Below are positions 1 through 64,000 of a DNA stretch of 64,000 nt, piece after piece. The notes beneath the pieces are model-generated. The model searched no databases, had not been told where the DNA came from, and worked only from the letters and a program-made list of their open reading frames with translations. The position numbers and the translations under genes were made by a program. Location of the stretch: the NCBI GenBank assembly GCA_963738405.1, contig CAVTWJ010000002.1, forward strand, positions 136,575-200,574. The letters are read 5' to 3'. Each line of letters opens with the position of its first letter. Within the stretch, counting starts at the first letter, position 1. The stretch is from a candidate division FCPU426 bacterium. Lineage in GTDB: Bacteria > Oederibacteriota > Muellerivitia > Muellerivitales > Muellerivitaceae.

Positions 1-2101
1 CCGGGTTGGGGGAAGCGAGAATCTCAAAAGCCGCCATGCGCATCTTGGTGGCCGCGTCAAGGGAGTGAAGCCGGTAAACCTTCCTCCCGGGCTCGCCCTT
101 GTATTCGTAGCAAGGCTTGTGCTCCGCGAGCAGGAACAATTTGGAAGTCGCCCCGGCTTTCACCAGCCCCTGCAGGGTCTCAAGAACGCTACGCTCAGCG
201 CCTCCCCGGGCCAAGGAAGGAAGCATGATATTGATATGGTGGGAATGGGTTATTTCGGGGGTTACCGGCTGGCGCACCTCGCCGCTCAGGGATTGGACCG
301 GCATGGGAGGCATTTCAAAAATCGGAGCGGGAAGCGGCGGATTATTTTCATCTTCCGGGCCGGCCGGATCTTCCGTCAGACCATATTCGGCGTAAAGACG
401 GCCCAGGGTCGACTCGGCGGGCACCGAATCTTTGTTAGGAGGTTCCTCCACACATTGCACGCCCCGGTATTTTCCCCCATCCAACTGCAGGGTGCGCCAC
501 ATCTCGTTGATCCAATGGATACCGTGCCACTCTTCAGGGATCGGCTCTTCCCTTTCAATGAAGGGCAGGATGATCTTTTCCCAGCGGTCCTCGTTGCAAA
601 TACCCTTCAGAATGAAACGCTCCAGCTTCAGTTTTTTCACGTTTCTTGAAAGCACCCGATTGGGCATCAGCCAGGGGCTTTTCTCGTCGGCTTCCTTCTC
701 GACCTGATCGTAGGTCATCTTCATCAAGGGGCTTCCCGCGGGGCATTTCATGATGTTGCCCACCACCCCCACCCGGTGGGGCCGAAAAAGGTACTCGCCC
801 TTGAAATTCAAGGGCTTCAGGCAGGTCACATCCATATCCACCCAGGTCCCGCCCTTCATATAAAGGAGCTTGTAGCGGAAAAGATCCGAAAAGGGCGCGC
901 CGACGCTTCCCTTTCCCACCCCGGTCTCGGGGTCGATGTCTTTTTTTCTGAAAATCTTCTCTCGGGGAATAATTTCTGACGCGTCCTCCAAGATCACTTC
1001 CTTGGGCAGGGGGGTTTCCAAATCGTCATAGAGCCAAAGGTGAAACTCATGGCCGTGGCGGATAAAGGAACGGACGGTGAGCTGTTCCAATTTGGAGAGG
1101 GTCTTTCCGATCCAAAGCCCGTGAACGACGCGGTTGTTCGGGCTCAAACGGCCCTTTCGCAGGGATTCCTTCCCGCTCGCCTCGTCCCCGCCCTCCTCGG
1201 CAAGGAGGGCCTCCGCCTCATCCCAATTTCTCCAGCCTCTCTTCTTCACCCCGCCATTGATGAAATGGATGAAATTCGGGGAGGGCTTCGTTCGATGGGG
1301 CCGCAGGCTGTAGGTCTCGTTGAAGGGAATATTCTTGCCCTGAAGGGATTGGCGGTTCTTGAGGGGCGTCCCCTCATAGCAATCCACGATGAAGTTGTAA
1401 TCCCGCGGAAGGGTCGGGGTCTTTTGAAGGCCCAATTTCCAAGCGGCCGCTACCAGGGTGCCCTGGTCACGGGTCTTCCAGTAGGGGTCGTCAAAAATGT
1501 TCCGGCTGTAGCGGTTCCAGAGGTCAAAAAAAGGTTTGGATTCCGGCTTAAACACAAAAACCCCGCCGTTCCAATGGGCCCAGCCCGGGTCCTTGACGGT
1601 CACCTTGAATTTTTTTTGGATCGCCTCAACCAGGTGATTGCATTGGGACTCGGCGCAGCCGCAGTCCACCGCGTAACGGCTAAAGGTGGGAAGCTGGTAG
1701 TGGTCGGGTGCGAAGGCAAAGGGGCCCTTCACGCGGGAGAAAATCGAATCGATGTCCTTATTCACCGCGATCACGTCATTATCCAGGTAACAGCCGGTGA
1801 GGTTCGGGCCATTGAGATAGTGGTGGATGCCGGTTTTAATCATGATGGCCATCTGATGGTCATCAAAACCCTCAATGCGGGCGACATGCACCAATTGGTC
1901 GTGGTTCACGGGCGCGCTGATCCCGCATCCCAGGATCACAATGTCCTTGCGCGTGTATTTTTTAAGAAATTCCAGCGAGGTGTTGACGCGGTCGGCGTGC
2001 TCATTGCCGCAGACCACATAAACATAGCTTTGGCGCGAAGGCTTGCGGCTTTTAGCACGGGAGGAAACGGTTTTAGGAGTCGGTTTTGACGGTATTCCCA
2101 T
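1..2101 (-). CDS. Multi-domain glycosyltransferase (GT8-like + GT32/DXD + start of GT4-like domain), runs off the left edge
   Basis: Manual translation from ATG at 2101 (RBS-like AGGGTGGA): MGIPSKPTPK...CYLDNDVIAV...HWNGGVFVF...SDLFRYKLLYMKGGTWVDMDVTCLKP...IMLPSLARGGAERSVLE. Absent from the ORF track, probably because no stop falls inside the window. The + ORFs 65..649 and 1040..2089 are its antisense shadows. Confidence 0.85.
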   Translation of the reverse strand, partial: MGIPSKPTPKTVSSRAKSRKPSRQSYVYVVCGNEHADRVNTSLEFLKKYTRKDIVILGCGISAPVNHDQLVHVARIEGFDDHQMAIMIKTGIHHYLNGPNLTGCYLDNDVIAVNKDIDSIFSRVKGPFAFAPDHYQLPTFSRYAVDCGCAESQCNHLVEAIQKKFKVTVKDPGWAHWNGGVFVFKPESKPFFDLWNRYSRNIFDDPYWKTRDQGTLVAAAWKLGLQKTPTLPRDYNFIVDCYEGTPLKNRQSLQGKNIPFNETYSLRPHRTKPSPNFIHFINGGVKKRGWRNWDEAEALLAEEGGDEASGKESLRKGRLSPNNRVVHGLWIGKTLSKLEQLTVRSFIRHGHEFHLWLYDDLETPLPKEVILEDASEIIPREKIFRKKDIDPETGVGKGSVGAPFSDLFRYKLLYMKGGTWVDMDVTCLKPLNFKGEYLFRPHRVGVVGNIMKCPAGSPLMKMTYDQVEKEADEKSPWLMPNRVLSRNVKKLKLERFILKGICNEDRWEKIILPFIEREEPIPEEWHGIHWINEMWRTLQLDGGKYRGVQCVEEPPNKDSVPAESTLGRLYAEYGLTEDPAGPEDENNPPLPAPIFEMPPMPVQSLSGEVRQPVTPEITHSHHINIMLPSLARGGAERSVLETLQGLVKAGATSKLFLLAEHKPCYEYKGEPGRKVYRLHSLDAATKMRMAAFEILASPNP

Positions 2102-2305
2102 TCCACCCTGTCTTTCAAGTTCAATGGCCCCTGGCCTGCTTCGGGAGGCGCCTAGTATAAGTGAGCGATTATTGGGGGAAGAAGGATAAATATCGGCCAG
2201 ACCCCTCACGAAGCCCTAAAGAACAAGGTTTTTTTATGGGCCCCGATTCATTAAACTCGGTTGGCGACATCCCTATTTCCATGAATCCAAAAAGGAATCC
2301 CCAAC

Positions 2306-4465
2306 TTGTCCCTCTCGGTTTTCAGCTACAAGCCCCCCCACGACGGGGCTATTGTGTATCTACAAGATGGAAAACTGGTCTTTTCCATCGAGGGCGAAAA
2401 GGACAACCACAAGCGCTATTCGGGCTTTGATTCCTTTTACCGCGCCATCAAGACCGCCGACCGCTATGACGTCAGGCCTGATGTCATCGCCTGGGGCGGC
2501 GGCTCCTCACCCCGCGACCCCGGGGACCTCTACCATGGCACCTCCAACGACATCATCGTGACCGAGAAAATCGACCTCTTCGGCCATAGCGTCTCCCTCT
2601 TTCGTTCAAGCCACGAGCGGGCCCATATCTTCTGTTCTTATGGCCTTTCACCCTTTCCCCAGGGCCAGCCGGTTTACGCCCTGGTTTGGGAAGGCGGCAT
2701 CGGTTCTTTCTACGAAATCGACGAAAAAATGAACATCCATAAGTTCGAGACCGTGTTGTCCGAACCGGGCCAACGTTACGCCCTTCCCTACACCCTGGCC
2801 AATCCCCGCTATTCCAAAACCAACCCCGCCTGGTTCAGGACCGGATCGGACGCCGGAAAAACCATGGCTCTTGCCGCCTATGGCGAGGTACTCCCTAAGG
2901 AAAAGCGGCGGGATTGGACAAAAGAAGTGGACGTCTTCATGAAATACAAGATGTCCTTCGAGGCCCCCGACCCCTTCCAACCCCAAAAACAAAAGAACGT
3001 GGAAGAACTGTTGGAGCAGGTGCAGAAAATCGGGCTTGTGGATATCGGGGTGGAAACGGACGATTTTAAGGATTTCACCTATGCCCTGAGCAACCAAATA
3101 TTCGATGTCTTTTACAAGTTCGCCAGGGCCAACCTCACCAAGGGCTATCCCTTGATTATCAGCGGCGGCTGCGGTCTGAACTGTGATTGGAATACCCATT
3201 GGAAAGATAGCGGGATTTTCGCCGACATCTTCATTCCCCCTAACACCAACGACAGCGGGATCGCCCTCGGCATGGCCATCGACGCGCAAAGGCATTTCGT
3301 CGGGAACGCCAAGCTCGATTGGACAGTCTATAGCGGGGAAACCTTTATCGAGGACGCCTTCGAAACCCCCGGCTTTGACCAGCACGAGTTCAGCTTCGAC
3401 CAGGTGGCCTCTCTTTTGGAGCAGGGCAAGGTCTTGGGCTGGGTGGAAGGAAAATACGAAATCGGACCCCGAGCCCTCTGTCACCGCTCGCTCCTGGCCG
3501 CGCCCTTCAAGGCGGAAATGACCGAGCGTTTGAACAAGATCAAAAAACGCGAGAATTTTCGGCCCATCGCGCCCGTTTGCCTGGAAGAGGAGGTTTCGGA
3601 GCATTTCGATTGGCGCGGGCCCAGCCCCTTCATGCTGTTCTTCCAAAAGGTCAAGTCGCCCCGGCTTCAGGCGGTCACTCACATCAACGGCACCGCGCGG
3701 GTACAGACCGTGAACGAAAAAACCAACCCCCGCATGACGGAACTGCTCCGGGCCTTCAAGAAAAAAACGGGCTTCGGGGTCCTGTGCAACACTTCCCTTA
3801 ATTTTCCCGGCATGGGCTTCATCAACCGAATATCCGATTTGGTCCGCTACGCCCAAATATCAGGTTTGGACGGCTTTGTGGTAGAGGACCGGCTCTATCT
3901 GAAAAGGGTTCCAGTCCTGGAACAGTCGGAGGTCAAGGCCGCGCCCCAGCCCATCCGACCCTATCTGGATTTGACCCGTGAAATCACGGTTTTCCAGCTC
4001 AAAAATAAAATCGAGACCCACATCACGCCACAAGCCGTCACCCTCCATTTTGACGCCAAGACGGACATCTGTATCTTCAGCTGCCCCTCGAATGTCTTTC
4101 CCTTCGCCGCGCCCGGCGTGGTGGATTTAAGCAGCTATCATTTTTTCCGGTTCCAGGCCCTAATCCCCAAGGACCTTCAATTTTTCGTGACCCTCACCGA
4201 ATCCGGGGCCAACGCCCCCGAAAGCACGAATTTTCCGGGGGTGAATGGGGCCGATGGGGAGCGCTACGGCTTTCCCTTGATGCAGGGCGCGGGCGTGTGG
4301 CAAAGCTACCAGATCGACCTAGCCGCCAGGGAAAAATGGAAATATTGGGGTAACCAGCACGGGAACAATGTTTTGGACCTGCAGGGCCTTCGGTCGGTCG
4401 ATTTTTTCGTCAAGGGAAACCAACAAGGCGAGATCCAGTTAAAAGACTTAGAATTTCTTATTTAA
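2306..4465 (+). CDS. Carbamoyltransferase (NodU/CmcH family) with C-terminal carbohydrate-binding-like domain
   Basis: Motifs HDGA, SHERAH, SGGCGLNCDWN, PPNTNDSGIALG, EIGPRALCHRSLLA, RENFRPIAP, HINGTARVQTV, LCNTSLN; ~170-aa extra C-terminal beta-rich domain. Confidence 0.9.
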   Translation: MSLSVFSYKPPHDGAIVYLQDGKLVFSIEGEKDNHKRYSGFDSFYRAIKTADRYDVRPDVIAWGGGSSPRDPGDLYHGTSNDIIVTEKIDLFGHSVSLFRSSHERAHIFCSYGLSPFPQGQPVYALVWEGGIGSFYEIDEKMNIHKFETVLSEPGQRYALPYTLANPRYSKTNPAWFRTGSDAGKTMALAAYGEVLPKEKRRDWTKEVDVFMKYKMSFEAPDPFQPQKQKNVEELLEQVQKIGLVDIGVETDDFKDFTYALSNQIFDVFYKFARANLTKGYPLIISGGCGLNCDWNTHWKDSGIFADIFIPPNTNDSGIALGMAIDAQRHFVGNAKLDWTVYSGETFIEDAFETPGFDQHEFSFDQVASLLEQGKVLGWVEGKYEIGPRALCHRSLLAAPFKAEMTERLNKIKKRENFRPIAPVCLEEEVSEHFDWRGPSPFMLFFQKVKSPRLQAVTHINGTARVQTVNEKTNPRMTELLRAFKKKTGFGVLCNTSLNFPGMGFINRISDLVRYAQISGLDGFVVEDRLYLKRVPVLEQSEVKAAPQPIRPYLDLTREITVFQLKNKIETHITPQAVTLHFDAKTDICIFSCPSNVFPFAAPGVVDLSSYHFFRFQALIPKDLQFFVTLTESGANAPESTNFPGVNGADGERYGFPLMQGAGVWQSYQIDLAAREKWKYWGNQHGNNVLDLQGLRSVDFFVKGNQQGEIQLKDLEFLI

Positions 4466-4499
4466 TCAAGCCTCAAACCCGTTTAGATTTTTGGGAATG

Positions 4500-5135
4500 T
4501 CATTTGGAATCGGGATTGTATTTCGTCTTGTAGCCAGGATTGACATCGGGCCTCATGGCGTTAGGATAGTTTTCATCGGTGCGTATATCCACCGAGATCT
4601 CCTTGATCTTCTTAAAGACCTCATAGGGCTGGGGGATGGCCCTGAAATAGCTGACCACGGCGGTACCCCGGTTGGTCATCACCCCGGTGTTGAATCGAAT
4701 GCTCCCCACCCCGAAATGTTTCTCGATAGGCCCCACCGAAACCTCCAGGTTGGTAATCTTAGGATAATCGAAGGTTTTGATGTCGGTACCAATGGCGCCA
4801 GTTTTGATCATCAGTCTGCGGTTGGAATAAGCGTAAAAGGTTTTGGTGTGGGCCATCCAAAGCCAGCCCATGTAGAGCCAGCTGCCCCAGCAGGGGAAGG
4901 AGTGGAGGGCGAGAAAGGGGATCACGAACCAGCCGACTTCACTCTTGCTGCTCATGGAGGCAACAAGAAAAAACAAATCAAAACAACCCCAAAACAAGCC
5001 AAGGATCAAAAAGGGTATGCCGCTGAGCATGAAACAAACGGCGTTTGGCTTCCCAACCCAATAGAGGGTTTCGTTCTTGTCCCGAACCGACTCAAAAATT
5101 TCAGGCGCATAGTCGCCGCTTAGAACACCAGGCAT
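4500..5135 (-). CDS. Membrane protein with bacterial PH (bPH_2-like) domain
   Basis: Two TM segments followed by YAYSNRRLMIKTG...GVGSIRF; start reassigned to ATG 5135 (MPGVLSG). Confidence 0.7.
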   Translation of the reverse strand: MPGVLSGDYAPEIFESVRDKNETLYWVGKPNAVCFMLSGIPFLILGLFWGCFDLFFLVASMSSKSEVGWFVIPFLALHSFPCWGSWLYMGWLWMAHTKTFYAYSNRRLMIKTGAIGTDIKTFDYPKITNLEVSVGPIEKHFGVGSIRFNTGVMTNRGTAVVSYFRAIPQPYEVFKKIKEISVDIRTDENYPNAMRPDVNPGYKTKYNPDSK

Positions 5136-5143
5136 AGACACCT

Positions 5144-5464
5144 CTAGGGGTTTCGAGTTCCCGCAGCGGACCTTCCATTGTCTTGCGGCGGGGTAACCGC
5201 CGGAGCGGCATGGCGCTTGTGATGATGGGTCGACTTGGGGCAAGGCACGGGGGTGCCCTGAGGGTTGTAGCAAATCTGGGGCTGGCCGGAGGTGCCGCCG
5301 CCTGTCTGAAAAAAGTCCACATGGCCATAGGCGGTCGTGGTGGTTGCAGCCGGTGTTGGAGAAACGAAGGGGGTCGGCGTAAGGTCATCCGCACTTGATA
5401 TCATAGAAACCATCCCTACACTAAGGCTCAAACAACCCATCACGGCCAATGAACGAATTTTCAT
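5144..5464 (-). CDS. Small secreted Thr/Pro-rich hypothetical protein
   Basis: ATG 5464 with AGGGAG RBS; signal-peptide-like MKIRSLAVMGCLSLSVG; TPTP tract. Confidence 0.6.
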   Translation of the reverse strand: MKIRSLAVMGCLSLSVGMVSMISSADDLTPTPFVSPTPAATTTTAYGHVDFFQTGGGTSGQPQICYNPQGTPVPCPKSTHHHKRHAAPAVTPPQDNGRSAAGTRNP

Positions 5465-5529
5465 GGTTGGCTCCCTTTCAACTGAACGATGAACCATTTT
5501 ATCACTTCCTAGAAGGAAAAATGGTTGAA

Positions 5530-6060
5530 CTAGTTGGAAGGCGGCTGAAGGACGAGAAAAAAGGTTTCCACCGTAATCTGCACTAGATCCCCAAGGCATT
5601 CGGTTGAAACCAATAGTTCCATCCGTACCTTTCGGCCTTCCTCGTACCGTTCCAGGTGGGCCGGCACATGTTTTTGGGGCCGGCCCGTTTTCAAGGTGGT
5701 TTGGGCAGCCTTGCGGATAGCGCATTCCAGGCAGGCCGGGGTACCGCCGCACCGCTCCGGCATTTGGGAATTCAGACATCCCAAAAACTCGCCCCCTAAA
5801 AGCCCCGTAGGCGGGGAAGCCCCGCCGCACAGTTTTTTCAAACAGCTTTCGTTGCTGGCCAGCACGCGTAAATCCCGGTCCACCAGCAGCACCGGAAACT
5901 CCACCGCTTGCTGAAACTTTTCGAGTTCTTCTCCCTTTAATTTGCTTCGAAAGGATTCCTGACATTTGGGACAGACGTCATAGGCAGGGTGACTTGTCCC
6001 GCTACCTTTCCTCAGAAAAAGAACCTTCCCGCAATTGGAACAAAGGGTTTTGGTAGTCAT
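5530..6060 (-). CDS. Cys-rich stand-alone PAS-like protein with N-terminal Zn ribbon
   Basis: CSNC...CPKC, then PVLLVDRDLRVLASN (PAS-like) and GC-x8-C-x5-CxxC. Confidence 0.65.
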   Translation of the reverse strand: MTTKTLCSNCGKVLFLRKGSGTSHPAYDVCPKCQESFRSKLKGEELEKFQQAVEFPVLLVDRDLRVLASNESCLKKLCGGASPPTGLLGGEFLGCLNSQMPERCGGTPACLECAIRKAAQTTLKTGRPQKHVPAHLERYEEGRKVRMELLVSTECLGDLVQITVETFFLVLQPPSN

Positions 6061-6188
6061 TCCAAGCTCCGATCTTCAAAAGGAAGAGAAAAGGGCTGGG
6101 GAAAGCATAGACTCTGGCAGGCAGTGGGGATATCAACCCAGGGGATGGAAAAAGTCTACAATGAGCAAAAGGAATTCAGGAGACAACA

Positions 6189-6545
6189 ATGGCCGAATGG
6201 CTCTTCAACAGCAAAGGGGTTCCTTCCCTGATCTTGGATGGAACCATGGTGCGCGACCAGCGGGGTTATGTGATCGGGTGGATCAACGGGCCCAACATCT
6301 ATTCATCCCACGGAGCGCATATCGGCTGGTTCGAGGGGGGAGTGATGTACGACATCGACAATTGCCCGCTCCTCTTTTGCCGCAACCACTCCAGCTACCT
6401 GCCCACCAAGCCCGGTCTCACCGGCACTTCGTCTATGCCTGGCTTCGCCAGCCCCATGGGTAAACCGGGCTTCCAGGGTGCCCACATCCGCCCCGGCCTC
6501 GCCCAGCGATGGAGCGGGTCTGACCCCTTGAGTTATTTTAAATAA
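6189..6545 (+). CDS. 4-fold beta-flower-like protein
   Basis: GGAGA RBS; repeated [IV]YxxxGx[HY]IGW motifs. Confidence 0.6.
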   Translation: MAEWLFNSKGVPSLILDGTMVRDQRGYVIGWINGPNIYSSHGAHIGWFEGGVMYDIDNCPLLFCRNHSSYLPTKPGLTGTSSMPGFASPMGKPGFQGAHIRPGLAQRWSGSDPLSYFK

Positions 6546-7436
6546 TCAGTTCTTCTTCCAAACCGGCTTCAGGGTCTTGCCCGGCGCCGAAAGCAGGTCA
6601 CCGCTCTTGCCCGCCCCCTTAAAGTCTTTCTTGATTTGAACAAATATTTTTTTGGCTTTCGAACTTAAGGACGCGAACCACTTTTGGCCGGCCAGATCGG
6701 TGAGTTGGTTCTTTTGGGCCCATCCGCTTTCTTCCAACGCCGATTCGGCCTTTTCCTTGTTCCCCTTCAAGAGCCAGTAGCGGAAAAGGTTGAAATTGGG
6801 GTACATCCGGCGCCCATCCCCTGCGGGATAGGCGTTGACCGCCAGGTTAAACAGAGGGAAGGAATCCTCCAGCGAAGCGGGGTCGGTCAGGCCTTTCTCC
6901 AAAAGCAGGCATCCCACCCGGTCGTAAAAGTCGCCGGACTTGAACTGGCTGAATTTCACCGCGTCCGATCGCAAAGGCTGCACCACGGTCAAGGCCTGGT
7001 CCAATTCCCCCTCCCGGTCCAACGAGTCCAGGTATTCAATGAGCACTCGCTCATCCCGGGGGTCCTGCTCATAAGAAGCCTTGAGATAGGGGATGGCGTC
7101 CTGGAAATAATTGTGCTGGTAGAGGAAATAGCCTCTTTCCAGCCCAAAAACCCTGGCGGAAATCTCGCGGTTGGTCTTCTCCATTTGCGCCGTCGCGTCG
7201 TTCAGGGCCTTCTGCCAGGAAAAGTAGGCGTAGACCGCCACAAGAATCACCACCACCGCGATGACCAGCCCCGTCATCTTTGCCTTGTTGACTTCCAACT
7301 TCACTTCATCGCGAAAAGTTCCGTATTGTTTGAAATGCTCTGTCTCAAGCTGCAGCCGGGTCAGCTCGGCCTGCAGCCGAGCGATCTCCTTCTCTTTTTC
7401 CATAAAGGCGATGACTTCTTTCGACAGTCGGGGCAT
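6546..7436 (-). CDS. Membrane-anchored TPR-like protein
   Basis: Coiled coil, single TM helix, then helical repeats (YFQDAIPYLKASYEQDP); AAGGAG RBS before ATG 7436. Confidence 0.6.
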   Translation of the reverse strand: MPRLSKEVIAFMEKEKEIARLQAELTRLQLETEHFKQYGTFRDEVKLEVNKAKMTGLVIAVVVILVAVYAYFSWQKALNDATAQMEKTNREISARVFGLERGYFLYQHNYFQDAIPYLKASYEQDPRDERVLIEYLDSLDREGELDQALTVVQPLRSDAVKFSQFKSGDFYDRVGCLLLEKGLTDPASLEDSFPLFNLAVNAYPAGDGRRMYPNFNLFRYWLLKGNKEKAESALEESGWAQKNQLTDLAGQKWFASLSSKAKKIFVQIKKDFKGAGKSGDLLSAPGKTLKPVWKKN

Positions 7437-7604
7437 GGGCTTTCTCCTTGGTAAATAGCAAAGCAAAATATCCGATAAGATAGCTCCATTGCTACACCTA
7501 ATAGGTTTCCCGCAAATTAAATGTGGAGATAAACCGGGAGGGTCTCACTCCCATACGTTACTTATCAGGCCACCCGTTAAACGCTCTCCCCTCCTAACCC
7601 CAAC

Positions 7605-7638
7605 AAAAAAGCCAAACCCCAAAGGGCTTGGCTTTTTT
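7605..7638. terminator. Intrinsic terminator
   Basis: AAAAAAGCCAA-ACCC-CAAA-GGGC-TTGGCTTTTTT hairpin with A/T tails, downstream of the 7673..7972 gene. Confidence 0.75.
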
Positions 7639-7672
7639 GTCGCCTTTTCTCATATCCGATGGCCACGGCTGG

Positions 7673-7972
7673 TTACATATGCTTGGCGGCCTTTTCCAAC
7701 CCGATCTGCACATCCTGGGCGGTCATCACCGGCTGAAGCTCCAGTTCGGCGCCCAGTTCCATGAAGAGGGGCTCGGCGATCATGGGCACGTCGCTGTTTT
7801 CCTTCATGTCGAAAAAGATGAACCCTGTGCGAAGGCCGTCGGACAGCGCGAAATAGGCGGCTTCCGGCTTCACCATATCCATCAATTTCATTAAGACCTT
7901 CGATATTTTTCCGCTCTTGATGGCCTCGTTCCCCAATTCGTTATCCATCGTAAATTTCAGCATCATTCTCAT
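7673..7972 (-). CDS. DUF3303-like small protein
   Basis: MRMMLKF...KPEAAYF...RTGFIFFD...AEPLF...PVMT pattern; GGGAG RBS. Confidence 0.65.
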   Translation of the reverse strand: MRMMLKFTMDNELGNEAIKSGKISKVLMKLMDMVKPEAAYFALSDGLRTGFIFFDMKENSDVPMIAEPLFMELGAELELQPVMTAQDVQIGLEKAAKHM

Positions 7973-8073
7973 AGCGCTCCCCTTTGATCGTGGTACAGAC
8001 AACGGAAAATTATAGGAAAGCACATTTAGGAATAGATATGCGGCGGGAAGTTAAATGGGAGTAAAACCCGCAG

Positions 8074-8466
8074 TCAAGCCGGACTGACCTGTACGGCCGC
8101 AGGCTGGGCGGTCATTCGGTTCAAAAAGGCGTTCAAGGCCGACTTTTGTTTTTCGTTCATGATCAAAAATTGTAATCCCGCGCCTTTAGGGGTCGTCCAA
8201 ACCACCTTGGCGAAAAGGCTCAAGGGAGCCGCGCCCGTTTCAAAGACCAGCTCAAATTGGGATAGGTAGCCCACTTCAAGGTGTTTTTCCAACTCGATTT
8301 GCATCCCATTCAAGCTTAAATCCACCGCCACCGCGTCCACCTTTTCATTCTGCCAATTACGCACACCCCGAACAACGACCCCGTCTTGTTCTAAACGCAC
8401 CAGCACGGGAATCTTGACCGAGAAACGTGTCTTTACTCTTTTATCGGCGGATTGGGGAATAGGCAT
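8074..8466 (-). CDS. PilZ domain protein
   Basis: KRxxxRF and DLSxxG c-di-GMP-binding motifs, AKVVW, GLQF. Confidence 0.85.
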   Translation of the reverse strand: MPIPQSADKRVKTRFSVKIPVLVRLEQDGVVVRGVRNWQNEKVDAVAVDLSLNGMQIELEKHLEVGYLSQFELVFETGAAPLSLFAKVVWTTPKGAGLQFLIMNEKQKSALNAFLNRMTAQPAAVQVSPA

Positions 8467-8580
8467 AAACACCTCCAAACTCAGTGGCTCAAATCAGATC
8501 AACAACGGGGTTTATTTTAAGGGCCCCGGAAAGGATGTCAGCCGGGTTTTGAAATCTTTATCGATTCTTTACCGCGAATT

Positions 8581-9216
8581 TTAAGGAAATTTAGGGTGGG
8601 AGGGATTCACTTGGGATGTTGGAGTGAGGACGGGTGTTGAAACCGCCTTGGCTATTTCAGCTGGAGTTTGGGACGGGGTGGCCGTTCCCTGTGGAACCGG
8701 CGGGATTGAGGTTGTGGGAGTCACTTTAAGAGGGATGGCCCCCGGTGTGCCGACAGTGGGTGTTACAGCCAAAGGGGTTGAGGTAGGTACCGGCGCGGCT
8801 GGCACCGGCTTTTCTTTGTAGGCCATTGTCTGAAAGTTAAATTGAACCCTCGCTTTGGTTGGAAAATAACTCACGCTGGCAATGGCCACCGTTTGGAACC
8901 GGTAGGTTTCAAACCACTGGGGTTGGCCGCCCTGAACTTGATGGTACCGGGATATCAACATATGGCGGAAAACACCCCCGTTTCTCATGCAAAACTTGGC
9001 CAGCCCCCCCTTTTCGGTGGGGAAGGTCACGGTGACATGGGGCCTGATCGTTCGGCTGTGGGTGTTGGCGTTGGAGACCTGAAAGGATAGCAGGGGCACC
9101 CCCAGCGTGTTGCCGTGGGAAAAATCCCTCCCCGGAAGGGTGAGATAGGCCACGTCGTCCGCCCAGCCAAGACCGCAGAGCAACAGTAAGAAACATATAA
9201 AGAAGCTTTTCTTCAT
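8581..9216 (-). CDS. Secreted protein with Pro/Thr-rich tail
   Basis: Signal peptide MKKSFFICFLLLLCGLGWA; PT-rich C-terminus. Confidence 0.65.
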   Translation of the reverse strand: MKKSFFICFLLLLCGLGWADDVAYLTLPGRDFSHGNTLGVPLLSFQVSNANTHSRTIRPHVTVTFPTEKGGLAKFCMRNGGVFRHMLISRYHQVQGGQPQWFETYRFQTVAIASVSYFPTKARVQFNFQTMAYKEKPVPAAPVPTSTPLAVTPTVGTPGAIPLKVTPTTSIPPVPQGTATPSQTPAEIAKAVSTPVLTPTSQVNPSHPKFP

Positions 9217-9339
9217 GGGAGGCGATTATATCAAATATGACCCTTGCCATACTTCGCCCAACTCCACTCCCCTAATCTATTCCCACGCGAGGCTTTAACA
9301 GGCGGTAAAAAATCCCGAAAACGGATTTTTGCATCTAAT

Positions 9340-10865
<1,526 letters not shown>

Positions 10866-10869
10866 CCCC

Positions 10870-11805
10870 ATGGGAAAAATATACCAAGACATCACTAAAA
10901 CAGTGGGGCGCACCCCGCTCGTTCGCCTTAACCGCGTCACCGAAGGCGCAAAGGCGCGGGTGCTGGCCAAGCTGGAGTTTTTTAATCCCCAATCGAGCGT
11001 AAAAGACCGCATCGGGGAAGCGATGATCACGGACGCCGAGTTGAGAGGCATCCTTAAAAAAGACACGGTGATTATTGAACCCACCAGCGGCAACACCGGG
11101 GTGGGACTCGCCTTTGTGGCGGCGGCCCGTGGTTACCGGCTGATTTTGGTCATGCCCGACACCATGAGCCTGGAACGCCGGCAGCTCATGCGCATCTTTG
11201 GCGCCGAGTTGGTCCTCACCGAAGGCGCCAAGGGCATGAAGGGCGCGATCGCGAAGGCGGAGGAATTATCCCAGCAGATGCCCAATAGCTGGATACCCCA
11301 GCAGTTCAACAACCCCGCAAATCCGGAGATTCACCGCCAAACCACCGCCGAGGAAATATGGAACGATACCGACGGTAAGGCGGACATCCTCATTTCGGGC
11401 GTAGGCACGGGGGGCACTTTGACCGGCGTGGCCGAAGTCATTAAAAAACGCAAACCCTCTTTCAAGGTTATCGCCGTGGAACCCGACGCTTCCCCAGTGT
11501 TATCGGGCGGCGAGCCCGGGCCCCATAAAATTCAGGGTATCGGCGCTGGGTTTGTGCCCAAGGTCCTCAACCGGGGCATGATCGATGAGGTCATCCGGGT
11601 CACCCAGGACCAGGCTGGCGAAACCGCCAGGGCCATGGCTAAAAAGGAAGGTATTTTAGTAGGTATCTCCGGTGGAGCGGCGGTTTGGGCCGCGCTTCAC
11701 GTGGCCCAGCGCCCTGAAAACCAGGGCAAAAACCTGGTGGTCATCATTCCCGACTCGGGCGAAAGGTATCTTTCCACCTGGCTCTATGAGGAGGCCAAAC
11801 AATGA
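10870..11805 (+). CDS. cysK: Cysteine synthase A
   Basis: [45 protein letters not shown]. Confidence 0.95.
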
Positions 11806-12950
11806 GCGACCAGGGCCCAACCGAAACAAAGGGTTTGGGAATGGTGGAAACCCAGAACTTTTCATTTGAGGGGCTGACCCTCGAAAGCGGGGAGTGGTTC
11901 GGTCCCGTGAACCTGGCCTACGAGACCTACGGCAGGCTGAACGAGGATAAATCCAACGCCATCCTGGTTTTTCACGCCTTCTCCGGCAACGCCCACGCGG
12001 CGGGCTATCTGGAGGGCGACAAGGACCCGGGCTGGTGGGACGACTTGATCGGCCCCGGCAAGGCCTTTGACACCGACCTCTATTTCGTCATTTGCTCCAA
12101 CGTACTGGGAGGGTGCAAGGGCTCCACGGGCCCGGGCAGTTTGAACCCCGCCAAGGGCAGGCCCTATGGTTTGGACTTTCCCCTCATCACCGTCGGCGAC
12201 ATCGTGGTTTGCCAAAGGCGCCTGGTGGAGCATTTGGGAATCAAGCGGCTGCTTTCCGTTTCCGGCGGGTCCATGGGGGGCATGCAGGTGCTTTCCTGGA
12301 TGATGAAATACCCCGAGATAGTGCATAGCGCCATCCCCATCGCCACCACCCTCAAGCACTCGCCCCAGCAGATCGCCTTCAACGAGGTTGGGCGCCAGGC
12401 CGTGATGGCTGACCCGGACTGGGCCCAGGGCCAGTATTACGGCGGTCCCCCGCCCGCCAAGGGCCTTTCGGTGGCGCGCATGGTGGGCCATATCACCTAC
12501 ATGAGCGATACCTCCATGGCCGACAAGTTCGGCCGGCAGAAAAAGTCCAACGCGGGCGCGGAGAAATTCAAGGCCGATTTCGAGGTGGAAGGCTACCTGA
12601 AATACCGAGGGGAAAATTTCGTCAAGCGCTTCGACGCCAATTCCTATCTTTACATCACCAAAGCCATGGACAATTTCGACGCCTCCTATGGGCGCCCCTT
12701 CCAGGAGGTCCTGCGGGGCCGCCACCTGCATGTGCTGGTGATCGGGTTCAAGTCCGACTGGCTGTACCCCCTTTACCAGTCCCAGGAAATCGTAAAAGCC
12801 TGCAAACTGGCAGGCATCCCGGCGACCTACTGCGAGATTGATTCCACCTACGGCCATGACGCTTTCCTGCTTGAGATCGAGGAAGAAACCCACCTCATCA
12901 AGCATTTCCTCAAAAAGGTCTACAACGGCTACGAGGTGGCCAATGACTAG
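11802..12950 (+). CDS. metX: Homoserine O-acetyltransferase
   Basis: [33 protein letters not shown]. Confidence 0.95.
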
Positions 12951-13536
12951 CCCCTGGAACCCGGACCATCGGGTGATTGTGGAATGGGTGGCGCATGGAA
13001 GCTCGGTGCTGGACCTTGGCTGCGGGGACGGGGACCTTTTGGTGCACCTGATTCAGGAAAAGGGTGTGAAGGGCCAGGGGGTCGAGATTGACGAGAAGGC
13101 GGTCTACAACTGCGTGGCCAAGGGCCTGAACGTGTTTCATGACGATATCGAGGGGGGCCTCACCGATTACCAGGACGGGGCCTTTGACTACGCCGTGCTG
13201 GACCAGACCTTTCAGCAGATCAAGGAAATCGACCGGGCGCTCACCGCGGCCCTTCGGGTGGGAAAAAAGGTGATCGTGGGTTTCCCGAACTTCGCCTATT
13301 ACAAATCACGCTTCCAAACCTTTTTCCTGGGGCGCACCCCGGTGACCCCTTCCCTTCCCTACATGTGGTACGAAACCCCCAACCTGCATTCGGTTTCGAT
13401 TTTGGATTTCACCGACTACTGTTCGAAAAAGGGGATTTTGATTGAGAGCCGAACCTTCTTGGACGGTGAAAAAAAGGTGGGCTTCATGCCCAACTTTTTT
13501 GCCCAAGTGGGCCTCTTTATGATCTCGATGGGTTGA
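12943..13536 (+). CDS. metW: Methionine biosynthesis protein MetW
   Basis: VLDLGCGDG, VGFPNF, LPYMWYETPNLH; directly follows metX. Confidence 0.9.
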   Translation: MTSPWNPDHRVIVEWVAHGSSVLDLGCGDGDLLVHLIQEKGVKGQGVEIDEKAVYNCVAKGLNVFHDDIEGGLTDYQDGAFDYAVLDQTFQQIKEIDRALTAALRVGKKVIVGFPNFAYYKSRFQTFFLGRTPVTPSLPYMWYETPNLHSVSILDFTDYCSKKGILIESRTFLDGEKKVGFMPNFFAQVGLFMISMG

Positions 13537-13550
13537 GAGGCTGGTTCGTT

Positions 13551-14312
13551 TTAGTGGCTTTTCTTCGCCGCGCGGTGGGGCAGGAAAAAGACGCAAGCCA
13601 GGATAAAAGCCATCAGGCACGCGGTGGCCGAATAGCGGCTTAAATTCAGGCCCCCGTGGTCGAGGGGCTTGTCCAAAAAATCCCCCAAGACCGCGCCCAA
13701 GGGACGGGTGAGAATAAAAGCGGACCAAAAAAGGATCGTGTGGGAAACCTTGGTCCACTGATAAAGCGCGAAGACCACAGCCAGCAAAATCACAAAAAGG
13801 GTAGCCCCCCCTAGGTAACCTAGCCCTTCCGAATCGGCCGTCCAGTCCCCCAGGGCAGTCCCCAAGGTCTGTGAAAACATGATGGTCACCCAATAGAACA
13901 TCTCGGACTTAGGATCTTTTACCGAATCCACCGCCACTGTGCCCAGGGTTTTATACCAGAGAAAGAGGGAACCCATGAGAAGGCAAAAGAGGATCGAGGA
14001 ACCGCCCGCGTAACCGATGCCGAGCGAACGGTCGCAGAAATCAGCCATCGTGGTGCCCACGGTGGTGGTGGCGATGATGGTGAACCAGTAGATGTAGGGG
14101 TGAAATTTTTCAGCCTTGATCTGGACGATAACAGCCGCCAAAAAAATAACCGCGAAGATAGCCGTACCCACCAGGTATCCAAGGTTCATGGACATGGAAA
14201 CCATATCCCCGCCCGTCTCCCCCACGGTGGTGGCGGCGATCTTGATGATCCAAAAGAGGAGGGTGACTTCGGGAACCTTGCTCAAAGCGCTGTTGTTTGT
14301 TTTGTTTTTCAT
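13551..14312 (-). CDS. COG4705/DUF347-repeat membrane protein
   Basis: SKVPEVTLLFWIIKIAATTVGETGGD, SQTLGTALGD, FILTRPLGA. Confidence 0.9.
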   Translation of the reverse strand: MKNKTNNSALSKVPEVTLLFWIIKIAATTVGETGGDMVSMSMNLGYLVGTAIFAVIFLAAVIVQIKAEKFHPYIYWFTIIATTTVGTTMADFCDRSLGIGYAGGSSILFCLLMGSLFLWYKTLGTVAVDSVKDPKSEMFYWVTIMFSQTLGTALGDWTADSEGLGYLGGATLFVILLAVVFALYQWTKVSHTILFWSAFILTRPLGAVLGDFLDKPLDHGGLNLSRYSATACLMAFILACVFFLPHRAAKKSH

Positions 14313-14373
14313 GTGTGTCCATTCTTAACCAGTTGAGCCCTAAAGGAAACCCATCCCGGCGGATTTCCGACAT

Positions 14374-14407
14374 AAAAAAGGCTGCCCGCATAAGCGGACA
14401 GCCTTTT
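14374..14407 (-). terminator. Intrinsic terminator
   Basis: AAAAAAGGCTG-CCCGCATAAGCGGA-CAGCCTTTT hairpin directly after the YncE gene. Confidence 0.7.
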
Positions 14408-14416
14408 AACGGAGAT

Positions 14417-15454
14417 TTACTTCCCTATCACTAGGAGATGAAAGGTCCCCGGCACCGCCTTTCGGTGCGGCTTGGGGTCTTTATCGGTAGGCGTAGGCGG
14501 GGGCTCCATCTGGGCGGTCATCATAAAGATACGGCCCGTCTTGGAATCAATCGCCAGGGTACGGGCTGCCGGTTCGGTCGGAAACTGCTCCAGCAGGGTG
14601 TACTTGTTGGGGCTATCCTCGTGGATAACCGTGAGGGTGCCGTCGCCGTTTGAGCTGAACACGTTGCCCGTCGTTGGGTCAAAAGCGGTCCCATCCACAT
14701 GGTCGCCGATTGGAAGGGTCTGGATGACCTTGCCGTTTTTGGCATTCATTACCACTAAGTTCTTGTTGTGGCAGCCGGAAAAGAGCCGGTTGTTTTTTAC
14801 ATCCATGGAAAGGCCGGAGGGCGATTCGCCCGGAGCCAGGGGCCAGGTCTTCAGGACCTTCATGCTCTTGGCGTCGATCTTGAGGACCACGCTTTTGGTT
14901 TCCAGGTTGTCGAAGAGAAAACCCTTGCCGTTGGACACCCCCACTTCGGGCCCTCCATCGAGGGCGACCGTGGTCACCGCCTTGTCGGTGGCGGGATCAA
15001 TCACGGTGCAATCGTGGCTGTCGCCGTCGAAGGTGATGACATGTTTGGTGGCCGGGTCGTAGATAATCACGTCCGCGTCCTTGGAATCGGGTATTTCAGA
15101 AAGCTTTTTCAGGGTCTTCAAGTCGAAGACCACCACGCTTCCAGGCTGGCCGCTGGTGGCGTAGCCCTTGCCCAGGTCGTTTAAAACCACCACGCCGTGG
15201 GGATGGGGCACGTTGTCGAGGGTGCCGATCAAGGTCAAGGCATCGGCGTCGACCACCTGCACGCTGTTGTTGTGGGTAAGGTAGACCCTCCGACTGTCCG
15301 CGTCGGCGGTGAGAAAATCCCAGCCGCCGTCGCCCGGCAAGGGAACTTTTTGAAGTATCTTGTAGCCGCTTGGGCCCGGCGTTACCTGGGCCTGTACCGC
15401 GCCCGCCAAACCCAGCAAAATGCCCAGCACCGCGAATGCCATCATCTTATTCAT
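14417..15454 (-). CDS. YncE/YVTN beta-propeller periplasmic protein
   Basis: Signal peptide; GDGGWDFLTAD, WPLAPGESPSGL, ARTLAID repeats. Confidence 0.85.
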   Translation of the reverse strand: MNKMMAFAVLGILLGLAGAVQAQVTPGPSGYKILQKVPLPGDGGWDFLTADADSRRVYLTHNNSVQVVDADALTLIGTLDNVPHPHGVVVLNDLGKGYATSGQPGSVVVFDLKTLKKLSEIPDSKDADVIIYDPATKHVITFDGDSHDCTVIDPATDKAVTTVALDGGPEVGVSNGKGFLFDNLETKSVVLKIDAKSMKVLKTWPLAPGESPSGLSMDVKNNRLFSGCHNKNLVVMNAKNGKVIQTLPIGDHVDGTAFDPTTGNVFSSNGDGTLTVIHEDSPNKYTLLEQFPTEPAARTLAIDSKTGRIFMMTAQMEPPPTPTDKDPKPHRKAVPGTFHLLVIGK

Positions 15455-15610
15455 TCAACCACCTCGTTTATTAAAATCCTGCCCTCAGCCCTAACTACAG
15501 ACGCTTCTCCGGCCCTTTCGCCTCTCTCTTCCAACTCCGCCCGCAAACAAAATATCAACCTGGTCGCGACCTCTTGACCCCTGCCAAAGGGGCTGATACC
15601 GGCACCCCCT

Positions 15611-17632
15611 TTATTTCGAAGCGGAACCGCTGAGATGGGCTTGGGGCCGGGGATCAAAATCAGCCGGGATGGGGTTCGGCAGCCCCAAGGCCTGGTCGAC
15701 GGGAACGATCCCGATATCCTTCATGCCATATCCGCTCGTTTGAGGAAGTTTTCCCACGATGTCCTCGGGAATTTCGGCGTAATCCGGCGGGAGCGGCGGG
15801 GCATCGCCCTTCAGCCGGGCCGGATCAAAAGCCGTCAAAAGGTCGCTGATATCGGGCGTAAGCGCGTCATCCGGACCCCAGTCGGATTGGCCCCAATTTT
15901 TCTTGCCGAGTTTCCGGCCCTTCATTTCATCCGGAAGCTTGGCCAGGGGCGTGAGCCCGAAGAGCGTATCCACGAACTTAACCACCGACCCATGGTCCCC
16001 GTTCTCGTGCACCACCGCGTGAACCCGGGAAAAGGGGGAAAGGAAAATAAAGGGAACGCGGGGGCCGTCCGTCAGTGGTTCCTTGTCCGGGGTGAGGGAG
16101 TGGATGGGCGGCGGGACGTGGTCATAGAACCCGCCTTCGTCGTCCCAGGTAATCACGATGGCGCATTGGTTCCAATATTTGCTTTGGGCGATGGCGTTGA
16201 TGGCATGGGCCAGCATGGCCTCGCTGATCTGGGAGTCCGAACCGCCCGGATGGTCGTCATCCCCCTGGAATTTTTTCTGCGCCGCTTCGTCCGGATCGGC
16301 CGACTTCAAGCCGAAGATGTTTTGGCCGCCCCCCTTCACGTAATAGACCCCGCCCTGGTCGGACAAGGTTCCCTGTTTCACGGCGTTGAAAAAATCCTGC
16401 AGGTCGTGGAGGCTCTTTTGCATGGCCGGACTGTGGACGATGTACCCGAAATATTGCGGGCCGTTATGGTGGGTGACGTAGGAGAAATGCTGGCCCTCGG
16501 CATCGGTGGGGTCCTCCCCCCCGCCCCAGGGATGGCCGAAACCCTCCTGGAACCAGCCCCAGGGGATGGGCGCCTGGCCCTTTTTACCCAGGTAAGCCAC
16601 GTCCTCCTGAAGGTCCTCGAGGTCGGTTCCCTTTTGGGGGTCGTCGTCGGTCTCGCTTTGGGCCTGGGAACCGGCCAGTGAAAGGGGGATCGTCGCGTAG
16701 GTCTGGTTTAAATGGGTTTCTTTTACCTTGTCCTTATTCTTGCCGGAATATTCCTTGGGGTTCACGGGCATCTTGGGGTCGGACGTGTCCGGCGGGGAGC
16801 CCCAGAAGGGGTCGCTGCTGTTGAGGACCGGCTCCCCCGGAGCCTTCTTCCCGCCATCCTGCTCCAGTTCCTTGGTGTGAAGGGCGGCTTGGGTCTGGCC
16901 GCTTTGGGCGGCGATGATGGAAAGGTTGCCCGGGCCCGAGGGGCCCACCATCAATTGGAAGATATGGTCGAATATCACGAAGCGGTTGGCCCAGCGCCAG
17001 AGGAAGGGGATGGTGTCGCCGTCCACGTGGGCCATGGTCAGTTCCCCGAACTGCTTGTCGGCCAGGGCGGGCGGGGTATCGGTACCTTTCTTGAATTCTT
17101 CCGCTAGAGCGAACCGGTCCATTTTCGGTATCCCGTCCACCAGGTCCATCTTTTGTACCAGGGCGATGTGGGAGTGTTTGGTGTCGGCAAGGTCGGAGGC
17201 GTATTGCTTGGCCCCGATCAAGAAGGGCTGGATGGGCTGCTGCGTGCCGTCGGGGTTTTGGACGAACTGGTTAAATCCAGGGGTCAGGCTCGCGGGCTGG
17301 GAATAGATGCCGTCCACCCCGGGAAAGGTGCCGAAATAATGGTCGAAGGAGCGGTTTTCCTGGTAGAGGATGAACACATATTTGACGTGCTGGCGAAGCA
17401 GGGACACCAACTGCTTACGGCTGAGCTTGGGTTCCTGGGTTTCAGGAACCTCCAGGGGGGCCACCTGGGAGTCGCCGGTGGGAGGCAGGGGCTCGACCAA
17501 GGGCCGGGCTTTGGATTTAGAACCCTTCGACGGGCTAAGGGCAGACTGCGCGAGAGCGGAGAAGGAAAAGCTAAGGGCCGCAAAAAGGACAAATACAGTC
17601 ACGACCTTGACGGCGGTTCGAAAGGTTTTCAT
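15611..17632 (-). CDS. Secreted phosphoesterase (phospholipase C/acid phosphatase family)
   Basis: ENRSFDHYFGT, DDDHPG, ITWDDEGGFYDHVPPP, GPRVPFIFLSPF. Confidence 0.9.
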   Translation of the reverse strand: MKTFRTAVKVVTVFVLFAALSFSFSALAQSALSPSKGSKSKARPLVEPLPPTGDSQVAPLEVPETQEPKLSRKQLVSLLRQHVKYVFILYQENRSFDHYFGTFPGVDGIYSQPASLTPGFNQFVQNPDGTQQPIQPFLIGAKQYASDLADTKHSHIALVQKMDLVDGIPKMDRFALAEEFKKGTDTPPALADKQFGELTMAHVDGDTIPFLWRWANRFVIFDHIFQLMVGPSGPGNLSIIAAQSGQTQAALHTKELEQDGGKKAPGEPVLNSSDPFWGSPPDTSDPKMPVNPKEYSGKNKDKVKETHLNQTYATIPLSLAGSQAQSETDDDPQKGTDLEDLQEDVAYLGKKGQAPIPWGWFQEGFGHPWGGGEDPTDAEGQHFSYVTHHNGPQYFGYIVHSPAMQKSLHDLQDFFNAVKQGTLSDQGGVYYVKGGGQNIFGLKSADPDEAAQKKFQGDDDHPGGSDSQISEAMLAHAINAIAQSKYWNQCAIVITWDDEGGFYDHVPPPIHSLTPDKEPLTDGPRVPFIFLSPFSRVHAVVHENGDHGSVVKFVDTLFGLTPLAKLPDEMKGRKLGKKNWGQSDWGPDDALTPDISDLLTAFDPARLKGDAPPLPPDYAEIPEDIVGKLPQTSGYGMKDIGIVPVDQALGLPNPIPADFDPRPQAHLSGSASK

Positions 17633-17651
17633 TTTTCACTCCTAAAAAACT

Positions 17652-18020
17652 TTAAGGGTTAACCAACAATAGGGCGACCGGAAGGATGCCCCCCGCCGCC
17701 AGCAGGGCCCAAACGACCCATTGAGGACGAAAGTATTTAAAAGCCATCACCAGCCCCGCCAGGGTACTGAAGATAAACCCGGCGGACATCAGAAGCACAA
17801 ACCCTTGAAGGGCCCAGGGCTGGGTCTGGGCCGGCGAGTCGGGCATCTTTTGATCCTTATGTATTTTCGCCAGAACCTTCAGTATTACCGGCGCCTGATA
17901 GCCGTTTTTCACATCCTTATGCAGCCGCAGGGTTTGGAAAATCCCTGAAACGGTGAAGAAAAGCAAAGCCGGGGCGAAGAAAGATCCCAAGAGCAGGTGA
18001 AAGCGGCGCATCTGGTTCAT
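17652..18020 (-). CDS. PepSY-associated TM-like membrane protein
   Basis: RRFHLLLGSFFAPALLFFTVSG and further TM helices. Confidence 0.7.
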   Translation of the reverse strand: MNQMRRFHLLLGSFFAPALLFFTVSGIFQTLRLHKDVKNGYQAPVILKVLAKIHKDQKMPDSPAQTQPWALQGFVLLMSAGFIFSTLAGLVMAFKYFRPQWVVWALLAAGGILPVALLLVNP

Positions 18021-18046
18021 TCCGGCACCCATCGATTGGAAACCCC

Positions 18047-18622
18047 TTAATTGAGCTTGAACGAAATGGGAAGCCGAACCCGGCAATTCATCGGCTCGCC
18101 AAGTTTATCCAGCGCGGGCCGGAACCTGGCGTCTTTGAGCTTATCCAATACCACTTGGTTGAAAGCCGGGTCCGAACCCTGAAGAATGGTTACGTTATCG
18201 ACCTTCCCCTCGATATTGATCAGAAGCTCCACGATCACTCTGCCTTCCTTCTTTTGTTTCCGCATCTCCACGGGATAATCGTTCTCGTCAATGAACCCAC
18301 CCACAAGAGAAGGCTGGCGGCTGGCGACCACATAGGGCGTCGCCGGTTCAGGGGTGGGTGTGGGCTGAACCTTAGGCGGCGGTGGGATCTTGCCTTTTTT
18401 AGCCATAACCCAGGGCTCAGGGGGAGGCGGTGGAACCGTCTTGGACTGCAAGGCCAATAACGGAGTGGCCTTGAGGTCGATATCCGTCCGGTATTCGGCA
18501 TGCGCTTCCCCCCAGGCGATCAAACCTAAAGCCACCCCCAAAATCGTAAGGTGAAGCAGGACGGATAAAAGGATTCCGCTGAAAAGCGGGTTCACCAAAA
18601 GTCCACCGAAAAGCCGGTTCAA
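18047..18622 (-). CDS. tonB: Energy transducer TonB
   Basis: N-terminal TM with SxxxH, Pro-rich linker, C-terminal YP...EGRV...F.PA domain; start uncertain. Confidence 0.85.
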   Translation of the reverse strand: MNRLFGGLLVNPLFSGILLSVLLHLTILGVALGLIAWGEAHAEYRTDIDLKATPLLALQSKTVPPPPPEPWVMAKKGKIPPPPKVQPTPTPEPATPYVVASRQPSLVGGFIDENDYPVEMRKQKKEGRVIVELLINIEGKVDNVTILQGSDPAFNQVVLDKLKDARFRPALDKLGEPMNCRVRLPISFKLN

Positions 18623-18674
18623 GGGGGGGAGCCAAAAAACCGGTTCGCCCGAACTTCGCTCATAGGGACGCTCA

Positions 18675-19076
18675 CTATTTCCTGTCCATAGCTAAAGCAA
18701 CTTTCTGAACCCCGCCCATCTTGATCGCGTCCAGGACCTGGGCCAGCTTCTCATAGGGAATGTCTTTGTCGGCCTTCAGGATCACCTTCACCTCGGGGTA
18801 GACGCTCGTCTCGACGGTCATCTGCTGGGTCAAACCCGAAAGGTCGATATCTTTTTGGTTGAACTTGAGCTGTCCCTGCAGGCCTAGGGTCACCACTAGG
18901 GCAGGCTGAGGGGCCTTTTCTTCCTTCACAACCTTGGGCAGGTGAACCTGCAGGGCCTGCTCGCTAATAAAGGTGGCCGTCACCATGAAGATGATCAAGA
19001 GCACCAGCGTGATATCCACCATGGGAGTCACGTTGATGCCGGTCACCAGGCCCCGGTCGCTGGATCCGGGAAGCAT
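18675..19076 (-). CDS. exbD: Biopolymer transporter ExbD/TolR
   Basis: INVTPMVDITLVLLIIFMVT, KADKDIPY. Confidence 0.9.
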   Translation of the reverse strand: MLPGSSDRGLVTGINVTPMVDITLVLLIIFMVTATFISEQALQVHLPKVVKEEKAPQPALVVTLGLQGQLKFNQKDIDLSGLTQQMTVETSVYPEVKVILKADKDIPYEKLAQVLDAIKMGGVQKVALAMDRK

Positions 19077-19702
19077 TACTTCACCTTCTCTTGTTTGAGG
19101 TAGGCCAGAAGGATACGGGACAAGCTGTCGGTGTTTGTTTGAATCTCGCCCAGCCGGGTGAGGAAGAAATTGTTGGCCACCACCGCCGGGATCGCCACCA
19201 GGATGCCGAAGGCCGTGGCAATGAGAGCGGCCGAAATGCCCGCCATGACCACCGAAACGCCGCTCTGTCCTGTGGTTCCCAGGTCGTTAAAGGCCTTGAT
19301 CACGCCCAGTACCGTCCCGAACAACCCCACGAAGGGGGCGTTGTTGCCAAGGGTCCCCAGGATGATCAAATACTTTTCATGCACCAGTTTTTCCCTCAGC
19401 CAATGGGAAGCCATGACTTCCTCCACGGCCGGGGCCCCTTTTTTGTAATTCTTTAACCCCGCCAAGGCCACCCGGGCCTCCACCCTGTGGCTGTTTTCCG
19501 CCAAGGCAATCGCCCCTGGAATATCGTGGTCTTCCAAACAGGAGGCCAGGCCATCCATCAAAGCGGACAGGTCGCCTTTATTTTTACGAAAGACCATCCA
19601 CCGTTCAAACATGACTCCGATAGAAACCACACTGGCAAGGATGAGCAAGGCAATCACCCAGTTGTCCCCCACTAAAGCCATGTGCATAAAGATCAAATTC
19701 AT
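19076..19702 (-). CDS. exbB: MotA/TolQ/ExbB proton channel
   Basis: LGTLGNNAPFVGLFGTVLG, ALIATAFGILVAIPA. Confidence 0.9.
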   Translation of the reverse strand: MNLIFMHMALVGDNWVIALLILASVVSIGVMFERWMVFRKNKGDLSALMDGLASCLEDHDIPGAIALAENSHRVEARVALAGLKNYKKGAPAVEEVMASHWLREKLVHEKYLIILGTLGNNAPFVGLFGTVLGVIKAFNDLGTTGQSGVSVVMAGISAALIATAFGILVAIPAVVANNFFLTRLGEIQTNTDSLSRILLAYLKQEKVK

Positions 19703-19960
19703 TTCAATTTCCTTTTACCTTTGTATTAGCCGCAGAAGAAGCCCTGCCATTTTCTGTTTTAATTGGGATCTGGATAAATAGGCCATCTCACGCTTCGTTA
19801 ACATTTAACCGGAATTTAACCCACTTACAGTGCCGGAAATGGCCAAAACCCGGCACAGGATTTCGGTCCCTGAATCCGAAACCCTGTTGGGTTTTAAAAA
19901 CTCGCGCCGGGCCGGCCGGGGGATTTTGGAAAAATCCCCCTAAATGCTTAACTGTGAATC

Positions 19961-22690
19961 TTAAAAGTCGATCACGACCCCGCCATCGACTGTGGCGCCG
20001 TAGTACTCGTTTTGAATCGGATAATTGGTTGATCCCTGATAGAAACGATGGTTGGCGTTGTTCAGGTTGTTCCCATCGGCGTAGATCGTGAAGTCCTTCG
20101 TGATGGCGTACTGGGCCTTCGCGTCGATCTGGAAATAATCGTCGTAGTAAATGTTCGGGGAATACGCGCCGCCCGCAGCGGGCGCATTTGGGTCCCCGAT
20201 CACCGTCAGGTTTTTACCCGTGAAGTCACCACCGATGTCGAAGGTAAACCCATCTTTCTTATAAAACACACCCGTATTCCAGAGGAGGTCGGATTGGCTG
20301 GGAAGTTCGCCGTAGAGACCCGGCGAGAGCTCACCCTGTGACCCCAGGAAGGATATGGACCCCCGGAAACCCAACCCGCCCAGGAAACCGGGCAGCATGG
20401 TGTATTGCTGCTGGTACTGGAATTCCACTCCGTAGATAGAGGAAGAAGGAATGTTAATGTAGTTCAAAATGTCAGTCACCCCTCCGGAGTTATCGATCGC
20501 GGAATAATTCTGTCCGAAATAGTTGTCGATACTCTTGTAAAACGCGTCCACCGCCAGGATGGCACCCTTTTGTGGATAAAGCTCGCAAGAGAAATCGAAG
20601 TTGTTCGATATCATCGGTTTCAGGTTCGGGTTGCCGAAGGTGTACTGAACTATCGAGTTACCACTCTGTGCGTCAAGGGCCTGGCTTAAGTTAAACGAGG
20701 GAATATACTGGCTTTGGGTCGGCCGTGCGATGGTCTCCGAGAAGTTCATTCGGGTGGTGAGCTGGTCATTGAACTTATAATTGAATCCCAGGCTCGGCAG
20801 GACATTGGCATAGTCGATAGTCCCCACTTTGGCGACCGCCGGCAATTCGGTAGACGTATCCGGATCACCACTGGGGAGCGTGTTATATATATCCCACCAG
20901 TTGTATTGGATATGCGTGGCCTCGACCCGGGCCCCGGCCATGACCGTCATCTTGCCTGAGGTGAGGGTGTACATACCGTAGCCTGCGTAAACATCCTCCC
21001 AGTTGTTGTAATCGCCCCCCTGGTCGTTATTCGGATCGGTTTGAACAAAGGATCCGTAATATCCTTTGCCCGGATTGGTGAGAAGGTTGACGGCCTGGTT
21101 CATATCGGGAAGCGGCCCCATGTTATACATATTGTTAAGATAGAATGGGGTGCTGGTGGCGCCCAATACGGTGCTCATGTTAAGGTTTTGCAGATGCGTA
21201 GCGGTAAAACTTTCTCCGGTGTTATTGGAATACTCCCACCTCGAAGCCGCGCCGAACTTGACCGTTCCGGTATCATCACCCCCGAGAGGCGTATCAAATT
21301 TGCCGTCGGCCTTCAGGCCGTACGCGTTCACGGTGTAAGCATTGGTGCTGTTACTCCCGTCACTTTTATCAACGTAATTGGTCGGATCGTTCAGCCCGGT
21401 CAAACCACTTGTGTCAACCGTCGGGCTATTCCCGTTATTCGTCGAATTGTTATAAGTAAGCGATGTGCCCCCTATACTTGCGCTTTTGAATTTAAACCCG
21501 TAACTGTAGGGCACGTTTTCATCCGTATAGGCAAAGCTGGCTTTATAATCCAATATGAAACCGCCGAGATTGTTGACGCCCCCCAACCCCGCGGCCAAGG
21601 TGCGGAACTGCGTCAACTCGCTGGTCATACTTTTCGAGACTTTGATTTGGCTAGCAGGTACCGTAATGCTGCCATCGGGGTTGACCACAGCGCCACCTTC
21701 AGCATCCAAGCCTGTAATATCCGTGTGCCAAACGGGTTCGCGGTATTCGTCATAACCACCGTACATCAAATTAGCAGTGAGCTTGTTATCCTTATCCATG
21801 GACAGGTCAATGTTCGCGCCGATTCCGCCCCGTTCCCGCTCATAGTCATAGTAGCGGAAATCGTAATCCGTGGCGGAATTGGGGACTAAAGGCGGATCGG
21901 CTGGATCCGAATAACCGTTTTCCAAATCGTCGATCCCGAACCTTCTATATTCAAATTGTGTTGCGACAAGGATCCCCAGTTTGGCGGTTCCCCCCAGGCC
22001 AAAGGTGTTGCCCCAAGTCAAATTCCCAGCGGCGGTGCCCTGACTGCGTTGCGGGACATATCCTCCCTGGGCGTTCAACTCGAAAAGACCGCCCGGATAA
22101 TCCTCGGCCTTTTTGGGAACAAGGTTCATCTGCCCGCCGACGCCTTGTGCGTCCATATCCGGCAGAATCGTCTTGAAAACTTCCATCTCACCGAACAAGC
22201 CGGCCGGGAGGGCATCGAGATCCACCGACCTCTCCGATTCGTCATAAGACGGAATAATGGTTTGATCGAAAGTGATGATGTTCAGATTCGAATCCGTTCC
22301 CCGAATGTCGATATATCGGGGTTCGCTAGTGTCATGCTGGACCCCGACTCCAGGAAATTGCTGGGCCGCCTGGGCCACGGACTTGGCCGGCGTCTGGTTG
22401 ATCTGGTCCTGAGAGAGGATGTTGACCTTGTTCAGGGAGTCATGCATTTGGTCGAAAGCGGCGGCTTGGTCGATGCCATGGGCTTTCACAGTGATTTCAG
22501 GAAGTTCGGATACCCCCGTGGCGGTTTCGGCGGAGGGAGTAGCGACCGCGGAAGCGGCAGGTGTGTTGCCTTGGGCGTCGGTGGGTGTCGCAGAAACTTG
22601 GGCTTTGGCGTTGTAGGCGGACATCAAAAGGGCGATCATTAAGAACAACCCCTTCGTAATAAAACTGAAACCTCTCGGCTTGATTCGCAT
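19961..22690 (-). CDS. TonB-dependent receptor
   Basis: Signal peptide, TonB box (EITVKA), plug (IRG...EVFK), ARP...GNPNLKP, C-terminal Phe. Confidence 0.9.
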   Translation of the reverse strand: MRIKPRGFSFITKGLFLMIALLMSAYNAKAQVSATPTDAQGNTPAASAVATPSAETATGVSELPEITVKAHGIDQAAAFDQMHDSLNKVNILSQDQINQTPAKSVAQAAQQFPGVGVQHDTSEPRYIDIRGTDSNLNIITFDQTIIPSYDESERSVDLDALPAGLFGEMEVFKTILPDMDAQGVGGQMNLVPKKAEDYPGGLFELNAQGGYVPQRSQGTAAGNLTWGNTFGLGGTAKLGILVATQFEYRRFGIDDLENGYSDPADPPLVPNSATDYDFRYYDYERERGGIGANIDLSMDKDNKLTANLMYGGYDEYREPVWHTDITGLDAEGGAVVNPDGSITVPASQIKVSKSMTSELTQFRTLAAGLGGVNNLGGFILDYKASFAYTDENVPYSYGFKFKSASIGGTSLTYNNSTNNGNSPTVDTSGLTGLNDPTNYVDKSDGSNSTNAYTVNAYGLKADGKFDTPLGGDDTGTVKFGAASRWEYSNNTGESFTATHLQNLNMSTVLGATSTPFYLNNMYNMGPLPDMNQAVNLLTNPGKGYYGSFVQTDPNNDQGGDYNNWEDVYAGYGMYTLTSGKMTVMAGARVEATHIQYNWWDIYNTLPSGDPDTSTELPAVAKVGTIDYANVLPSLGFNYKFNDQLTTRMNFSETIARPTQSQYIPSFNLSQALDAQSGNSIVQYTFGNPNLKPMISNNFDFSCELYPQKGAILAVDAFYKSIDNYFGQNYSAIDNSGGVTDILNYINIPSSSIYGVEFQYQQQYTMLPGFLGGLGFRGSISFLGSQGELSPGLYGELPSQSDLLWNTGVFYKKDGFTFDIGGDFTGKNLTVIGDPNAPAAGGAYSPNIYYDDYFQIDAKAQYAITKDFTIYADGNNLNNANHRFYQGSTNYPIQNEYYGATVDGGVVIDF

Positions 22691-22850
22691 AAAGACTCCC
22701 TTTCGCAGACGAATAAATGGAGACCCTTCGCGGGAATCCATAAATGAAATTAGACCGAGAGCTTGGAAAATCCCGGCTTCAGTCGCGGGAGAATTTAGTG
22801 GTTCTCATGTCCTCGTGAGTTTCGGAGAAATCAAAAAACGGTTACGAGTT

Positions 22851-22868
22851 GATGACGGTTTCGTCATC
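22851..22868. promoter_or_regulatory. CusR/CopR-type box (ATGAC-N6-GTCAT)
   Basis: GATGACGGTTTCGTCATC inverted repeat between the TBDR and the response regulator; same half-sites and spacing as the CusR box. Confidence 0.65.
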
Positions 22869-23068
22869 TTCCTTTCAGAGTCCCGTCATCTTTGTTATTC
22901 CCTATTGGGTAAATCGTTTCGAACTATGAGGAATATCATTCTCGCCTTTTCCATTTTGTTCAGGGCACGTCGTAAGAGAACAAGGGCCTATGTTTTCCCC
23001 AGGTTAATTCTTTTAGGTGACCTATCATTGAACTTGCACCTGCCGTCGATTTGAAATTACATGGCCCC

Positions 23069-23743
23069 ATGAAGATATTGATCATCGAGGACGAGCCCAA
23101 AACCATGGCCTATTTGGCCAAGGGCCTGGAAGAAAACGGCTATACGGTGAACGGCGCCGGGAACGGCGAGGACGGCTTTCACATGGCCCGGGTGGGCGAA
23201 TACGACCTTCTGATCCTGGATGTCATGCTTCCGGACAAGGATGGGTGGTCAATCCTTGAGGACTTACGACAGTCGGGCCATCGTTTCCCAATTCTTTTCC
23301 TGACCGCAAGGGACGGAATAGAGGATCGCGTGAAGGGCCTTGAATCGGGAGCGGATGATTACCTGGTGAAACCCTTCGCCTTCGCGGAACTATTGGCCCG
23401 AGTCCACACACTTCTCCGTCGCGGCTCGTCTCGATCATCAGAAATCCTCCGAATCGCCGACCTGGAAATCGATCCTCTTCGCCACAAAAGCCAGCGATCC
23501 GGCAAACGTCTCGACCTGACTCCCAAAGAATTTTCACTTCTTTTCCTGTTGGCCTCCAAGACGGGAGATGTCTTGTCCCGGAACCGCCTAGCTGAACAAG
23601 TGTGGGACGTGAACTTCGACAGCGACACCAATGTGGTGGATGTCCATGTGCGCAGGTTAAGGGCCAAGGTGGATGACCCCTTTAGCCAAAAGCTGATTCA
23701 TACCGTGCGGGGGGTCGGCTATGTCCTTGAAGACCGCGGATAA
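23069..23743 (+). CDS. Heavy-metal response regulator (CusR/CzcR-like, OmpR family)
   Basis: REC domain plus [32 protein letters not shown]. Confidence 0.92.
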
Positions 23744-25205
23744 TAAAAAAGCAACGGGGTGGCTAGGTTCCCTGGCCGCTCGCATGACCCTTTGGTATGC
23801 CTTTTCAGCTTTCGTGCTGGTCTTGACCGCCTCGGGGTTCCTTTATAGTGCCCTTTCCAACGCCCTGGATCATGAAAACGAGGGCATGCTGAACCAAAAA
23901 CTTCAAAGTTTGAATATGAGAATGCGCGGGCCTACTTGCGACCTGAACGACCTGCAGGAATTCGTGGGTGAGATTCCCATGTGGTACCGGGACACCTCCT
24001 TTTGGACCCGACTGCTGGACGATTCGGGGAGGGTCATGGCCGAGACTCCGGGAATGTCGCAGACCCTTCCCCGTTCGTTGTTTGACGGAAATTTCCCGAA
24101 AGACCACACCGCCGCGGTCTATTCTCGGGAAGGCCGGCCCTTCCGGGTGACCTCCGCCCCCGGGGATTGGCCCGAAAAAAAACCCGACCACCTCACTATT
24201 CAAATGGCGATCGATACCAGTTCGGACGAAATGGTTCTGAGCAAATTCCGAAGAAAACTTTTCAGGGCCCTGGGCTTTTCGCTCCTGGCTTGCTCCCTGA
24301 TGGGTTATTGGATCGCCCACCGGGGAATCCGTCCGGTTCGAAAAATGGCTAAAACCGCAGCCCGGATCAGCTCCAGCACCCTCTACGAGCGCCTGGAACG
24401 CTCCGGCCTGCCCTCCGAGCTTTCGGACCTTGCGGCGACCTTCAATGAAATGCTGGATCGCCTGGAAGATTCCTTCGACCGTCTTTCCCGTTTCAGCTCC
24501 GATATCGCCCACGAATTGCGGACCCCCATCCAGAATCTTAGGGGGGAGGCGGAAGTCATTTTAAGTAAAGACCGCGAGCCCGGCGAATACCGAGAAATTC
24601 TGGGTTCCGCCCTGGAAGAATACCAACGGCTTTCCAACCTCATCGACCGGCTCCTTTTCCTCGCGAGGGCTGAAAATCCCCAAACCCAAATTCAACGGGA
24701 AGAGTTGAATATGAAAAAAGAACTCGGCCTGCTCCAGGATTTTTACGGTCTGTCGGCAGGGGAATCAGACATTACCCTACGTTCGGAGGCTCCGGAAGGT
24801 TTGAGGGTCTATCTGGACCGTTCCTTGTTTCAAAGGGCGGTGGGAAACCTGGTGGAGAACGCCTTGAAATACACCCCTCCGGGGGGGCTGGTTCTTTTTA
24901 AAGCTTCCAACGGAGATGGAAAGACACGAGTGGTGGTGGCCGACACCGGCAAGGGCCTTACCCCGGATCAGATATCGAAGGTTTTCGACAGGTTCTATCG
25001 GGTGGATTCCTCCCGCACCGGCTCCTCAGGCGGCGCCGGTTTGGGCCTGGCCATCGTGAAAAGCATCATGGATTTGCACGGTGGGACGGTGGAAATTAAA
25101 AGCGAACCCTCACAGGGGACCACCGTCACCCTCATATTTCCCTTAATCCAACCAAGTGAAATCTCATCCAAAATCGGGGGGCACTCAGGCTTGGGTGGAC
25201 TTTGA
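23721..25205 (+). CDS. Heavy-metal sensor histidine kinase (CusS/CzcS-like)
   Basis: Two [36 protein letters not shown]. Confidence 0.92.
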
Positions 25206-25242
25206 AACCGATGGGCCTTTGAGCAGGTTATATAGGGGTCAA

Positions 25243-25696
25243 TTTATACGCAACGTATAAATTCTGGGCCGGGTTTCACATAGGGTATGTAAAGAACCCC
25301 AAATTCCCTTATTTGAATTAGTACTAATAGTACTAATTCAACCCGCCAATACCCTGTTTGGCACGATCAAAAGGTGGCACAATTCCCGATACCCCCAAAA
25401 CCCTTATTTTTGCATTCGGAGTATCCGCATGCAAAAATAAGGGTTTTCAGGCTCTAATGCTTGAGATGCATTATGGATGGTAATCTCGCGTCCAATTAAC
25501 GTCAGAATCCGACTTAATTGGACGTGAGAATTGGAGTTTTATGCTAGTCCGCATAAATTTGGAAAAATCTTCAAAAAAGCCTTTAAAAACGACTTGCCAC
25601 TCGCAAGTCAAAAAATAATGGGTTTTTGCATATTTTCCAGAATCTGTAAAACACTCAGATTCCCCTTATTTGAATTGGCCGTAATACGACCAATTA
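25243..25696. repeat. Cluster of short palindromes; 25484-25696 is homologous to 61352-61589
   Basis: At least six inverted repeats, e.g. TTTATACG-CAA-CGTATAAA, TTGAATTAGTACTA-A-TAGTACTAATTCAA, GACTTGC-CACTC-GCAAGTC. Confidence 0.75.
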
Positions 25697-25714
25697 CCCC
25701 CCAAAAAAACCTAC

Positions 25715-28700
25715 TCAGGGTCCCTCGATACTAAAGGTCCCCAGCTGCCAGGTATCCCAGATGGCGGTTCCGGTCGAGTTGTACAGTTCCGCCACGAAAT
25801 TTTGATTGGCGGCGATTTGACCGGGGGTCAAACCGAACTGGGTGGCCTGGACCGGGATGACGAAACTGGAACAGGTATAGGTGTAGGGGCCCAGCCAGAC
25901 GTAATTGCCGTTGGTGACATCCACGATCCTGATCATGCTGGTCTGGGTCGTACAACCAGGGGTATAGGGATAGACCGTGAAGTTAAACCCGATACTGTTC
26001 CCGTCTTCCGCCAAGAAGGTGGCCGGGCTGGCCAGGCTGGCCGTGTCGATAAAGGCCGGGGGTTCTTCCAAGGTGATGGGCGACCCAGCAGGCGTGCCGT
26101 AGGAGAACACCTGGCTCTTGGCTTGGTTATAAAGGGTCACCGCCAACTGCGCCGGAGCCGGGTTGTTGGCCGTGGTCAATCCCAAATCATAACCTGACAG
26201 GGTCACCGTAAAGCTTGACCCCAGGCCCGTATAACTGAAGGGCCCAACATAGAGGCCGTGATTGTTGGAGTTGTTGTTGACCCATGCGTAACTGACCTGG
26301 GTGACCCCGGCGGGAGCGTTGGCGTTGATCTGCAATTGGAAGGCCTGGCAGGACCCGTTGCCGCCGTCGGTCGTCAGGCAGTTCACGGCGCTGGAGTTCA
26401 TGTAATCCTGCGGGTATTCCAGGTTGAGGGTCCCCACGGGCTGGACGTCCCAAACCTGGGTGCCGGTGGAGTCGAGCAGTTGGGCCACGAACTTCTGGTT
26501 CAAGGCCGACCCTCCCGGCAGGACTCCGAATTGGGCGGGAGTCAATGTCCAGCTATAGCTGGTGCAGGTATAGGTAACAGGCCCTAAGGTCACCGAATTG
26601 CCGTTGGTGAGATCCCATAACCTTATCATGCTCGTCTGGGTCGTCGCGCATGCGGGCGTATAGGGGTAGAGGATAAAGTTGAAGGTATTCAGGTTTCCAT
26701 CCTCCGCCACCGTTCCGTTGGAAAAGGCCGTGTAGTCGATATAGGCCGGGGGTGTTTCCAGGGTCACCGGAACGCCTCCCGCCGGGAAGGAAACGCCCAG
26801 GGGCTTGGTCTGCGCGGAGTTGTAAAGCGTCACGGCCATCTGCATGGATACGGGCAGGCTGGCGGTGGACAGGCCCAGTTCCTTGCCCGACAGGGTGACC
26901 GAGAAGCTTCCCGTGCCGGTGTAGCTGAAGGGCCCGATCGTTGTGATGGTGGCATTAAAGGAATTGGCTACATTCGCGTAATTGGTCTCACGCACCCCCG
27001 CCGGGCCCTGGGTATTGAGGTTCAATTGGAACGCCTGGCAGGCGCCGTTACCGCCGTCGGTCGTGAGGCAGTTAAGCGCGCTGGAAGTAATAAAGGGCGA
27101 GGGATTTTCCAGGTTCAGGGTGCCCGGATACTTCTGATCCAGCAGGGTTACCCCGGTGGAATCGTACAATTGCAAAGCGAAGTTCTGGCTCAAAGCGGTC
27201 TGGCCCGCCATCGTCACCCCGAACTGTTGGGGGGTGAAATAATAGGTATTGTCATCCGCGCCGCCATTGAGGTCGGTGATGGGTCCAAAGGGCACCGTGA
27301 CCCCGTTCGATAGATCAATCAGCTTCATGCGGCTGATCACCGTCGTGGTCCCCGGCGAGGTGAGGTAGGCCACCAGGCCGAAGTCCTCGCAGTTCCCGTC
27401 CTCCGCGGTGGTTTGACAGCTGAAGCTGGCGCTGTTGATGTATTGGAGGGGCGCTTCCAAGGTCATGGGCGAACCCGTGGGAACCGAGGCTCCCTCCGGC
27501 TGGGTCTCGTTGTCGTTGTAAAGGGTCACGGCTAATGCGGTGGAAACCGGCAACCCCGCCGTGGTGAGGCTGAAGGTGGTGCCGGAAATAGTCGCGGCCA
27601 AAGAGGCGCTGGGGCCCGAATAGGTCCAGGGACCCAGCCAGACATTTTTATTATTGGACGTATCCACCACATAGGCGTAACTGGTCTTGGGGTTACCCGC
27701 CGGGGCGTTGACGTTGAGTGTCAGCAACACCTGCTGCCAGGCGCCGTTGACGGTATCCGTCACGAGCGGGGTCACCGAGCTTCCCGTCAGGTAAAGGGTG
27801 GGAGCTTCCAGATTCAGCGTTCCGGGGTAAACGGTATCGAGAAGCGTGACTCCGCTGGAATCATATAACTGGGCCATGAAAGTCTGGTTCGTAACGATCT
27901 GCGCCTGTGCCGTCACGCCAAACTGGGCGGGCAATAGAGGAAAGCTCGGGTTATAGCCCCCGCCGTTCGTATCCACCAAGGGCGGGAACACCACGGTGGT
28001 GGAGTTCGACAGGTCGATCAGCTTCACCATCGTGGTGACGGTGGCGCTTCCAGGGGCGTTCACATAGGGGGCGTAATTGAAGGCCTGCCAATTGCCGTCT
28101 TCTCCCGTGCTGGTCGGGCTGAAGGTTCCGTTATTCAAGAAATATTGCAGGGGGGCTTCCATGGTCAGGGGGGAACCCGCCGGAACGGCCTGATCCAGGA
28201 TATGGGACTTCGTTTGGTCGTAGAGGGTTACGGCCATGGCGGTGGAAACCGGCAGGTTGGCGGTGGCCAGGCCAAAATCCGTCCCCCGGATGGTCACGGG
28301 GAAACTGCCCGTTCCCGTAAAGGTAAAGGGCCCTTCCTGGAGGGCGGCATGGCCGTTGCTGAGGTCGTATACATTGGCGTAAACCGTACGGGTCACGCCC
28401 GCGGGCCCAATGGGGTTCAGGGTGAGGAGGATGCTCCGGCAGGCGCCCGTGGCGGGGTCATTCACCAGGCAGGAAACGGAAGCGGTATTCAAGTAGGGCG
28501 AGGGGGTTTCCAGGTTCAAGGTTCCCAGGGGATAGCTGTCCAATAACGTCACGCCTCCCGCGTCGGCGTAGAGGTATTCCTCGAACACCTGATTGAGCGC
28601 GATCTGACCCGGCGTGCTCATTCCCAATTGCTTGGGCAGAACCAGGAAGGATCCCGAGATGGCCCCGCCATTGGTAGCGGTCACGGGTCCGTAATTGATC

Positions 28701-31700
28701 GTGAGGGGACCTCCGCTGGCCGTCAGGTCCACCAGTTTCAGGTAACTGACCACCGTCGGTCCGCTGGGAGAGTTCAAATAATAATTGAAGTTAAATCCTT
28801 CGCAGTTCCCGTCATCGGCCGTTGTCAGGCAGATCACCTCATTGTTGGTGTTGTGGAGGAGGTATTGCTCAGGTGCCTCAAAGGAAACGGGCGAACCGGA
28901 GGGGATGGAGGTGTTCAAAACGGTCGAGTCATTTTCCGCCAGGAGCGTCACCGCGAAGGAAGCGGAGGTGACCGCCCCGGCCGTGTTCAGGCTAAAGTTG
29001 AGGCCGCTAAGGGTCGCCGAGGCGCTTCCGGCGCCGTTAAAGGTAAAGGGGCCCACTGTGGTGTGCGTGTTGTTGGTCAGGTCGGCCACCGAGGCGTAGC
29101 AGGTCTTGGTCACTCCCGCGGGGCCCACCGGGTTCAGGGTGAGCAGGAACTGCTGGCAAGCGCCGTTCCCGAGATCGGATTGAATACATGAAATCGAACT
29201 GGAGGCCAAGTAAGGCGAAGGGGCTTCCAGGTTCAAGGTGCCCAGGGGATAGGTATCCAACTGCGTCACCCCGCCGGAGTCGGCATAGAGGTATTCCTGG
29301 AATTGCTGATTGGACGCGATTTGGCCGCCCGTGGTCACTCCGAATTGCTGGGCCAGCAGGGTGAAGGAGCCCGAAGTCGCGCCGCCATTGGTATCGGTCA
29401 CCGGGCCGTAATTAACGGTAATGGGTCCCCCGGAAGCGGTCAGGTCAACTAGTTTTATATAGCTAATCACGGTGGGGCCGCTGGGGCCGTTCAAATAATA
29501 ATTGAAGGTGAAGGACTCGCAGTTCCCGTCCCCGGTTTGGGTTAGGCAGGTCACTTCGTTGTTGGTGTTGTGGAGAAGGAATTGTTCCGGCGCCTCAAAG
29601 GAAATGGGTGAGCCCGCGGGGATGGAGGTATTCAGGACCGTCGTGTCATTGGCCGCCAGAAGGGTGACGGCAAAGGAAGCGGAAGTGACCGCGCCGGCCG
29701 TATTGAGGCTGAACTGGTTCCCGTTCAGGGTGACCGAATAACCGGGCCCGGTGCCGTTAAAGGTGAAGGGGCCCACCGTGGTGTGCGTTTTATTGGTCAG
29801 GTCGGCCACCGAGGCATAACAGGTTTGGTTCACCCCCGCCGGCCCCATGGGGTTCAGGGTGAGCAGGAACTGCTGGCAAGCGCCGTCGCCCAGATCCGTT
29901 TGGACGCAAGAGATGGAGCTGGAGGCCAGGTAGGGCGAAGGCGTTTCAAGGTTCAAGGTCCCCATCGGGTAGGTATCCAACAGCGTCACCCCGCCGGAGT
30001 CGGCGTAGAGCAGTTCCTCAAATTGCTGGTTCAGGGCGATCTGGCCCGGCGTGGTCACCCCGAATTGCTGGGCCAGTATGCTGAAGGTTCCCGAGGTAGA
30101 CCCGCCGTTGGTATCGGTCACCGCGCCCGCGCTCACCGTGACAGGTCCCCCGGAAGCCGAAAGGTCGACCAGTTGCAGATAGGTGGTTACGGAAGCGCCG
30201 CTGGGCGAAGTCACGTAGTAGTTGAAATTGAAGGTCTCACAGTTCCCGTCCTCGGCGACGGTCTGACAGCTCAGGTCGTTGTAGCCAGAGTTGCGGAAGA
30301 GGAACTGCGTGGGGGCCACCAAAGAGATGGGCGAGCCGGTGGGAATGCCCGTTCCCAATACGGTCACGGGGCTGGTATTGCTGTTGAGGGTCACAGCGAA
30401 GGCTTTGGAGGCCGGGGTGGTGGAGGTGATGCTGAAATCGGAAGCTCTCAATGTGACCGGGAAGGTCGCGGTCACGGGTCCCGAATAGGTGAAGGGCCCC
30501 ACCGAGACGGATTTATTGTCGGTCAGGTCGGTCACATAAGCCCAGTCGGTCGATGTCACCGCCCCGGAACTGCCGAGGGTTACGCTTAAGGCGAAGGTCT
30601 GGTAACTTCCGCCGGTTCCTGGCAGCAAGGGGGTAATACCGCTTCCGAGCAAGGTATCAGCCGTGGTCGTATTGTTGTTTTCGAGGCTAAGGGTCCCCAC
30701 GGGCGAGACGCCCAAAAGCGTCACGCCGCTGGCATCGTAAAGTTGTTCCGTGAACTGCTGGTTGAGGGCCTCTTGGCCCGCGCTCAAGCCGAAGCTGGCC
30801 CCATTCAAGGTTACGGCGTAGGCGTGATTGCCCTGGGCATTGCTGACTGGCCCGAAGAAGACAGTCGCCGGGATGGACTGATCGACCAAGGCGTATTCAA
30901 AGCTGACCGCAGAGGCGCCGGGGGTGTCCAGGGTAGTGTTGAAGTTGAAGGTGACGGCGTTGCCGTCCTCGGCCATAACAAGGCTGCTGAAGCTGTTGGA
31001 GTAGATGTATCCCAGCGGGGCTTCCAGCGTGACGGGTGAGCCTAAGGGCGTGGAAGTATCCAGCCAATGGACCTGGGTCTCGTCGTAGAGCTTCACGATG
31101 AAATTGGAGGAAACCGGCCCCGAGGCCGTCGTAAAGTTGAAATCGTTGGTAGAAAGGGTGACCGAGTAGCTGTCCCCCGAGCCCACGTAGGTAATGGGCC
31201 CCACCCAGACGGTGGAAGCGTTGGTGGTGTCGATCACGTCGGCGTAACTGATGGACTGCAGCCCCGTGGGACCGTTGGGGTTGATCGTCATGGCAATAGC
31301 CTGATAGGCCCCCGTACCGCTATCGAAATAAATCGGAGACAAGGAGGTTGAGGCCAGGTAGTTGGCGGGAGTCTCATAGCTAAAGGTCTGGGCTGGCTGT
31401 TGATCCAACAGCGTCACACCGCTTGCGTCAAACAATTGCTCGTAGAACTGCTGATTCATCGCCGTTTGGCCAGGCGTCAGGCCGAAACTGGCCCCGTTCA
31501 AGGTGACCGCGTGGGCCGCGTTCCCGCCGTTGTTGTTCACGAAGGGTCCCAGGGTGAGGGTGACGGGTAAGGGCAAAGCGTTTGAATCGATCAGCTTCAC
31601 CAGGGTCGTGACTGGGGTGGTGGCGCTGAAAGGGGCGTCCAGGTCGGTGTTGTAGGTGAAGTAGGTGCAATTGCCGTCCTCGGCGGTGGTCAAACAGCCG

Positions 31701-34700
31701 AAGGTGTTGTAACCGGGACCGTAAATGAACTCGAGAGGGGCTTCCAAGGAAATCGGCGCCCCCGTAGGCGTGATCGTATCCAGCCATTGGTTCTGCGGGT
31801 TGTAGAGCTTGAGGGTAAAGGAGGTGGAAACGGGCGCCGCGTTGGTGATCAGGCCGAAATTAGACCCATTCATGGTGACGGCGAGGGTGCCGGTGCCCGT
31901 GTAGGTCCAGGGGCCGATCTGCGTGGTGCTGGAGTTTGTGTTGTCCGTCACGATGGCGTAGTTGGAAGAGGGTAGGCCCGGGGGCCCGTTGGTGTTGACG
32001 GTCAAGAGGAACCGCTGAACGGCGCCGTTGCCCGGGTCGGTGGAAAGCACCGACACCGAGGCCGAGCCGAAGTAATTGGCGGGTGTTTCATAACTAAAAG
32101 TCTGGGCGGGCATTTGATCCAACAGCGTCACGCCGCTGGCGTCATACAACTGCTCGTAGAACTGCTGATTGACGGCCGTTTGGCCGGCCGAGAGGCCGAA
32201 GCTGGCGCCGTTCAAGGTCACGGCATGCCCCGCGTTTCCGCCGTTGTTGTTCACGAAGGGCCCCAGGGTCAGCGTAACCCCGCTGGTCAGGTTCTCCAGT
32301 TTCACCAGGGTCGTGACCGGGGTCGTGGCGCTAAAGGGCGCGTCCAGATCGGTGTTGAAAGTAAATTCAGTGCAGTTCCCGTCTTCGGCGGCCGTCAGGC
32401 AGGCGAAGGTGTTGTAGCCGGGCCCATAAATGAATTCGGAGGGGGCCTCAAGGGTGATAGGCGCTCCCGTAGGCGTGATCGTATCCAGCCAATGGGCCTC
32501 GGTGGAGTCAAAAAGCTTGACGGTGAAGCCCGTGGAAACCGGCGCCGCGTTGGAGGTCAGGCCGAAACTGGTGCCCATCAAGGTCACCGAGTAGGTGTAG
32601 CCCGATCCGGTGTAGGTCCAGGGGCCCACGAAGGTGGCGGCGCTGTTTTGGTTGTCGATAATCTCGGCGCTGTTGGAACTTTGCTCACCCGTCGGCCCCG
32701 TGGCGGAAACCCGCAGGACAAAGCGCTGAACCGCCCCGTTGCCCGGGTCGGTCGCCAGCACCGACACCGAGGCGGAGGCCAGGTAGGGCGAGGGATATTC
32801 GTAACTCAAATTCTGGGCCGGCTGCTGGTCCAGAATGGTGGTTCCTCCGGCGTCGAGCAATTGTTCCTGAAAGGTCTGGTTCACCGCCGTTTGGCCCGGC
32901 GCCAGGCCGAAGCTGGCCGCGTTGAGCGTGACCGAGTGGCCTTGGTTGCTCCCGTTCGTGTTGACGAAGGGGCCCAGGGTCAGGGTCACGGGTTGAGGGC
33001 TGGCGTTGGTGTCGATCAATTTCACTAGGGTCGTGACCGGCGTGGTAGCGCTAAAGGGCGCGTAAAGGTCGGTGTTGAAAGTGAAATACACGCAGTTGCC
33101 GTCCTGGGCGGTGGTCTGACAGCCGAAGGTATTGTAGGAGGGCCCATAAAGGTACACGGCGGGAGCTTCCAAGGTCAGGGGCGAACCTGAGGGCGTGGAG
33201 GAATCGAGAACTAAATTTTGCGCCGCGTTATAAAGCTTCACGTTGAGGCCGGTGGTAATGGGCGCCGCGTTGGTGGTCAGGCCGAAATAGGATCCGTTCA
33301 AGGTCACCGAATAACTGCTTCCCGTACCGGTGTAGGTAAAGGGACCCACAATGGTGGAGGCGCTGTTTTTCGTGGCGGTCACCAGGGCGTAGCTGATGGA
33401 ATTAACCCCCGGCGGGCCGTTGGCGTTGATGTTCAGGATAAAGGACCGCGTGGCCCCGTTGCCGCTGTCCGTGATAAAGGGCGTGACGGAGGTTCCCGCC
33501 AAATAGTCGGTGGGATATTCGTAGCTCAAGGTCCCGGCTGTGCGGGTATCCATCAGCGTCACGCCGCTGGCGTCATACAATTGCTCCAGGAAGGAATCCC
33601 CTACCGCCGCTTGACCGGCGCTCAGGTTGAATTCGGCCCCGTTGAGGGTGACCGCATAGGCCTGGTTGCCCCCGCCGTTGTTCACGAAGGGCCCCAGGAA
33701 AACCGAGACGCCCCTCGTTTGGTCCGTCAGGACCACCTGGGTGGTCATGGGATTGGACCCCGGGTTGTCCAGGCCCGTATTGAAGGTGAAGAGGGCGCAG
33801 TTCCCGTCTTCCGCCAGGGTCTGACAGCTGAAGCTGTTGCTGTTGATGAACTCTTTCGGGTATTCCAGGGTCAGGGGCGATCCGGCGGGCACATCGGTAT
33901 CTTGAAGGACGGTTTCCGTCGCGTCGTAAAGCTTGACGGTGAGGTTGGTGGAAACGGCCGCCGAGTTGGTGGTCAGGCCAAAATCGTTCCCCAGCAGGGT
34001 CACCGTATAGCTGTAACCGTTGCCCACGTAATTCCAAGGGCCGATCCACATCGTTTGGCCGTTGGTGGTGTCGGTCACCAGGGCGGTCCCCACGGAGGTC
34101 ACCCCCGCCGGGCCGTCGGCGTCCACCGTCAGGGCAAATCCCTGGCAGGCCCCGTTGCCGCTGTCGGACAGCACGCAGGAAGCGGTGCTTCCCGCTAGAT
34201 AGTTAGCGGCGTATTCATAACTAAAGGTGCCCGCGTTCTGGTCATCCAGCACCGTCACTCCGCTGGGATCGGTCAAGGTTTCCTCAAAAACATGGTTGGG
34301 CGCGGTCTGACCGGGGGTCAAGCCCATCAATTCCCCGTCCAAAGTCACGGCGTAGGCCTGGTTGCCCGGGCCGTTGTTCACGAAGGGCCCCAGGTACAGC
34401 GTGGCGGGGCCGGTTTGGTCAGTCAGCCTCACAAACGTGGTCACGGGCGAGGCGGCGGGGTTATTCAAAGTCGTGTTGAAGGTGAAGTATTGGCAGGCGC
34501 CGTCCTGCGCGGTCGTGACGCAGTTAAAGCTGTGGGAATAAATGTATTCGCTCGGGCCCTCCAGGGTCAGGGGGGACCCGGAAGGAATGGAGGTATCGAG
34601 AATGGTGTTTTCGGTGGCGTTATAAAGCTTCACGGTGAAATTGGCCTGCACCTGGGAAACGGCGCTGGTGATGCCGAAATCTTCCGGCTGGAGGGTGACC

Positions 34701-37576
34701 GAGAAGCTGTCCCCCGTGCCCGAATAGTTGATGGGGCCCACCCAATCGGATTGCCCGTTATTGGTGTCGGTCACGAAGGCGTAGCTGGTGGAATTGACGC
34801 CCGTCGGACCGTTGGGGTTGATGTTGAGCAGGAAGGCCCGGCAGGCCCCGTTTCCGGAATCGGACGTGACGCAGGAGAGCGAGCTGGAAGCGATGGAATC
34901 GCCCGGGTATTCCAGGTTCAGGGAGCCGACCATCTTCGAATCCCAAACGGTGGTGCCGGTAGAATCATACAGGTCGGCCCGGAACTGCTGGCTCAAGGCG
35001 GGCGGGCCCTGGGTCACGCCCATGGCCTCCGCGGGGATGGTCCAGGTGAAATTGGTACAGGTATAGGTGACCGGCCCAAACATCGAGGAACTGCCGTTGG
35101 AAACGTTGGTGAGCTTCACCATGCTCACCTGGGTGGCCGCGCAGGCGGGGGTGTAGGGGTAGATCGTGAAATTGAAGACCGAGCAATTCCCGTCCTCCAG
35201 GGTGGTGTTGCAGGCCAGGCTGGTGGTGTAGATATAGCCCGGAGGCGCCTCCAGGGAGATGGGCGAACCCGAAGGTGTAATCACTCCATAGGTCACGCCC
35301 TTGGTGGCGTCCAGAAGGATCACGCTCAAGTTGGCCGAGACCGGGCTGGAGGTGGAAGTGACCCCGAAGGATTCACCCGAGAGGTTGGCGGTGAAGGTGG
35401 TTCCCCCGCCGTTGTAGCCCCAGGGGCCGACGAAGGCGCTGGTACTGTTGGAGAGGTCCTTGACCAGCGCGTAGCTTTCGGAGTTGAACCCGGTGGGGCC
35501 GTTGGCGTTGATGGCCAGTTGAAAGACCCTGCAGGCTCCGTCGCCCGCGTCGCTGTTGATACAGGAAACCGCTGCGGAAGAAAGGGAGGGTGTGTTAATA
35601 GGTGTGGAACTGGCCGTGGGCGAGGCGGTGGGGGTGGAGGTGGTTGTCGCCGTCTGGGTGGCCGTCAAGGTGGAGGTCGGGGTGACGGTCATCGTGGCCG
35701 TCAGGGTGGCGGTGGCCGTAACCGTAGAGGTGGAGGTCGCGAGGCTGGTGGCGGTGGCAGTCGGCGACAGGGTCACGGTTGAGGTCACCGTAAAGGTGGA
35801 GGTGTTGGAAGCGGTCGGCGTGACAGAGGGCGTAGCCGTGGGCGATAGGGTAAGGGTGGGGCTGTTCGTGACCGTAGGGGAAAGGGTGATGGTCGGGGTT
35901 GAGGTGGCGGTGAAGGTCGAAGTTGAAGTGGGCGTGTTCGTAATGGTAGGCGAAAGGGTGATGGTGGGGCTGTTCGTGACCGTCGGTGTCAGGGTGGCGG
36001 TGGAGGTGGCCGTGGGGGTGGGTGAATCCGATCCGGTCGGTGTGGCGGTAGGTGTGCCCGTGGCCGTTGAAGTCGTCGTGGGCGTAGAGGTGGGAGTCGG
36101 CGAAAGGGTAATGGTTGGGGTGTTGGTGGCGGATGCGGACCCTGTCGGGGTGGAGGAGGCCGTAGGCGTTCCGGTGTTGGTGGGCGATGAAGTCACCGTG
36201 GGGGTATTGGTAATGGTAGGTGTGAGGGTGGCCGTTCCGGTGGAAGTGGGAGACGAGGTGATCGTGGGGCTGTTGGTTTTCGTCGGGGAAGAAGTAAACG
36301 TTCCCGTTGGTGTGGAAGTGGAAGTAAATAACGGCGTAGGCGTGCGGGTGGCTGTGGGCGTCGAGGTAAAGGTGGAAGTAGGGCTATTGGTAATCGTAAA
36401 GGTCGCGGTACTGGTGGGCGAAAGGGTGGGGGTTCCGGTATCCGTCCGGGTCGGCGATAAAGTGGGCGTGAAGCTGGGGGTGGGGCTGAAGGTTAGGGTC
36501 GGGGAAAGGGTGGGTGTTCCCGTGTTGGTGGGAGTGGGAGAAAGCGTAGGCGTGGGGGAGAAGGTGGCCGTGGGCGAGTCGGTGGGGGTAAAGGTGTTCG
36601 TGGGCACGTTGGTGGGGGATGGCTGATGGGTGGGGCAAGTCCCCAGGTTGTCCTGGCTGGTGGGGTCAAAAGCGAAATCGCTGCCCATGTTCCAACGGTA
36701 AAAGAACAGGGGTCCGGTAGGCCCCGGCGGGATCAGGCCGAAGGGCTGGTTGGGATTCACGATTTGCAGCCAGGCGTAGCCGTTGGCGCCCGAAACCCCC
36801 AGGGAGACGCAATATACATCCCCCGTCTGAAGGGTGTTCGGGGAGGCTCCCGCCGCCAGCTTGGAAGCGGTGGAATTGGCCGAGAAAGTGGCGGGTACCG
36901 AATCGAAATTCACGATGGGGCCGTTGCCCATGTAGGCGATGCCGTTGGAACCCAGGGCGGTCAGGGCAAAACCGCCCCCCGACACGCCAATCTGCAGGTC
37001 CTGCGATGCCCCCGCGCTGGGGGAAAGGGCATCCGCTTGGAAGGTGAAATAGGCGTTTCCGCCGTACAAGGAGGTATCCACCACATAGCAGTTGCGGTTC
37101 ACCGAACCCATGGTGACGGCGATGTCGCTCACTCCCCCGGCGTTGATGTCCGACAGGGCCGCGCCCATGGCCAGGGCCTGTTGGTTGGAGGGGTTGATCA
37201 TCTCGAAGGACAAGAGCCTGGCGTTTCCCTGGGGCACGGCAATATCAAAATCCAGCTCGCCCGATCCCAGGGAAGAGGTCGCGATGGGCCCTGAATTTCC
37301 GGTCACCTGGGACATGTTGGGTCCCGTGATCGAATAAAGAACCTCGTTGGTCGTCACCCCAAGCAGGCTGGACTTGATTTGATTGGTGATGGGAATCGCG
37401 ACGACGACATTGGCGCCCCGGATGGCCACCACGGGCATGGTGGGAGAAATTTTTCCTTGGCAGCCCCAAAGGATGGCCAAGCCCGTCAAACCCAGCCCCA
37501 ACCCGATGAAGGGGATGATTGATTCCCTTCCCTTCCGGGGGCGCTTGGGCGCTCGGGGTCGGCGGGCCGGGCTCAC
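25715..37576 (-). CDS. Giant (3953 aa) surface lipoprotein/adhesin with T/P/S linker and 14 tandem A/B repeat pairs
   Basis: Lipobox-like LWGC, ~350-aa Thr/Pro/Ser tract, then 28 ~115-120-aa beta-rich domains mostly ending in LE[AYT]P-like motifs. Confidence 0.85.
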   Translation of the reverse strand: MSPARRPRAPKRPRKGRESIIPFIGLGLGLTGLAILWGCQGKISPTMPVVAIRGANVVVAIPITNQIKSSLLGVTTNEVLYSITGPNMSQVTGNSGPIATSSLGSGELDFDIAVPQGNARLLSFEMINPSNQQALAMGAALSDINAGGVSDIAVTMGSVNRNCYVVDTSLYGGNAYFTFQADALSPSAGASQDLQIGVSGGGFALTALGSNGIAYMGNGPIVNFDSVPATFSANSTASKLAAGASPNTLQTGDVYCVSLGVSGANGYAWLQIVNPNQPFGLIPPGPTGPLFFYRWNMGSDFAFDPTSQDNLGTCPTHQPSPTNVPTNTFTPTDSPTATFSPTPTLSPTPTNTGTPTLSPTLTFSPTPSFTPTLSPTRTDTGTPTLSPTSTATFTITNSPTSTFTSTPTATRTPTPLFTSTSTPTGTFTSSPTKTNSPTITSSPTSTGTATLTPTITNTPTVTSSPTNTGTPTASSTPTGSASATNTPTITLSPTPTSTPTTTSTATGTPTATPTGSDSPTPTATSTATLTPTVTNSPTITLSPTITNTPTSTSTFTATSTPTITLSPTVTNSPTLTLSPTATPSVTPTASNTSTFTVTSTVTLSPTATATSLATSTSTVTATATLTATMTVTPTSTLTATQTATTTSTPTASPTASSTPINTPSLSSAAVSCINSDAGDGACRVFQLAINANGPTGFNSESYALVKDLSNSTSAFVGPWGYNGGGTTFTANLSGESFGVTSTSSPVSANLSVILLDATKGVTYGVITPSGSPISLEAPPGYIYTTSLACNTTLEDGNCSVFNFTIYPYTPACAATQVSMVKLTNVSNGSSSMFGPVTYTCTNFTWTIPAEAMGVTQGPPALSQQFRADLYDSTGTTVWDSKMVGSLNLEYPGDSIASSSLSCVTSDSGNGACRAFLLNINPNGPTGVNSTSYAFVTDTNNGQSDWVGPINYSGTGDSFSVTLQPEDFGITSAVSQVQANFTVKLYNATENTILDTSIPSGSPLTLEGPSEYIYSHSFNCVTTAQDGACQYFTFNTTLNNPAASPVTTFVRLTDQTGPATLYLGPFVNNGPGNQAYAVTLDGELMGLTPGQTAPNHVFEETLTDPSGVTVLDDQNAGTFSYEYAANYLAGSTASCVLSDSGNGACQGFALTVDADGPAGVTSVGTALVTDTTNGQTMWIGPWNYVGNGYSYTVTLLGNDFGLTTNSAAVSTNLTVKLYDATETVLQDTDVPAGSPLTLEYPKEFINSNSFSCQTLAEDGNCALFTFNTGLDNPGSNPMTTQVVLTDQTRGVSVFLGPFVNNGGGNQAYAVTLNGAEFNLSAGQAAVGDSFLEQLYDASGVTLMDTRTAGTLSYEYPTDYLAGTSVTPFITDSGNGATRSFILNINANGPPGVNSISYALVTATKNSASTIVGPFTYTGTGSSYSVTLNGSYFGLTTNAAPITTGLNVKLYNAAQNLVLDSSTPSGSPLTLEAPAVYLYGPSYNTFGCQTTAQDGNCVYFTFNTDLYAPFSATTPVTTLVKLIDTNASPQPVTLTLGPFVNTNGSNQGHSVTLNAASFGLAPGQTAVNQTFQEQLLDAGGTTILDQQPAQNLSYEYPSPYLASASVSVLATDPGNGAVQRFVLRVSATGPTGEQSSNSAEIIDNQNSAATFVGPWTYTGSGYTYSVTLMGTSFGLTSNAAPVSTGFTVKLFDSTEAHWLDTITPTGAPITLEAPSEFIYGPGYNTFACLTAAEDGNCTEFTFNTDLDAPFSATTPVTTLVKLENLTSGVTLTLGPFVNNNGGNAGHAVTLNGASFGLSAGQTAVNQQFYEQLYDASGVTLLDQMPAQTFSYETPANYFGSASVSVLSTDPGNGAVQRFLLTVNTNGPPGLPSSNYAIVTDNTNSSTTQIGPWTYTGTGTLAVTMNGSNFGLITNAAPVSTSFTLKLYNPQNQWLDTITPTGAPISLEAPLEFIYGPGYNTFGCLTTAEDGNCTYFTYNTDLDAPFSATTPVTTLVKLIDSNALPLPVTLTLGPFVNNNGGNAAHAVTLNGASFGLTPGQTAMNQQFYEQLFDASGVTLLDQQPAQTFSYETPANYLASTSLSPIYFDSGTGAYQAIAMTINPNGPTGLQSISYADVIDTTNASTVWVGPITYVGSGDSYSVTLSTNDFNFTTASGPVSSNFIVKLYDETQVHWLDTSTPLGSPVTLEAPLGYIYSNSFSSLVMAEDGNAVTFNFNTTLDTPGASAVSFEYALVDQSIPATVFFGPVSNAQGNHAYAVTLNGASFGLSAGQEALNQQFTEQLYDASGVTLLGVSPVGTLSLENNNTTTADTLLGSGITPLLPGTGGSYQTFALSVTLGSSGAVTSTDWAYVTDLTDNKSVSVGPFTYSGPVTATFPVTLRASDFSITSTTPASKAFAVTLNSNTSPVTVLGTGIPTGSPISLVAPTQFLFRNSGYNDLSCQTVAEDGNCETFNFNYYVTSPSGASVTTYLQLVDLSASGGPVTVSAGAVTDTNGGSTSGTFSILAQQFGVTTPGQIALNQQFEELLYADSGGVTLLDTYPMGTLNLETPSPYLASSSISCVQTDLGDGACQQFLLTLNPMGPAGVNQTCYASVADLTNKTHTTVGPFTFNGTGPGYSVTLNGNQFSLNTAGAVTSASFAVTLLAANDTTVLNTSIPAGSPISFEAPEQFLLHNTNNEVTCLTQTGDGNCESFTFNYYLNGPSGPTVISYIKLVDLTASGGPITVNYGPVTDTNGGATSGSFTLLAQQFGVTTGGQIASNQQFQEYLYADSGGVTQLDTYPLGTLNLEAPSPYLASSSISCIQSDLGNGACQQFLLTLNPVGPAGVTKTCYASVADLTNNTHTTVGPFTFNGAGSASATLSGLNFSLNTAGAVTSASFAVTLLAENDSTVLNTSIPSGSPVSFEAPEQYLLHNTNNEVICLTTADDGNCEGFNFNYYLNSPSGPTVVSYLKLVDLTASGGPLTINYGPVTATNGGAISGSFLVLPKQLGMSTPGQIALNQVFEEYLYADAGGVTLLDSYPLGTLNLETPSPYLNTASVSCLVNDPATGACRSILLTLNPIGPAGVTRTVYANVYDLSNGHAALQEGPFTFTGTGSFPVTIRGTDFGLATANLPVSTAMAVTLYDQTKSHILDQAVPAGSPLTMEAPLQYFLNNGTFSPTSTGEDGNWQAFNYAPYVNAPGSATVTTMVKLIDLSNSTTVVFPPLVDTNGGGYNPSFPLLPAQFGVTAQAQIVTNQTFMAQLYDSSGVTLLDTVYPGTLNLEAPTLYLTGSSVTPLVTDTVNGAWQQVLLTLNVNAPAGNPKTSYAYVVDTSNNKNVWLGPWTYSGPSASLAATISGTTFSLTTAGLPVSTALAVTLYNDNETQPEGASVPTGSPMTLEAPLQYINSASFSCQTTAEDGNCEDFGLVAYLTSPGTTTVISRMKLIDLSNGVTVPFGPITDLNGGADDNTYYFTPQQFGVTMAGQTALSQNFALQLYDSTGVTLLDQKYPGTLNLENPSPFITSSALNCLTTDGGNGACQAFQLNLNTQGPAGVRETNYANVANSFNATITTIGPFSYTGTGSFSVTLSGKELGLSTASLPVSMQMAVTLYNSAQTKPLGVSFPAGGVPVTLETPPAYIDYTAFSNGTVAEDGNLNTFNFILYPYTPACATTQTSMIRLWDLTNGNSVTLGPVTYTCTSYSWTLTPAQFGVLPGGSALNQKFVAQLLDSTGTQVWDVQPVGTLNLEYPQDYMNSSAVNCLTTDGGNGSCQAFQLQINANAPAGVTQVSYAWVNNNSNNHGLYVGPFSYTGLGSSFTVTLSGYDLGLTTANNPAPAQLAVTLYNQAKSQVFSYGTPAGSPITLEEPPAFIDTASLASPATFLAEDGNSIGFNFTVYPYTPGCTTQTSMIRIVDVTNGNYVWLGPYTYTCSSFVIPVQATQFGLTPGQIAANQNFVAELYNSTGTAIWDTWQLGTFSIEGP

Positions 37577-38787
37577 AGGTTCACCTCGTAATGGGTGCTG
37601 AAGGTCCAGTGGCTGTAATCAATATTGACCTGCCCGACGGAGGTATTGACGTTGTCCCAAACCACATAATCGTAGCCCGCGGAAACGCGAAGAGAAGAGC
37701 TGGAATCCAATTTCAGTCTCAGGGTGGGTTCCAGGCCCAACAGCCACCCTCCCCCGTCGTAATTGACGAAGTCGCTGGAGGGATAACCGTTCGCCAAAAC
37801 ATATTTCGCGCGGGCCGAAACCAAAAAATCGCCGAAGGCGTAGCTGGGATAAAAATAAAACCGGGGCGCGAGGGAGTTGTTGGGCTCGGTCGCCAGCTGG
37901 CTGGTGCCCGGTACGGCATTTTGGGTCGGGAGAAAATACTGCCCCCCCGCCTCAAAGGAAAAGGCCTTGGGGTTTTTCCAGGCGAAGGAAGCGTTCAGGT
38001 TGGGGCCCATTTCAAGAAGGTTGGACCCGTCCAACTGGGTGGGCAGGAAATAAAAAGCCGAAAGGCGGATGATGTCGCTTTCGCCGTTGCCGTGGTCCGC
38101 CACGCGGTTGACGGAAAGAAAGGTGGAATCCCCCAGTTTCAACTGCACGGCGGGCACCCCTTCCCCGTAGCTGGGGTTGAAGGCCCCCGAATAGAGGTAG
38201 CCCACCGCCACCCCGTACTGCTCGCTTCCCGCCTGGAGGGAAACGCCGTAGAGAAAGCTCAAGCCAAAACCCCGCCCCCGGTAGTCGCTATCGATGAATT
38301 CGGTTGGGATGACGGAACCGGTTTGCTTGGTTTCCCAGGCCGGGTCGCCCGTGGGAAGGTTGATCCCGACGTTCAGCAGGGAGGGCAAGTTGAAACTCTC
38401 GAAACCCGTCTCCAACCCTATGACCGAGTCGGTGAGGTTGGTTAAGTTATCGGTCCCGGTTCCCGATTCGGCGCCCATGTAATTGCCGCTGGCGAATTGG
38501 GTTTGGCCGTAGATGCGGGCGTCTTTCCAAGGGATCACCGAAAGGGTGAGGGGTACCAGAAATTCCGAGCCGCCGGGTAAGGCATTGGAATCCCAACTGA
38601 CATATTGGGCACCCAGATCGATCGAGCCCCAGAAAGCCTTGGCGGGGGCTTCAACGGGAGTGGCCGTAGGGGTTTGGGTGGTTTGGGCCAAAAGGGGTGA
38701 AAGAACCGCTTCCCCCAGAAAACATACGGCGAAAAGGCCTATATATAAGAAGCGAAGCCGGGGGATGGGAGGCTTATAAGGGCTCAT
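37573..38787 (-). CDS. Outer-membrane beta-barrel protein
   Basis: Signal peptide, alternating amphipathic strands rich in aromatics, C-terminal WTFSTHYEVNL; stop overlaps the giant gene start (GTGA). Confidence 0.7.
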   Translation of the reverse strand: MSPYKPPIPRLRFLYIGLFAVCFLGEAVLSPLLAQTTQTPTATPVEAPAKAFWGSIDLGAQYVSWDSNALPGGSEFLVPLTLSVIPWKDARIYGQTQFASGNYMGAESGTGTDNLTNLTDSVIGLETGFESFNLPSLLNVGINLPTGDPAWETKQTGSVIPTEFIDSDYRGRGFGLSFLYGVSLQAGSEQYGVAVGYLYSGAFNPSYGEGVPAVQLKLGDSTFLSVNRVADHGNGESDIIRLSAFYFLPTQLDGSNLLEMGPNLNASFAWKNPKAFSFEAGGQYFLPTQNAVPGTSQLATEPNNSLAPRFYFYPSYAFGDFLVSARAKYVLANGYPSSDFVNYDGGGWLLGLEPTLRLKLDSSSSLRVSAGYDYVVWDNVNTSVGQVNIDYSHWTFSTHYEVNL

Positions 38788-39818
38788 GGCGCCCCCTCAC
38801 CCGTAGGTACGATCAATTGGATATGGATGGTTTGCAGGGCGGAATTGAGGTTGTTGTCGCCGTTGACCACGATTCCGCCGAGGAATTGGCCGTTCAAGTC
38901 GCCCAGGGAACTATTGGGCTGGTAGCCGTTCCCGGTATCGCCTGAAGTGGGATTGGGTACCCCAGAACCGGTGTTATCTCCGCCAGTTCCGGTGCCGCCC
39001 GTACCCGAATTATCACCGCCCGGTCCGCTAGTTCCCCCGGTGTCGCTGGAACCTCCCGTGCCGGAAGATCCGCCGGTTCCGGTGCCACTGGAACCAGTGC
39101 CACTGGAACCAGTGCCGCCCTTGCTCCCCGGGGGCGGCGGAGGGGCGGTGCCGACCTTCCCGTCCCAAGTACCGTTTACGAAATGAGCGTGCTGGCCATA
39201 GGTAAATAATTGGGTGTTTCCCCCGGCGGTGGCGCCCACCTTCCCCTGGAAGACATCCAGGTTCAATTGGTGATTGTCCGGATTGTATCCCAGGGTAAAG
39301 GCCGTGCCCCGGACGCCGCAGATGACCCCGCCCGCGTTAATTTCAAAGCTGGATTTGGAGGAAAGAAGCTTACTCACCTGGGCGAAAACCTTGCCCACGC
39401 CCAGGTCGAATAGGAAATTCTTGATCTTTGAGGAGGGCTGCTTCAGGTTCTCGATTTTTAATTTCGTGTTGGAGGAAAGACTTAAGGTGGACCCATCCGG
39501 CAGGGTCAGGTCGGTCTCTGATTTCGGCCCCACGACAACCGTTTCGCCGGGGAAGGCGGATTGGCCGCTCAAGACCCGGCGAGATTGCCCCCCGGGGTTC
39601 AACACATGCACCAACCCAATGACGGAAGTTAAGGTAGCTTGTTCATCCGTGCTTCCCCAACCCTGGGCGAGGGAACCCGACAAAAGATAAAGAGCTGAGA
39701 AAACGAGAGCCCTTAATGGACTCACGGGTTTCCAAACATAAAAAGTTCCTCTTAATACTTCAAATTGGGGAGGTGTGGGTTTTTGAAAAACCCCGATGGG
39801 TTCGGGACCGTTTCTCAA
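38784..39818 (-). CDS. FecR-domain protein with Gly/Ser/Thr-rich tail
   Basis: LPDGSTLSLSSNT, GVRGTAF, DVFQGKV; true start possibly near 39725. Confidence 0.8.
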   Translation of the reverse strand: MRNGPEPIGVFQKPTPPQFEVLRGTFYVWKPVSPLRALVFSALYLLSGSLAQGWGSTDEQATLTSVIGLVHVLNPGGQSRRVLSGQSAFPGETVVVGPKSETDLTLPDGSTLSLSSNTKLKIENLKQPSSKIKNFLFDLGVGKVFAQVSKLLSSKSSFEINAGGVICGVRGTAFTLGYNPDNHQLNLDVFQGKVGATAGGNTQLFTYGQHAHFVNGTWDGKVGTAPPPPPGSKGGTGSSGTGSSGTGTGGSSGTGGSSDTGGTSGPGGDNSGTGGTGTGGDNTGSGVPNPTSGDTGNGYQPNSSLGDLNGQFLGGIVVNGDNNLNSALQTIHIQLIVPTGEGAP

Positions 39819-39904
39819 AAGTGGGCGGGGTTTAACTTTGATTGATTTCCGGTATCCGTGGATTCCTGAAATCGGGTTAGGTGTTCCTGGTTTAAATTAA
39901 ACTT

Positions 39905-40141
39905 TTAGTGAACGGTGACACTGCGGCGATGGGTTTGGCCCGTGATGGGATTCTGTTTGGAACCCCTTTTACCCTTGGCGCTGGGCGTGGAGACAGCTAA
40001 GGGCGTGCCAATGACGGTTGGTTTAATGGGATTTTCTCGACTGCCTAAAGGCGCCCCGTTAGAATTTGATTGGGCCCAGGTAACGGCCAAAGGAATGGCC
40101 GTAACTAAAAGGGCTGCTGCCAAGTACCGATAACGAACCAT
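39905..40141 (-). CDS. Small secreted hypothetical protein
   Basis: GGAGG RBS, signal peptide, internal GSxxNPI repeat. Confidence 0.6.
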   Translation of the reverse strand: MVRYRYLAAALLVTAIPLAVTWAQSNSNGAPLGSRENPIKPTVIGTPLAVSTPSAKGKRGSKQNPITGQTHRRSVTVH

Positions 40142-40511
40142 AAAGTCCTCCCCCGTGAGCCGGAAATTGATTTACATTTCCTAATCTCGACAAATGACAA
40201 TAGCAAATAATTGGGTTTTTTTGATGGGGTTTTTAAAGAATTTACAGACGTTTCCAACGTTTTTGTAAACGCGTTCGGAGCCCCATTAACCTACTTTTAA
40301 GCCTTTCCGAACGAAACAAAGGGCATTAATGACACATCAAGTAAACGCGGGGCGCATAGTCGGGCTACTGGACGTTGATGCTAACGGCGGCGAGGTTTCT
40401 GTTGTTTCCATAGAAAAGGCCTTTTGATAAGCCGCCCCTATCGCCGCCTCATCATCGGCGAACAAGAGGGTGAAAAATGAATGGAACCACAATCACCTTA
40501 AAACACTTTTC

Positions 40512-42071
40512 TCAATGCCCCGCCGCGTTTTCAGGCGTTGGCGCTTTCGTTTTCTGAACCAAAGCGATCAGGATCACGCTGATAAAAAACATGACTCCAA
40601 TGGCCATAAAGCAATCGCTGTAAGACATCACGAAGGCCTCCCGGTTGAGGGTGCTGAAAACCGAGGCCATGGCCTGGCTCAATCCCTCCCCCGGGGCTCG
40701 CAGGGCCAAAAGGCCCGCCCGGTGCGAAAGGCCCCCCTGGGCGGCCAGCGAGAAACGGCTGGTGGCCTCGGCCAGGCGGGTGAAATGCAGGTGGTAGCGG
40801 TTGTTCAAAAGCGCCCCTAAAAGCCCGATGCCGATGGAACCTCCCAGGTTTCGCATCATGTTAAAAAGCCCCGAGGCCGAACCCATCTCCCCCGGCTCCA
40901 ATCCCCGGTAGGCCAGGTTCGACATGCAGGTGATGATGAGCGGCTGGCCCAGGGCCCGCACCACCTGCGACCAGAGAAACTGGTCGTAGCCCCAGTCTTT
41001 CGTCAGCCCGGCGTTCATAAAGGCGCTGATGCCGAACAAAACAAACCCCGCCCCCGCCAAAATGCGGTTATCGACCCTCTTCACCAGGGTCGGCAAAATG
41101 GGAATGACCAAAAGCTGGGGAAAGCCCGACCACATGATCACTTCCCCGATATGGATAGCGTCAAACCGCTCCACCTGGGCCAGGTACAGCGGCAGGATAA
41201 AGATGGAGCCGTAGATGCCGAAGCCGAAAGCCAGGGCCCCCAGGTTGACCAGCAAAAAGTTGGGGCGAAGCAGCAGCCGGATATTGATAAAGGGTTTGGG
41301 GTTTCGTATTTCCACCGCCAAAAAAGCCAAGGCCGAGGCCAAGAACAGAAGGGCCAGGGAAACAATCAAGTTGGACCCGAACCAGTCTTTGCGCACGCCT
41401 TCTTCCAGCACCACCGTCAGCGACCCCAGGGCCGTTCCCATAGAAAGAATTCCCCACCAATCCCCGTGGCTCAAAAGCTCCAGCTTCATATCGCTCTTTT
41501 CAACGCCGTAGCCGATCAACAGCATCAGCAGAAGCCCCGGCACCAGGTTGATGTAGAAAACCAGGGGCCAGGAAAAGTTCACCGTCAGCCATCCCCCCAG
41601 GGTGGGCCCCACGCAGGGGGCAAAGGTCGCGGCCAGGCTGAAGAGGGATAACCCCAAAGGCCTTTGGGCCGCCGGCAGGTAAGTCATCACGATCATGGCG
41701 CTTAAAGGAATCAGCGCCCCGCCCGAAAAGCCCTGAATCACCCGAAAAAGAATCATCTCGGGCAGGCTCTGGGCCGTCCCGCACAACATGGAAGCGGCGA
41801 TAAAAACCGCCGCGCTTCCCAAAAGGTAGCGGCGCAACCCAAAAACCTGTGAAAGCCATCCGGTCAGGGGGATCACGATAATTTCAGCCACCAGGTAAGC
41901 CGTCGAAATCCAGGCCCCCTCGTCCAGGGTGGCGGAAAGCCCCCCCTGAATATCCTGCAGGGAGGCGTTGGTGATGGAGATATCCAAGATCGCCATAAAG
42001 GCCCCCAGGAGGGAGCCCGCCACCGCCACCCACTGGCGGGTCGAGGCCTTGTCGGGAGTTGGAGTGTTCAT
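40512..42071 (-). CDS. DHA2 family MFS efflux permease (EmrB/QacA)
   Basis: GAFMAILDISITN, WISTAYL, RVIQGFSGG, GLFNMMRNLGGSIG. Confidence 0.92.
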   Translation of the reverse strand: MNTPTPDKASTRQWVAVAGSLLGAFMAILDISITNASLQDIQGGLSATLDEGAWISTAYLVAEIIVIPLTGWLSQVFGLRRYLLGSAAVFIAASMLCGTAQSLPEMILFRVIQGFSGGALIPLSAMIVMTYLPAAQRPLGLSLFSLAATFAPCVGPTLGGWLTVNFSWPLVFYINLVPGLLLMLLIGYGVEKSDMKLELLSHGDWWGILSMGTALGSLTVVLEEGVRKDWFGSNLIVSLALLFLASALAFLAVEIRNPKPFINIRLLLRPNFLLVNLGALAFGFGIYGSIFILPLYLAQVERFDAIHIGEVIMWSGFPQLLVIPILPTLVKRVDNRILAGAGFVLFGISAFMNAGLTKDWGYDQFLWSQVVRALGQPLIITCMSNLAYRGLEPGEMGSASGLFNMMRNLGGSIGIGLLGALLNNRYHLHFTRLAEATSRFSLAAQGGLSHRAGLLALRAPGEGLSQAMASVFSTLNREAFVMSYSDCFMAIGVMFFISVILIALVQKTKAPTPENAAGH

Positions 42072-42078
42072 GGCCGCC

Positions 42079-42936
42079 TCAATTCACGATGATTTTGGCC
42101 TCAACCGACAGGCCTGGCACGATACGGTCTTCATAGCCCTGTATCGAATCCGCCAAAAAGCGCAGGCGCACCGGCACCCGCTGGACGATCTTGGTAAAGT
42201 TGCCCGTGGCGTTTTCCGGGGGGATCAAGGCGAAGGTCGATCCGGTACCGGGAGCGATGCTGTCCACCACCGCCTCAAACCGCTTCCCGCCGATGGAATC
42301 AATCGCCACCTCGGCCTTCTGGCCTGGACGTATTTTTCTGAGCTGGGTTTCTTTAAAGTTGGCGTCCACCCAGGGCGTGCCCGCGTCCACGAAGGCAAGC
42401 AACGGCTCGCCGGGGGCCACCACCATGCCCGACTCCACGGCCTTCTTGCCGATGGTGCCGTCCGAAGGCGCGCGTAGCAGGGTGAACTGTAGGTTCAGCT
42501 CGCTTTGCTCGATCTGCGCCCTTAAGGAAGCCCACTGGTTTTCCAGTTCCTGCGCCTTGGCGTTGGCCTCGTCCCGAAACTGGGCGCTCACCGCCCCCTC
42601 GGCGAAAAGGTCCACCGCCCTCTTTTCGTCTTTCTTGGCGAGCGTCAGGCTCGCCTCCACCGACCTGAGCTGGGCTTCCTGCTGGTCCAGGGCGTTTTGG
42701 AAATCCCGGGGGTCGATGGCCACCAGTATCTGGCCCTTCTTGACCTTCTGGTTTTCTTCCACCAAAACCTGCGTCACCAGGCCCGGAACCTTGGTGGAAA
42801 GGGTGGCTACGTTGGCCCCCACATAGGCGTTGTCGGTGGATTCGCTTTTCCCTCCGAGAACCGCCAGAACTCCCAAGAGCAGCGCGGCCCCGATGCCGAT
42901 CCCGAACCCCGTTTGTTTTTTCACTTTGTCCGTCAT
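42079..42936 (-). CDS. HlyD/EmrA family membrane fusion protein
   Basis: STDNAYV, ANFKETQL, PPENATGNFTKIVQRVPV. Confidence 0.92.
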   Translation of the reverse strand: MTDKVKKQTGFGIGIGAALLLGVLAVLGGKSESTDNAYVGANVATLSTKVPGLVTQVLVEENQKVKKGQILVAIDPRDFQNALDQQEAQLRSVEASLTLAKKDEKRAVDLFAEGAVSAQFRDEANAKAQELENQWASLRAQIEQSELNLQFTLLRAPSDGTIGKKAVESGMVVAPGEPLLAFVDAGTPWVDANFKETQLRKIRPGQKAEVAIDSIGGKRFEAVVDSIAPGTGSTFALIPPENATGNFTKIVQRVPVRLRFLADSIQGYEDRIVPGLSVEAKIIVN

Positions 42937-42982
42937 GACTGCCTCCTTAAATTTTGAATGCTCCCCAACCCTTGGAAACTTC

Positions 42983-43150
42983 TTATGCCGCCCGGTGAAA
43001 GGGCCTCCCCTTGCGGCTTTCCTGAATAGTGGCCACCCGGCGCACCATGTTGTCGCGGGTGTGAACCAGCCTTTGAATCTCCTCCAAACCCCGTTCGGGA
43101 TTCGGCCTTTCCACTTCGATCAGGTTTTGAATCGCGCTTCCGGTTTTCAT
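42983..43150 (-). CDS. 55-aa small ORF at the head of the efflux operon
   Basis: GGAGGA RBS then MKTGSAIQNLIEVERPNPERGLEEIQRLVHTRDNMVRRVATIQESRKGRPFHRAA; below the ORF-track cutoff. Confidence 0.5.
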   Translation of the reverse strand: MKTGSAIQNLIEVERPNPERGLEEIQRLVHTRDNMVRRVATIQESRKGRPFHRAA

Positions 43151-43208
43151 GGCGTCCTCCTAAAGACTCGTTAAGGGTTATTTTCCCGGTGCGCCGGGCC
43201 TTTTAAAC

Positions 43209-43228
43209 TATCTACCTATTGGTAGATA
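43209..43228. promoter_or_regulatory. Putative TetR operator TATCTACC-N4-GGTAGATA
   Basis: Perfect inverted repeat; near-identical copies at 44019-44038 and 44040-44059. Confidence 0.75.
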
Positions 43229-43265
43229 TTGAGGTCAAAAAAAATGATGAATCGGTTTTGGATTC

Positions 43266-43380
43266 GTCATTGCGAAGCCCAGCCCCAATCGGGGCGTTTT
43301 GGGCTGTGGCAATCTCAGTTTAAAAACCTGGGATTCCCACGTCGCCACCCAAGCCTATCGGCTTGGCTCCTCGGAATGAC
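43266..43380. repeat. REP/MITE-like palindromic element (GTCATTGCG...GGCAATCTC...GGATT...CGGAATGAC type)
   Basis: Terminal inverted repeat GTCATT/AATGAC with internal hairpins; 24-bp internal segment repeated at 60618-60641. Confidence 0.65.
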
Positions 43381-43406
43381 AGCTACCCCCCCATTAATTA
43401 TTCTTC

Positions 43407-43998
43407 TTACTTCTTCAAGGCCTCCAAAATTTGGCCCGTTACCTTTTTAAAGTAATCGGGGTTGCTCTGCGCCCGGCTGATCTGCAACGCCCCCTGGATG
43501 GAGGAATAAATAAACTGCGCCTGGTCTCCCGCCTCTCCTTGAAGGGTAAATACCCCTTCCTGCCTTCCCCTTTCCAACAGGGCCTTCAGCCAGTCCTGGT
43601 GGCGCTTCATCACCCGCCCCGCCGCGTCCTGAATTTTCTTAGGGAGAGACGCCCATTCGGATGCCAGCGCCCCGATGGGGCAAATGCGGGTACAGTTTTC
43701 GGAAATGCGGGTGAAGTAGCCGAAGTAGGCCAGCATTTGATCTACCGGCGGCAGGTTTTGTTCTTTCATCATTTCCTGCCAGGTGTCGATGCGCTTCAGG
43801 CTGTCGTTAAGCAGGCCCACCCCCAGGTCTTCCTTGGTGGGAAAGTGGTAGTGAATGCTGGCCTTGCGGATCTTGAGGCGTTCCGCCAGGTCCTGGTAGC
43901 TGAAGGCGTTGTAGCCCCGGGTTTGGATCAGTTCCAGCGCCACCTGTTTTAGATCGGCGCTGGTATCTTTGGTGTTGGCTAAGGTTGGGCGGCCCATC
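43407..43998 (-). CDS. TetR/AcrR family transcriptional regulator
   Basis: GYNAFSYQDLAERLKIRKASIHYHFPTKEDL HTH. Confidence 0.92.
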
Positions 43999-44018
43999 AA
44001 GCACCTCGAAAAGCTTTA

Positions 44019-44059
44019 TATCTACCTACGAGTAGATATTACCTACCTAATGGTAGATA
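44019..44059. promoter_or_regulatory. Tandem putative TetR operators (autoregulation)
   Basis: TATCTACC-TACG-AGTAGATA and TACCTACC-TAAT-GGTAGATA, 21 bp apart, just upstream of tetR. Confidence 0.7.
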
Positions 44060-44182
44060 GTCAAGTGCCTTTTATTATTTTTTCTATAGGTGCCCTTGAA
44101 CTCGAAATGTCATCTCGAGGCCTTATTAAAGGGTTTTTCCTACTTGAGCCAGACCCCTTTTCGCTTTCGATCGGATGAAGGA

Positions 44183-44995
44183 TCAATAACCCGTCTGCGT
44201 GAAAAGGCCGTTAGCCCCCGTGGAATTGGTGCCGCTGCCCGTGGCCCCGCTCAGGTTGGTCGTACCGGTGAAGTAATAGCCCGAATGGACCGACAGGGTA
44301 ATCAGGCCTCCCCCTCCGCCCCCAGTGTTGGGGGTGAGGGAGCCTCCGCCGGCCGCATCCAAGGTTCCGGTGCCGAATAGGGTATTGGCTTTAATGTAAA
44401 GGGCGCCGCCCGCCCCGCCGCCCGAGGACGCGCCTTCGCCCTCCAACTGGATCAAGCCGTTCAAAGTCGCGCTCACCGCGGTGATCATCAGCAAGGCGCC
44501 GCCGGCCCCGGAAGTGGACGAACTGCCCCCCCCACTGCCCATCAGTGTGGGCCCCGCCGAATCGTCGTTGGCAGGGCCTGCCGCCGCCAATCCGCCCACG
44601 CCGCCCGCGCCCCCATGCCCGCCGCCACCGACGTTGGCGAAAGAAACACCGCCCGCCCCGGGCCCCAGGCCGGGCCCGTAACCCGCGCCGGTGCCAATCA
44701 CGGAGGCCCCGGCGTCCATCACAAAATCCCCGGTCAGGTTCATGGTAATCGCCGCGCCCGTGACCGCCCCGCTGGGCCCCATCAAGTAAAGCAACCCTGT
44801 ATTGTAGATGTGGACGTTGCCGTAATTGTACGAACCCGCGGTAAGGGTGGTGGCGGCGGTGATATTCAAATCGGAGTAAGAGGGGGAACTGGAAGAGGAG
44901 GAGGAAGTGGGTGAACTACTATTACCGCAGGCCAGGTGGCCCAGAAGCATACCGCAAAGAAGTAACAGCCCTAATATCTTATAAAGTTTCATCAT
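44183..44995 (-). CDS. Glycine-rich lipoprotein
   Basis: Lipobox HLAC, Ser linker, GGGGHGGxGG...GSGGG...GGAL motifs. Confidence 0.75.
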   Translation of the reverse strand: MMKLYKILGLLLLCGMLLGHLACGNSSSPTSSSSSSSPSYSDLNITAATTLTAGSYNYGNVHIYNTGLLYLMGPSGAVTGAAITMNLTGDFVMDAGASVIGTGAGYGPGLGPGAGGVSFANVGGGGHGGAGGVGGLAAAGPANDDSAGPTLMGSGGGSSSTSGAGGALLMITAVSATLNGLIQLEGEGASSGGGAGGALYIKANTLFGTGTLDAAGGGSLTPNTGGGGGGLITLSVHSGYYFTGTTNLSGATGSGTNSTGANGLFTQTGY

Positions 44996-45155
44996 CGCTC
45001 CCCTTTTGATGATTTGATCGTTTGAAATTCTATGGGAGTTTCGGGCTAAAAAGCCATACGGAAAAAGCCGGGCTCAAACCTTTTTTTGATTGAAAAATGG
45101 GTAAGTCTTTAACCGAGAAGCAGAAAACTCTAATGGTCGATTCGATGTTCAGCCA

Positions 45156-45204
45156 GAAGGATGACTAGAAAACCCATTTCGTAAAAGTTACCTTAGGCCC
45201 ATAA
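45156..45204 (+). repeat. Partial copy 1 of the ~137-bp GH94-tail-like direct repeat
   Basis: GAAGGATGACTAGAAAACCCATTTCGTAAAAGTTACCTTAGGCCCATAA aligns without gaps to 45949-45997. Confidence 0.75.
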
Positions 45205-45247
45205 AGGTTCTTTTATAGAAAGTTAGATTTTGTTCCTGCCAACTTGG

Positions 45248-45545
45248 CTATTTTCGCCCTTTCCAATAACCAGGCTTTCTCGAAAGGTGCATGACGGCCA
45301 AAATATAAATTCTTTCAGGATCGTTCTTAATAAACAACCGCGAATGGGAAGTAACGCAACAGGCAGCGTCGTATCTGCTTGTAAACCAGGGGAGATCCGG
45401 AATCCGGGTGATCAACGATTTGACGGAAATTTTTTTCAATCTCGAAAAGAAAACGAAAACCAAGACCCTTACTTTTAGATTCGTAGTATTTCGCTGAGAA
45501 TTCAAGTTCCAACTCAGCTTCAGGATGGAATGTTAGGTGTTTCAC
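45248..45545 (-). pseudogene. RelE/ParE family toxin, frameshifted
   Basis: FHPEAELEL...GLGFRF...RRCLLRYFPFAVVY stops at 45327; continuation KNDPERIYILAVMHLSRKPGYW is in another frame (one extra T in TAT-T-AAG). Confidence 0.8.
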
Positions 45546-45772
45546 TTCAACTTAGCGCGGATGTCCCGCAAAACCCTCCCTGCGGGTTTGCCCTGAATTT
45601 TACCCGAGGCCATGGCTTCGTAGCGCTTGATGGATTCTTGGGCCCATCGTTTCTCATTTTTGGAATGGCCGTCTTCCTCAAGGCTATAAATAAGTTGTTC
45701 TGCCAATTGGGCGCGGGACTTGGCGGGTAGTTTTAGGGCTTCAGAAGCTATATCCATCTTAATTTTCGCCAT
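45542..45772 (-). CDS. Addiction module antitoxin (TIGR02574-like)
   Basis: EALKLPAKSRAQLAEQLIYSL...W..E..KRY; stop overlaps the toxin start (GTGA). Confidence 0.85.
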   Translation of the reverse strand: MAKIKMDIASEALKLPAKSRAQLAEQLIYSLEEDGHSKNEKRWAQESIKRYEAMASGKIQGKPAGRVLRDIRAKLK

Positions 45773-45860
45773 GTTTTCCTCCAGAATTGAATGCCCAATT
45801 ATAAGGGGATTTTGGGCGGAAAAAGGGCCAGGCAGGCACCATTTATCACAGCAATTAATG

Positions 45861-45997
45861 TCGAAAACCCGAATTACGTTTCCAAAGGCGTTCAACGGAT
45901 TTATTTAGATGGCGTGGTTGTTCAAACAAAAGACGCGATGATCGAATTGAAGGATGACCCGAAAACCCATTTCGTGAACGTCATTTTGGGCCAGTAA
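45861..45997 (+). repeat. Copy 2 of the 137-bp direct repeat encoding a GH94-like C-terminus
   Basis: Encodes ENPNYVSKGVQRIYLDGVVVQTKDAMIELKDDPKTHFVNVILGQ*. Confidence 0.85.
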
Positions 45998-46139
45998 AGC
46001 CCTTGGCTTACAAAGTGTTTAATGGTCCCTGCTCCACGCTGCGAAGCGTGGAGCCTGATCCGAACAGAAACCCCCGCCTTTTAATCACAAATACGAAATT
46101 CCGTTATGGGCGCACCAGTGATAAATTGGTCCCGCCAAT

Positions 46140-48161
46140 ATGAAAAACATGATTTCTTCAAACCTATTCTATTTAACACGCCGTGCTCTTTGGGTCCTTT
46201 TGACCTGTTTCTGGCCCCTTGCTTCCTGGGCACTTAGTCCCATGTACAGTTATAACGATTTGGTCGCCGGTGAAGGCTCTCCGGGCCACCGGGATGGGGC
46301 CTTTTACGATGCTCAATTCAACGGACCCTTGGGATTGGCCATCAATCCAGATGCCTCACAACTTTATGTGGCGGACCAGGGCAACAATTGCATCAGGGTC
46401 ATCGATATCGGAAACGCAAACCATGTGTCCACCCTCGCGGGGGATGAAAAGCCGGGGTTCAAAGATGGGCCCTTTTCGGCGGCGCGTTTTAGGCAACCTT
46501 CGACCCTGGTCTACCTGCCTTCCGGGAAAATCGTAATCAACGACTCAGGGAACCATTGTTTTCGCCTGGTGGATTTAACCACAAAGAAAGTGTCCACCCT
46601 GGCCGCTTACGGGAAACGGGAAAATCAACCGGCAGGATTACTCGCGGACCCAATGGATTCGGTTTGGAGCATGGTTTATCTACCGGCCCGAAATGCCGTC
46701 TATTTTTCCCAACCCATGAAAGGAACATTGAGCCGTCTTGATACAGGATCGGGTCAAATTTCCACGGTGCTTGAAAATGATCCATACATTCCCCGCCCTT
46801 CCGCCTTAGCGGCTCATCAGGACAAGCTTTATGTCGCGGGCGAATTCCAAAACATGGTTTACGAACTAAAGGCGAAAAAATCCTTTCCAAAAGAAGACCG
46901 TGAGTCCTTCAATTGGCAGCCCTGCGGCATCGTTCACGGAGCCCAAGGGATGGCCTACTCGGGTAAAAACCTGTACGCCCTACAATTCTCCCCGCAAAAT
47001 CCATTGATCCGTGTTTTTCCTGCCACTCAATCGGTGACCTTTGTGACCGTTTGGGGGGATCAAGTTTCACATCCTATCGCCTCACCTTATTTTCCCGACA
47101 GCATGGCTTTGACGCCTATTCAGCTTGTGGCGGATCCCCTCGCAGAGAAAAAATTGTATGTCCCCCAGCCTTCGCTCAATTTCGTGAGTTCAATCCGGGA
47201 ACTCTGGGTATCCGCCACCAAAGATTCAACCCAATATGCGCCCAACGGCTTGGTGGATTATGACTATCCCGAAACCAAACCGCCAAAAACATACCGCATC
47301 CTCATGGTTGGGGATTCCCATACTTTCTTTATTCTGAAAGATCCAAGTGAAAAGGAAGAACACCCCTATAACCGCATGTTGACCTTGCCCAAAAGGCTGG
47401 AGTTGGTCTTGAATACCATGGCGGCTTTGAATGACGCATCCACGCATTACGAAGTTCTACTTGCCGGGCGGCTATCCTGGGATCCCTTGAATCTTTGGCC
47501 CTATTATTCGGTGCCTTCCTTAGTACAAAAATTCAATATTGACCTGGTTCTTTACCTTCCCGCGGCCGATTACACCCAATTCGCTTGGGGTGCTTATTTC
47601 GAAAGACCTCTTACAGGTTTAGGAATTCCCGCAGGAAATTTGGACCCGGAATATAGCTTAAAACCATGGAAGGAACGAATTCCCACGGGAACCCCCAAAA
47701 AGTTATTCAATCTTTGCAAAGCCCAAAAGTTGATAACCTTCGCCACGAATGGCCATTTTCAATTCGTGGATGAGCACGAAATGATGAAGGATTCCGCCAT
47801 CCGCAACTGCATGGTGGAACTTTACTGTAAGCCGATTAAATTATTAAAATTACGGTTGGAAACTTTGAAAAATTCCCAGGGCCGACCCGTAAGGTTTGAA
47901 ATGGGGCTGCTTCCCAGCCTCACCTTAACCCCTTCCGAATCAGAAAATCTTTTTTGGAAAGAAGTCCAGGCAAAAACCGGCATACCTACGATCGACTTCA
48001 CCCACCATGTGAAGGCATTGGCTGAAAGTTTTAGCACCTTCGCGGAATCCGATGGGAATGGGCATTACACCCCGGATCAGCACCTCTTTTTAAGTCTCGT
48101 CCTTGCTAGCGAATTGATCCATCAAAAGATCATTCCCTTTACTCCATCGGCAGGAAAGTAA
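46140..48161 (+). CDS. Secreted NHL-repeat protein with C-terminal SGNH-like domain
   Basis: AGEGSPGHRDG...AQFNGPLGLA...LYVADQGNNCIR; RILMVGDSHTF...GNGHYT. Confidence 0.75.
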   Translation: MKNMISSNLFYLTRRALWVLLTCFWPLASWALSPMYSYNDLVAGEGSPGHRDGAFYDAQFNGPLGLAINPDASQLYVADQGNNCIRVIDIGNANHVSTLAGDEKPGFKDGPFSAARFRQPSTLVYLPSGKIVINDSGNHCFRLVDLTTKKVSTLAAYGKRENQPAGLLADPMDSVWSMVYLPARNAVYFSQPMKGTLSRLDTGSGQISTVLENDPYIPRPSALAAHQDKLYVAGEFQNMVYELKAKKSFPKEDRESFNWQPCGIVHGAQGMAYSGKNLYALQFSPQNPLIRVFPATQSVTFVTVWGDQVSHPIASPYFPDSMALTPIQLVADPLAEKKLYVPQPSLNFVSSIRELWVSATKDSTQYAPNGLVDYDYPETKPPKTYRILMVGDSHTFFILKDPSEKEEHPYNRMLTLPKRLELVLNTMAALNDASTHYEVLLAGRLSWDPLNLWPYYSVPSLVQKFNIDLVLYLPAADYTQFAWGAYFERPLTGLGIPAGNLDPEYSLKPWKERIPTGTPKKLFNLCKAQKLITFATNGHFQFVDEHEMMKDSAIRNCMVELYCKPIKLLKLRLETLKNSQGRPVRFEMGLLPSLTLTPSESENLFWKEVQAKTGIPTIDFTHHVKALAESFSTFAESDGNGHYTPDQHLFLSLVLASELIHQKIIPFTPSAGK

Positions 48162-48191
48162 TAGCGGAAGTCTCATTTCTGAGTTTTCTAT

Positions 48192-48328
48192 TCAAAAACC
48201 CGAATCACGTTTCCAAAGGCGTTCAACGGATTAAATGTGATGGGGCGGTTGTTCAGACGAGGGATGCGACGATTGAATGGAAGGATGACTCAAAAACCCA
48301 TTTCGTGAAAGTTATTTTAGGTGATTAA
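48192..48328 (+). repeat. Copy 3 of the 137-bp direct repeat
   Basis: 24 mismatches and no indels versus copy 2 (manual count, ~82% identity); frame still open to TAA. Confidence 0.85.
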
Positions 48329-48381
48329 ACTTTGAATTTTTATCATTAAGACCTAACCTTCCACACCCTAACTTTTAAATA

Positions 48382-49197
48382 CTAACTTTGACCGCCATTT
48401 CGGCTAATAGCGTATTCGCGCAAAATCCGCTCGTACTTTTCAATGGAATGGTCGGCGATCAGGCTCAACCAGCTGAACGGATTGAGGTAGGCTCTCCATC
48501 GATGGTAGACGGCTTCGCTTCCCTCGCAAAGCTTGTTGTCATCGGACAGATACCGAACATCCCCATAGGCGCGGTATCCCATGAACAAAAAGGGTACTCC
48601 TGGAACGATGTCCACGTGGTGGAAACAGCGGTAGACGGGCACCTTGAAAATTCGATCGACGAACGAATCATTTCCAACGCGGGGACAGCCATAGTTGTAG
48701 CAGGCGGCCAGTTTTTGCCGGTCGCTCAGGAAGATGGAAGCCAAAAGGGACAAGGCCCCGCCCAAACTATGCCCCGTCACATAAACCGGGACTTTTATTT
48801 TTCGCAAAGCCGGCGCGATCTGCTCGGCTAATTCCTTGTATGCGTCCAAAAAGCCTTGGTGAACCTCGCCGTACCGGGTCTGGACGAGCCAGAAATTCAA
48901 ATCGGTCTCGACCGTCCCCCATTCTTTGGGCACCGTCCCCTTGAAAGCCAAAACCGCGAAGGTTTTATGGACGGCCAGATAGGCGGAATTATTGCTCTTC
49001 TTGCAGATGAATTGATTTTTGAGGGTCAACCCAAAGGCGGCAAGCTCGGTTTTCAATTGGGGCACTTGTTGATCAAGATAAGCCAGCCTGGAACAGCCGG
49101 CCAAGATCCAAGCCGTTCGGTCCGAATAGCCGTTCCGGTCCACCGGAGGTTGTATCAGATTTTCATTGGTTTTTTTCGGAACCTTCAAGCTTTCCAT
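48382..49197 (-). CDS. Lipase class 3 family protein
   Basis: LAFKGT, VHQGF, VTGHSLGGAL, YGCPRVGN, DIVP, DHS. Confidence 0.9.
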   Translation of the reverse strand: MESLKVPKKTNENLIQPPVDRNGYSDRTAWILAGCSRLAYLDQQVPQLKTELAAFGLTLKNQFICKKSNNSAYLAVHKTFAVLAFKGTVPKEWGTVETDLNFWLVQTRYGEVHQGFLDAYKELAEQIAPALRKIKVPVYVTGHSLGGALSLLASIFLSDRQKLAACYNYGCPRVGNDSFVDRIFKVPVYRCFHHVDIVPGVPFLFMGYRAYGDVRYLSDDNKLCEGSEAVYHRWRAYLNPFSWLSLIADHSIEKYERILREYAISRNGGQS

Positions 49198-49222
49198 TTC
49201 ACGTACCCCTTTTCCAAGTTTC

Positions 49223-49741
49223 CTAACTGATCGGCCCGCCTCTTAACAGAGGGGCCTTCGTGACAGCGGCGGGCGAGGCGGCTTTCGGACGGCTATCCAT
49301 TGAAACATCGGCCCCGCCCGCAGCCGCGCCATCCCCGGCGGCAGAGGCCACCGCCGCCGCTTTCATCTGGGCGGCCGTTTGTTTGGATGCGATATCCACA
49401 CTGATGATGTCTTTCGTAATCCCCAAATAACCCTGGACCAGCTTGATGGCCCCCTTGCTGCCGCCCGCGACCAGGAGCCCCGTAAGGAACGTGCTGAAAA
49501 GGTTTGATTTCTGGGCCAGAATCGCCGAAAAGGCGTCGAAATCAGCCCAATAGCAGATCACCAATGCAAAAGCCAAGGCGACCACTTCTTTCACGGCCGG
49601 ATGGACCTTGTCGAACCGTTCGTACAGGTCCGATTCAAAGATAAAAGCCAGCGACCGTTCCACCATGAAAGCCAGCAAGACCACCAGGCCGATGACTTCC
49701 CCCACCTTCGTGTAATCAACCGGAATGAGATTCGGATTCAT
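49223..49741 (-). CDS. Small multi-TM membrane protein
   Basis: Three hydrophobic helices, LTGLLVAGGSK motif, Ala-rich tail. Confidence 0.7.
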   Translation of the reverse strand: MNPNLIPVDYTKVGEVIGLVVLLAFMVERSLAFIFESDLYERFDKVHPAVKEVVALAFALVICYWADFDAFSAILAQKSNLFSTFLTGLLVAGGSKGAIKLVQGYLGITKDIISVDIASKQTAAQMKAAAVASAAGDGAAAGGADVSMDSRPKAASPAAVTKAPLLRGGPIS

Positions 49742-49755
49742 ACGTTTCAGCCCCC

Positions 49756-51357
49756 TTAATCGGCGATTCCCAATTTTTTCATCAAGTCGTTCGAGAAGAA
49801 ATCCATTAAACGCGGGTCCCCCCCGAATAATTTCTTTCGTTGGGCCTTCCAGACGGCCACATTGTCCCGGGCGCCGTCCTTATAAAGTTCCACCAGTTTC
49901 GCGCCGTCCAGTTTGAAATTAAACGCGTCCACCGGATAGCCGTATTTGGTCTCCTCCGGCCCCACGGGCAGGTATTTGCCCCAATGGAAGGTGAACTGAA
50001 TCTTGTTCGTCTCAAATTCCACCAGGGCGTCGTTGATGTATTTCAGCACCCGGTCGCACCCCAGGCCGGCGATCTCAAAAACGCAGGTGCGGTCGAACCG
50101 TTGAAAGGCCAGAACCCCCTTCACCTTCGGCACGTAGCGCATCTCGTACCAAACAGGAATATTGGCGTTATTCAGCGTTTGGCAAATCCGCATGGCCTGG
50201 AAGCAATTTTTCATGTCCATTCCGATAGAGCAGACGATCGACCCCGGGCCCACGTTGGTGATATAGGGGTTCTGGTCCACCAGGGTTCCGGTTTGGTTAT
50301 TGATGGGGGGGTAATGGTTCGCGAAGAAGGTATTCACGATGGGGCCCACCAGCATCGGCGCCACACCCGTCAGCTGGGCCATGGTCGTGACCAGTTCCTC
50401 GCCCGAAGGGTCCAGGGCGTTTTGAATCGGGTTATTGTTCAGTTTGGTCTTGTGCATGACGGTGACGACCGCCGTCTTGGTTTTGTCATCCGCGTAGATG
50501 TTGTTCATGACCTCGAAATGGTAAAGGGTCTCCGGGGTGGCGCCCTTAAGGTCAATGCCCGTGAAGTCGAATTCGGTCATGGCTTTTTCGAGGGAATTCA
50601 AATCCGCGTAGTAACGGGAAGCGTCCAGGTAAAAGGAGTCGGTGGCTTCCACCAGGGTTCCGTGGATAACGCCGAAGCCCCCCAAATGGTTGAGGGCTGA
50701 ATAAAAAAGGTCGTCGTCCAATAAAAAATCCTCTTTTTTGATTCCCAGCTTGTTGACGAATAGGTCGGTCACGATGGGATTGCTTTGGAGGCCCAGCCAA
50801 ACGTGCCGGTCGGGGCCCACGATCACATGAAGGCCCCTCACCGCGTCCTGCAGGGCGCCCATCCCCACTCCCCCGCCGTTGAAAGCGGAACCGTGGGTCC
50901 CGGTGGTAAAGGCCCCGACGAAGGATTGGCCGCAGCTGGAACCGGAGACCGGAAGGGTTTTATTAAGCTGGGCCAGGGCCATCTGGGCGTCGTGGATGGA
51001 CATGCCGCATTGGAAAAAGAAAAAGTTTTCGCTCTTGTTGCCGGGAAGGACATAGGGGGGATCCAGGTAGAACCAGGTTTTTAGGTACTGGGAGGCCAGC
51101 ATGTAGCCCTCCGTGGCGGCGACCTTGGAGAAAGACCATCCCGCCCCCAAAACCCGGCCCCGGGCGCCCTGGGCGATCAAGTCTTTGATGAGGCCCTGAA
51201 TCTCGGAAGTCTGGGTCAGGTAATCCGACAAGGTCTTGCTGGTGTCGAAGGGATTCGGGTTGTGGAGTTCGTACATGCCCTTGATGGCCTGCGTAAAAAC
51301 CCAATGGGCATTGGTCCAGGACGTTATTTGCTTTTTAAAATAATCGGTAATGGGCAC
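49756..51357 (-). CDS. FAD-binding oxidoreductase (aldonolactone oxidase/VAO-type fold)
   Basis: RVLGAGWSFS, GQSFVGAFTTGTHGS, LGGFGVI, FHWGK. Confidence 0.85.
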   Translation of the reverse strand: MPITDYFKKQITSWTNAHWVFTQAIKGMYELHNPNPFDTSKTLSDYLTQTSEIQGLIKDLIAQGARGRVLGAGWSFSKVAATEGYMLASQYLKTWFYLDPPYVLPGNKSENFFFFQCGMSIHDAQMALAQLNKTLPVSGSSCGQSFVGAFTTGTHGSAFNGGGVGMGALQDAVRGLHVIVGPDRHVWLGLQSNPIVTDLFVNKLGIKKEDFLLDDDLFYSALNHLGGFGVIHGTLVEATDSFYLDASRYYADLNSLEKAMTEFDFTGIDLKGATPETLYHFEVMNNIYADDKTKTAVVTVMHKTKLNNNPIQNALDPSGEELVTTMAQLTGVAPMLVGPIVNTFFANHYPPINNQTGTLVDQNPYITNVGPGSIVCSIGMDMKNCFQAMRICQTLNNANIPVWYEMRYVPKVKGVLAFQRFDRTCVFEIAGLGCDRVLKYINDALVEFETNKIQFTFHWGKYLPVGPEETKYGYPVDAFNFKLDGAKLVELYKDGARDNVAVWKAQRKKLFGGDPRLMDFFSNDLMKKLGIAD

Positions 51358-51403
51358 ATCGCACCTCTTAAAGCTTTTTGATGGTTTTCAGACCCTTTGC
51401 GCT

Positions 51404-51787
51404 TTATTGCCCGCTTTTTCCCGCCGGGCTTCCCAACCCGCCCCCCCGAATGGGGGCCGCGTGGCAGGTCCATTCCACGCTCATGGGGGTGGCAATCCCC
51501 AAGGTGACGATGGAACAGAGGGTTTGCCAAAAATCACGCGTGATCGTCACATCCTGCATTCCGCCCTCGGTGCAATCGGTAACCTGCAGTCCCCCGTCAT
51601 TCAGGTTTCCCCACAAAAAACTCCAGGTGGTGGTCTTGCCGTCCCAGGTGGTCACAGGTGTGCTTTGCTTCAGGGAAGGGTCGTTGTTGACGGGAACTTG
51701 AACGTGGAATTCGGCGCAGGAGGTAAACAAAAGGATGAACATCAGGAGGATTGGAAGTCGCAAAAACAGATTGGGATATTTTTTCAT
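51404..51787 (-). CDS. Bor/Iss family lipoprotein
   Basis: Lipobox FTSC, SFLWG, C...IVTLGIATPMSVEWTC. Confidence 0.75.
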   Translation of the reverse strand: MKKYPNLFLRLPILLMFILLFTSCAEFHVQVPVNNDPSLKQSTPVTTWDGKTTTWSFLWGNLNDGGLQVTDCTEGGMQDVTITRDFWQTLCSIVTLGIATPMSVEWTCHAAPIRGGGLGSPAGKSGQ

Positions 51788-51911
51788 GGGCTCCCCTTCA
51801 AATGTTTAAATCGCAAAAGCAAAATGACAAATTACCCGACAGGTTTCAAATCAATTCAATGTTAAGTTTGTGAATTTTCTAAAACTGCACAAAGAATGGC
51901 CGGGATTCAAT

Positions 51912-52048
51912 TCGAAAACCCGAATCACGTTTCCAAAGGTGTTCAACAGATTGAATGTGATGGGGTAGTTGTTTAGAAGAAGGAAGCGATGATTGAATTG
52001 AAGGATGATCTGAAGACCCATTTAGTGAAGGTTAACCTAGTGCCACAA
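51912..52048 (+). repeat. Copy 4 of the 137-bp direct repeat
   Basis: TCGAAAACCCGAATCACGTTTCCAAAGG...GAAGGATGA...ACCCATTT; one internal stop codon. Confidence 0.85.
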
Positions 52049-52065
52049 ACTTATTTTTCCAAAAA

Positions 52066-52992
52066 CTATAAAAGTTTTTTTATCCTCTTACGATAATTTT
52101 TAGCCGCTCCAAAATTTAGTTGTCGCATATAAGCTGTTTTACCTTGCATTGATTTAAGCTCATTCGAATTAATCGATTTTCCATCAACGAGTTTTTGCTC
52201 CATATCTAATAATTGTTTTCGATATTCTCTCATTTTTTCTTTAGGGACATCAGGGCCATCCGTAACATCAACCCCCGGCGTTATTTTTCTTTCGCCGCTC
52301 AAACTCTGAAGAGTTTTTTCTGGATGCCATGTAAAACCATGATGTTCGATTGTCTTTTTTGCAGATTCGAGCATGTAATCTTTAGTTGAGGGCGGGCCAG
52401 ATAAGCAGCCATCATCGCCATAAAAAGTAAATTCACCGTGAAATTTTTCGGCCACCTTTTTCAATTGGGCCGCAACACCATTGCCCTCTCCGTAGGCGAT
52501 CAAAGCGGCTATTGCCGGACTCGTCAAAGCGCCCTGAGGTATTTCATCATTAAGGGTGGTTAGCTTTGCTAAACACCAGGCAACTTCCTTTGAAAGCTTC
52601 ATGGTTTTCTCAAAAAATTTTAGTACTCTCGTAAAATGAATACTTGGAAAAAAATCTTTTATATCGATCTTCACTAATACACTTGCACGAAAATGGGGTT
52701 TGGCGTTCGTTAAAATGCTTTTCCCTTTTGACCCGGTTTGCATGTAATCAGGCAAACTCATTCGACCCAAAATTAATTTTATCTTTTTTTGTAACTCTCT
52801 TAAATTTTTATTCGGATTAGATATCTTCCGCAATTTCCCTGATTTTTTTGGCTCGAATTTAATCCGATAATGCTTCCCTGTGTTGTCACAAATCCATCGC
52901 AATTGTTTTGGCGAAATGCCAAGAAATGAACTCAATTCGTCAATCGAAGAGATGCTAATTTTTGTTTCATCGGAAGGAAGGTGGCTAAACAA
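52066..52992 (-). CDS. Retron-type reverse transcriptase
   Basis: KKSGKLRKISNP, NAKPH (retron NAxxH region X), KIDIKDFFPSI, IPQGALTSP, YGDD, HPEKT, ITPGVDV (region Y, VTG-like); no maturase/HNH domain. Confidence 0.88.
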   Translation of the reverse strand: MFSHLPSDETKISISSIDELSSFLGISPKQLRWICDNTGKHYRIKFEPKKSGKLRKISNPNKNLRELQKKIKLILGRMSLPDYMQTGSKGKSILTNAKPHFRASVLVKIDIKDFFPSIHFTRVLKFFEKTMKLSKEVAWCLAKLTTLNDEIPQGALTSPAIAALIAYGEGNGVAAQLKKVAEKFHGEFTFYGDDGCLSGPPSTKDYMLESAKKTIEHHGFTWHPEKTLQSLSGERKITPGVDVTDGPDVPKEKMREYRKQLLDMEQKLVDGKSINSNELKSMQGKTAYMRQLNFGAAKNYRKRIKKLL

Positions 52993-53200
52993 AACAAACG
53001 TCTCCGTTTTCCAACATATAGTTATTGATTATGGAATCCCACGCCGCCAATAACTCCGCCACCCACTTGATAACCCCCATCCCCTTGAAAAGAGCTGGAA
53101 GGATAAATAGGTAGGGCTTTAATAGCTGTCGGACCCGCCTTGAAGTACTTTCCCTTGAAACTTTTAACAAGGATTTCCTTCGGTTCGTCCTTTTGGCCAT
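52985..53200 (-). CDS. 71-aa basic/amphipathic small protein coupled to the RT (candidate effector or accessory protein)
   Basis: Strong SD AAAGGGGGTGA before ATG 53200; Arg/Lys-rich N-terminus then hydrophobic helix; stop overlaps the RT start. Confidence 0.65.
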   Translation of the reverse strand: MAKRTNRRKSLLKVSRESTSRRVRQLLKPYLFILPALFKGMGVIKWVAELLAAWDSIINNYMLENGDVCFV

Positions 53201-53204
53201 GCTG

Positions 53205-53520
53205 ATCACCCCCTTTGCATTAATTCGTGGACGTCAGGCGGACCGATTCGGAGTAAATAATCGGCTCCATAAATAACTAAATTCGCATTTTTCATGCGAT
53301 TCAATTTTCTTAATAAGAACAAGAAAATCTAAGAAATCAAGATTCTAAACTTTTAACCCATTGCCCAAAGATGCAAGGAGCAATAAAGAAGAACCAAGAC
53401 TCTAGAACCACCGGCAATTGTTTCAAAAAAAATGGCAACCGGGGGGGTCTGTACGGTGGGGTGATTAACACCCATGTCCACTTCGGGGTGAGGCCTTTGC
53501 CTCCTTTCGAATTCTAAAAT
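53205..53520 (-). ncRNA. Putative retron msr-msd-like structured ncRNA
   Basis: End-to-end complementarity (53476-53491 with 53206-53232) enclosing hairpins at 53243-53264, 53283-53299, 53304-53328, 53361-53383 and 53459-53473; lies directly upstream of the small ORF and RT. Confidence 0.6.
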
Positions 53521-53529
53521 GCTAAATTT

Positions 53530-53558
53530 AATTTAAGGCGAGATGAATTTATTAACAA
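53530..53558 (-). promoter_or_regulatory. Candidate sigma70 promoter of the retron-like locus
   Basis: TTGTTA-N17-TAAATT on the minus strand. Confidence 0.35.
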
Positions 53559-53650
53559 GGGGTTGGGATGTTTTAAAAAAAACGTCAAAAATGCGGAATT
53601 TTCACAAACAAGGGGGCAAGGCCCCTATTTTATTCACAACGCAAATGGGT

Positions 53651-54250
53651 TTATTTCGGATGCACTGTAAAATTACTCCTGTTTTTTACTCGCCCGATTT
53701 TAGGAACATCACCTTTTGAAATACTTTTTAACAATTTTTTCAACTCATTAGATTGGCCATAAAAAACTTCGCCAGTCGATAATTGGACAAAAGCCCATCT
53801 TGCTTTAAAGAAGTCCCCAAGTGCATAAAACCTAATGGGAATGCTAGCAAAAAACTCAGTTCTGCTTTCCAAAACTACCGGCCAATCCAAATCCTTTTGC
53901 AACCGGTTAAAAACCCTATTAGGTATTTCTGCCGGAAATCTCGCCATATTCTTTTTCGCCTCAATTAACCCTACCATACGAACTTGAACCGGAAATGAAG
54001 ATTTATTCACGATTTCCAAAATAACCTCAGTACTCATTTCTTCCTTTTGGGGTTTCCCGCCTTTTTCCCCGACAACAGTGACCGATATTAGGTGTGGTTT
54101 TATTAAAACTTTCGCTTTGTCCTTGTTTCGGTTATAGAAAAAATTAGCAAGACTCAACACAAACCCAAACCAAGCAGCCAGCATTGTTAGTATTCCTAAA
54201 ACAATAGTTAAAATATCTTTCAGGGATATGTCAGAAATGGTAAAGGTCAT
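53651..54250 (-). CDS. Hypothetical protein with N-terminal TM helix (AT-rich)
   Basis: Hydrophobic residues ~13-38 followed by a soluble beta-rich domain. Confidence 0.65.
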   Translation of the reverse strand: MTFTISDISLKDILTIVLGILTMLAAWFGFVLSLANFFYNRNKDKAKVLIKPHLISVTVVGEKGGKPQKEEMSTEVILEIVNKSSFPVQVRMVGLIEAKKNMARFPAEIPNRVFNRLQKDLDWPVVLESRTEFFASIPIRFYALGDFFKARWAFVQLSTGEVFYGQSNELKKLLKSISKGDVPKIGRVKNRSNFTVHPK

Positions 54251-54254
54251 CTTT

Positions 54255-54728
54255 TTAGTCCTTCAGTTTTTTGAGAAAACCAGAAATCTTTTCAGGCGAC
54301 GTCCAATTACCACCCATTTGGCCGAATTGGATAATTGGCTCGGAGGACCCATCCTTCATCACCCGAAAAATAGTTAGTGAATGCGGTTTTCGTGGAAACA
54401 TAGAGCCGAGGAACGAAGCAACTCTACCTGGAAAATCTGTTTTATTCCAAGTCAACGAAAAGGCTTCCGGCCCCTCTTCAAAAGGAATCACTCCATAGGC
54501 ATAATCACCTTCAGGCGCCTCTTTCATAATTCTTTTCCAATGGACTTCCAATTCATCAACAAAACGCTTTTTTTCTATGGGGTGGTCAAAATCTTCTCTT
54601 AAGTACTTGGAAGTCACATTTTCCTTAAAGCCACAAATACATTGGCCAAAATACTTAATGCCTTCCTCATCCCCACCTGAATAAACCGTTAGTTCTCTAC
54701 CACACCGTTCACAAATGTACTTGTCCAT
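54255..54728 (-). CDS. Hypothetical protein with N-terminal Zn-finger-like motif
   Basis: GGAGAGG RBS; CERC...CIC. Confidence 0.65.
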   Translation of the reverse strand: MDKYICERCGRELTVYSGGDEEGIKYFGQCICGFKENVTSKYLREDFDHPIEKKRFVDELEVHWKRIMKEAPEGDYAYGVIPFEEGPEAFSLTWNKTDFPGRVASFLGSMFPRKPHSLTIFRVMKDGSSEPIIQFGQMGGNWTSPEKISGFLKKLKD

Positions 54729-54797
54729 TTAACCTCTCCAAAAAACAAAAGCGTAATCTTCTATGTTATCCAAGTGTCTTAGCCCGCCTACTAGAAA

Positions 54798-57700
54798 CTA
54801 GGATAACAGCCACTCCAGTTCCTCCCGTTTTAAGCCGCTCAAGAAACCTTTCTCACTCCCAAAAACAGCCTTGGCCAGTTTCCGCTTTTTCGCCTGCATC
54901 TCCAATATTTTCTCTTCCACCGTGCCCCGGGTGATGAGCCGATAGGCAAAAACATGCCGGGTCTGGCCGATGCGGTGGGCGCGGTCCATAGCTTGGGCCT
55001 CCACCGCCGGGTTCCACCAGGGGTCCAGCAGGTACACGTAATCCGCTGATGTTAGGTTAAGCCCAAGGCCGCCCGCCTTGAGGCTGATGAGGAAAAGTTT
55101 GCACTCGTCATCTTCCTGAAACCTTCTCACCTGCTCTTCCCTATCCCGGCTTTTACCGTCGAGATAGGCAGTGCCTAAATTCAAGGGCGCGAGGTGTTTA
55201 CGGAAGATGGAAAGGAAAGAAGTGAATTGGGAAAACACCAGTACCTTGTGCCCCTCAGACAAGACTTCCTGCAACTGGGGTATAAGCATTTCCAACTTGG
55301 CGCCCAAAAGATGTTTCTGGGCGGAATCCACCAAACCCGGATGGCAGGCCACCTGGCGAAGCCTCAAGAGCGCTTCGAGGACGTGCATCTTCGATTTGTT
55401 TAAGCCTTGGCTCTCCACTTTTTCCATCAAGGCTTCCCGGTAATGACGCCGCAAGCCGTCGTAAAGGGAACGTTGTGAGGAATCCATGTCGCAGAAAAGC
55501 ACCTGCTCGGTCTTGGCCGGCAGGTCCTTGGCCACGATATCCTTGGTGCGGCGCAGGAAAAAGGGCCTCAAGGCCCTTGAGAGAAAAGTCTGGCTATCCT
55601 TTTCCGAGGATTCCATGCCCGAAACCATGTCGAGGGCTTTGGAGGCCCCCAGCATGCCGGGGTTGAGGAATTCAAAAAGGCTCCACAGCTCGTCCAGGTT
55701 GTTCTGGACGGGAGTTCCCGTCAGGGCCAGCCGATGGTTGCCTTTCAAAAGGCGCACGGCCTTGGCGCTTTCCGAGCGCGGGTTTTTAATGACGTGCGCT
55801 TCATCCAAAATAACGTAATCAAATGTGTGATTTGCCAGCCAGGAGGCGTCCCGGCGCAGGGTGCCGTAGGTGGTGAGGATCAGGTCATAATTCGAAAAAG
55901 ATTTCCCGGTCTTGGTGCGCAGGATGCCCGTGTGGTCCAACAGCCACAACCCGGGGGTGAATTTCGCGGCTTCCCCCATCCAGTTGAAGATGAGCGATTT
56001 GGGGACCACCACGAGTGAAGGTTCCCGCCGGGTTTTCTTTTCTTGGAGTTTGCCCCTTTCGAACCGCCGGTTTTCCATTAGGGCCAAGACCTGCACGGTT
56101 TTCCCCAGGCCCATATCGTCGGCCAGACAGCCGCCGAAACCAAACTCACGCAAAAATTGGAGCCATCCCAACCCTTCCCGCTGGTAGGGCCTCAAGACGC
56201 CCTTGAAATCACCCTGGGGGTTGGCGGGTTTAACGCCCTCAAACTGCCGGAGCTTTTGCCGAGCCTCCAGGAAAGCCTTGTCGCCGGGAATTTCGGGTTG
56301 GGCCGCCAAAAGCGTGTCCAGAAGGCCCACTTGGTTTTGCTTGAAGCGAAGCCCTTTCTTTTCTTCTTTCCCCATCCGGGAAACCATTCCCCACTTGGCC
56401 AGCCATTCTTCGGGCATGATCCCGTAGGTTCCGTCGTCCAGAAGCACGGTCCTTTGCCCTTTTCGAAGGGCATCCAAAAGCGCCTCCACGGGCGCTTCCA
56501 CGCCGTCAAACTGGCCGTTTAGTTTCAGTTCAAACCAATCCAACCCGGAAGAAACCTTCGCGCTCAGGCTTGCCCCGCCGCGATAAAGTTTTCCCCGCGC
56601 TTCCACGTGCCATCCATCCCGCACCAGGGCCACCACCGCATCCGGCAGGCGGTTGGCGGAGATTTCCCAGTAATAACGGATTTCCTTAATCCCCTCGCTT
56701 TTTAACTGGAAACCCAGAGGAGCCAGTTTAGCGGCCTGTTCCCTTTCGGCCTCCCGGTCCCTTTCCCATAAAATCCGTTCCTTGGCCTGGTAAAGGACGA
56801 CACCCGCGTTTTCCGCCTTGGCCCCCAAGCCCTCATAGTTGAAGGAAAGGTCCCCCCACAAAAGGGTTTCGCCCGCCTCGCCCTTGGCAGGGGCCAAAAG
56901 AAGGCGGGGTTTGGGCTTGATCTTGCGGCGCTGGGGTTTTAAATCATCCGGCAAATCCAAATCGGGCGGCGGGACCGGCCTTCCGTAAAAGCCTTCCAGA
57001 AAATCATCGGCTTCCTTTTGGGGGATGGTTAAGAAACCCCAGGCGCCCAATTCTTTGACCCACAGTTCATCTTTTTCATTCTCAAGCCTCAAGAGCCTGT
57101 CCCCGGCCAAAAATAAACCCGAACCCTTCAAGACCTTCGTTTGGTTCAAGGCAAGCTGTTCCTTCCCACGGTTAAGAAGGCCCGTGAGGTGAAACCCCTC
57201 TTCCTTCCCGGCGGGGGCCAAATGTAACCGCAGGCTCCATGGCTTTTCCCCGTCCCACGTTAAGGAGGTCAGGGCTTCTTCCTGGGTGGTTCGGTTGTCG
57301 TAAAGGCACCGGCCCGTGGAACAAGCCAAGGGAAGTACCTGCCGGGCGGCCGCCGCCGATAGCCGGTACTGGGAACTGGCCTGGTTATGATTGGCGGAGG
57401 TGGAATAACTAAAAAAGGAATTGGCGGCGGGTTTGAACCCCCTTAGGAGGCCGAATAGTTCTTTGTCTAAGGGGGTCACCTGGGAAGGCCACGCGTTGTC
57501 GCCCAGCTTGAGGGGCGCCATTTTGCTCCACTGGCCGTCTTTTTTGCGGTAACACTTCAAGAGTTGGAGCAGGATTCCGCCTTGGACCCCGGAAGGATCG
57601 GTCCCCACCACATAAAACATGGATTCTTCGGCCCCGAGAGAGTGCCCGGCGTTTCCCAAAGAAGGGGCGCTGACCGCCCACTTAAGCGCGTCCCGCCAAA

Positions 57701-58118
57701 CAGGCCTTTGGGCGTTTGAAGGCAGGCGTGCGGGCGTTTGAGGGCCGGGGAAAGATTGGTTTTCTTCTCCGCCGTCCAGTTCCTCATCCTCATCCACCAG
57801 GGCTTTATGAAGATCGGGGGAAAGGCCTTCCACATCTTTCCAAAGACCCTGTTCCGAACAGGCGAGGATCACGGCCCAAACATGTTTGCAGTCCCCAAAC
57901 CCATCCGTGTTGTAGGGGCAGTCGCAACTCATCGCGACCTTGTTACCCTTCAACTCAAGCGAAACCCCGTAACGCCGGGACCCCCGGACAAAGGCCCTGA
58001 CGGAATGGCGGTCGGCCATTTCCAGTTCCACTTTCCCCTGATAAAAATAGGCGTCACCCCTTTGCCGGACGCGTTGGGGGAAATAAGGTTTCAGTTTGTT
58101 TTTAAGGCTCTGGGTCAA
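54798..58118 (-). CDS. SWIM Zn-finger SNF2-family helicase
   Basis: CDCP...CKH (SWIM); [47 protein letters not shown]. Confidence 0.95.
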
Positions 58119-58248
58119 AATCGGGTCCTTTGCAAATGCCGCAGAATTTCCGGGAAGGGTTTGATGCGGGAAGCGAACGGGAACTGGGCAACCATCAATT
58201 ATTAATAACTTTCAGCCTAAAGTCTCTCTGTTAGAACTCTTTTTCTTT

Positions 58249-58591
58249 CTAGTTTTTCCGACTTGGAATGAGGGCCAAAAGAATAGAAGCCATACCCGCC
58301 ATGGCCGCGCCCACCATGAAGGCCGTGGGGTATCCCCAAACCGACCCGATCCACCCAAAAAGCAGGCTGGCGGGCAGGGCCCCCAGCCCCACCACTCGAA
58401 ACCGGCCCTTTTTTATCTTATGGGCCGATACAGCCAAACCTTACTCCTCGCCTAGTAGGCTCGGAGCAGGCGTAGAAACCGAAGGCCGTTCCCCTCAATC
58501 GGTCGGGCGCCAGGTCGCCGATATAGGCCTTTTCCGCCGGCTCGCACAATCCGTAAAAAAGGCCGTAGGCCAAAAAGGCGGCGATGGCCCA
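58249..58591 (-). pseudogene. Duplicated 3' fragment of the MFS gene at 59351..60538, interrupted by a ~70-bp hairpin insert
   Basis: 58249-58395 and ~58472-58591 closely match the last ~280 bp of the MFS gene. Confidence 0.85.
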
Positions 58592-58615
58592 CCCCACCTG
58601 CTTTGAGCGGTCTTT

Positions 58616-58942
58616 TTAATCTTGTTTTTTAAGTGCTTGAATCAATTCAGGAACTCGTTCTTGGACCGTCCGCCAAATTTCCTCTAAATCCCAATTACGG
58701 TAGTCGTGAATTAATTTGTCCCGCATCCCGGCAACTTTCTTCCAGGGGATCTCAGGTAACGTGGCGCGGAAATCGTTGGAAAGGCCTTTCACCGCCTCCC
58801 CAATGATGACCAATTCCATGAGAACAGCGGCTTGGGTCTTCGAGTCCTTGAAAAATTGTTCCTGGTTCATGTCCTTCGTGAATGACAAGGCATGTTGTCC
58901 CGCCAAAAGGATATCGGCGGCAAGGGCTTTATCCCGCGACAT
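58616..58942 (-). CDS. HEPN/DUF86 RNase toxin (HepT-like)
   Basis: IIGEAVK...IPWKKVAGMRDKLIHDY (Rx4HxY). Confidence 0.9.
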   Translation of the reverse strand: MSRDKALAADILLAGQHALSFTKDMNQEQFFKDSKTQAAVLMELVIIGEAVKGLSNDFRATLPEIPWKKVAGMRDKLIHDYRNWDLEEIWRTVQERVPELIQALKKQD

Positions 58943-59243
58943 AGTAGGGTTCGGAACCGGACAATATGGAATCTCGGCGTATCCGATTCTCACTGCGTTC
59001 AACCGAACGGCGGGTTAATAGGTCAACCTTTCGGCCAATAATCCCGGCCAGTTCTTCTTCCATGCTCATGTGGTCGAAAAGGTCCCATTTCTCGTCGGAA
59101 GCGAAGGAAACCAAAACATCCACGTCACTGTCGGGGCGAAAGTCATTTCGAATCGCTGAACCAAAAAATGAAAGCTCCGTAATCTTCCATTTCCGGCAGA
59201 AGGTTTCAACTTGGGAACGGTCAATTTGAACCTGTAGGCTCAT
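58929..59243 (-). CDS. Minimal nucleotidyltransferase antitoxin (MntA-like)
   Basis: FFGSAIRNDFRPDSDVDVLV (GSx10DxD), GRKVDL. Confidence 0.9.
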   Translation of the reverse strand: MSLQVQIDRSQVETFCRKWKITELSFFGSAIRNDFRPDSDVDVLVSFASDEKWDLFDHMSMEEELAGIIGRKVDLLTRRSVERSENRIRRDSILSGSEPYYVAG

Positions 59244-59350
59244 CAGCAAATCCTCATCAGCGAAATAAACGACCCGACATTTCTCTCATTATAGCCCAGG
59301 GACGACTAACCGAAAACATCAGCTCCCCCACCCCATTTCAATTCCTACCC

Positions 59351-60538
59351 TTACCCCTTCTTCTTATTCCGCCCCGGAATGAAAGCCAAAAGCAAAGAAG
59401 CCATTCCCGCCAGGGATGCGCCCACCATAAAGGCCGTGGGGTATCCCCAAACCGACCCGATCCACCCAAAAAGCAGGCTAGCGGGCAAGGCCCCCAGACC
59501 CACCACGAGGTAATAGTAACCAAAGGCCGTACCCCTCAATCGGCCGGGCGCCAGGTCGCCGATATAGGCTTTTTCCGCCGGCTCACACAATCCGTAAAAA
59601 AGGCCGTAGGCCAAAAAGGCGGCGATGGCCCATTCCTTTTGGGTGACCAGGGCGAAGGCCAAATAGATGAAGGCGTAATAAAGCCACCCGGAAACAATGA
59701 TGGGCTTGCGGCCCCAACGGTCCGAAAGGGCGCCCCCGAAATAGGACGAAACCATCCTCACGCCCCCGTGCAGGCCCCAGAGAAAGAAGATCCAGGAAGC
59801 GGATACACGCAATTGGGAAAGGCGCACGATGAGGAATGCGTCGGTTGAATTGCCCAGCGTAAAAAGCAAAAGGATTCCCAGCAGAACCTTGAAGTTCTTC
59901 CCTAGTTTTGTCCAATCCTGAAAATTAGTTCGCTGTTTCGCCTGGGCCCTTTTCTTCGAGGGGGTTTCCTTCAAGGCCCAAAGCAACATCCACGCGGCGA
60001 TGCCGGGGATAATGGACCACAAAATGACGGATCGGTAGCTGAAGCCCAGGGCGGGAAGAACCAGCAGGGCCGCCAGGAAAGGGCCCAGCAATTGGCCCGC
60101 GTTGTCCATGGCGCTGTGGAACCCGTAAGAGGCCCCGTAATTGGAAGGCCTGGTGGCGTCCGCGATCATGGCATCCTGGGGGGCGGAACGGAGGCCCTTC
60201 CCCATGCGGTCGCAAAAGCGAAACAGCAGAACCGCCGGCCAGGAAGTTTGGACCAACCCGATCATGGGGCGAAAAAGGCCCGAGACACCGAAGCCCCATA
60301 AAAGGAAGGGCTTGCGGGTGCCCGCGCGGTCGGCCCGGATACCGGAAAATACCTTCAGGATGGAAGAGGTGGCTTCCGCCACGCTTTCCACTAGCCCCAG
60401 GGCCACCGGGCCCGCCCCCAGAACCTGGGTCAGAAATAGGGGTACGACCGGATAGATCATTTCTTTGGCCAGGTCGTTAAAGAGGGCGACCAGCCCCAGC
60501 CAGAAAACCGTCTTGGGAATGGATTTGAAGAATTTCAT
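59351..60538 (-). CDS. MFS transporter
   Basis: Multiple TM helices; DRMGKGLRSAP, LGNSTDAFLI, LSDRWGRK. Confidence 0.92.
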   Translation of the reverse strand: MKFFKSIPKTVFWLGLVALFNDLAKEMIYPVVPLFLTQVLGAGPVALGLVESVAEATSSILKVFSGIRADRAGTRKPFLLWGFGVSGLFRPMIGLVQTSWPAVLLFRFCDRMGKGLRSAPQDAMIADATRPSNYGASYGFHSAMDNAGQLLGPFLAALLVLPALGFSYRSVILWSIIPGIAAWMLLWALKETPSKKRAQAKQRTNFQDWTKLGKNFKVLLGILLLFTLGNSTDAFLIVRLSQLRVSASWIFFLWGLHGGVRMVSSYFGGALSDRWGRKPIIVSGWLYYAFIYLAFALVTQKEWAIAAFLAYGLFYGLCEPAEKAYIGDLAPGRLRGTAFGYYYLVVGLGALPASLLFGWIGSVWGYPTAFMVGASLAGMASLLLAFIPGRNKKKG

Positions 60539-60729
60539 GGGGAGATTCTATTAGAGCGGGGGATGGGGTTAAAGAAAACCTCAAAATTATTCACCACCAA
60601 GACACAAAGGCACCAAGAAAAACCTGGGATTCCCACGTCGCATACCGCTTTTCCATTAACTGAATATTGAAAGCGGTATTGCCCAGACTTCCGGTGCCCT
60701 AAAGGGCAACGGGGGCAAAACGAACCTTT

Positions 60730-60966
60730 TCAGGTCTGGCGGGCTTCCCGGATGGCCTCTTCCACATCCTCGGGTTTTAAACCCAGGCGGCGGACATGTT
60801 CATCCGTCTCCGCGAAAATTTTGTCCCATTCGGCCCGCCGCTCCAGGAAAGCACGCAGGGCCGCGAGCATCAGCTCGGAACGGCTGCGCGATTCCCTTTT
60901 GGCGAGCTTGTCCACCTGATCGAGCAGATCCTCGGGGAGTGAAAGGTTGATTGTCGAAGTTTCCAT
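60730..60966 (-). CDS. CopG/ribbon-helix-helix protein (antitoxin-like, no adjacent toxin)
   Basis: TINLSLPEDLLDQVDKLAKRESRSRSELM; AAGGAGG RBS. Confidence 0.85.
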   Translation of the reverse strand: METSTINLSLPEDLLDQVDKLAKRESRSRSELMLAALRAFLERRAEWDKIFAETDEHVRRLGLKPEDVEEAIREARQT

Positions 60967-60990
60967 GGTTTTCCTCCTTTGAAAAAATTC

Positions 60991-61006
60991 TATACAAGCT
61001 TGTATA
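60991..61006. promoter_or_regulatory. Putative RHH operator
   Basis: Perfect 16-bp palindrome TATACAAGCTTGTATA just upstream of the RBS. Confidence 0.5.
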
Positions 61007-61165
61007 AGATTCAATAGTTGGACAATTCACCGCAAACCTACCGGCAGAACCCAAGTAGGGAAAAAGCGATGGGGGGTGCTGTACGCAGCTTGGGAGAGAT
61101 GTTCTATGGTTGAAGAGCGAGAATTCTTGGGTTAAACAACTTAAATTTTCGCAAAAAAAACCTTT

Positions 61166-61307
61166 ATTAAGCGAGAATTTGAACCAATTAAGCGAGGATT
61201 TGGCCTAATTAAGCGAAGATTTAATCCCAATTAAGCGAGAATTTATGTTCATTAAGCGAAGATATTTTTCTATTAAGCGAGGATTTAATTTAATTAAGCG
61301 AAGATTT
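61166..61307. repeat. Seven 15-bp direct repeats ATTAAGCGARRATWT at 21-22-bp period
   Basis: Starts at 61166, 61187, 61208, 61230, 61251, 61272 and 61293, with variable 6-7-bp spacers. Confidence 0.9.
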
Positions 61308-61351
61308 AGCAGAGGTACTAAGGATCGGGTTTGGGATAGGAATGGTTGGAG

Positions 61352-61589
61352 ATCTTGCTGCCAATTAACGTCCGGAAACCCAACGATAATTGGCCGTGAG
61401 ATTTCGGATCTATCACCGGGTAATAGATCTAGTCCGCCAAATGTGTAATCGGGTTATATATCTTTCAAAAACACTTTAAAAATGACTTGCCACGGGCAAG
61501 TCGAAAAATAAGGGGTTTATTCAAATTCTGGGAGAATGCCAGAACACCCTGATTTCCCTTATTTGAATTGGTCGGATTCCGACCAATTA
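61352..61589. repeat. Second copy of the composite palindromic element (cf. 25484-25696)
   Basis: Same order of modules: CCAATTAACGTC..AATTGG.CGTGAGA, CTAGTCCGC, GACTTGCCAC..GCAAGTC.AAAAATAA.GGGTTT, CCCTTATTTGAATTGG..GACCAATTA. Confidence 0.75.
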
Positions 61590-61631
61590 GGACCCGCTTT
61601 CACCCAATCTCGGGTTAGTCCCCCTGTCCCT

Positions 61632-62672
61632 TTAAGCCAGTCCGGGTTGGATCCTCCTGCCCAGGACCACATAGGGGCTGTGCATACCGGCTTTGCCCTT
61701 GATCATGACCGGGGGCAGTTCATCCAGGCGGAAGTTATCCCCGGCCGCGTGGGCCATGTCCTGGGTAATCAGGATCTGGCCGTCTTTCGCCAGGCCGCAA
61801 AGGCGGGCGGCGAAATTGACCGTATCCCCAATGACCGTAAATTCCATGCGCCGGGCCGAGCCCAGGTTACCCATGATGACGTTCCCCGCCGCCAGCCCGA
61901 TCCCCAGGCCCGTTTCCACTTCCTCACTGTAGTTGCCCTTGAAGGTGGCCAAAATCTGGTGGAACCCGTCCTGCATTTGCAGGGCCGATTGCAGGGCCTT
62001 TTGGACCGATTCGGCCTCTTTGCCGGGGGGATAGGGGTAAAAGGCCAGGATGGAGTCGCCCATGAACTTGTTAATCTCCCCGCCCGAAAAGGTGATGATT
62101 TCTTCAAGTTCGGTGAACATCCGGTTGAGGTAGCGCACCGTTTCCTGGGTTTTAAGCTTCTCGGTCATGGCGGTAAAGCCCCGCACGTCGGAAACCAAAA
62201 CGATGGCGCTGGTCAGTTCCCCCTCCCACACGGCCTTGTTGCCCTTGGACGTGGCGAATTGGGAAGCCCGGGTGCCGACGAACTTGTCCAGGATATGCCG
62301 GCTCTCGACCAGCTTTTTCTCGGTTCCGCTGAAGTTGGCGTAGGCCAGGTCCAAAATCTCTTTTTTCTTGACCGCGATGGCCTTGGGGGAAAGCTTACGG
62401 ACGATCTTGTAATCCTCTGGCAAAACCCTGCACCGAAGAAGGAAAGATTGAAGTTCCAGAAGAAGGGCGTCTTGGGCCCGCCACCAGAAGGCACGGGCGG
62501 CCAAAAGCAGTAGGGCAGCCGAGGCGACCCCGCAGGCCAAGGCGGCCAGAGGGGACTGGGTGAAGTACCAGCTGACGGCCCCGGTGATGATGCCCGTGCC
62601 GAGAACCCAAATAACGGGCATGGCTTTGCCCGGCGGGTCTTGTTCTTTTTTTACGTCGTTTCCATTGGACAT
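61632..62672 (-). CDS. Class III adenylate cyclase, membrane anchored
   Basis: Two TM; SDVRGFT, INKFMGD (Lys indicates ATP specificity), FTVIGDTVNFAARL, IKGK. Confidence 0.92.
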   Translation of the reverse strand: MSNGNDVKKEQDPPGKAMPVIWVLGTGIITGAVSWYFTQSPLAALACGVASAALLLLAARAFWWRAQDALLLELQSFLLRCRVLPEDYKIVRKLSPKAIAVKKKEILDLAYANFSGTEKKLVESRHILDKFVGTRASQFATSKGNKAVWEGELTSAIVLVSDVRGFTAMTEKLKTQETVRYLNRMFTELEEIITFSGGEINKFMGDSILAFYPYPPGKEAESVQKALQSALQMQDGFHQILATFKGNYSEEVETGLGIGLAAGNVIMGNLGSARRMEFTVIGDTVNFAARLCGLAKDGQILITQDMAHAAGDNFRLDELPPVMIKGKAGMHSPYVVLGRRIQPGLA

Positions 62673-62826
62673 GATGTACTTATTTTAACAGGGCGGGCGC
62701 CCTATCAGATGATTTTCGTCACCTTCACTTATTCAAGAGGCCGGTTCACTTGGAGAAATGAATCAACTCATTTGATATAATAGGTGCCAAGAAAAAGAAA
62801 ACCTCTCCAAATAAAGGCGCATTGGC

Positions 62827-63009
62827 ATGAAGAAAGTTGTCAAGAAAATGAAATTAGGAGAGGAATCGCCAAAGGACGACATGGTTTATTGGTTGAGTCG
62901 GCCTCCGGAAGAACGGATTGAAGCGGTGGAAAGCTTGCGGAAGGAGCGCTATGGAAATTCAACCCGACTTCAAAGAATTATTCGAGTTATTAAATCGTCA
63001 CAAAGTTGA
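62827..63009 (+). CDS. Small partner protein of the nucleotidyltransferase
   Basis: YWLSRPPEERIEAVESLR motif; overlaps the next gene. Confidence 0.65.
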   Translation: MKKVVKKMKLGEESPKDDMVYWLSRPPEERIEAVESLRKERYGNSTRLQRIIRVIKSSQS

Positions 63010-63397
63010 ATACATCATCGTAGGTGCCTATGCCCTCGCCTTCCACGGCGTCCCCCGAAACACAGGAGATATTGATATCTATGTCCGCCCTACCCCGGAG
63101 AATGCCGCACGAACGGTTTCTGTTTTAAAAGATTTCGGTTTCGGCTCGCTCGGCCTGACAGAAGGGGATTTTAACCAGCCTGGGCAGATCATCCAATTAG
63201 GCGTCCCCCCGTTTCGCATTGATCTCATCACTTCCATTTCGGGTGTGACCTGGGAACAAGCCGAATCCGGAAAAGCGGCGGGCAAATACGGCGACGTGCC
63301 GGTTCATTTTTTGGGCCGAACCCAATTCGCGGCCAATAAACGCGCAAGCGGCCGAAAAAAAGATTTAGCGGATTTGGAAGCCCTGGGCGAAGAATAA
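62951..63397 (+). CDS. Nucleotidyltransferase-fold protein (DUF6036-like)
   Basis: VGAYALAFHGVPRNTGDIDI, NKRASGRKKDLADLEAL; AAGGAG RBS. Confidence 0.8.
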   Translation: MEIQPDFKELFELLNRHKVEYIIVGAYALAFHGVPRNTGDIDIYVRPTPENAARTVSVLKDFGFGSLGLTEGDFNQPGQIIQLGVPPFRIDLITSISGVTWEQAESGKAAGKYGDVPVHFLGRTQFAANKRASGRKKDLADLEALGEE

Positions 63398-63488
63398 AGG
63401 TCAAAAATAAAGAATTGGTACATCGGTTCAGGGGCGGGATTTTCGGGAGTGTTTCCTAAAAAAATCGGCAATGCGGGTCTTGTCCGTC

Positions 63489-63716
63489 TTAACCCGCCAA
63501 GGCCTTATACATCTTCGGGAATTTCTTGAAAGATTTCTCGATTGTGGATTTAACCCGCTTTTGCTTCTTCTTGTCCCCAACGGGCGAAATGAAAAGGCTC
63601 TTGCCGTCGGTGGTGACATAAAGGGCGGATTTTTCGTTGATCTGAAGCAGGTCCATGATGGGCCGCTCGATGACCAGGGCGTAGCTGTTGCCGTGTTTGG
63701 TGAGTTTTTTGATCAT
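63489..63716 (-). CDS. AbrB/MazE-family antitoxin-like protein (no adjacent toxin)
   Basis: MIKKLTKHGNSYALVIERPIMDLL. Confidence 0.85.
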   Translation of the reverse strand: MIKKLTKHGNSYALVIERPIMDLLQINEKSALYVTTDGKSLFISPVGDKKKQKRVKSTIEKSFKKFPKMYKALAG

Positions 63717-63727
63717 GCCTTTGCTCC

Positions 63728-63760
63728 GTTATAACTTTATAACTACAATGTTATAACATT
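63728..63760. promoter_or_regulatory. Putative AbrB operator (TTATAAC repeats)
   Basis: GTTATAAC-TTTATAAC plus the perfect palindrome AATGTTATAACATT (63747-63760). Confidence 0.55.
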
Positions 63761-63787
63761 ATGAACAAGGCGTCAAGAAACGGGGGT

Positions 63788-64000
63788 TCATCCACCCAAA
63801 TGAAAATTCGCCGATCTTTTTAATGTTCCCGAACGGGTTCGGGAAGAAAAGGCCCTCTTTTTTCCCGGCCCGCTTCGCGCTTTACCCCTGCCAGGCCCTT
63901 TCGAGCGGAACTGGGCTAAAAAGATCCCCAGGGTATGGCGCAGGAAGAGACCCAGGATGAGAAGGCCCGCCCCAATCAGGACCACATTCAGAACAATGGG
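63788..64000 (-). CDS. 3' end of a membrane protein (runs off the right edge)
   Basis: Hydrophobic helix plus basic tail, open to the window end. Confidence 0.5.
   Translation of the reverse strand, partial: PIVLNVVLIGAGLLILGLFLRHTLGIFLAQFRSKGPGRGKARSGPGKKRAFSSRTRSGTLKRSANFHLGG

Follow-up and report, generated by a model that had tools for sequence, protein, structure and literature searches.

Does the low-GC island at about 51800 to 54800 of the window (the whole 64-kb stretch of DNA analysed) encode a retron, and is the 71-aa open reading frame (ORF) preceding its reverse transcriptase (RT) gene a small-protein effector that works without the HTH protein of its type VI relatives? The island, which holds both the RT and the small ORF, is small, foreign DNA. 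GC content is 0.34-0.44 in the retron unit versus 0.52-0.62 in the flanks, in agreement with the AT-rich minus-strand unit of the preliminary description. The island boundaries carry no integration signature; one 17-nt direct repeat (82% identity) was found, and no tRNA lies in 40000-64000.

The RT gene and its translation signal are as follows.

52066..52992, minus strand: retron-type RT, 308 aa, TTG start at 52992-52990 (ORF list, RVT_1, PADLOC RT_VI)
53002..53005, minus strand: RT Shine-Dalgarno GGAG, nine bases ahead of the TTG, in the 3'-terminal part of the small ORF

The protein is full length, and its catalytic motifs are all intact (DIKDFF; NAKPH, residues 96-100; PQGA; YGDD, residues 191-194). 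In an alignment of 13 RTs, D193 and D194 of YGDD and N96, A97 and H100 of NAKPH are invariant. Mestre et al. 2020 (PMC7736814) give as retron RT hallmarks NAXXH in region X (H most conserved) and VTG in RT7 (G most conserved). The RT7 triplet reads TPG, not VTG, both here and in the two close metagenome homologues (P0002 and P0003, on contigs of 9683 and 1597 bp; n = 2; 308 and 313 aa; 86% and 73% identical to the window RT); G240 is invariant in the aligned RTs, and V and T are replaced. Retention of the TPG variant and of protein length at 86% and 73% identity suggests a maintained lineage. Pfam identifies the generic RT domain alone (RVT_1, E 1.7e-13), no domain beyond RVT_1 was found in the 308 residues with Pfam, PADLOC or NCBIfam models, and models of fused types (Toprim, TIR, protease) align over the RT part only. 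An RT with exactly these properties had been proposed (308 aa, minus strand, TTG start, NAxxH motif, no maturase, nuclease, TOPRIM, TIR or protease fusion), and each of them is borne out.

With Pfam giving only a generic match and the retron ncRNA at the locus putative, the gene could in principle encode an RT of another class (group II intron, DGR or Abi/UG/DRT); we consider this scarcely credible. By its sequence, the protein is a retron-type RT, as had been claimed. Among 45 PADLOC families, the best model is RT_VI (212.5 bits, E 1.8e-63) and the 25 best are without exception retron RT models; NCBIfam matches are retron RTs, and so are 10/10 PDB matches, headed by the retron Ec86 RT (E 1.6e-16). 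The group II intron RT/maturase model reaches 23.8 bits (cut-off 300) and the Drt3a model 18.7 bits (cut-off 200). NAxxH is present, the VTG triplet retains its G, and the RT, at only 308 aa, has no maturase or endonuclease domain; all of this speaks against a non-retron class.

Within the retrons, RT_VI is also the top model for P0002 and P0003 and leads the next model for the window RT, RT_III-A (184.9 bits), by 27.6 bits, a lead given by a model that is not specific, since it awards 212 and 205 bits to two III-A RTs and 244 bits to a type V RT. In a maximum-likelihood tree of 36 RTs, the query clade (support 100/100) is nested in an 11-row clade (UFBoot 91, SH-aLRT 88), whose other members are P0004 (an RT known from protein alone), the type VI RTs L001, L002, L040, L061, L084 and L085 (defined by HTH_VI linkage), and the type V RT L082. 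A quick tree of 83 rows returned the same neighbours (SH-aLRT 89). The query stem is long (1.55), and the tree does not fix the position of the query inside the 11-row clade. Constraining the query clade to group with III-A/Ec107 RTs cost 27.4 lnL (AU p 0.048). These placements come from trees built without a curated type IV or VI reference set and with no type IV reference RT; a single clade unites the RTs of types IV, V and VI in Mestre et al. 2020 (PMC7736814). These results agree with the earlier guess that the retron is type VI-like and of the small-protein kind, with RT_VI as the best model, an RT that clusters with HTH_VI-linked RTs and a type V RT, and an upstream small ORF that is SP-sized and predicted to be helical.

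Type VI is defined by a Cro/C1-type HTH protein (91-110 aa) whose gene lies upstream of the RT or overlaps it (Mestre et al. 2020, PMC7736814), and the type VI loci of the 11-row clade show the order small ORF, HTH_VI gene, RT in 6/6 cases. The window has no such gene. A six-frame scan of all 64 kb with a profile of six HTH_VI proteins gave a best E of 1.5, and the 71-aa ORF has no HTH match (Pfam; PADLOC at E up to 10). The idea that the 71-aa protein is itself the HTH was rejected, with an hhalign probability of 0.5% against the six HTH_VI proteins. The lack of the defining HTH counts against placing the locus in type VI. The HTH is needed for viability or repression, and to keep the retron from poisoning its own cell, in both systems studied, Retron-Vpa2 and Retron-Sen3 (10.1101/2025.10.22.683967; 10.64898/2026.04.27.721009); the Vpa2 HTH represses reverse transcription (Zhang et al. 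2025, 10.1101/2025.10.22.683967), and the Sen3 HTH is the antitoxin of the small-protein toxin (Garcia-Rodriguez et al. 2026, 10.64898/2026.04.27.721009).

We tentatively read the locus as a type VI retron variant that lacks the HTH and has a small protein as its effector, and put the chance of this a little short of even. That the unit might be a new retron subtype with a small toxin, as suggested earlier, stands in part: small-protein toxins of type VI retrons have already been described in two preprints (Retron-Vpa2, Retron-Sen3), so that what is new here is the missing Cro/C1 HTH, together with an unmatched small protein carrying +10 in its 28 N-terminal residues.

The missing gene could also mean decay, the locus being the remnant of an SP-HTH-RT type VI retron in which the HTH was deleted, the SP was perhaps fused or replaced, and no phage defence is left. 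Consistent with this are the HTH kept in 6/6 type VI relatives with DNA, the fact that both studied systems require it for viability or repression, the retron-typical VTG triplet that reads TPG, and the small ORF, which is odd in composition and has no homologues (below). We nonetheless think decay quite unlikely, given a full-length RT with intact catalytic motifs, the maintained lineage suggested by the 86% and 73% homologues, and the intact state of both Shine-Dalgarno sites and of the coupled overlap. An HTH is, moreover, absent from about 22% of 158 type VI entries (Garcia-Rodriguez et al. 2026, 10.64898/2026.04.27.721009).

The small ORF and its translation signal are placed as follows.

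52985..53200, minus strand: candidate small-protein (SP-like) effector ORF, 71 aa, ATG at 53200, stop TAG at 52987-52985
53207..53213, minus strand: small-ORF Shine-Dalgarno GGGGGTG, six bases before the ATG

The stop overlaps the TTG start of the RT by 8 nt, and the Shine-Dalgarno, as read from the sequence, equals or betters the sites of neighbouring genes; the 71-aa ORF with a stop overlapping the RT start is thus confirmed. Residues 1-28 of the product carry a net charge of +10, and residues 29-71 are hydrophobic/amphipathic (net -2). An AF2 single-sequence model predicts helices at 5-37 and 43-65 (mean pLDDT 67.3). With its size, the two helices predicted for it and the hydrophobic character of its second half, the protein fits the published description of SPs, which are 55-79 aa long, with two or three helices and a C-terminal hydrophobic core (type VI preprints, 10.1101/2025.10.22.683967, 10.64898/2026.04.27.721009). 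The known SPs examined carry -2 and -4 in their N-halves, against the +10 N-terminus here. The 71-aa protein matches no SP_VI model; this miss is not decisive, because the SP candidates of five related loci (L085, L001, L002, L040 and L061) likewise miss these models. Aligned with four SP candidates, it showed 0-20% identity and no conserved column. Complex prediction of the RT with the 71-aa protein scored 0.00 in both runs, which is evidence neither way.

For hydrophobic stretches, the usual mark is a 19-residue Kyte-Doolittle mean of 1.6. The best such mean in the 71-aa protein is 1.49, and K40, K46 and E49 fall inside the hydrophobic stretch, so that the label "membrane-active" given to the peptide in the preliminary description is not upheld.

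Homology searches recovered little. The 71-aa protein has no family in Pfam, NCBIfam, PADLOC (E up to 10) or PHROGs, and in 5.8 billion protein clusters it matched itself alone (1 candidate), the database listing the exact protein for the window's contig. A repeat protein, the sole other match (among 1.84 billion representatives), was judged spurious. In the ESM Atlas the best score was 0.80, a level reached by a third of shuffled proteins, and tblastn of the small ORF and of the 157- and 199-aa ORFs farther upstream (below) against 85 fetched related loci gave nothing below E 0.4. The database of 5.8 billion clusters does contain RT homologues (86%, 73%) and a homologue of the 199-aa ORF (86%). 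These results speak against a conserved gene, as does the GC3 of the small ORF, 0.54, versus 0.35-0.39 in the three remaining genes of the island; the codon-position GC of the SP tracks that of its RT in two annotated type VI loci.

Such a lack of homologues and deviant composition would also be found if the 71-aa ORF were not a gene and the 200-300 nt directly upstream of the RT were msr-msd RNA, the arrangement of canonical retrons, making the locus a minimal RT-plus-ncRNA retron; the effector would then be missing, encoded elsewhere, or identical with the upstream pair of 157- and 199-aa ORFs. The most stable fold of the island (z -3.48, at 53140-53021) lies inside the small ORF, as this explanation would have it, but the type VI SP genes published so far also sit within structured RNA, so the fold is no argument against coding. 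The GGGGGTG six bases before the ATG, the 71 open codons and the stop overlapping the RT start are also at odds with a non-coding stretch. We judge this explanation unlikely, though a serious contender.

A further version of the two-gene arrangement, which we hold to be very unlikely, is that one 71-aa polypeptide replaces both the SP toxin and the HTH, giving a retron in which the effector senses msDNA directly and no protein antitoxin exists. The arginine/lysine-rich N-terminus (+10 over 28 residues) would bind retron RNA or RT-made ssDNA, this binding would hold the hydrophobic, toxic half in check, and its phage-induced loss or change would free the toxin.

Three features were recorded upstream of and within the small ORF.

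53201..53610, minus strand: ORF-poor gap, expected site of the retron ncRNA (msr-msd / 5' hyRNA part), putative, no Rfam family
53021..53140, minus strand: RNA fold with the greatest local stability in the island (-41.2 kcal/mol, z -3.48), falling within the 3' half of the small ORF
53611..53626, minus strand: terminator-like GC hairpin, then a T-rich tail, just after the 199-aa ORF (consensus scan)

The gap (450 nt when taken as 53201-53650) holds no ORF of at least 60 aa on its strand. Its sequence folds into hairpins, with a z of -2.0 for 360 nt (1/100 shuffles as good) and of only -1.05 for 501 nt (14/100 as good). Among 120-nt windows, the mean z is -0.53 in intergenic sequence (11 windows) versus -0.04 elsewhere (83 windows), with z <= -2 in 4/94; the steadiest local fold within the gap is at 53410-53291 (z -2.76). 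Inverted repeats of 12 nt with at least 11 matches numbered 1, against a shuffle mean of 1.01, and the long-range repeat 53567-53556 / 53087-53076 was accordingly rejected as an a1/a2-like stem, being at chance level. A 14-nt AT-rich inverted repeat (53282-53269 / 53029-53016, 86% complementary) ends 24 nt before the RT start; it brackets the stretch before the RT, as would suit a non-coding msr-msd, but is weaker than the chance-level 12-nt match. An Rfam search with an E limit of 10 returned four matches, none of them with an E-value of 7 or better. No 7-9-mer is common to the upstream regions of the window and of L001, L002, L040 and L061 except one Shine-Dalgarno-like 8-mer, present in 3/5 upstream sequences. 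In type VI hyRNA, the ncRNA lies within about 280 nt of the SP start, the RBS is sequestered and long-range pairing surrounds the SP coding sequence; conserved 7-nt direct repeats appear in one figure of a preprint. Sequestration of the small-ORF Shine-Dalgarno by upstream RNA was rejected for the window (paired probability 0.91 versus 0.86 in shuffled sequence; 50/100 as high). Promoter-like sites in 51700-54900 numbered 6 against 6.1 expected, with none at the site proposed earlier, so the candidate promoter has no support above chance expectation; of the proposed multi-hairpin ncRNA of about 300 nt, the ORF-poor gap and its hairpins remain, with folds and inverted repeats that chance would yield equally, or nearly so. 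The terminator consensus scan found 5 sites versus 3.7 expected. The retron transcription unit is probably bounded on its upstream side by the hairpin at 53626-53611.

Three other ORFs of the island region were considered.

53651..54250, minus strand: 199-aa ORF with a long N-terminal hydrophobic helix, same island, retron membership putative
54255..54728, minus strand: 157-aa ORF, CxxC...CxC at the N-terminus, lying 4 nt upstream of the 199-aa ORF, retron membership putative
51851-52021: 56-aa ORF, the sole ORF downstream of the RT, no family match

The small ORF had been called the only co-transcribed partner of the RT, which ignores the 199- and 157-aa ORFs upstream on the same strand. The 199-aa ORF has one homologue (P0020, 86% identity, on a 1210-bp contig), no family in Pfam, PADLOC, NCBIfam or PHROGs, only unnamed hypothetical clusters in the ESM Atlas (scores 0.95-0.96), and a structure model too poor for use (pLDDT 48.2). 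The 157-aa ORF matched no family at useful E-values in Pfam, PADLOC, NCBIfam or PHROGs. If the small ORF is not a gene, the N-terminal hydrophobic helix of the 199-aa ORF makes it a candidate effector, in that related type IV retrons use membrane proteins (Mestre et al. 2020, PMC7736814). Against such a role, the terminator-like hairpin stands between the two ORFs and the RT unit, and neither ORF was found in the 85 related loci fetched (0/85).

Under the preferred HTH-less type VI reading, a retron of the type VI lineage would have lost, or never had, its Cro/C1 HTH gene, leaving two genes, one for the 71-aa helical protein and one for the translationally coupled RT. About 400 nt of upstream non-coding sequence would probably provide the template that the RT copies, and, by analogy with Retron-Vpa2 and Retron-Sen3, one transcript would carry both template and small-protein coding sequence. 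By the same analogy, the small protein may be a growth-arresting effector, and phage-induced changes in the RT-made ssDNA or its turnover may release or activate it, aborting infection. As an HTH antitoxin or repressor is absent, restraint in uninfected cells would need another source, for instance RNA structure around the small ORF, the RT itself, or the basic N-terminus binding RNA or ssDNA.

Both type VI retrons studied to date have the HTH protein at the centre of their control, and a maintained lineage with an RT and a small protein but no HTH would show which control layer is dispensable. If true, the reading would offer a two-gene system, pared to the minimum, in which to work out how a small toxin is gated by RT products. 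Should the small ORF turn out not to be a gene, what is left is a retron RT without an effector on a small island, which would be ordinary; HTH-less entries already make up about 22% of type VI.

Among known systems, the type I toxin-antitoxin toxins Hok and TisB are small hydrophobic or amphipathic peptides whose translation is held back by RNA structure. The likeness of the small ORF to these is solely one of working mode; there is no evident antisense RNA here, and the window peptide is coupled to an RT gene.

Type IV (Retron-Eco6/Ec48) pairs an RT with a two-transmembrane-helix protein and thus uses a small membrane-associated effector, the idea first put forward for the locus. The effectors of type IV are encoded downstream of the RT or overlap its 3' end (Mestre et al. 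2020, PMC7736814). In the window, by contrast, just the 56-aa ORF without a family match follows the RT, and RT_IV is outside the 25 best PADLOC families.

Type V, represented by the Hafnia paralvei plasmid pAVS0177-b (L082), resembles the locus in having an RT of the same 11-row clade and a small partner protein. That partner is, however, a cold-shock-domain protein encoded downstream of the RT, whereas no cold-shock domain was found in the five window ORFs scanned (Pfam) or in three further small ORFs, and RT_V scores 117.3 bits for the window RT versus 427.4 bits for L082.

Type VI is the closest system, with several differences. The window has no Cro/C1 HTH gene, and its small ORF occupies the usual HTH position and overlaps the RT start; the 71-aa protein lacks an SP_VI match and has a +10 N-terminus; the RT7 triplet is TPG, not VTG; and the runner-up RT models are III-A, XII and XIII, versus V and IV in the two annotated type VI plasmid loci. 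Shared with type VI are RT_VI as best model and an RT in one clade with HTH_VI-linked RTs, a small ORF of about 70 aa, predicted to be helical and hydrophobic in its second half, which precedes the RT on the same strand, and a long non-coding stretch upstream of that ORF. A stable RNA fold overlaps the small ORF, much as published hyRNA embeds the SP coding sequence in structured RNA.

The RT and the ORF that precedes it lie in a region of low GC content (0.34-0.44 at ~51800-54800, versus 0.52-0.62 on both sides); the island thus spans ~3 kb and is bigger than the RT plus small-ORF unit. Features of the island were as follows.

52066-52992, minus strand: query RT, 308 aa, TTG start (52992-52990)
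Nine bases 5' of the TTG, minus strand: RT Shine-Dalgarno GGAG, read from the sequence
52985-53200, minus strand: small ORF, 71 aa, ATG at 53200 to stop at 52987-52985
Six bases 5' of the ATG, minus strand: small-ORF Shine-Dalgarno GGGGGTG, read from the sequence
53201-53650, minus strand: gap 5' of the small ORF, 450 nt, without an ORF of ≥60 aa on that strand
53626-53611, minus strand: terminator-like hairpin, 3' of the 199-aa ORF
53651-54250, minus strand: 199-aa ORF with a long N-terminal hydrophobic helix
54255-54728, minus strand: 157-aa ORF with an N-terminal CxxC...CxC motif

The gene-level content of the preliminary description was confirmed: the 308-aa RT starts at a TTG that the stop of the 71-aa ORF overlaps by 8 nt, and RVT_1 is its sole domain (Pfam, E 1.7e-13). 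Alignment placed the motifs DIKDFF, NAKPH (residues 96-100), PQGA, and YGDD (residues 191-194). Retron RTs are marked by NAXXH and a VTG triplet, whose G is the most conserved residue (Mestre et al. 2020, PMC7736814); the query RT has NAXXH and reads TPG at the VTG position, with the G kept. The top PADLOC model was RT_VI (212.5 bits, E 1.8e-63), followed by RT_III-A (184.9), and of the 45 PADLOC families matched, the top 25 were all retron RT models. NCBIfam retron families matched at E 1e-41 to 1e-43, and 10/10 PDB matches were retron RTs (Ec86 top, E 1.6e-16). Two other NCBIfam identities were rejected, namely, group II intron RT/maturase (23.8 bits; cut-off, 300) and Drt3a (18.7 bits; cut-off, 200). 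Judged by sequence, the enzyme is a predicted retron RT.

Close RT homologues among 5.8 billion protein clusters were limited to two metagenome proteins, P0002 (86% identity, 308 aa, 9683-bp contig) and P0003 (73% identity, 313 aa, 1597-bp contig), both with the TPG variant; further matches there had ≤35% identity. The RT cluster search gave 16 proteins with E ≤0.001 among 1050 candidates. Scanning a single genome per species (600 pattern matches, 377 confirmed, best 80 of 377 kept) yielded no close relative, the closest RT being L001 from a Hydrogenedentota metagenome-assembled genome (35% identity). PADLOC classing covered 36 of the 80 fetched RTs and left the other 44 unlabelled. RT_VI was the top model for fetched loci L001 (236.5 bits), L002 (222.3), and L061 (195.5) and for the RTs P0004 (232.1), P0002 (208.8), and P0003 (195.3). 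The model was calibrated with five annotated plasmid loci.

L084, type VI: RT_VI score 258.9; next RT_V, then RT_IV
L085, type VI: RT_VI score 223.7; next RT_V, then RT_IV
L082, type V: RT_VI score 243.8; own model RT_V 427.4
L081, type III-A: RT_VI score 212.3; own III-A model top
L083, type III-A: RT_VI score 204.8; own III-A model top

Because type V and III-A plasmid RTs score 204.8-243.8, the absolute RT_VI score is unspecific, and only its top rank counts.

A quick tree of 83 rows was built after removal of 13 near-identical or truncated loci (L015, L016, L018, L019, L020, L022, L051, L055, L056, L058, L064, L065, and L068); the query clade grouped with P0004, L001, L002, L040, and L061 (SH-aLRT 89). 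A careful tree of 36 rows, to which L082, L084, L085, and the two III-A plasmid RTs were added and which held no type IV reference, recovered an 11-row clade (UFBoot 91, SH-aLRT 88) of the query clade, P0004, L001, L002, L040, L061, and the group L082, L084, and L085 (100/98). The query clade was supported at 100/100 on a stem of 1.55; branching order within the 11 rows was unresolved, with a long-branch warning from the program. Forcing the query clade to join nine III-A/Ec107 RTs cost 27.4 lnL, a borderline result (AU p 0.048). The earlier guess of a type VI-like system is the best-supported placement, given the top rank of RT_VI and the clade shared with type VI RTs and a type V RT.

Canonical type VI order is small protein (SP), Cro/C1 regulator (HTH), and RT (Mestre 2020, PMC7736814; Garcia-Rodriguez 2026, bioRxiv 10.64898/2026.04.27.721009), and the type VI loci of the 11-row clade follow it. 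All six (L001, L002, L040, L061, L084, and L085) have an HTH gene directly 5' of the RT, matched near full length by PADLOC HTH_VI (6/6; E 4e-28 to 3e-18) and by Pfam HTH_3 in the four checked (E 2e-12 to 5e-16). An extra ORF stands 5' of the HTH gene in every locus, with 69-93 aa in five and 154 aa in L001, where it overlaps the HTH gene; PADLOC SP_VI matched that of L084 (128 bits) and none of the other five. In L001 this only SP candidate (3362-3826) overlaps the HTH gene (3639-3965) by ~160-190 nt in another frame, which leaves two readings: an SP shorter than the 154-aa ORF, or a locus annotation that needs care. Unlike these relatives, the retron of the window lacks an HTH gene. The 71-aa ORF matched no HTH domain in Pfam, NCBIfam, or PADLOC (the last to E 10) and aligned to the six HTH_VI proteins with an hhalign probability of 0.5%. 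A profile of those six proteins, whose training sequences score E ≤4e-37 by construction, reached a best E of 1.5 in an unfiltered search of six-frame segments of ≥25 aa across the window.

The status of the small ORF as a gene is supported by its 71 open codons, its strong Shine-Dalgarno, and the overlap that couples it to the RT. The Shine-Dalgarno is well spaced, and those of neighbouring genes are equal or worse. The exact protein is already recorded for this contig in a protein collection. Counting against a gene is the lack of homologues, although the RT and the 199-aa ORF do have them: the 71-aa protein found none but itself in 5.8 billion clusters, and the only other match, among 1.84 billion representatives, was a 689-aa repeat protein with seven matches, all to residues 40-61, judged spurious. 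GC3 was 0.54, versus 0.35, 0.36, and 0.39 in the remaining three genes of the island; SP codon-position GC tracks that of the RT in L084 and L085. The 11-mer of the Shine-Dalgarno, GGGGGTGATCA (minus strand, 53203-53213), has a second copy, differing at one position, 135 nt downstream within the ORF (53068-53078), followed by an in-frame GTG; this copy may be fortuitous or mark an internal start.

The preliminary description had also placed a structured ncRNA upstream, which our data did not demonstrate. The gap is where an ncRNA would be expected. The region 53560-53201 folded into several hairpins (z -2.0; 1/100 shuffles equally stable), versus z -1.05 for a 501-nt fold (14/100). Across the island, 4/94 windows of 120 nt reached z ≤-2.

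54370-54251, minus strand: 157-aa/199-aa ORF junction, -38.6 kcal/mol, z -3.08
53650-53531, minus strand: includes the terminator hairpin
53410-53291, minus strand: within the gap, z -2.76
53140-53021, minus strand: within the small ORF, -41.2 kcal/mol, z -3.48

No Rfam family matched, no upstream motif common to the window and relatives was found, and a 12-nt repeat joining 53567-53556 to the small-ORF interior was at chance level. Small-ORF Shine-Dalgarno pairing was 0.91, versus 0.86 in shuffled upstream sequence (50/100 shuffles as high). A 20-nt direct repeat (17/20 identical; 53419-53438 and 53569-53588, 150 nt apart) lies in the gap, each copy reading TTGNCNTTTTTTTTNAAACA on the minus strand with a U8 run; shorter direct repeats, of 7 nt, are published for type VI retrons. 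The only notable RNA signal is the stable fold overlapping the small ORF, which fits a transcript like the hybrid ncRNA-SP coding RNA (hyRNA) and an ncRNA-only reading equally well. We regard the small ORF as a candidate gene and the ncRNA as putative and unproven.

Neither the 157-aa nor the 199-aa ORF matched a family in Pfam, NCBIfam, PADLOC, or PHROGs. The 199-aa ORF had a single homologue, P0020 (86% identity, 1210-bp metagenome contig), and only unnamed hypothetical clusters were alike in the ESM Atlas (0.95-0.96). The two ORFs may be partners of the retron or a cargo pair without relation to it. The flanks look like ordinary chromosomal genes (SNF2 helicase, MFS transporter, FAD-binding protein, lipase, and lipoprotein); no tRNA was found in 40000-64000, and the one direct repeat around the island was weak (17 nt). 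Adjoining the island are a 1106-aa SNF2-family helicase (54798-58118, minus strand; GC 0.56, host-like), whose C-terminal helicase core gives high scores, up to 464 bits, with the PADLOC models DpdE and ZorD, and a 127-aa putative lipoprotein (51404-51787, minus strand) with weak matches to the Bor family and Leptospira-named NCBIfam LIC_10461 and LA_3781 (E 0.0005-0.01); these matches hint at host lineage.

A small-protein effector, put forward earlier as new, is already published. Retron-Vpa2 carries its msr-msd and SP coding sequence on a single hybrid RNA; the SP acts as the toxin, msDNA builds up solely after a trigger and then lifts the repression of SP translation, and HTH mutation is toxic (Zhang et al. 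2025, 10.1101/2025.10.22.683967). Retron-Sen3 has constitutive single-stranded DNA and SP, an RT-binding HTH antitoxin, and RecBCD inhibition as trigger, and ~78% of 158 type VI entries encode an HTH (Garcia-Rodriguez et al. 2026, 10.64898/2026.04.27.721009). In an mSystems 2026 survey, the label "known-type expansion" covered 93 type VI candidates, and HTH_3 was their listed neighbour domain (n = 21); no HTH-less type VI system was described in the portions of the type VI retron literature available to us. Published SPs are 55-79 aa long and consist of two or three helices, and their toxicity requires a hydrophobic core at the C-terminus (10.1101/2025.10.22.683967; 10.64898/2026.04.27.721009). 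The 71-aa protein, modelled by single-sequence AF2 as two helices (residues 5-37 and 43-65; mean pLDDT, 67.3), has its top 19-residue Kyte-Doolittle mean (1.49) from residue 26; in its predicted helical hairpin and the hydrophobicity of its second half, it resembles published SPs. Its charge differs: residues 1-28 carry +10 (residues 29-71, -2), whereas the N-terminal halves of the annotated SPs of L084 and L085 carry -2 and -4. What is unusual at this locus, compared with known type VI retrons, is the missing HTH, together with a small ORF that is coupled directly to the RT and whose sequence is strongly basic and unmatched.

Follow-up and report, generated by a model that had tools for sequence, protein, structure and literature searches.

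The window (the whole 64,000-nt stretch of DNA that was analysed) carries on its minus strand a locus which, on balance, we favour interpreting as a divergent member of the Type VI retron family without an HTH gene, in which a closed fold of the non-coding RNA (ncRNA) would keep translation of a small protein (SP) low and would be opened by reverse transcription, by the cDNA or by RNase H. Retrons defend bacteria against phages with a reverse transcriptase, and in those of Type VI the SP is the toxic effector. The ncRNA is structured and roughly 290–320 nt long, and its closing repeat, 286 nt from end to end, finishes at the Shine-Dalgarno sequence (SD) of the SP gene. A sequence-only reading of this DNA was right to see here an ncRNA of the retron type in which the SD of the small ORF serves as 3' arm of the terminal inverted repeat. 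A ribosome-binding site placed in the closing stem is a layout already described for the Type VI family, of which the window locus is a variant without the usual HTH partner, and control of the SP by an RNA switch at this locus is plausible but unproven. The ncRNA and the SP gene probably lie on one 'hybrid' transcript. The features of the locus are as follows, all coordinates being given on the minus strand of the window.

53,5xx-52,066, minus strand: gene order ncRNA, SP (71 aa), reverse transcriptase (RT, 308 aa)
53611..53626, minus strand: terminator-like GC hairpin, GGGGCCTTGCCCC then a T-rich tail, 3' of the upstream 199-aa ORF
53530..53558, minus strand: candidate promoter, TTGTTA, 17 nt, TAAATT, picked by eye (8/12 consensus positions, under the promoter-scan threshold)
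53482..53511, minus strand: hairpin H1, GAGGC (53503-53499), loop AAAG, GCCUC (53494-53490), with flanks UUCG (53511-53508) and CGAA (53485-53482), from the local fold
53485..53491, minus strand: anti-SD copy 1, UCACCCC, 5' arm in the outer closing helix, from sequence and folds
53469..53481, minus strand: a1-like arm, GUGGAC (53481-53476), AU, GGGUG (53473-53469), from sequence, with the GUGGAC helix in minimum-energy folds
53458..53473, minus strand: hairpin H2, GGGUG-UUAAU-CACCC (53473-53459), holding anti-SD copy 2, from folds and an inverted-repeat search (I7)
53241..53457, minus strand: internal stem-loops, candidate reverse-transcription template, from folds, the template role being suggested by the canonical retron layout
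53227..53240, minus strand: a2-like arm, CGCCU (53240-53236), GAC, GUCCAC (53232-53227), from sequence and folds
53206..53213, minus strand: SD of the small ORF, GGGGGUGA, 3' arm in the outer closing helix, containing GGGGUGA 53212-53206
52985..53200, minus strand: SP, an open reading frame of 71 aa, putative toxic effector by its position
53019..53035, minus strand: within the SP coding region, 3' arm of a long-range helix predicted to form with 53279-53266 of the ncRNA, from inverted repeat I3 and the fold of the whole ncRNA plus SP
52066..52992, minus strand: retron-type RT, 308 aa, TTG start (RVT_1 1.7e-13; RT_VI 1.8e-63)

The RT has a clear affinity to retrons and, among these, to Type VI. 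The best PADLOC model was RT_VI (1.8e-63, 212.5 bits), with a margin of 27.6 bits over the next, RT_III-A (184.9 bits), and all 25 matches listed for this protein were retron RT models. It carries the motifs NAKPH, PQGALTSP, YGDD and ITPG, the first of which we take to be the retron NAxxH motif and the third the YxDD catalytic motif. Residues N96, A97, H100, D193 and D194 are invariant in an alignment of RTs (A1), both catalytic aspartates being kept, and the post-catalytic motif, a conserved VTG in retrons, reads ITPG or VTPG in the clade of the window RT as against VTG or ITG in the nine other aligned RTs, its G being invariant. In a tree of 92 RTs, the window protein and two close relatives from metagenome contigs (P0002, 86% identity, and P0003, 73%) form a group (support 100) that is sister (96) to the RTs of three loci, L001-L003, which carry HTH_VI and RT_VI genes; the tree was made by a quick method and had no Type IV or V reference labelled as outgroup, and because of that method and the long stem of the window clade (1.38) this placement is less certain. 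The protein has what is expected of a retron RT, namely a position in the retron clade together with NAxxH and YxDD, and its RT_VI best score and tree position assign it to the Type VI RT clade, which is cited as Mestre et al.'s clade 3. A scan of genome contigs gave 80 RT loci, the best of them 35% identical to the window RT and the nearest with DNA at 31–35%, and tblastn searches of plasmids (198 records) and phages (43 records) gave nothing above 33% identity among the matches listed, all being below 60%.

The gene order departs from the family pattern in one respect. A Cro/C1-type HTH gene (cl2_1 or HTH_VI) is reported to lie just upstream of, or to overlap, the RT gene in about 78% of 158 Type VI entries, but no HTH gene lies beside the window RT, where the SP stop overlaps the RT TTG start directly, by 8 nt. 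An HMM built from three HTH_VI genes, which detected 5 of the 80 RT loci, had no match between 48 and 58 kb of the window at E <= 10; HTH families had none in 30 stop-to-stop frames of at least 45 aa between 51.7 and 54.8 kb (a 31st frame, the RT, was left out); and PADLOC gave no HTH match in four neighbouring proteins. Since the HTH protein restrains either the SP or the RT in both of the systems studied so far, its absence would leave restraint at the RNA level as the obvious remaining candidate.

At the upstream end, the terminator-like hairpin likely marks the 5' boundary of the retron transcription unit. The automated promoter scan listed nothing at 53530..53558, and a transcript start at about 53523 could be projected from that element, the 5' end being a guess. 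The low-GC island showed no tRNA genes and no flanking direct repeats, the longest shared word being 9 nt, and in the ESM Atlas the 199-aa and 157-aa ORFs matched unnamed clusters only. Rfam gave no family at gathering score across the whole window, and between 52800 and 53800 only three chance-level matches at E <= 10.

The complementarity on which the interpretation turns is present as it had been described: UCACCCC at 53491-53485 matches GGGGUGA at 53212-53206, the SD of the 71-aa ORF, and forms a 7-bp helix in the minimum-energy fold. So too is the nested a1/a2-like stem, GUGGAC pairing with GUCCAC as a 6-bp helix in the minimum-energy fold of 53510-53190, and that fold contains both, in a closing helix broken by a 3x14 loop between its 7-bp and 6-bp parts. 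Pairing of GGGUG (53473-53469) with CGCCU (53240-53236) is possible with G-U pairs, its place being taken in minimum-energy folds by H2, the GGGUG-UUAAU-CACCC hairpin that had also been predicted and was recovered. A second UCACCCC was correctly noticed, although it lies at 53464-53458, one position away from where it had been placed (53463-53457). It is this copy 2, and not copy 1, that provides the best partner of the SD region: 53470-53458 can pair with 53212-53200 over 13 nt, 12/13 being paired with one A-C mismatch, and the extended duplex runs as far as the A of the AUG. Two exact complements of the SD heptamer within the 309 nt upstream are more than chance would give, as 1000 dinucleotide shuffles contained a mean of 0.02 copies, at least one in 2% and at least two in 0/1000, a count for which the heptamer was picked post hoc, after it had been noticed.

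Each anti-SD copy sits in a hairpin of its own. The local fold of the H1 region (53515-53450) has an energy of -20.8 kcal/mol, and H1, which also occurs in the minimum-energy folds of long transcripts, masks part of copy 1 with an SD-like GGAGG. Further inside, the candidate template region includes a terminator-like hairpin (53299-53283) and a second hairpin (53265-53241) that adjoins the a2-like arm; a priming G beside the a1/a2-like helix was not assignable from the sequence. Pairing of 53279-53266 with 53035-53019, by which the ncRNA would wrap around to the 3' part of the SP gene, was equalled in 52% of 500 shuffles in a crude duplex test. Short hydrophobic ORFs within the ncRNA had been suggested as well, and the 40-aa example is indeed an open frame (ATG at 53475, within a 42-aa GTG ORF at 53481-53353), but it has no support as a gene: the micro-ORFs of the ncRNA had no family match, for which reason they are not taken as genes, and no SD-like sequence was seen at the usual distance by reading.

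Folding gives an equivocal picture. The minimum-energy fold of 53510-53190 reaches -94 kcal/mol (z = -2.28), with 4/100 shuffles as stable. In the ncRNA-only transcript the closed fold is that of minimum energy and freeing the SD costs +5.1 kcal/mol, whereas transcripts that run through the SP coding region, to 52980 or 52900, have an SD-free fold nearly equal to the minimum-energy fold (+0.2 kcal/mol) and a cost of +3.6 to +3.8 kcal/mol for the closing stem, about 3.7 kcal/mol in favour of the SD-free fold. Predicted sequestration of the SD depends, in these models, on the transcript's 3' end. The Type VI arrangement, a structured ncRNA with the SP ribosome-binding site in its basal stem, is found here in silico only, in the minimum-energy fold of the ncRNA-only transcript, and is not robust in longer transcripts. 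By energy, the pairing of the SD did not stand out from shuffled sequences: the strongest duplex open to the SD region had -23.7 kcal/mol against -19.7 +/- 2.4 kcal/mol in shuffles, 5.5% of 1000 being as good (p = 0.055); ensemble pairing of the SD against shuffled upstream sequence gave a mean unpaired probability of 0.10 versus 0.21, with 15% of 150 shuffles as low; and a far-upstream duplex test gave p = 0.22 for the window and 0.03–0.48 individually for six loci (combined p = 0.055). Canonical Type VI loci were folded at minimum energy, and in 5/5 the long-range closing stem had a 3' arm that overlapped or directly adjoined the SP SD, with 11 bp of the stem on the SD in L003, a partial overlap in L001, an arm directly adjoining the SD in L002, and an arm over an upstream SD-like GGAAGGA in L038 and L046.

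The layout has parallels in well-known elements. In canonical retron msr-msd RNAs, such as that of Retron-Eco1 (Ec86), a1/a2 terminal inverted repeats close the ncRNA, stem-loops lie inside and the RT gene follows downstream; msDNA is made in an RT-dependent manner, the primer being the 2'-OH of a G that adjoins the a1/a2 helix, and acts as the antitoxin of an effector encoded elsewhere in the operon. The window locus shares the terminal repeats, the internal stem-loops and the downstream RT gene, and differs in having no Rfam match and an interrupted closing helix. In toxin mRNAs of the type I hok/sok kind, the ribosome-binding site of a small hydrophobic toxin is closed by a long-range fold-back and opened by a processing event. 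The resemblance to these is one of analogy only, with no homology, as the window locus has no antisense RNA gene and the proposed opener is reverse transcription.

Closer precedents come from two retrons of the Type VI family itself. In Retron-Vpa2 of Vibrio parahaemolyticus, translation of the SP is reported to be repressed by the RNA fold and derepressed by msDNA/cDNA, as shown experimentally, two direct repeats of 7 nt each are put forward as a riboregulator, and the HTH protein represses reverse transcription, its loss being toxic (Zhang et al., bioRxiv 10.1101/2025.10.22.683967). As far as that system is described there, it has in common with the window locus a structured ncRNA followed by the SP gene on one 'hybrid RNA', a ribosome-binding site and start of the SP sequestered in RNA structure (in the window, by prediction), and a pair of 7-nt direct repeats, in the window the two UCACCCC copies. 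Unlike those described for Retron-Vpa2, the window repeats each complement the SD exactly and are both placed close to the 5' end, and the window locus has no HTH gene and an SP without detectable relatives. The likeness of the two RTs would be at the level of the family only.

In Retron-Sen3, by contrast with Retron-Vpa2, the SP is reported to be constitutive even though its ribosome-binding site lies in the ncRNA's basal stem; the cDNA is constitutive and the HTH protein is an antitoxin that neutralises the SP post-translationally (Garcia-Rodriguez et al., bioRxiv 10.64898/2026.04.27.721009). According to the same account, a Type VI ncRNA has terminal inverted repeats and is situated no more than about 280 nt from the SP start, and the SP toxins of the Sen3/cl2075 group have a two-helix core. 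The window locus resembles this group, as described, in the position of the ncRNA, the terminal repeats, the ribosome-binding site within the basal stem and a predicted two-helix SP, and differs from Retron-Sen3 in lacking the HTH antitoxin. A 5-bp stem-loop directly upstream of the 5' repeat in Sen3/cl2075 may correspond to H1, which has a 5-bp stem, a 4-nt loop and a 2-nt overlap with the repeat, and long-range pairing of that ncRNA with the end of the SP region may correspond to the candidate helix between 53279-53266 and 53035-53019; both likenesses were judged from the text of the paper alone, and the chance test of the long-range helix was negative. The window locus is set apart by the lack of an HTH gene, an SP without detectable relatives, YGDD together with TPG in the RT, and an anti-SD that occurs twice, with a separate hairpin for either copy.

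The sequence-only reading had proposed that a toxin is held silent at the level of translation by the ncRNA fold and freed through reverse transcription. The architecture was read correctly and Retron-Vpa2 offers a precedent, while the energy controls at chance level and the constitutive SP of Retron-Sen3 speak against it; by analogy the mechanism seems sound but not new. The terminal inverted repeat of the ncRNA would be the place where the retron RT primes, and since its 3' arm is the SP SD, closing of the ncRNA would exclude the loading of ribosomes on the SP. Because both anti-SD copies can hide in local hairpins with a G-rich partner, the RNA could adopt a fold with the SD closed or one with it open, the two being close in predicted energy. 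If Retron-Vpa2 is taken as a guide, the likeliest working model is that the closed fold keeps SP translation low. During phage infection, reverse transcription, a build-up of the cDNA that would presumably be produced at this locus, or cutting of the template by RNase H may then disturb the fold and raise translation of the SP.

It is a doubtful but real possibility that the closing stem serves only as the a1/a2 priming helix, with the SP translated regardless and restrained or activated at another level; overlap with the SD would then be a by-product of packing, because the next gene begins right after the ncRNA. Retron-Sen3, with its reportedly constitutive and post-translationally controlled SP, would be an example, and the open SD in the full-length folds of the window and the chance-level energy tests are consistent with it. 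Such a locus would however have no known restraint on a constitutive toxic SP where the HTH antitoxin gene is absent, and two exact anti-SD heptamers, which 0/1000 shuffles contained, exceed the need of a single priming helix; the complementarity of copy 2 reaches the start codon.

The translational switch that we favour could also be taken further, to an HTH-less Type VI lineage with purely RNA-based control of its toxin, in which two tandem anti-SD modules make the fold bistable and cDNA made by the RT tips it to the SD-open state in a self-amplifying manner, with no protein antitoxin; this stronger version is unlikely. One route for the cDNA might begin at the loop 8-mer ACUCCGAA (53254-53247), which adjoins the a2-like arm and the cDNA of which could pair 7/8 with ACCCCGAA (53489-53482), a segment overlapping anti-SD copy 1. 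Given the overlap between the end of the SP gene and the beginning of the RT gene, opening of the SD could also raise translation of the RT, giving a self-amplifying trigger.

It is quite improbable that the 71-aa ORF is not a gene, and that the region 53,5xx-52,993 is instead just the ncRNA with the 5' leader of a retron that is decaying or has an RT only, the 'SD' being a G-rich helix arm. No SP homologue was found in an exhaustive search of 1.84 billion representatives or in a word-based search, although the same database holds RT relatives at 86% and 73%, and the ORF had no match to any protein family; the sole other match, a 689-aa repeat protein (8.5e-06), was taken as spurious. The SP is 11–17% identical to the SPs of L001-L003. 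SP families of Type VI retrons are, however, reported to be highly diverse, with the SP gene of their operons at the same position as the ORF, and the contigs of the two RT relatives are short (9,683 and 1,597 nt), so that their SPs may be missing or uncalled. The ORF also has an SD-like sequence 5 nt ahead of its ATG (53200-53198), SD cores being commoner before long ORFs of the window (11/26 ORFs versus 12% of random positions), and its 8-nt overlap with the RT start is typical of operon packing. An open frame of 71 codons is uncommon in DNA of 41% GC, by an estimate of about 1% per start, because stop codons are frequent. The predicted protein consists of a basic N-terminal half (11 K/R in residues 1-29) and a hydrophobic C-terminal half, with a maximum hydropathy of 1.49 at residues 26-44, and its single-sequence AlphaFold2 model has two helices (5-37 and 43-65; mean pLDDT 67); it would be the toxin of the system.

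A local riboregulator independent of the RT, in which copy 2 (53470-53458) pairs from SD to AUG with H2 as anti-anti-SD and is switched by temperature, by the binding of a protein (the RT itself) or by folding kinetics during transcription, is most improbable, for although copy 2 provides the best duplex of the SD region (-23.7 kcal/mol, 12/13 paired) and this state exceeds the minimum by only 3.0 kcal/mol in the ncRNA-only transcript, it costs 5.3–6.5 kcal/mol in longer transcripts, cannot by its coordinates nest with the GUGGAC:GUCCAC helix, and had no retron precedent in the literature covered.

The layout with a ribosome-binding site in the closing stem is here extended to a branch that lies very far out in the family, the nearest RTs with DNA being 31–35% identical. 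As the general idea is already in print, the gain is one of breadth and of a simpler model system, not of a new principle. In both of the Type VI retrons studied the HTH protein is reported to be needed, as a repressor of reverse transcription in Retron-Vpa2 and as an antitoxin in Retron-Sen3. A relative without an HTH gene, with an unrelated SP and duplicated exact anti-SDs, would be a clean test case for whether an RNA fold alone can silence the toxin and whether the cDNA acts as the opener.

The site is most likely the inverted repeat that closes the ncRNA, the structured RNA of a Type VI-family retron that lacks an HTH gene, with the Shine-Dalgarno sequence (SD) of a 71-aa putative effector (SP) serving as the 3' arm. 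From the 5' end, its parts are:

5' element, minus strand: GAAAGGAGGCAAAGGCC, then UCACCCC (53491-53485, anti-SD copy 1), GAA, GUGGAC (53481-53476), AU, GGGUG (53473-53469), UUAA and UCACCCC (53464-53458, anti-SD copy 2)
ncRNA interior, minus strand: about 215 nt of AU-rich stem-loops between the 5' and 3' elements
3' element, minus strand: CGCCU (53240-53236), GAC, GUCCAC (53232-53227), GAAUUAAUGCAAAG, GGGGUGA (53212-53206, the SD), UCAGC and AUG (53200)
53200-52985, minus strand: SP, 71-aa ORF with an ATG start
52992-52066, minus strand: reverse transcriptase (RT), 308-aa ORF with a TTG start, overlapping the SP stop by 8 nt

All of the pairings named in the sequence-only reading were found on this strand, and the second UCACCCC is present, one base away from where that reading had placed it. 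Also within the ncRNA, a terminator-like hairpin (53283-53299, minus strand; UCGCAUG-AAAAA-UGCGA, then AUUUAGUUAU) could be an attenuator or a plain msd stem-loop. The loop of the hairpin adjoining the a2-like arm carries ACUCCGAA (53247-53254, minus strand), which differs by one base from ACCCCGAA (53482-53489, minus strand), a sequence overlapping anti-SD copy 1; cDNA of the former could pair with the latter, although the likeness may be chance.

The RT has a Pfam RVT_1 match (1.7e-13) and carries the motifs NAKPH and PQGALTSP. All 25 RT matches listed by PADLOC were to retron RTs, RT_VI being the best (1.8e-63, 212.5 bits) and RT_III-A the second (184.9 bits), and NCBIfam returned retron families only, all sub-threshold. 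Among 5.8 billion clusters there were just two close relatives, P0002 (86% identity) and P0003 (73%), both from metagenome contigs, with the remaining matches at 27-35%. Retron RTs usually carry the motifs YADD and VTG; at these sites (residues about 190-245) the window RT and its two relatives have YGDD and (I/V)TPG, ITPG in the window RT, whereas Y/F-x-DD and either VTG or ITG are retained in the nine remaining retron RTs of the alignment.

A one-genome-per-species scan with the RT returned 80 loci (best 35% identity), five of which (L001, L002, L003, L038 and L046) have a Cro/C1-type HTH gene immediately upstream of the RT. PADLOC assigned the HTH gene and RT of the first three to HTH_VI and RT_VI. 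In all five, an SP ORF and a non-coding stretch of 330-400 nt lie upstream of the HTH gene, which matches the canonical Type VI order, ncRNA-SP-HTH-RT, in the available text of Zhang et al. (10.1101/2025.10.22.683967). In L001-L003 (2703-3294, 3362-3965 and 3394-3976, respectively) the 'small' protein is 134-154 aa long, and about 100-190 nt of its ORF are shared, in a different frame, with the HTH ORF; this may be a genuine overlap or the product of miscalled starts or ends. A quick IQ-TREE analysis of 92 RTs united the window RT, P0002 and P0003 (support 100, stem length 1.38) as sister to L001-L003 (support 96), and joined these with L038, L046 and P0004 (support 86), a placement to be taken with caution because the stem of the window clade is long.

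Since SP and RT overlap, there is no space for a gene between them. An HMM built from the three HTH_VI genes, which picks out each of the five HTH loci in the set of 80, had no match in 48-58 kb of the window at E <= 10, and none of the 30 stop-to-stop frames of at least 45 aa in 51.7-54.8 kb other than the RT matched HTH families at E <= 0.1. Of the 158 Type VI entries in the available text of Garcia-Rodriguez et al. (10.64898/2026.04.27.721009), about 78% encode an HTH, and in other literature using the term 'type VI retron' no HTH-less member is apparent from titles and abstract openings. SP itself has no Pfam, PADLOC or NCBIfam match, and neither an exhaustive nor a word-based search found relatives. 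Its residues 1-29 include 11 K/R and the remainder is hydrophobic (maximum 19-residue hydropathy 1.49); a single-sequence AlphaFold2 model predicts two helices (5-37 and 43-65; mean pLDDT 67).

The retron lies within a low-GC island (window about 51800-54800, 34-44% GC, with about 52-62% on either side) that resembles a cassette gained by horizontal transfer; searches found no tRNA genes in 48-60 kb, and no island-flanking direct repeats longer than 9 nt. Its surroundings include:

53651-54250, minus strand: 199-aa ORF with an N-terminal hydrophobic segment, in the island just upstream of the retron
54255-54728, minus strand: 157-aa ORF with an N-terminal CxxC...CxC motif (by eye), in the island upstream of the retron
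54798-58118, minus strand: 1106-aa SNF2-family helicase adjoining the island
58616-59002, minus strand: HepT-like ribonuclease (PF01934, 3.4e-26)
61632-62672, minus strand: adenylate/guanylate cyclase domain protein
48382-49197, minus strand: class-3 lipase
49756-51357, minus strand: FAD-binding oxidase-like protein

The 199-aa and 157-aa ORFs have no family match and fall only into unnamed ESM Atlas clusters; one relative of the former (86%) occurs on a 1,210-nt contig. For the helicase, PADLOC scored DpdE and ZorD-like models highest (1.9e-139), the nearest NCBIfam families are SCO1167 or pilus-regulating Snf2 (sub-cut-off), and the N-terminal CxC...CxH is SWIM-like by eye but not reported by Pfam. 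In HepT/MNT toxin-antitoxin pairs, HepT is the toxin. The last three genes are ordinary neighbours with no link to the retron.

In the parts of the published reports available, Retron-Vpa2 joins its ncRNA and SP gene in a single 'hybrid RNA' whose stem-loops hold the SP ribosome-binding site and start; SP translation is repressed, RT-made msDNA derepresses it, also in trans, reverse transcription is repressed by HTH, and the authors propose a riboregulator formed from two conserved direct repeats of 7 nt (Zhang et al.). The ncRNA of Retron-Sen3 and 53 relatives is no more than about 280 nt away from the SP start, the basal stem contains the SP ribosome-binding site, a 5-bp stem-loop stands immediately 5' of the 5' repeat, and long-range pairing occurs around the SP gene; the Sen3 SP is nonetheless constitutive and is neutralised by the HTH antitoxin (Garcia-Rodriguez et al.). 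For each of the five canonical loci, the single-sequence minimum-energy fold of the RNA ahead of the SP gene, from a guessed promoter (hence a guessed 5' end) to +20 of the SP start, predicted a long-range closing stem with its 3' arm on or directly beside the SP SD. This arm forms 11 bp on the SD in L003, covers AGAG of the SD region in L001, stops 3 nt before the SD in L002, and lies over an upstream GGAAGGA in L038 and L046, in both of which the first codons are the partner of the proximal SD. Across these five and the window locus (six in all), a duplex-energy test reached no better than a combined p of 0.055.

Two exact complements of the SD heptamer occur within 309 nt upstream of SP, against a mean of 0.02 in 1000 dinucleotide-preserving shuffles (2% with one, none with two) and about 0.06 expected per 300 nt from the 25 copies on 128 kb (both strands) of the whole window, a comparison weakened because the heptamer was chosen after the fact. 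By energy-based tests the site is not distinguishable from chance: the best SD-region duplex (-23.7 kcal/mol; shuffles -19.7 +/- 2.4) was equalled by 5.5% of 1000 shuffles, and the mean unpaired probability of the SD (0.10, against 0.21 with shuffled upstream RNA) was as low in 15% of 150. Most sequences offer pairing partners to an SD with a G-run. The SD region pairs best with anti-SD copy 2: of the 13 positions of 53470-53458, 12 are complementary to 53212-53200, a stretch that includes the A of AUG.

The predicted fold varies with the assumed transcript ends. A closing stem covering the SD, as the sequence-only reading proposed, belongs to the minimum-energy fold of 53510-53190 (7-bp SD helix plus GUGGAC:GUCCAC helix, pair probability 0.98). 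With a guessed start at 53525 and an end at +20 of the SP ORF, the closed fold again has the lowest energy, and constraining the SD to be unpaired adds +5.1 kcal/mol; in the ensemble, however, the main SD partner is at 53379. Once the whole SP ORF is included (to 52980 or 52900), the prediction shifts: the SD-free fold is no more than 0.2 kcal/mol above the minimum, the closing stem carries a penalty of +3.6 to +3.8 kcal/mol, a further long-range helix pairs 53279-53266 with 53035-53019, inside the SP ORF, and each anti-SD copy is held by a G-rich partner in a local hairpin:

53503-53490, minus strand: H1, GAGGC-AAAG-GCCUC, masking part of copy 1
53473-53459, minus strand: H2, GGGUG-UUAAU-CACCC, masking copy 2

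The RNA could therefore be either SD-closed or SD-open at similar predicted energy, which fits a switch, yet the differences are within energy-model error and are no evidence for one.

If the stem forms, ncRNA closure and ribosome loading on SP would be mutually exclusive. By analogy with Vpa2, SP would be translationally silenced until reverse transcription or the cDNA perturbs the fold; this is plausible, matches the published mechanism and is the explanation we favour. We also infer that some RNA-level restraint would be needed because the HTH is absent. The main rival is that the stem is a priming helix and covers the SD only incidentally, a reading that the available Retron-Sen3 data (Garcia-Rodriguez et al.) would permit. 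Silencing of SP by the RNA fold is a type of mechanism already known; this locus differs in having no HTH, an SP without detectable relatives, two exact anti-SD copies and a YGDD RT.
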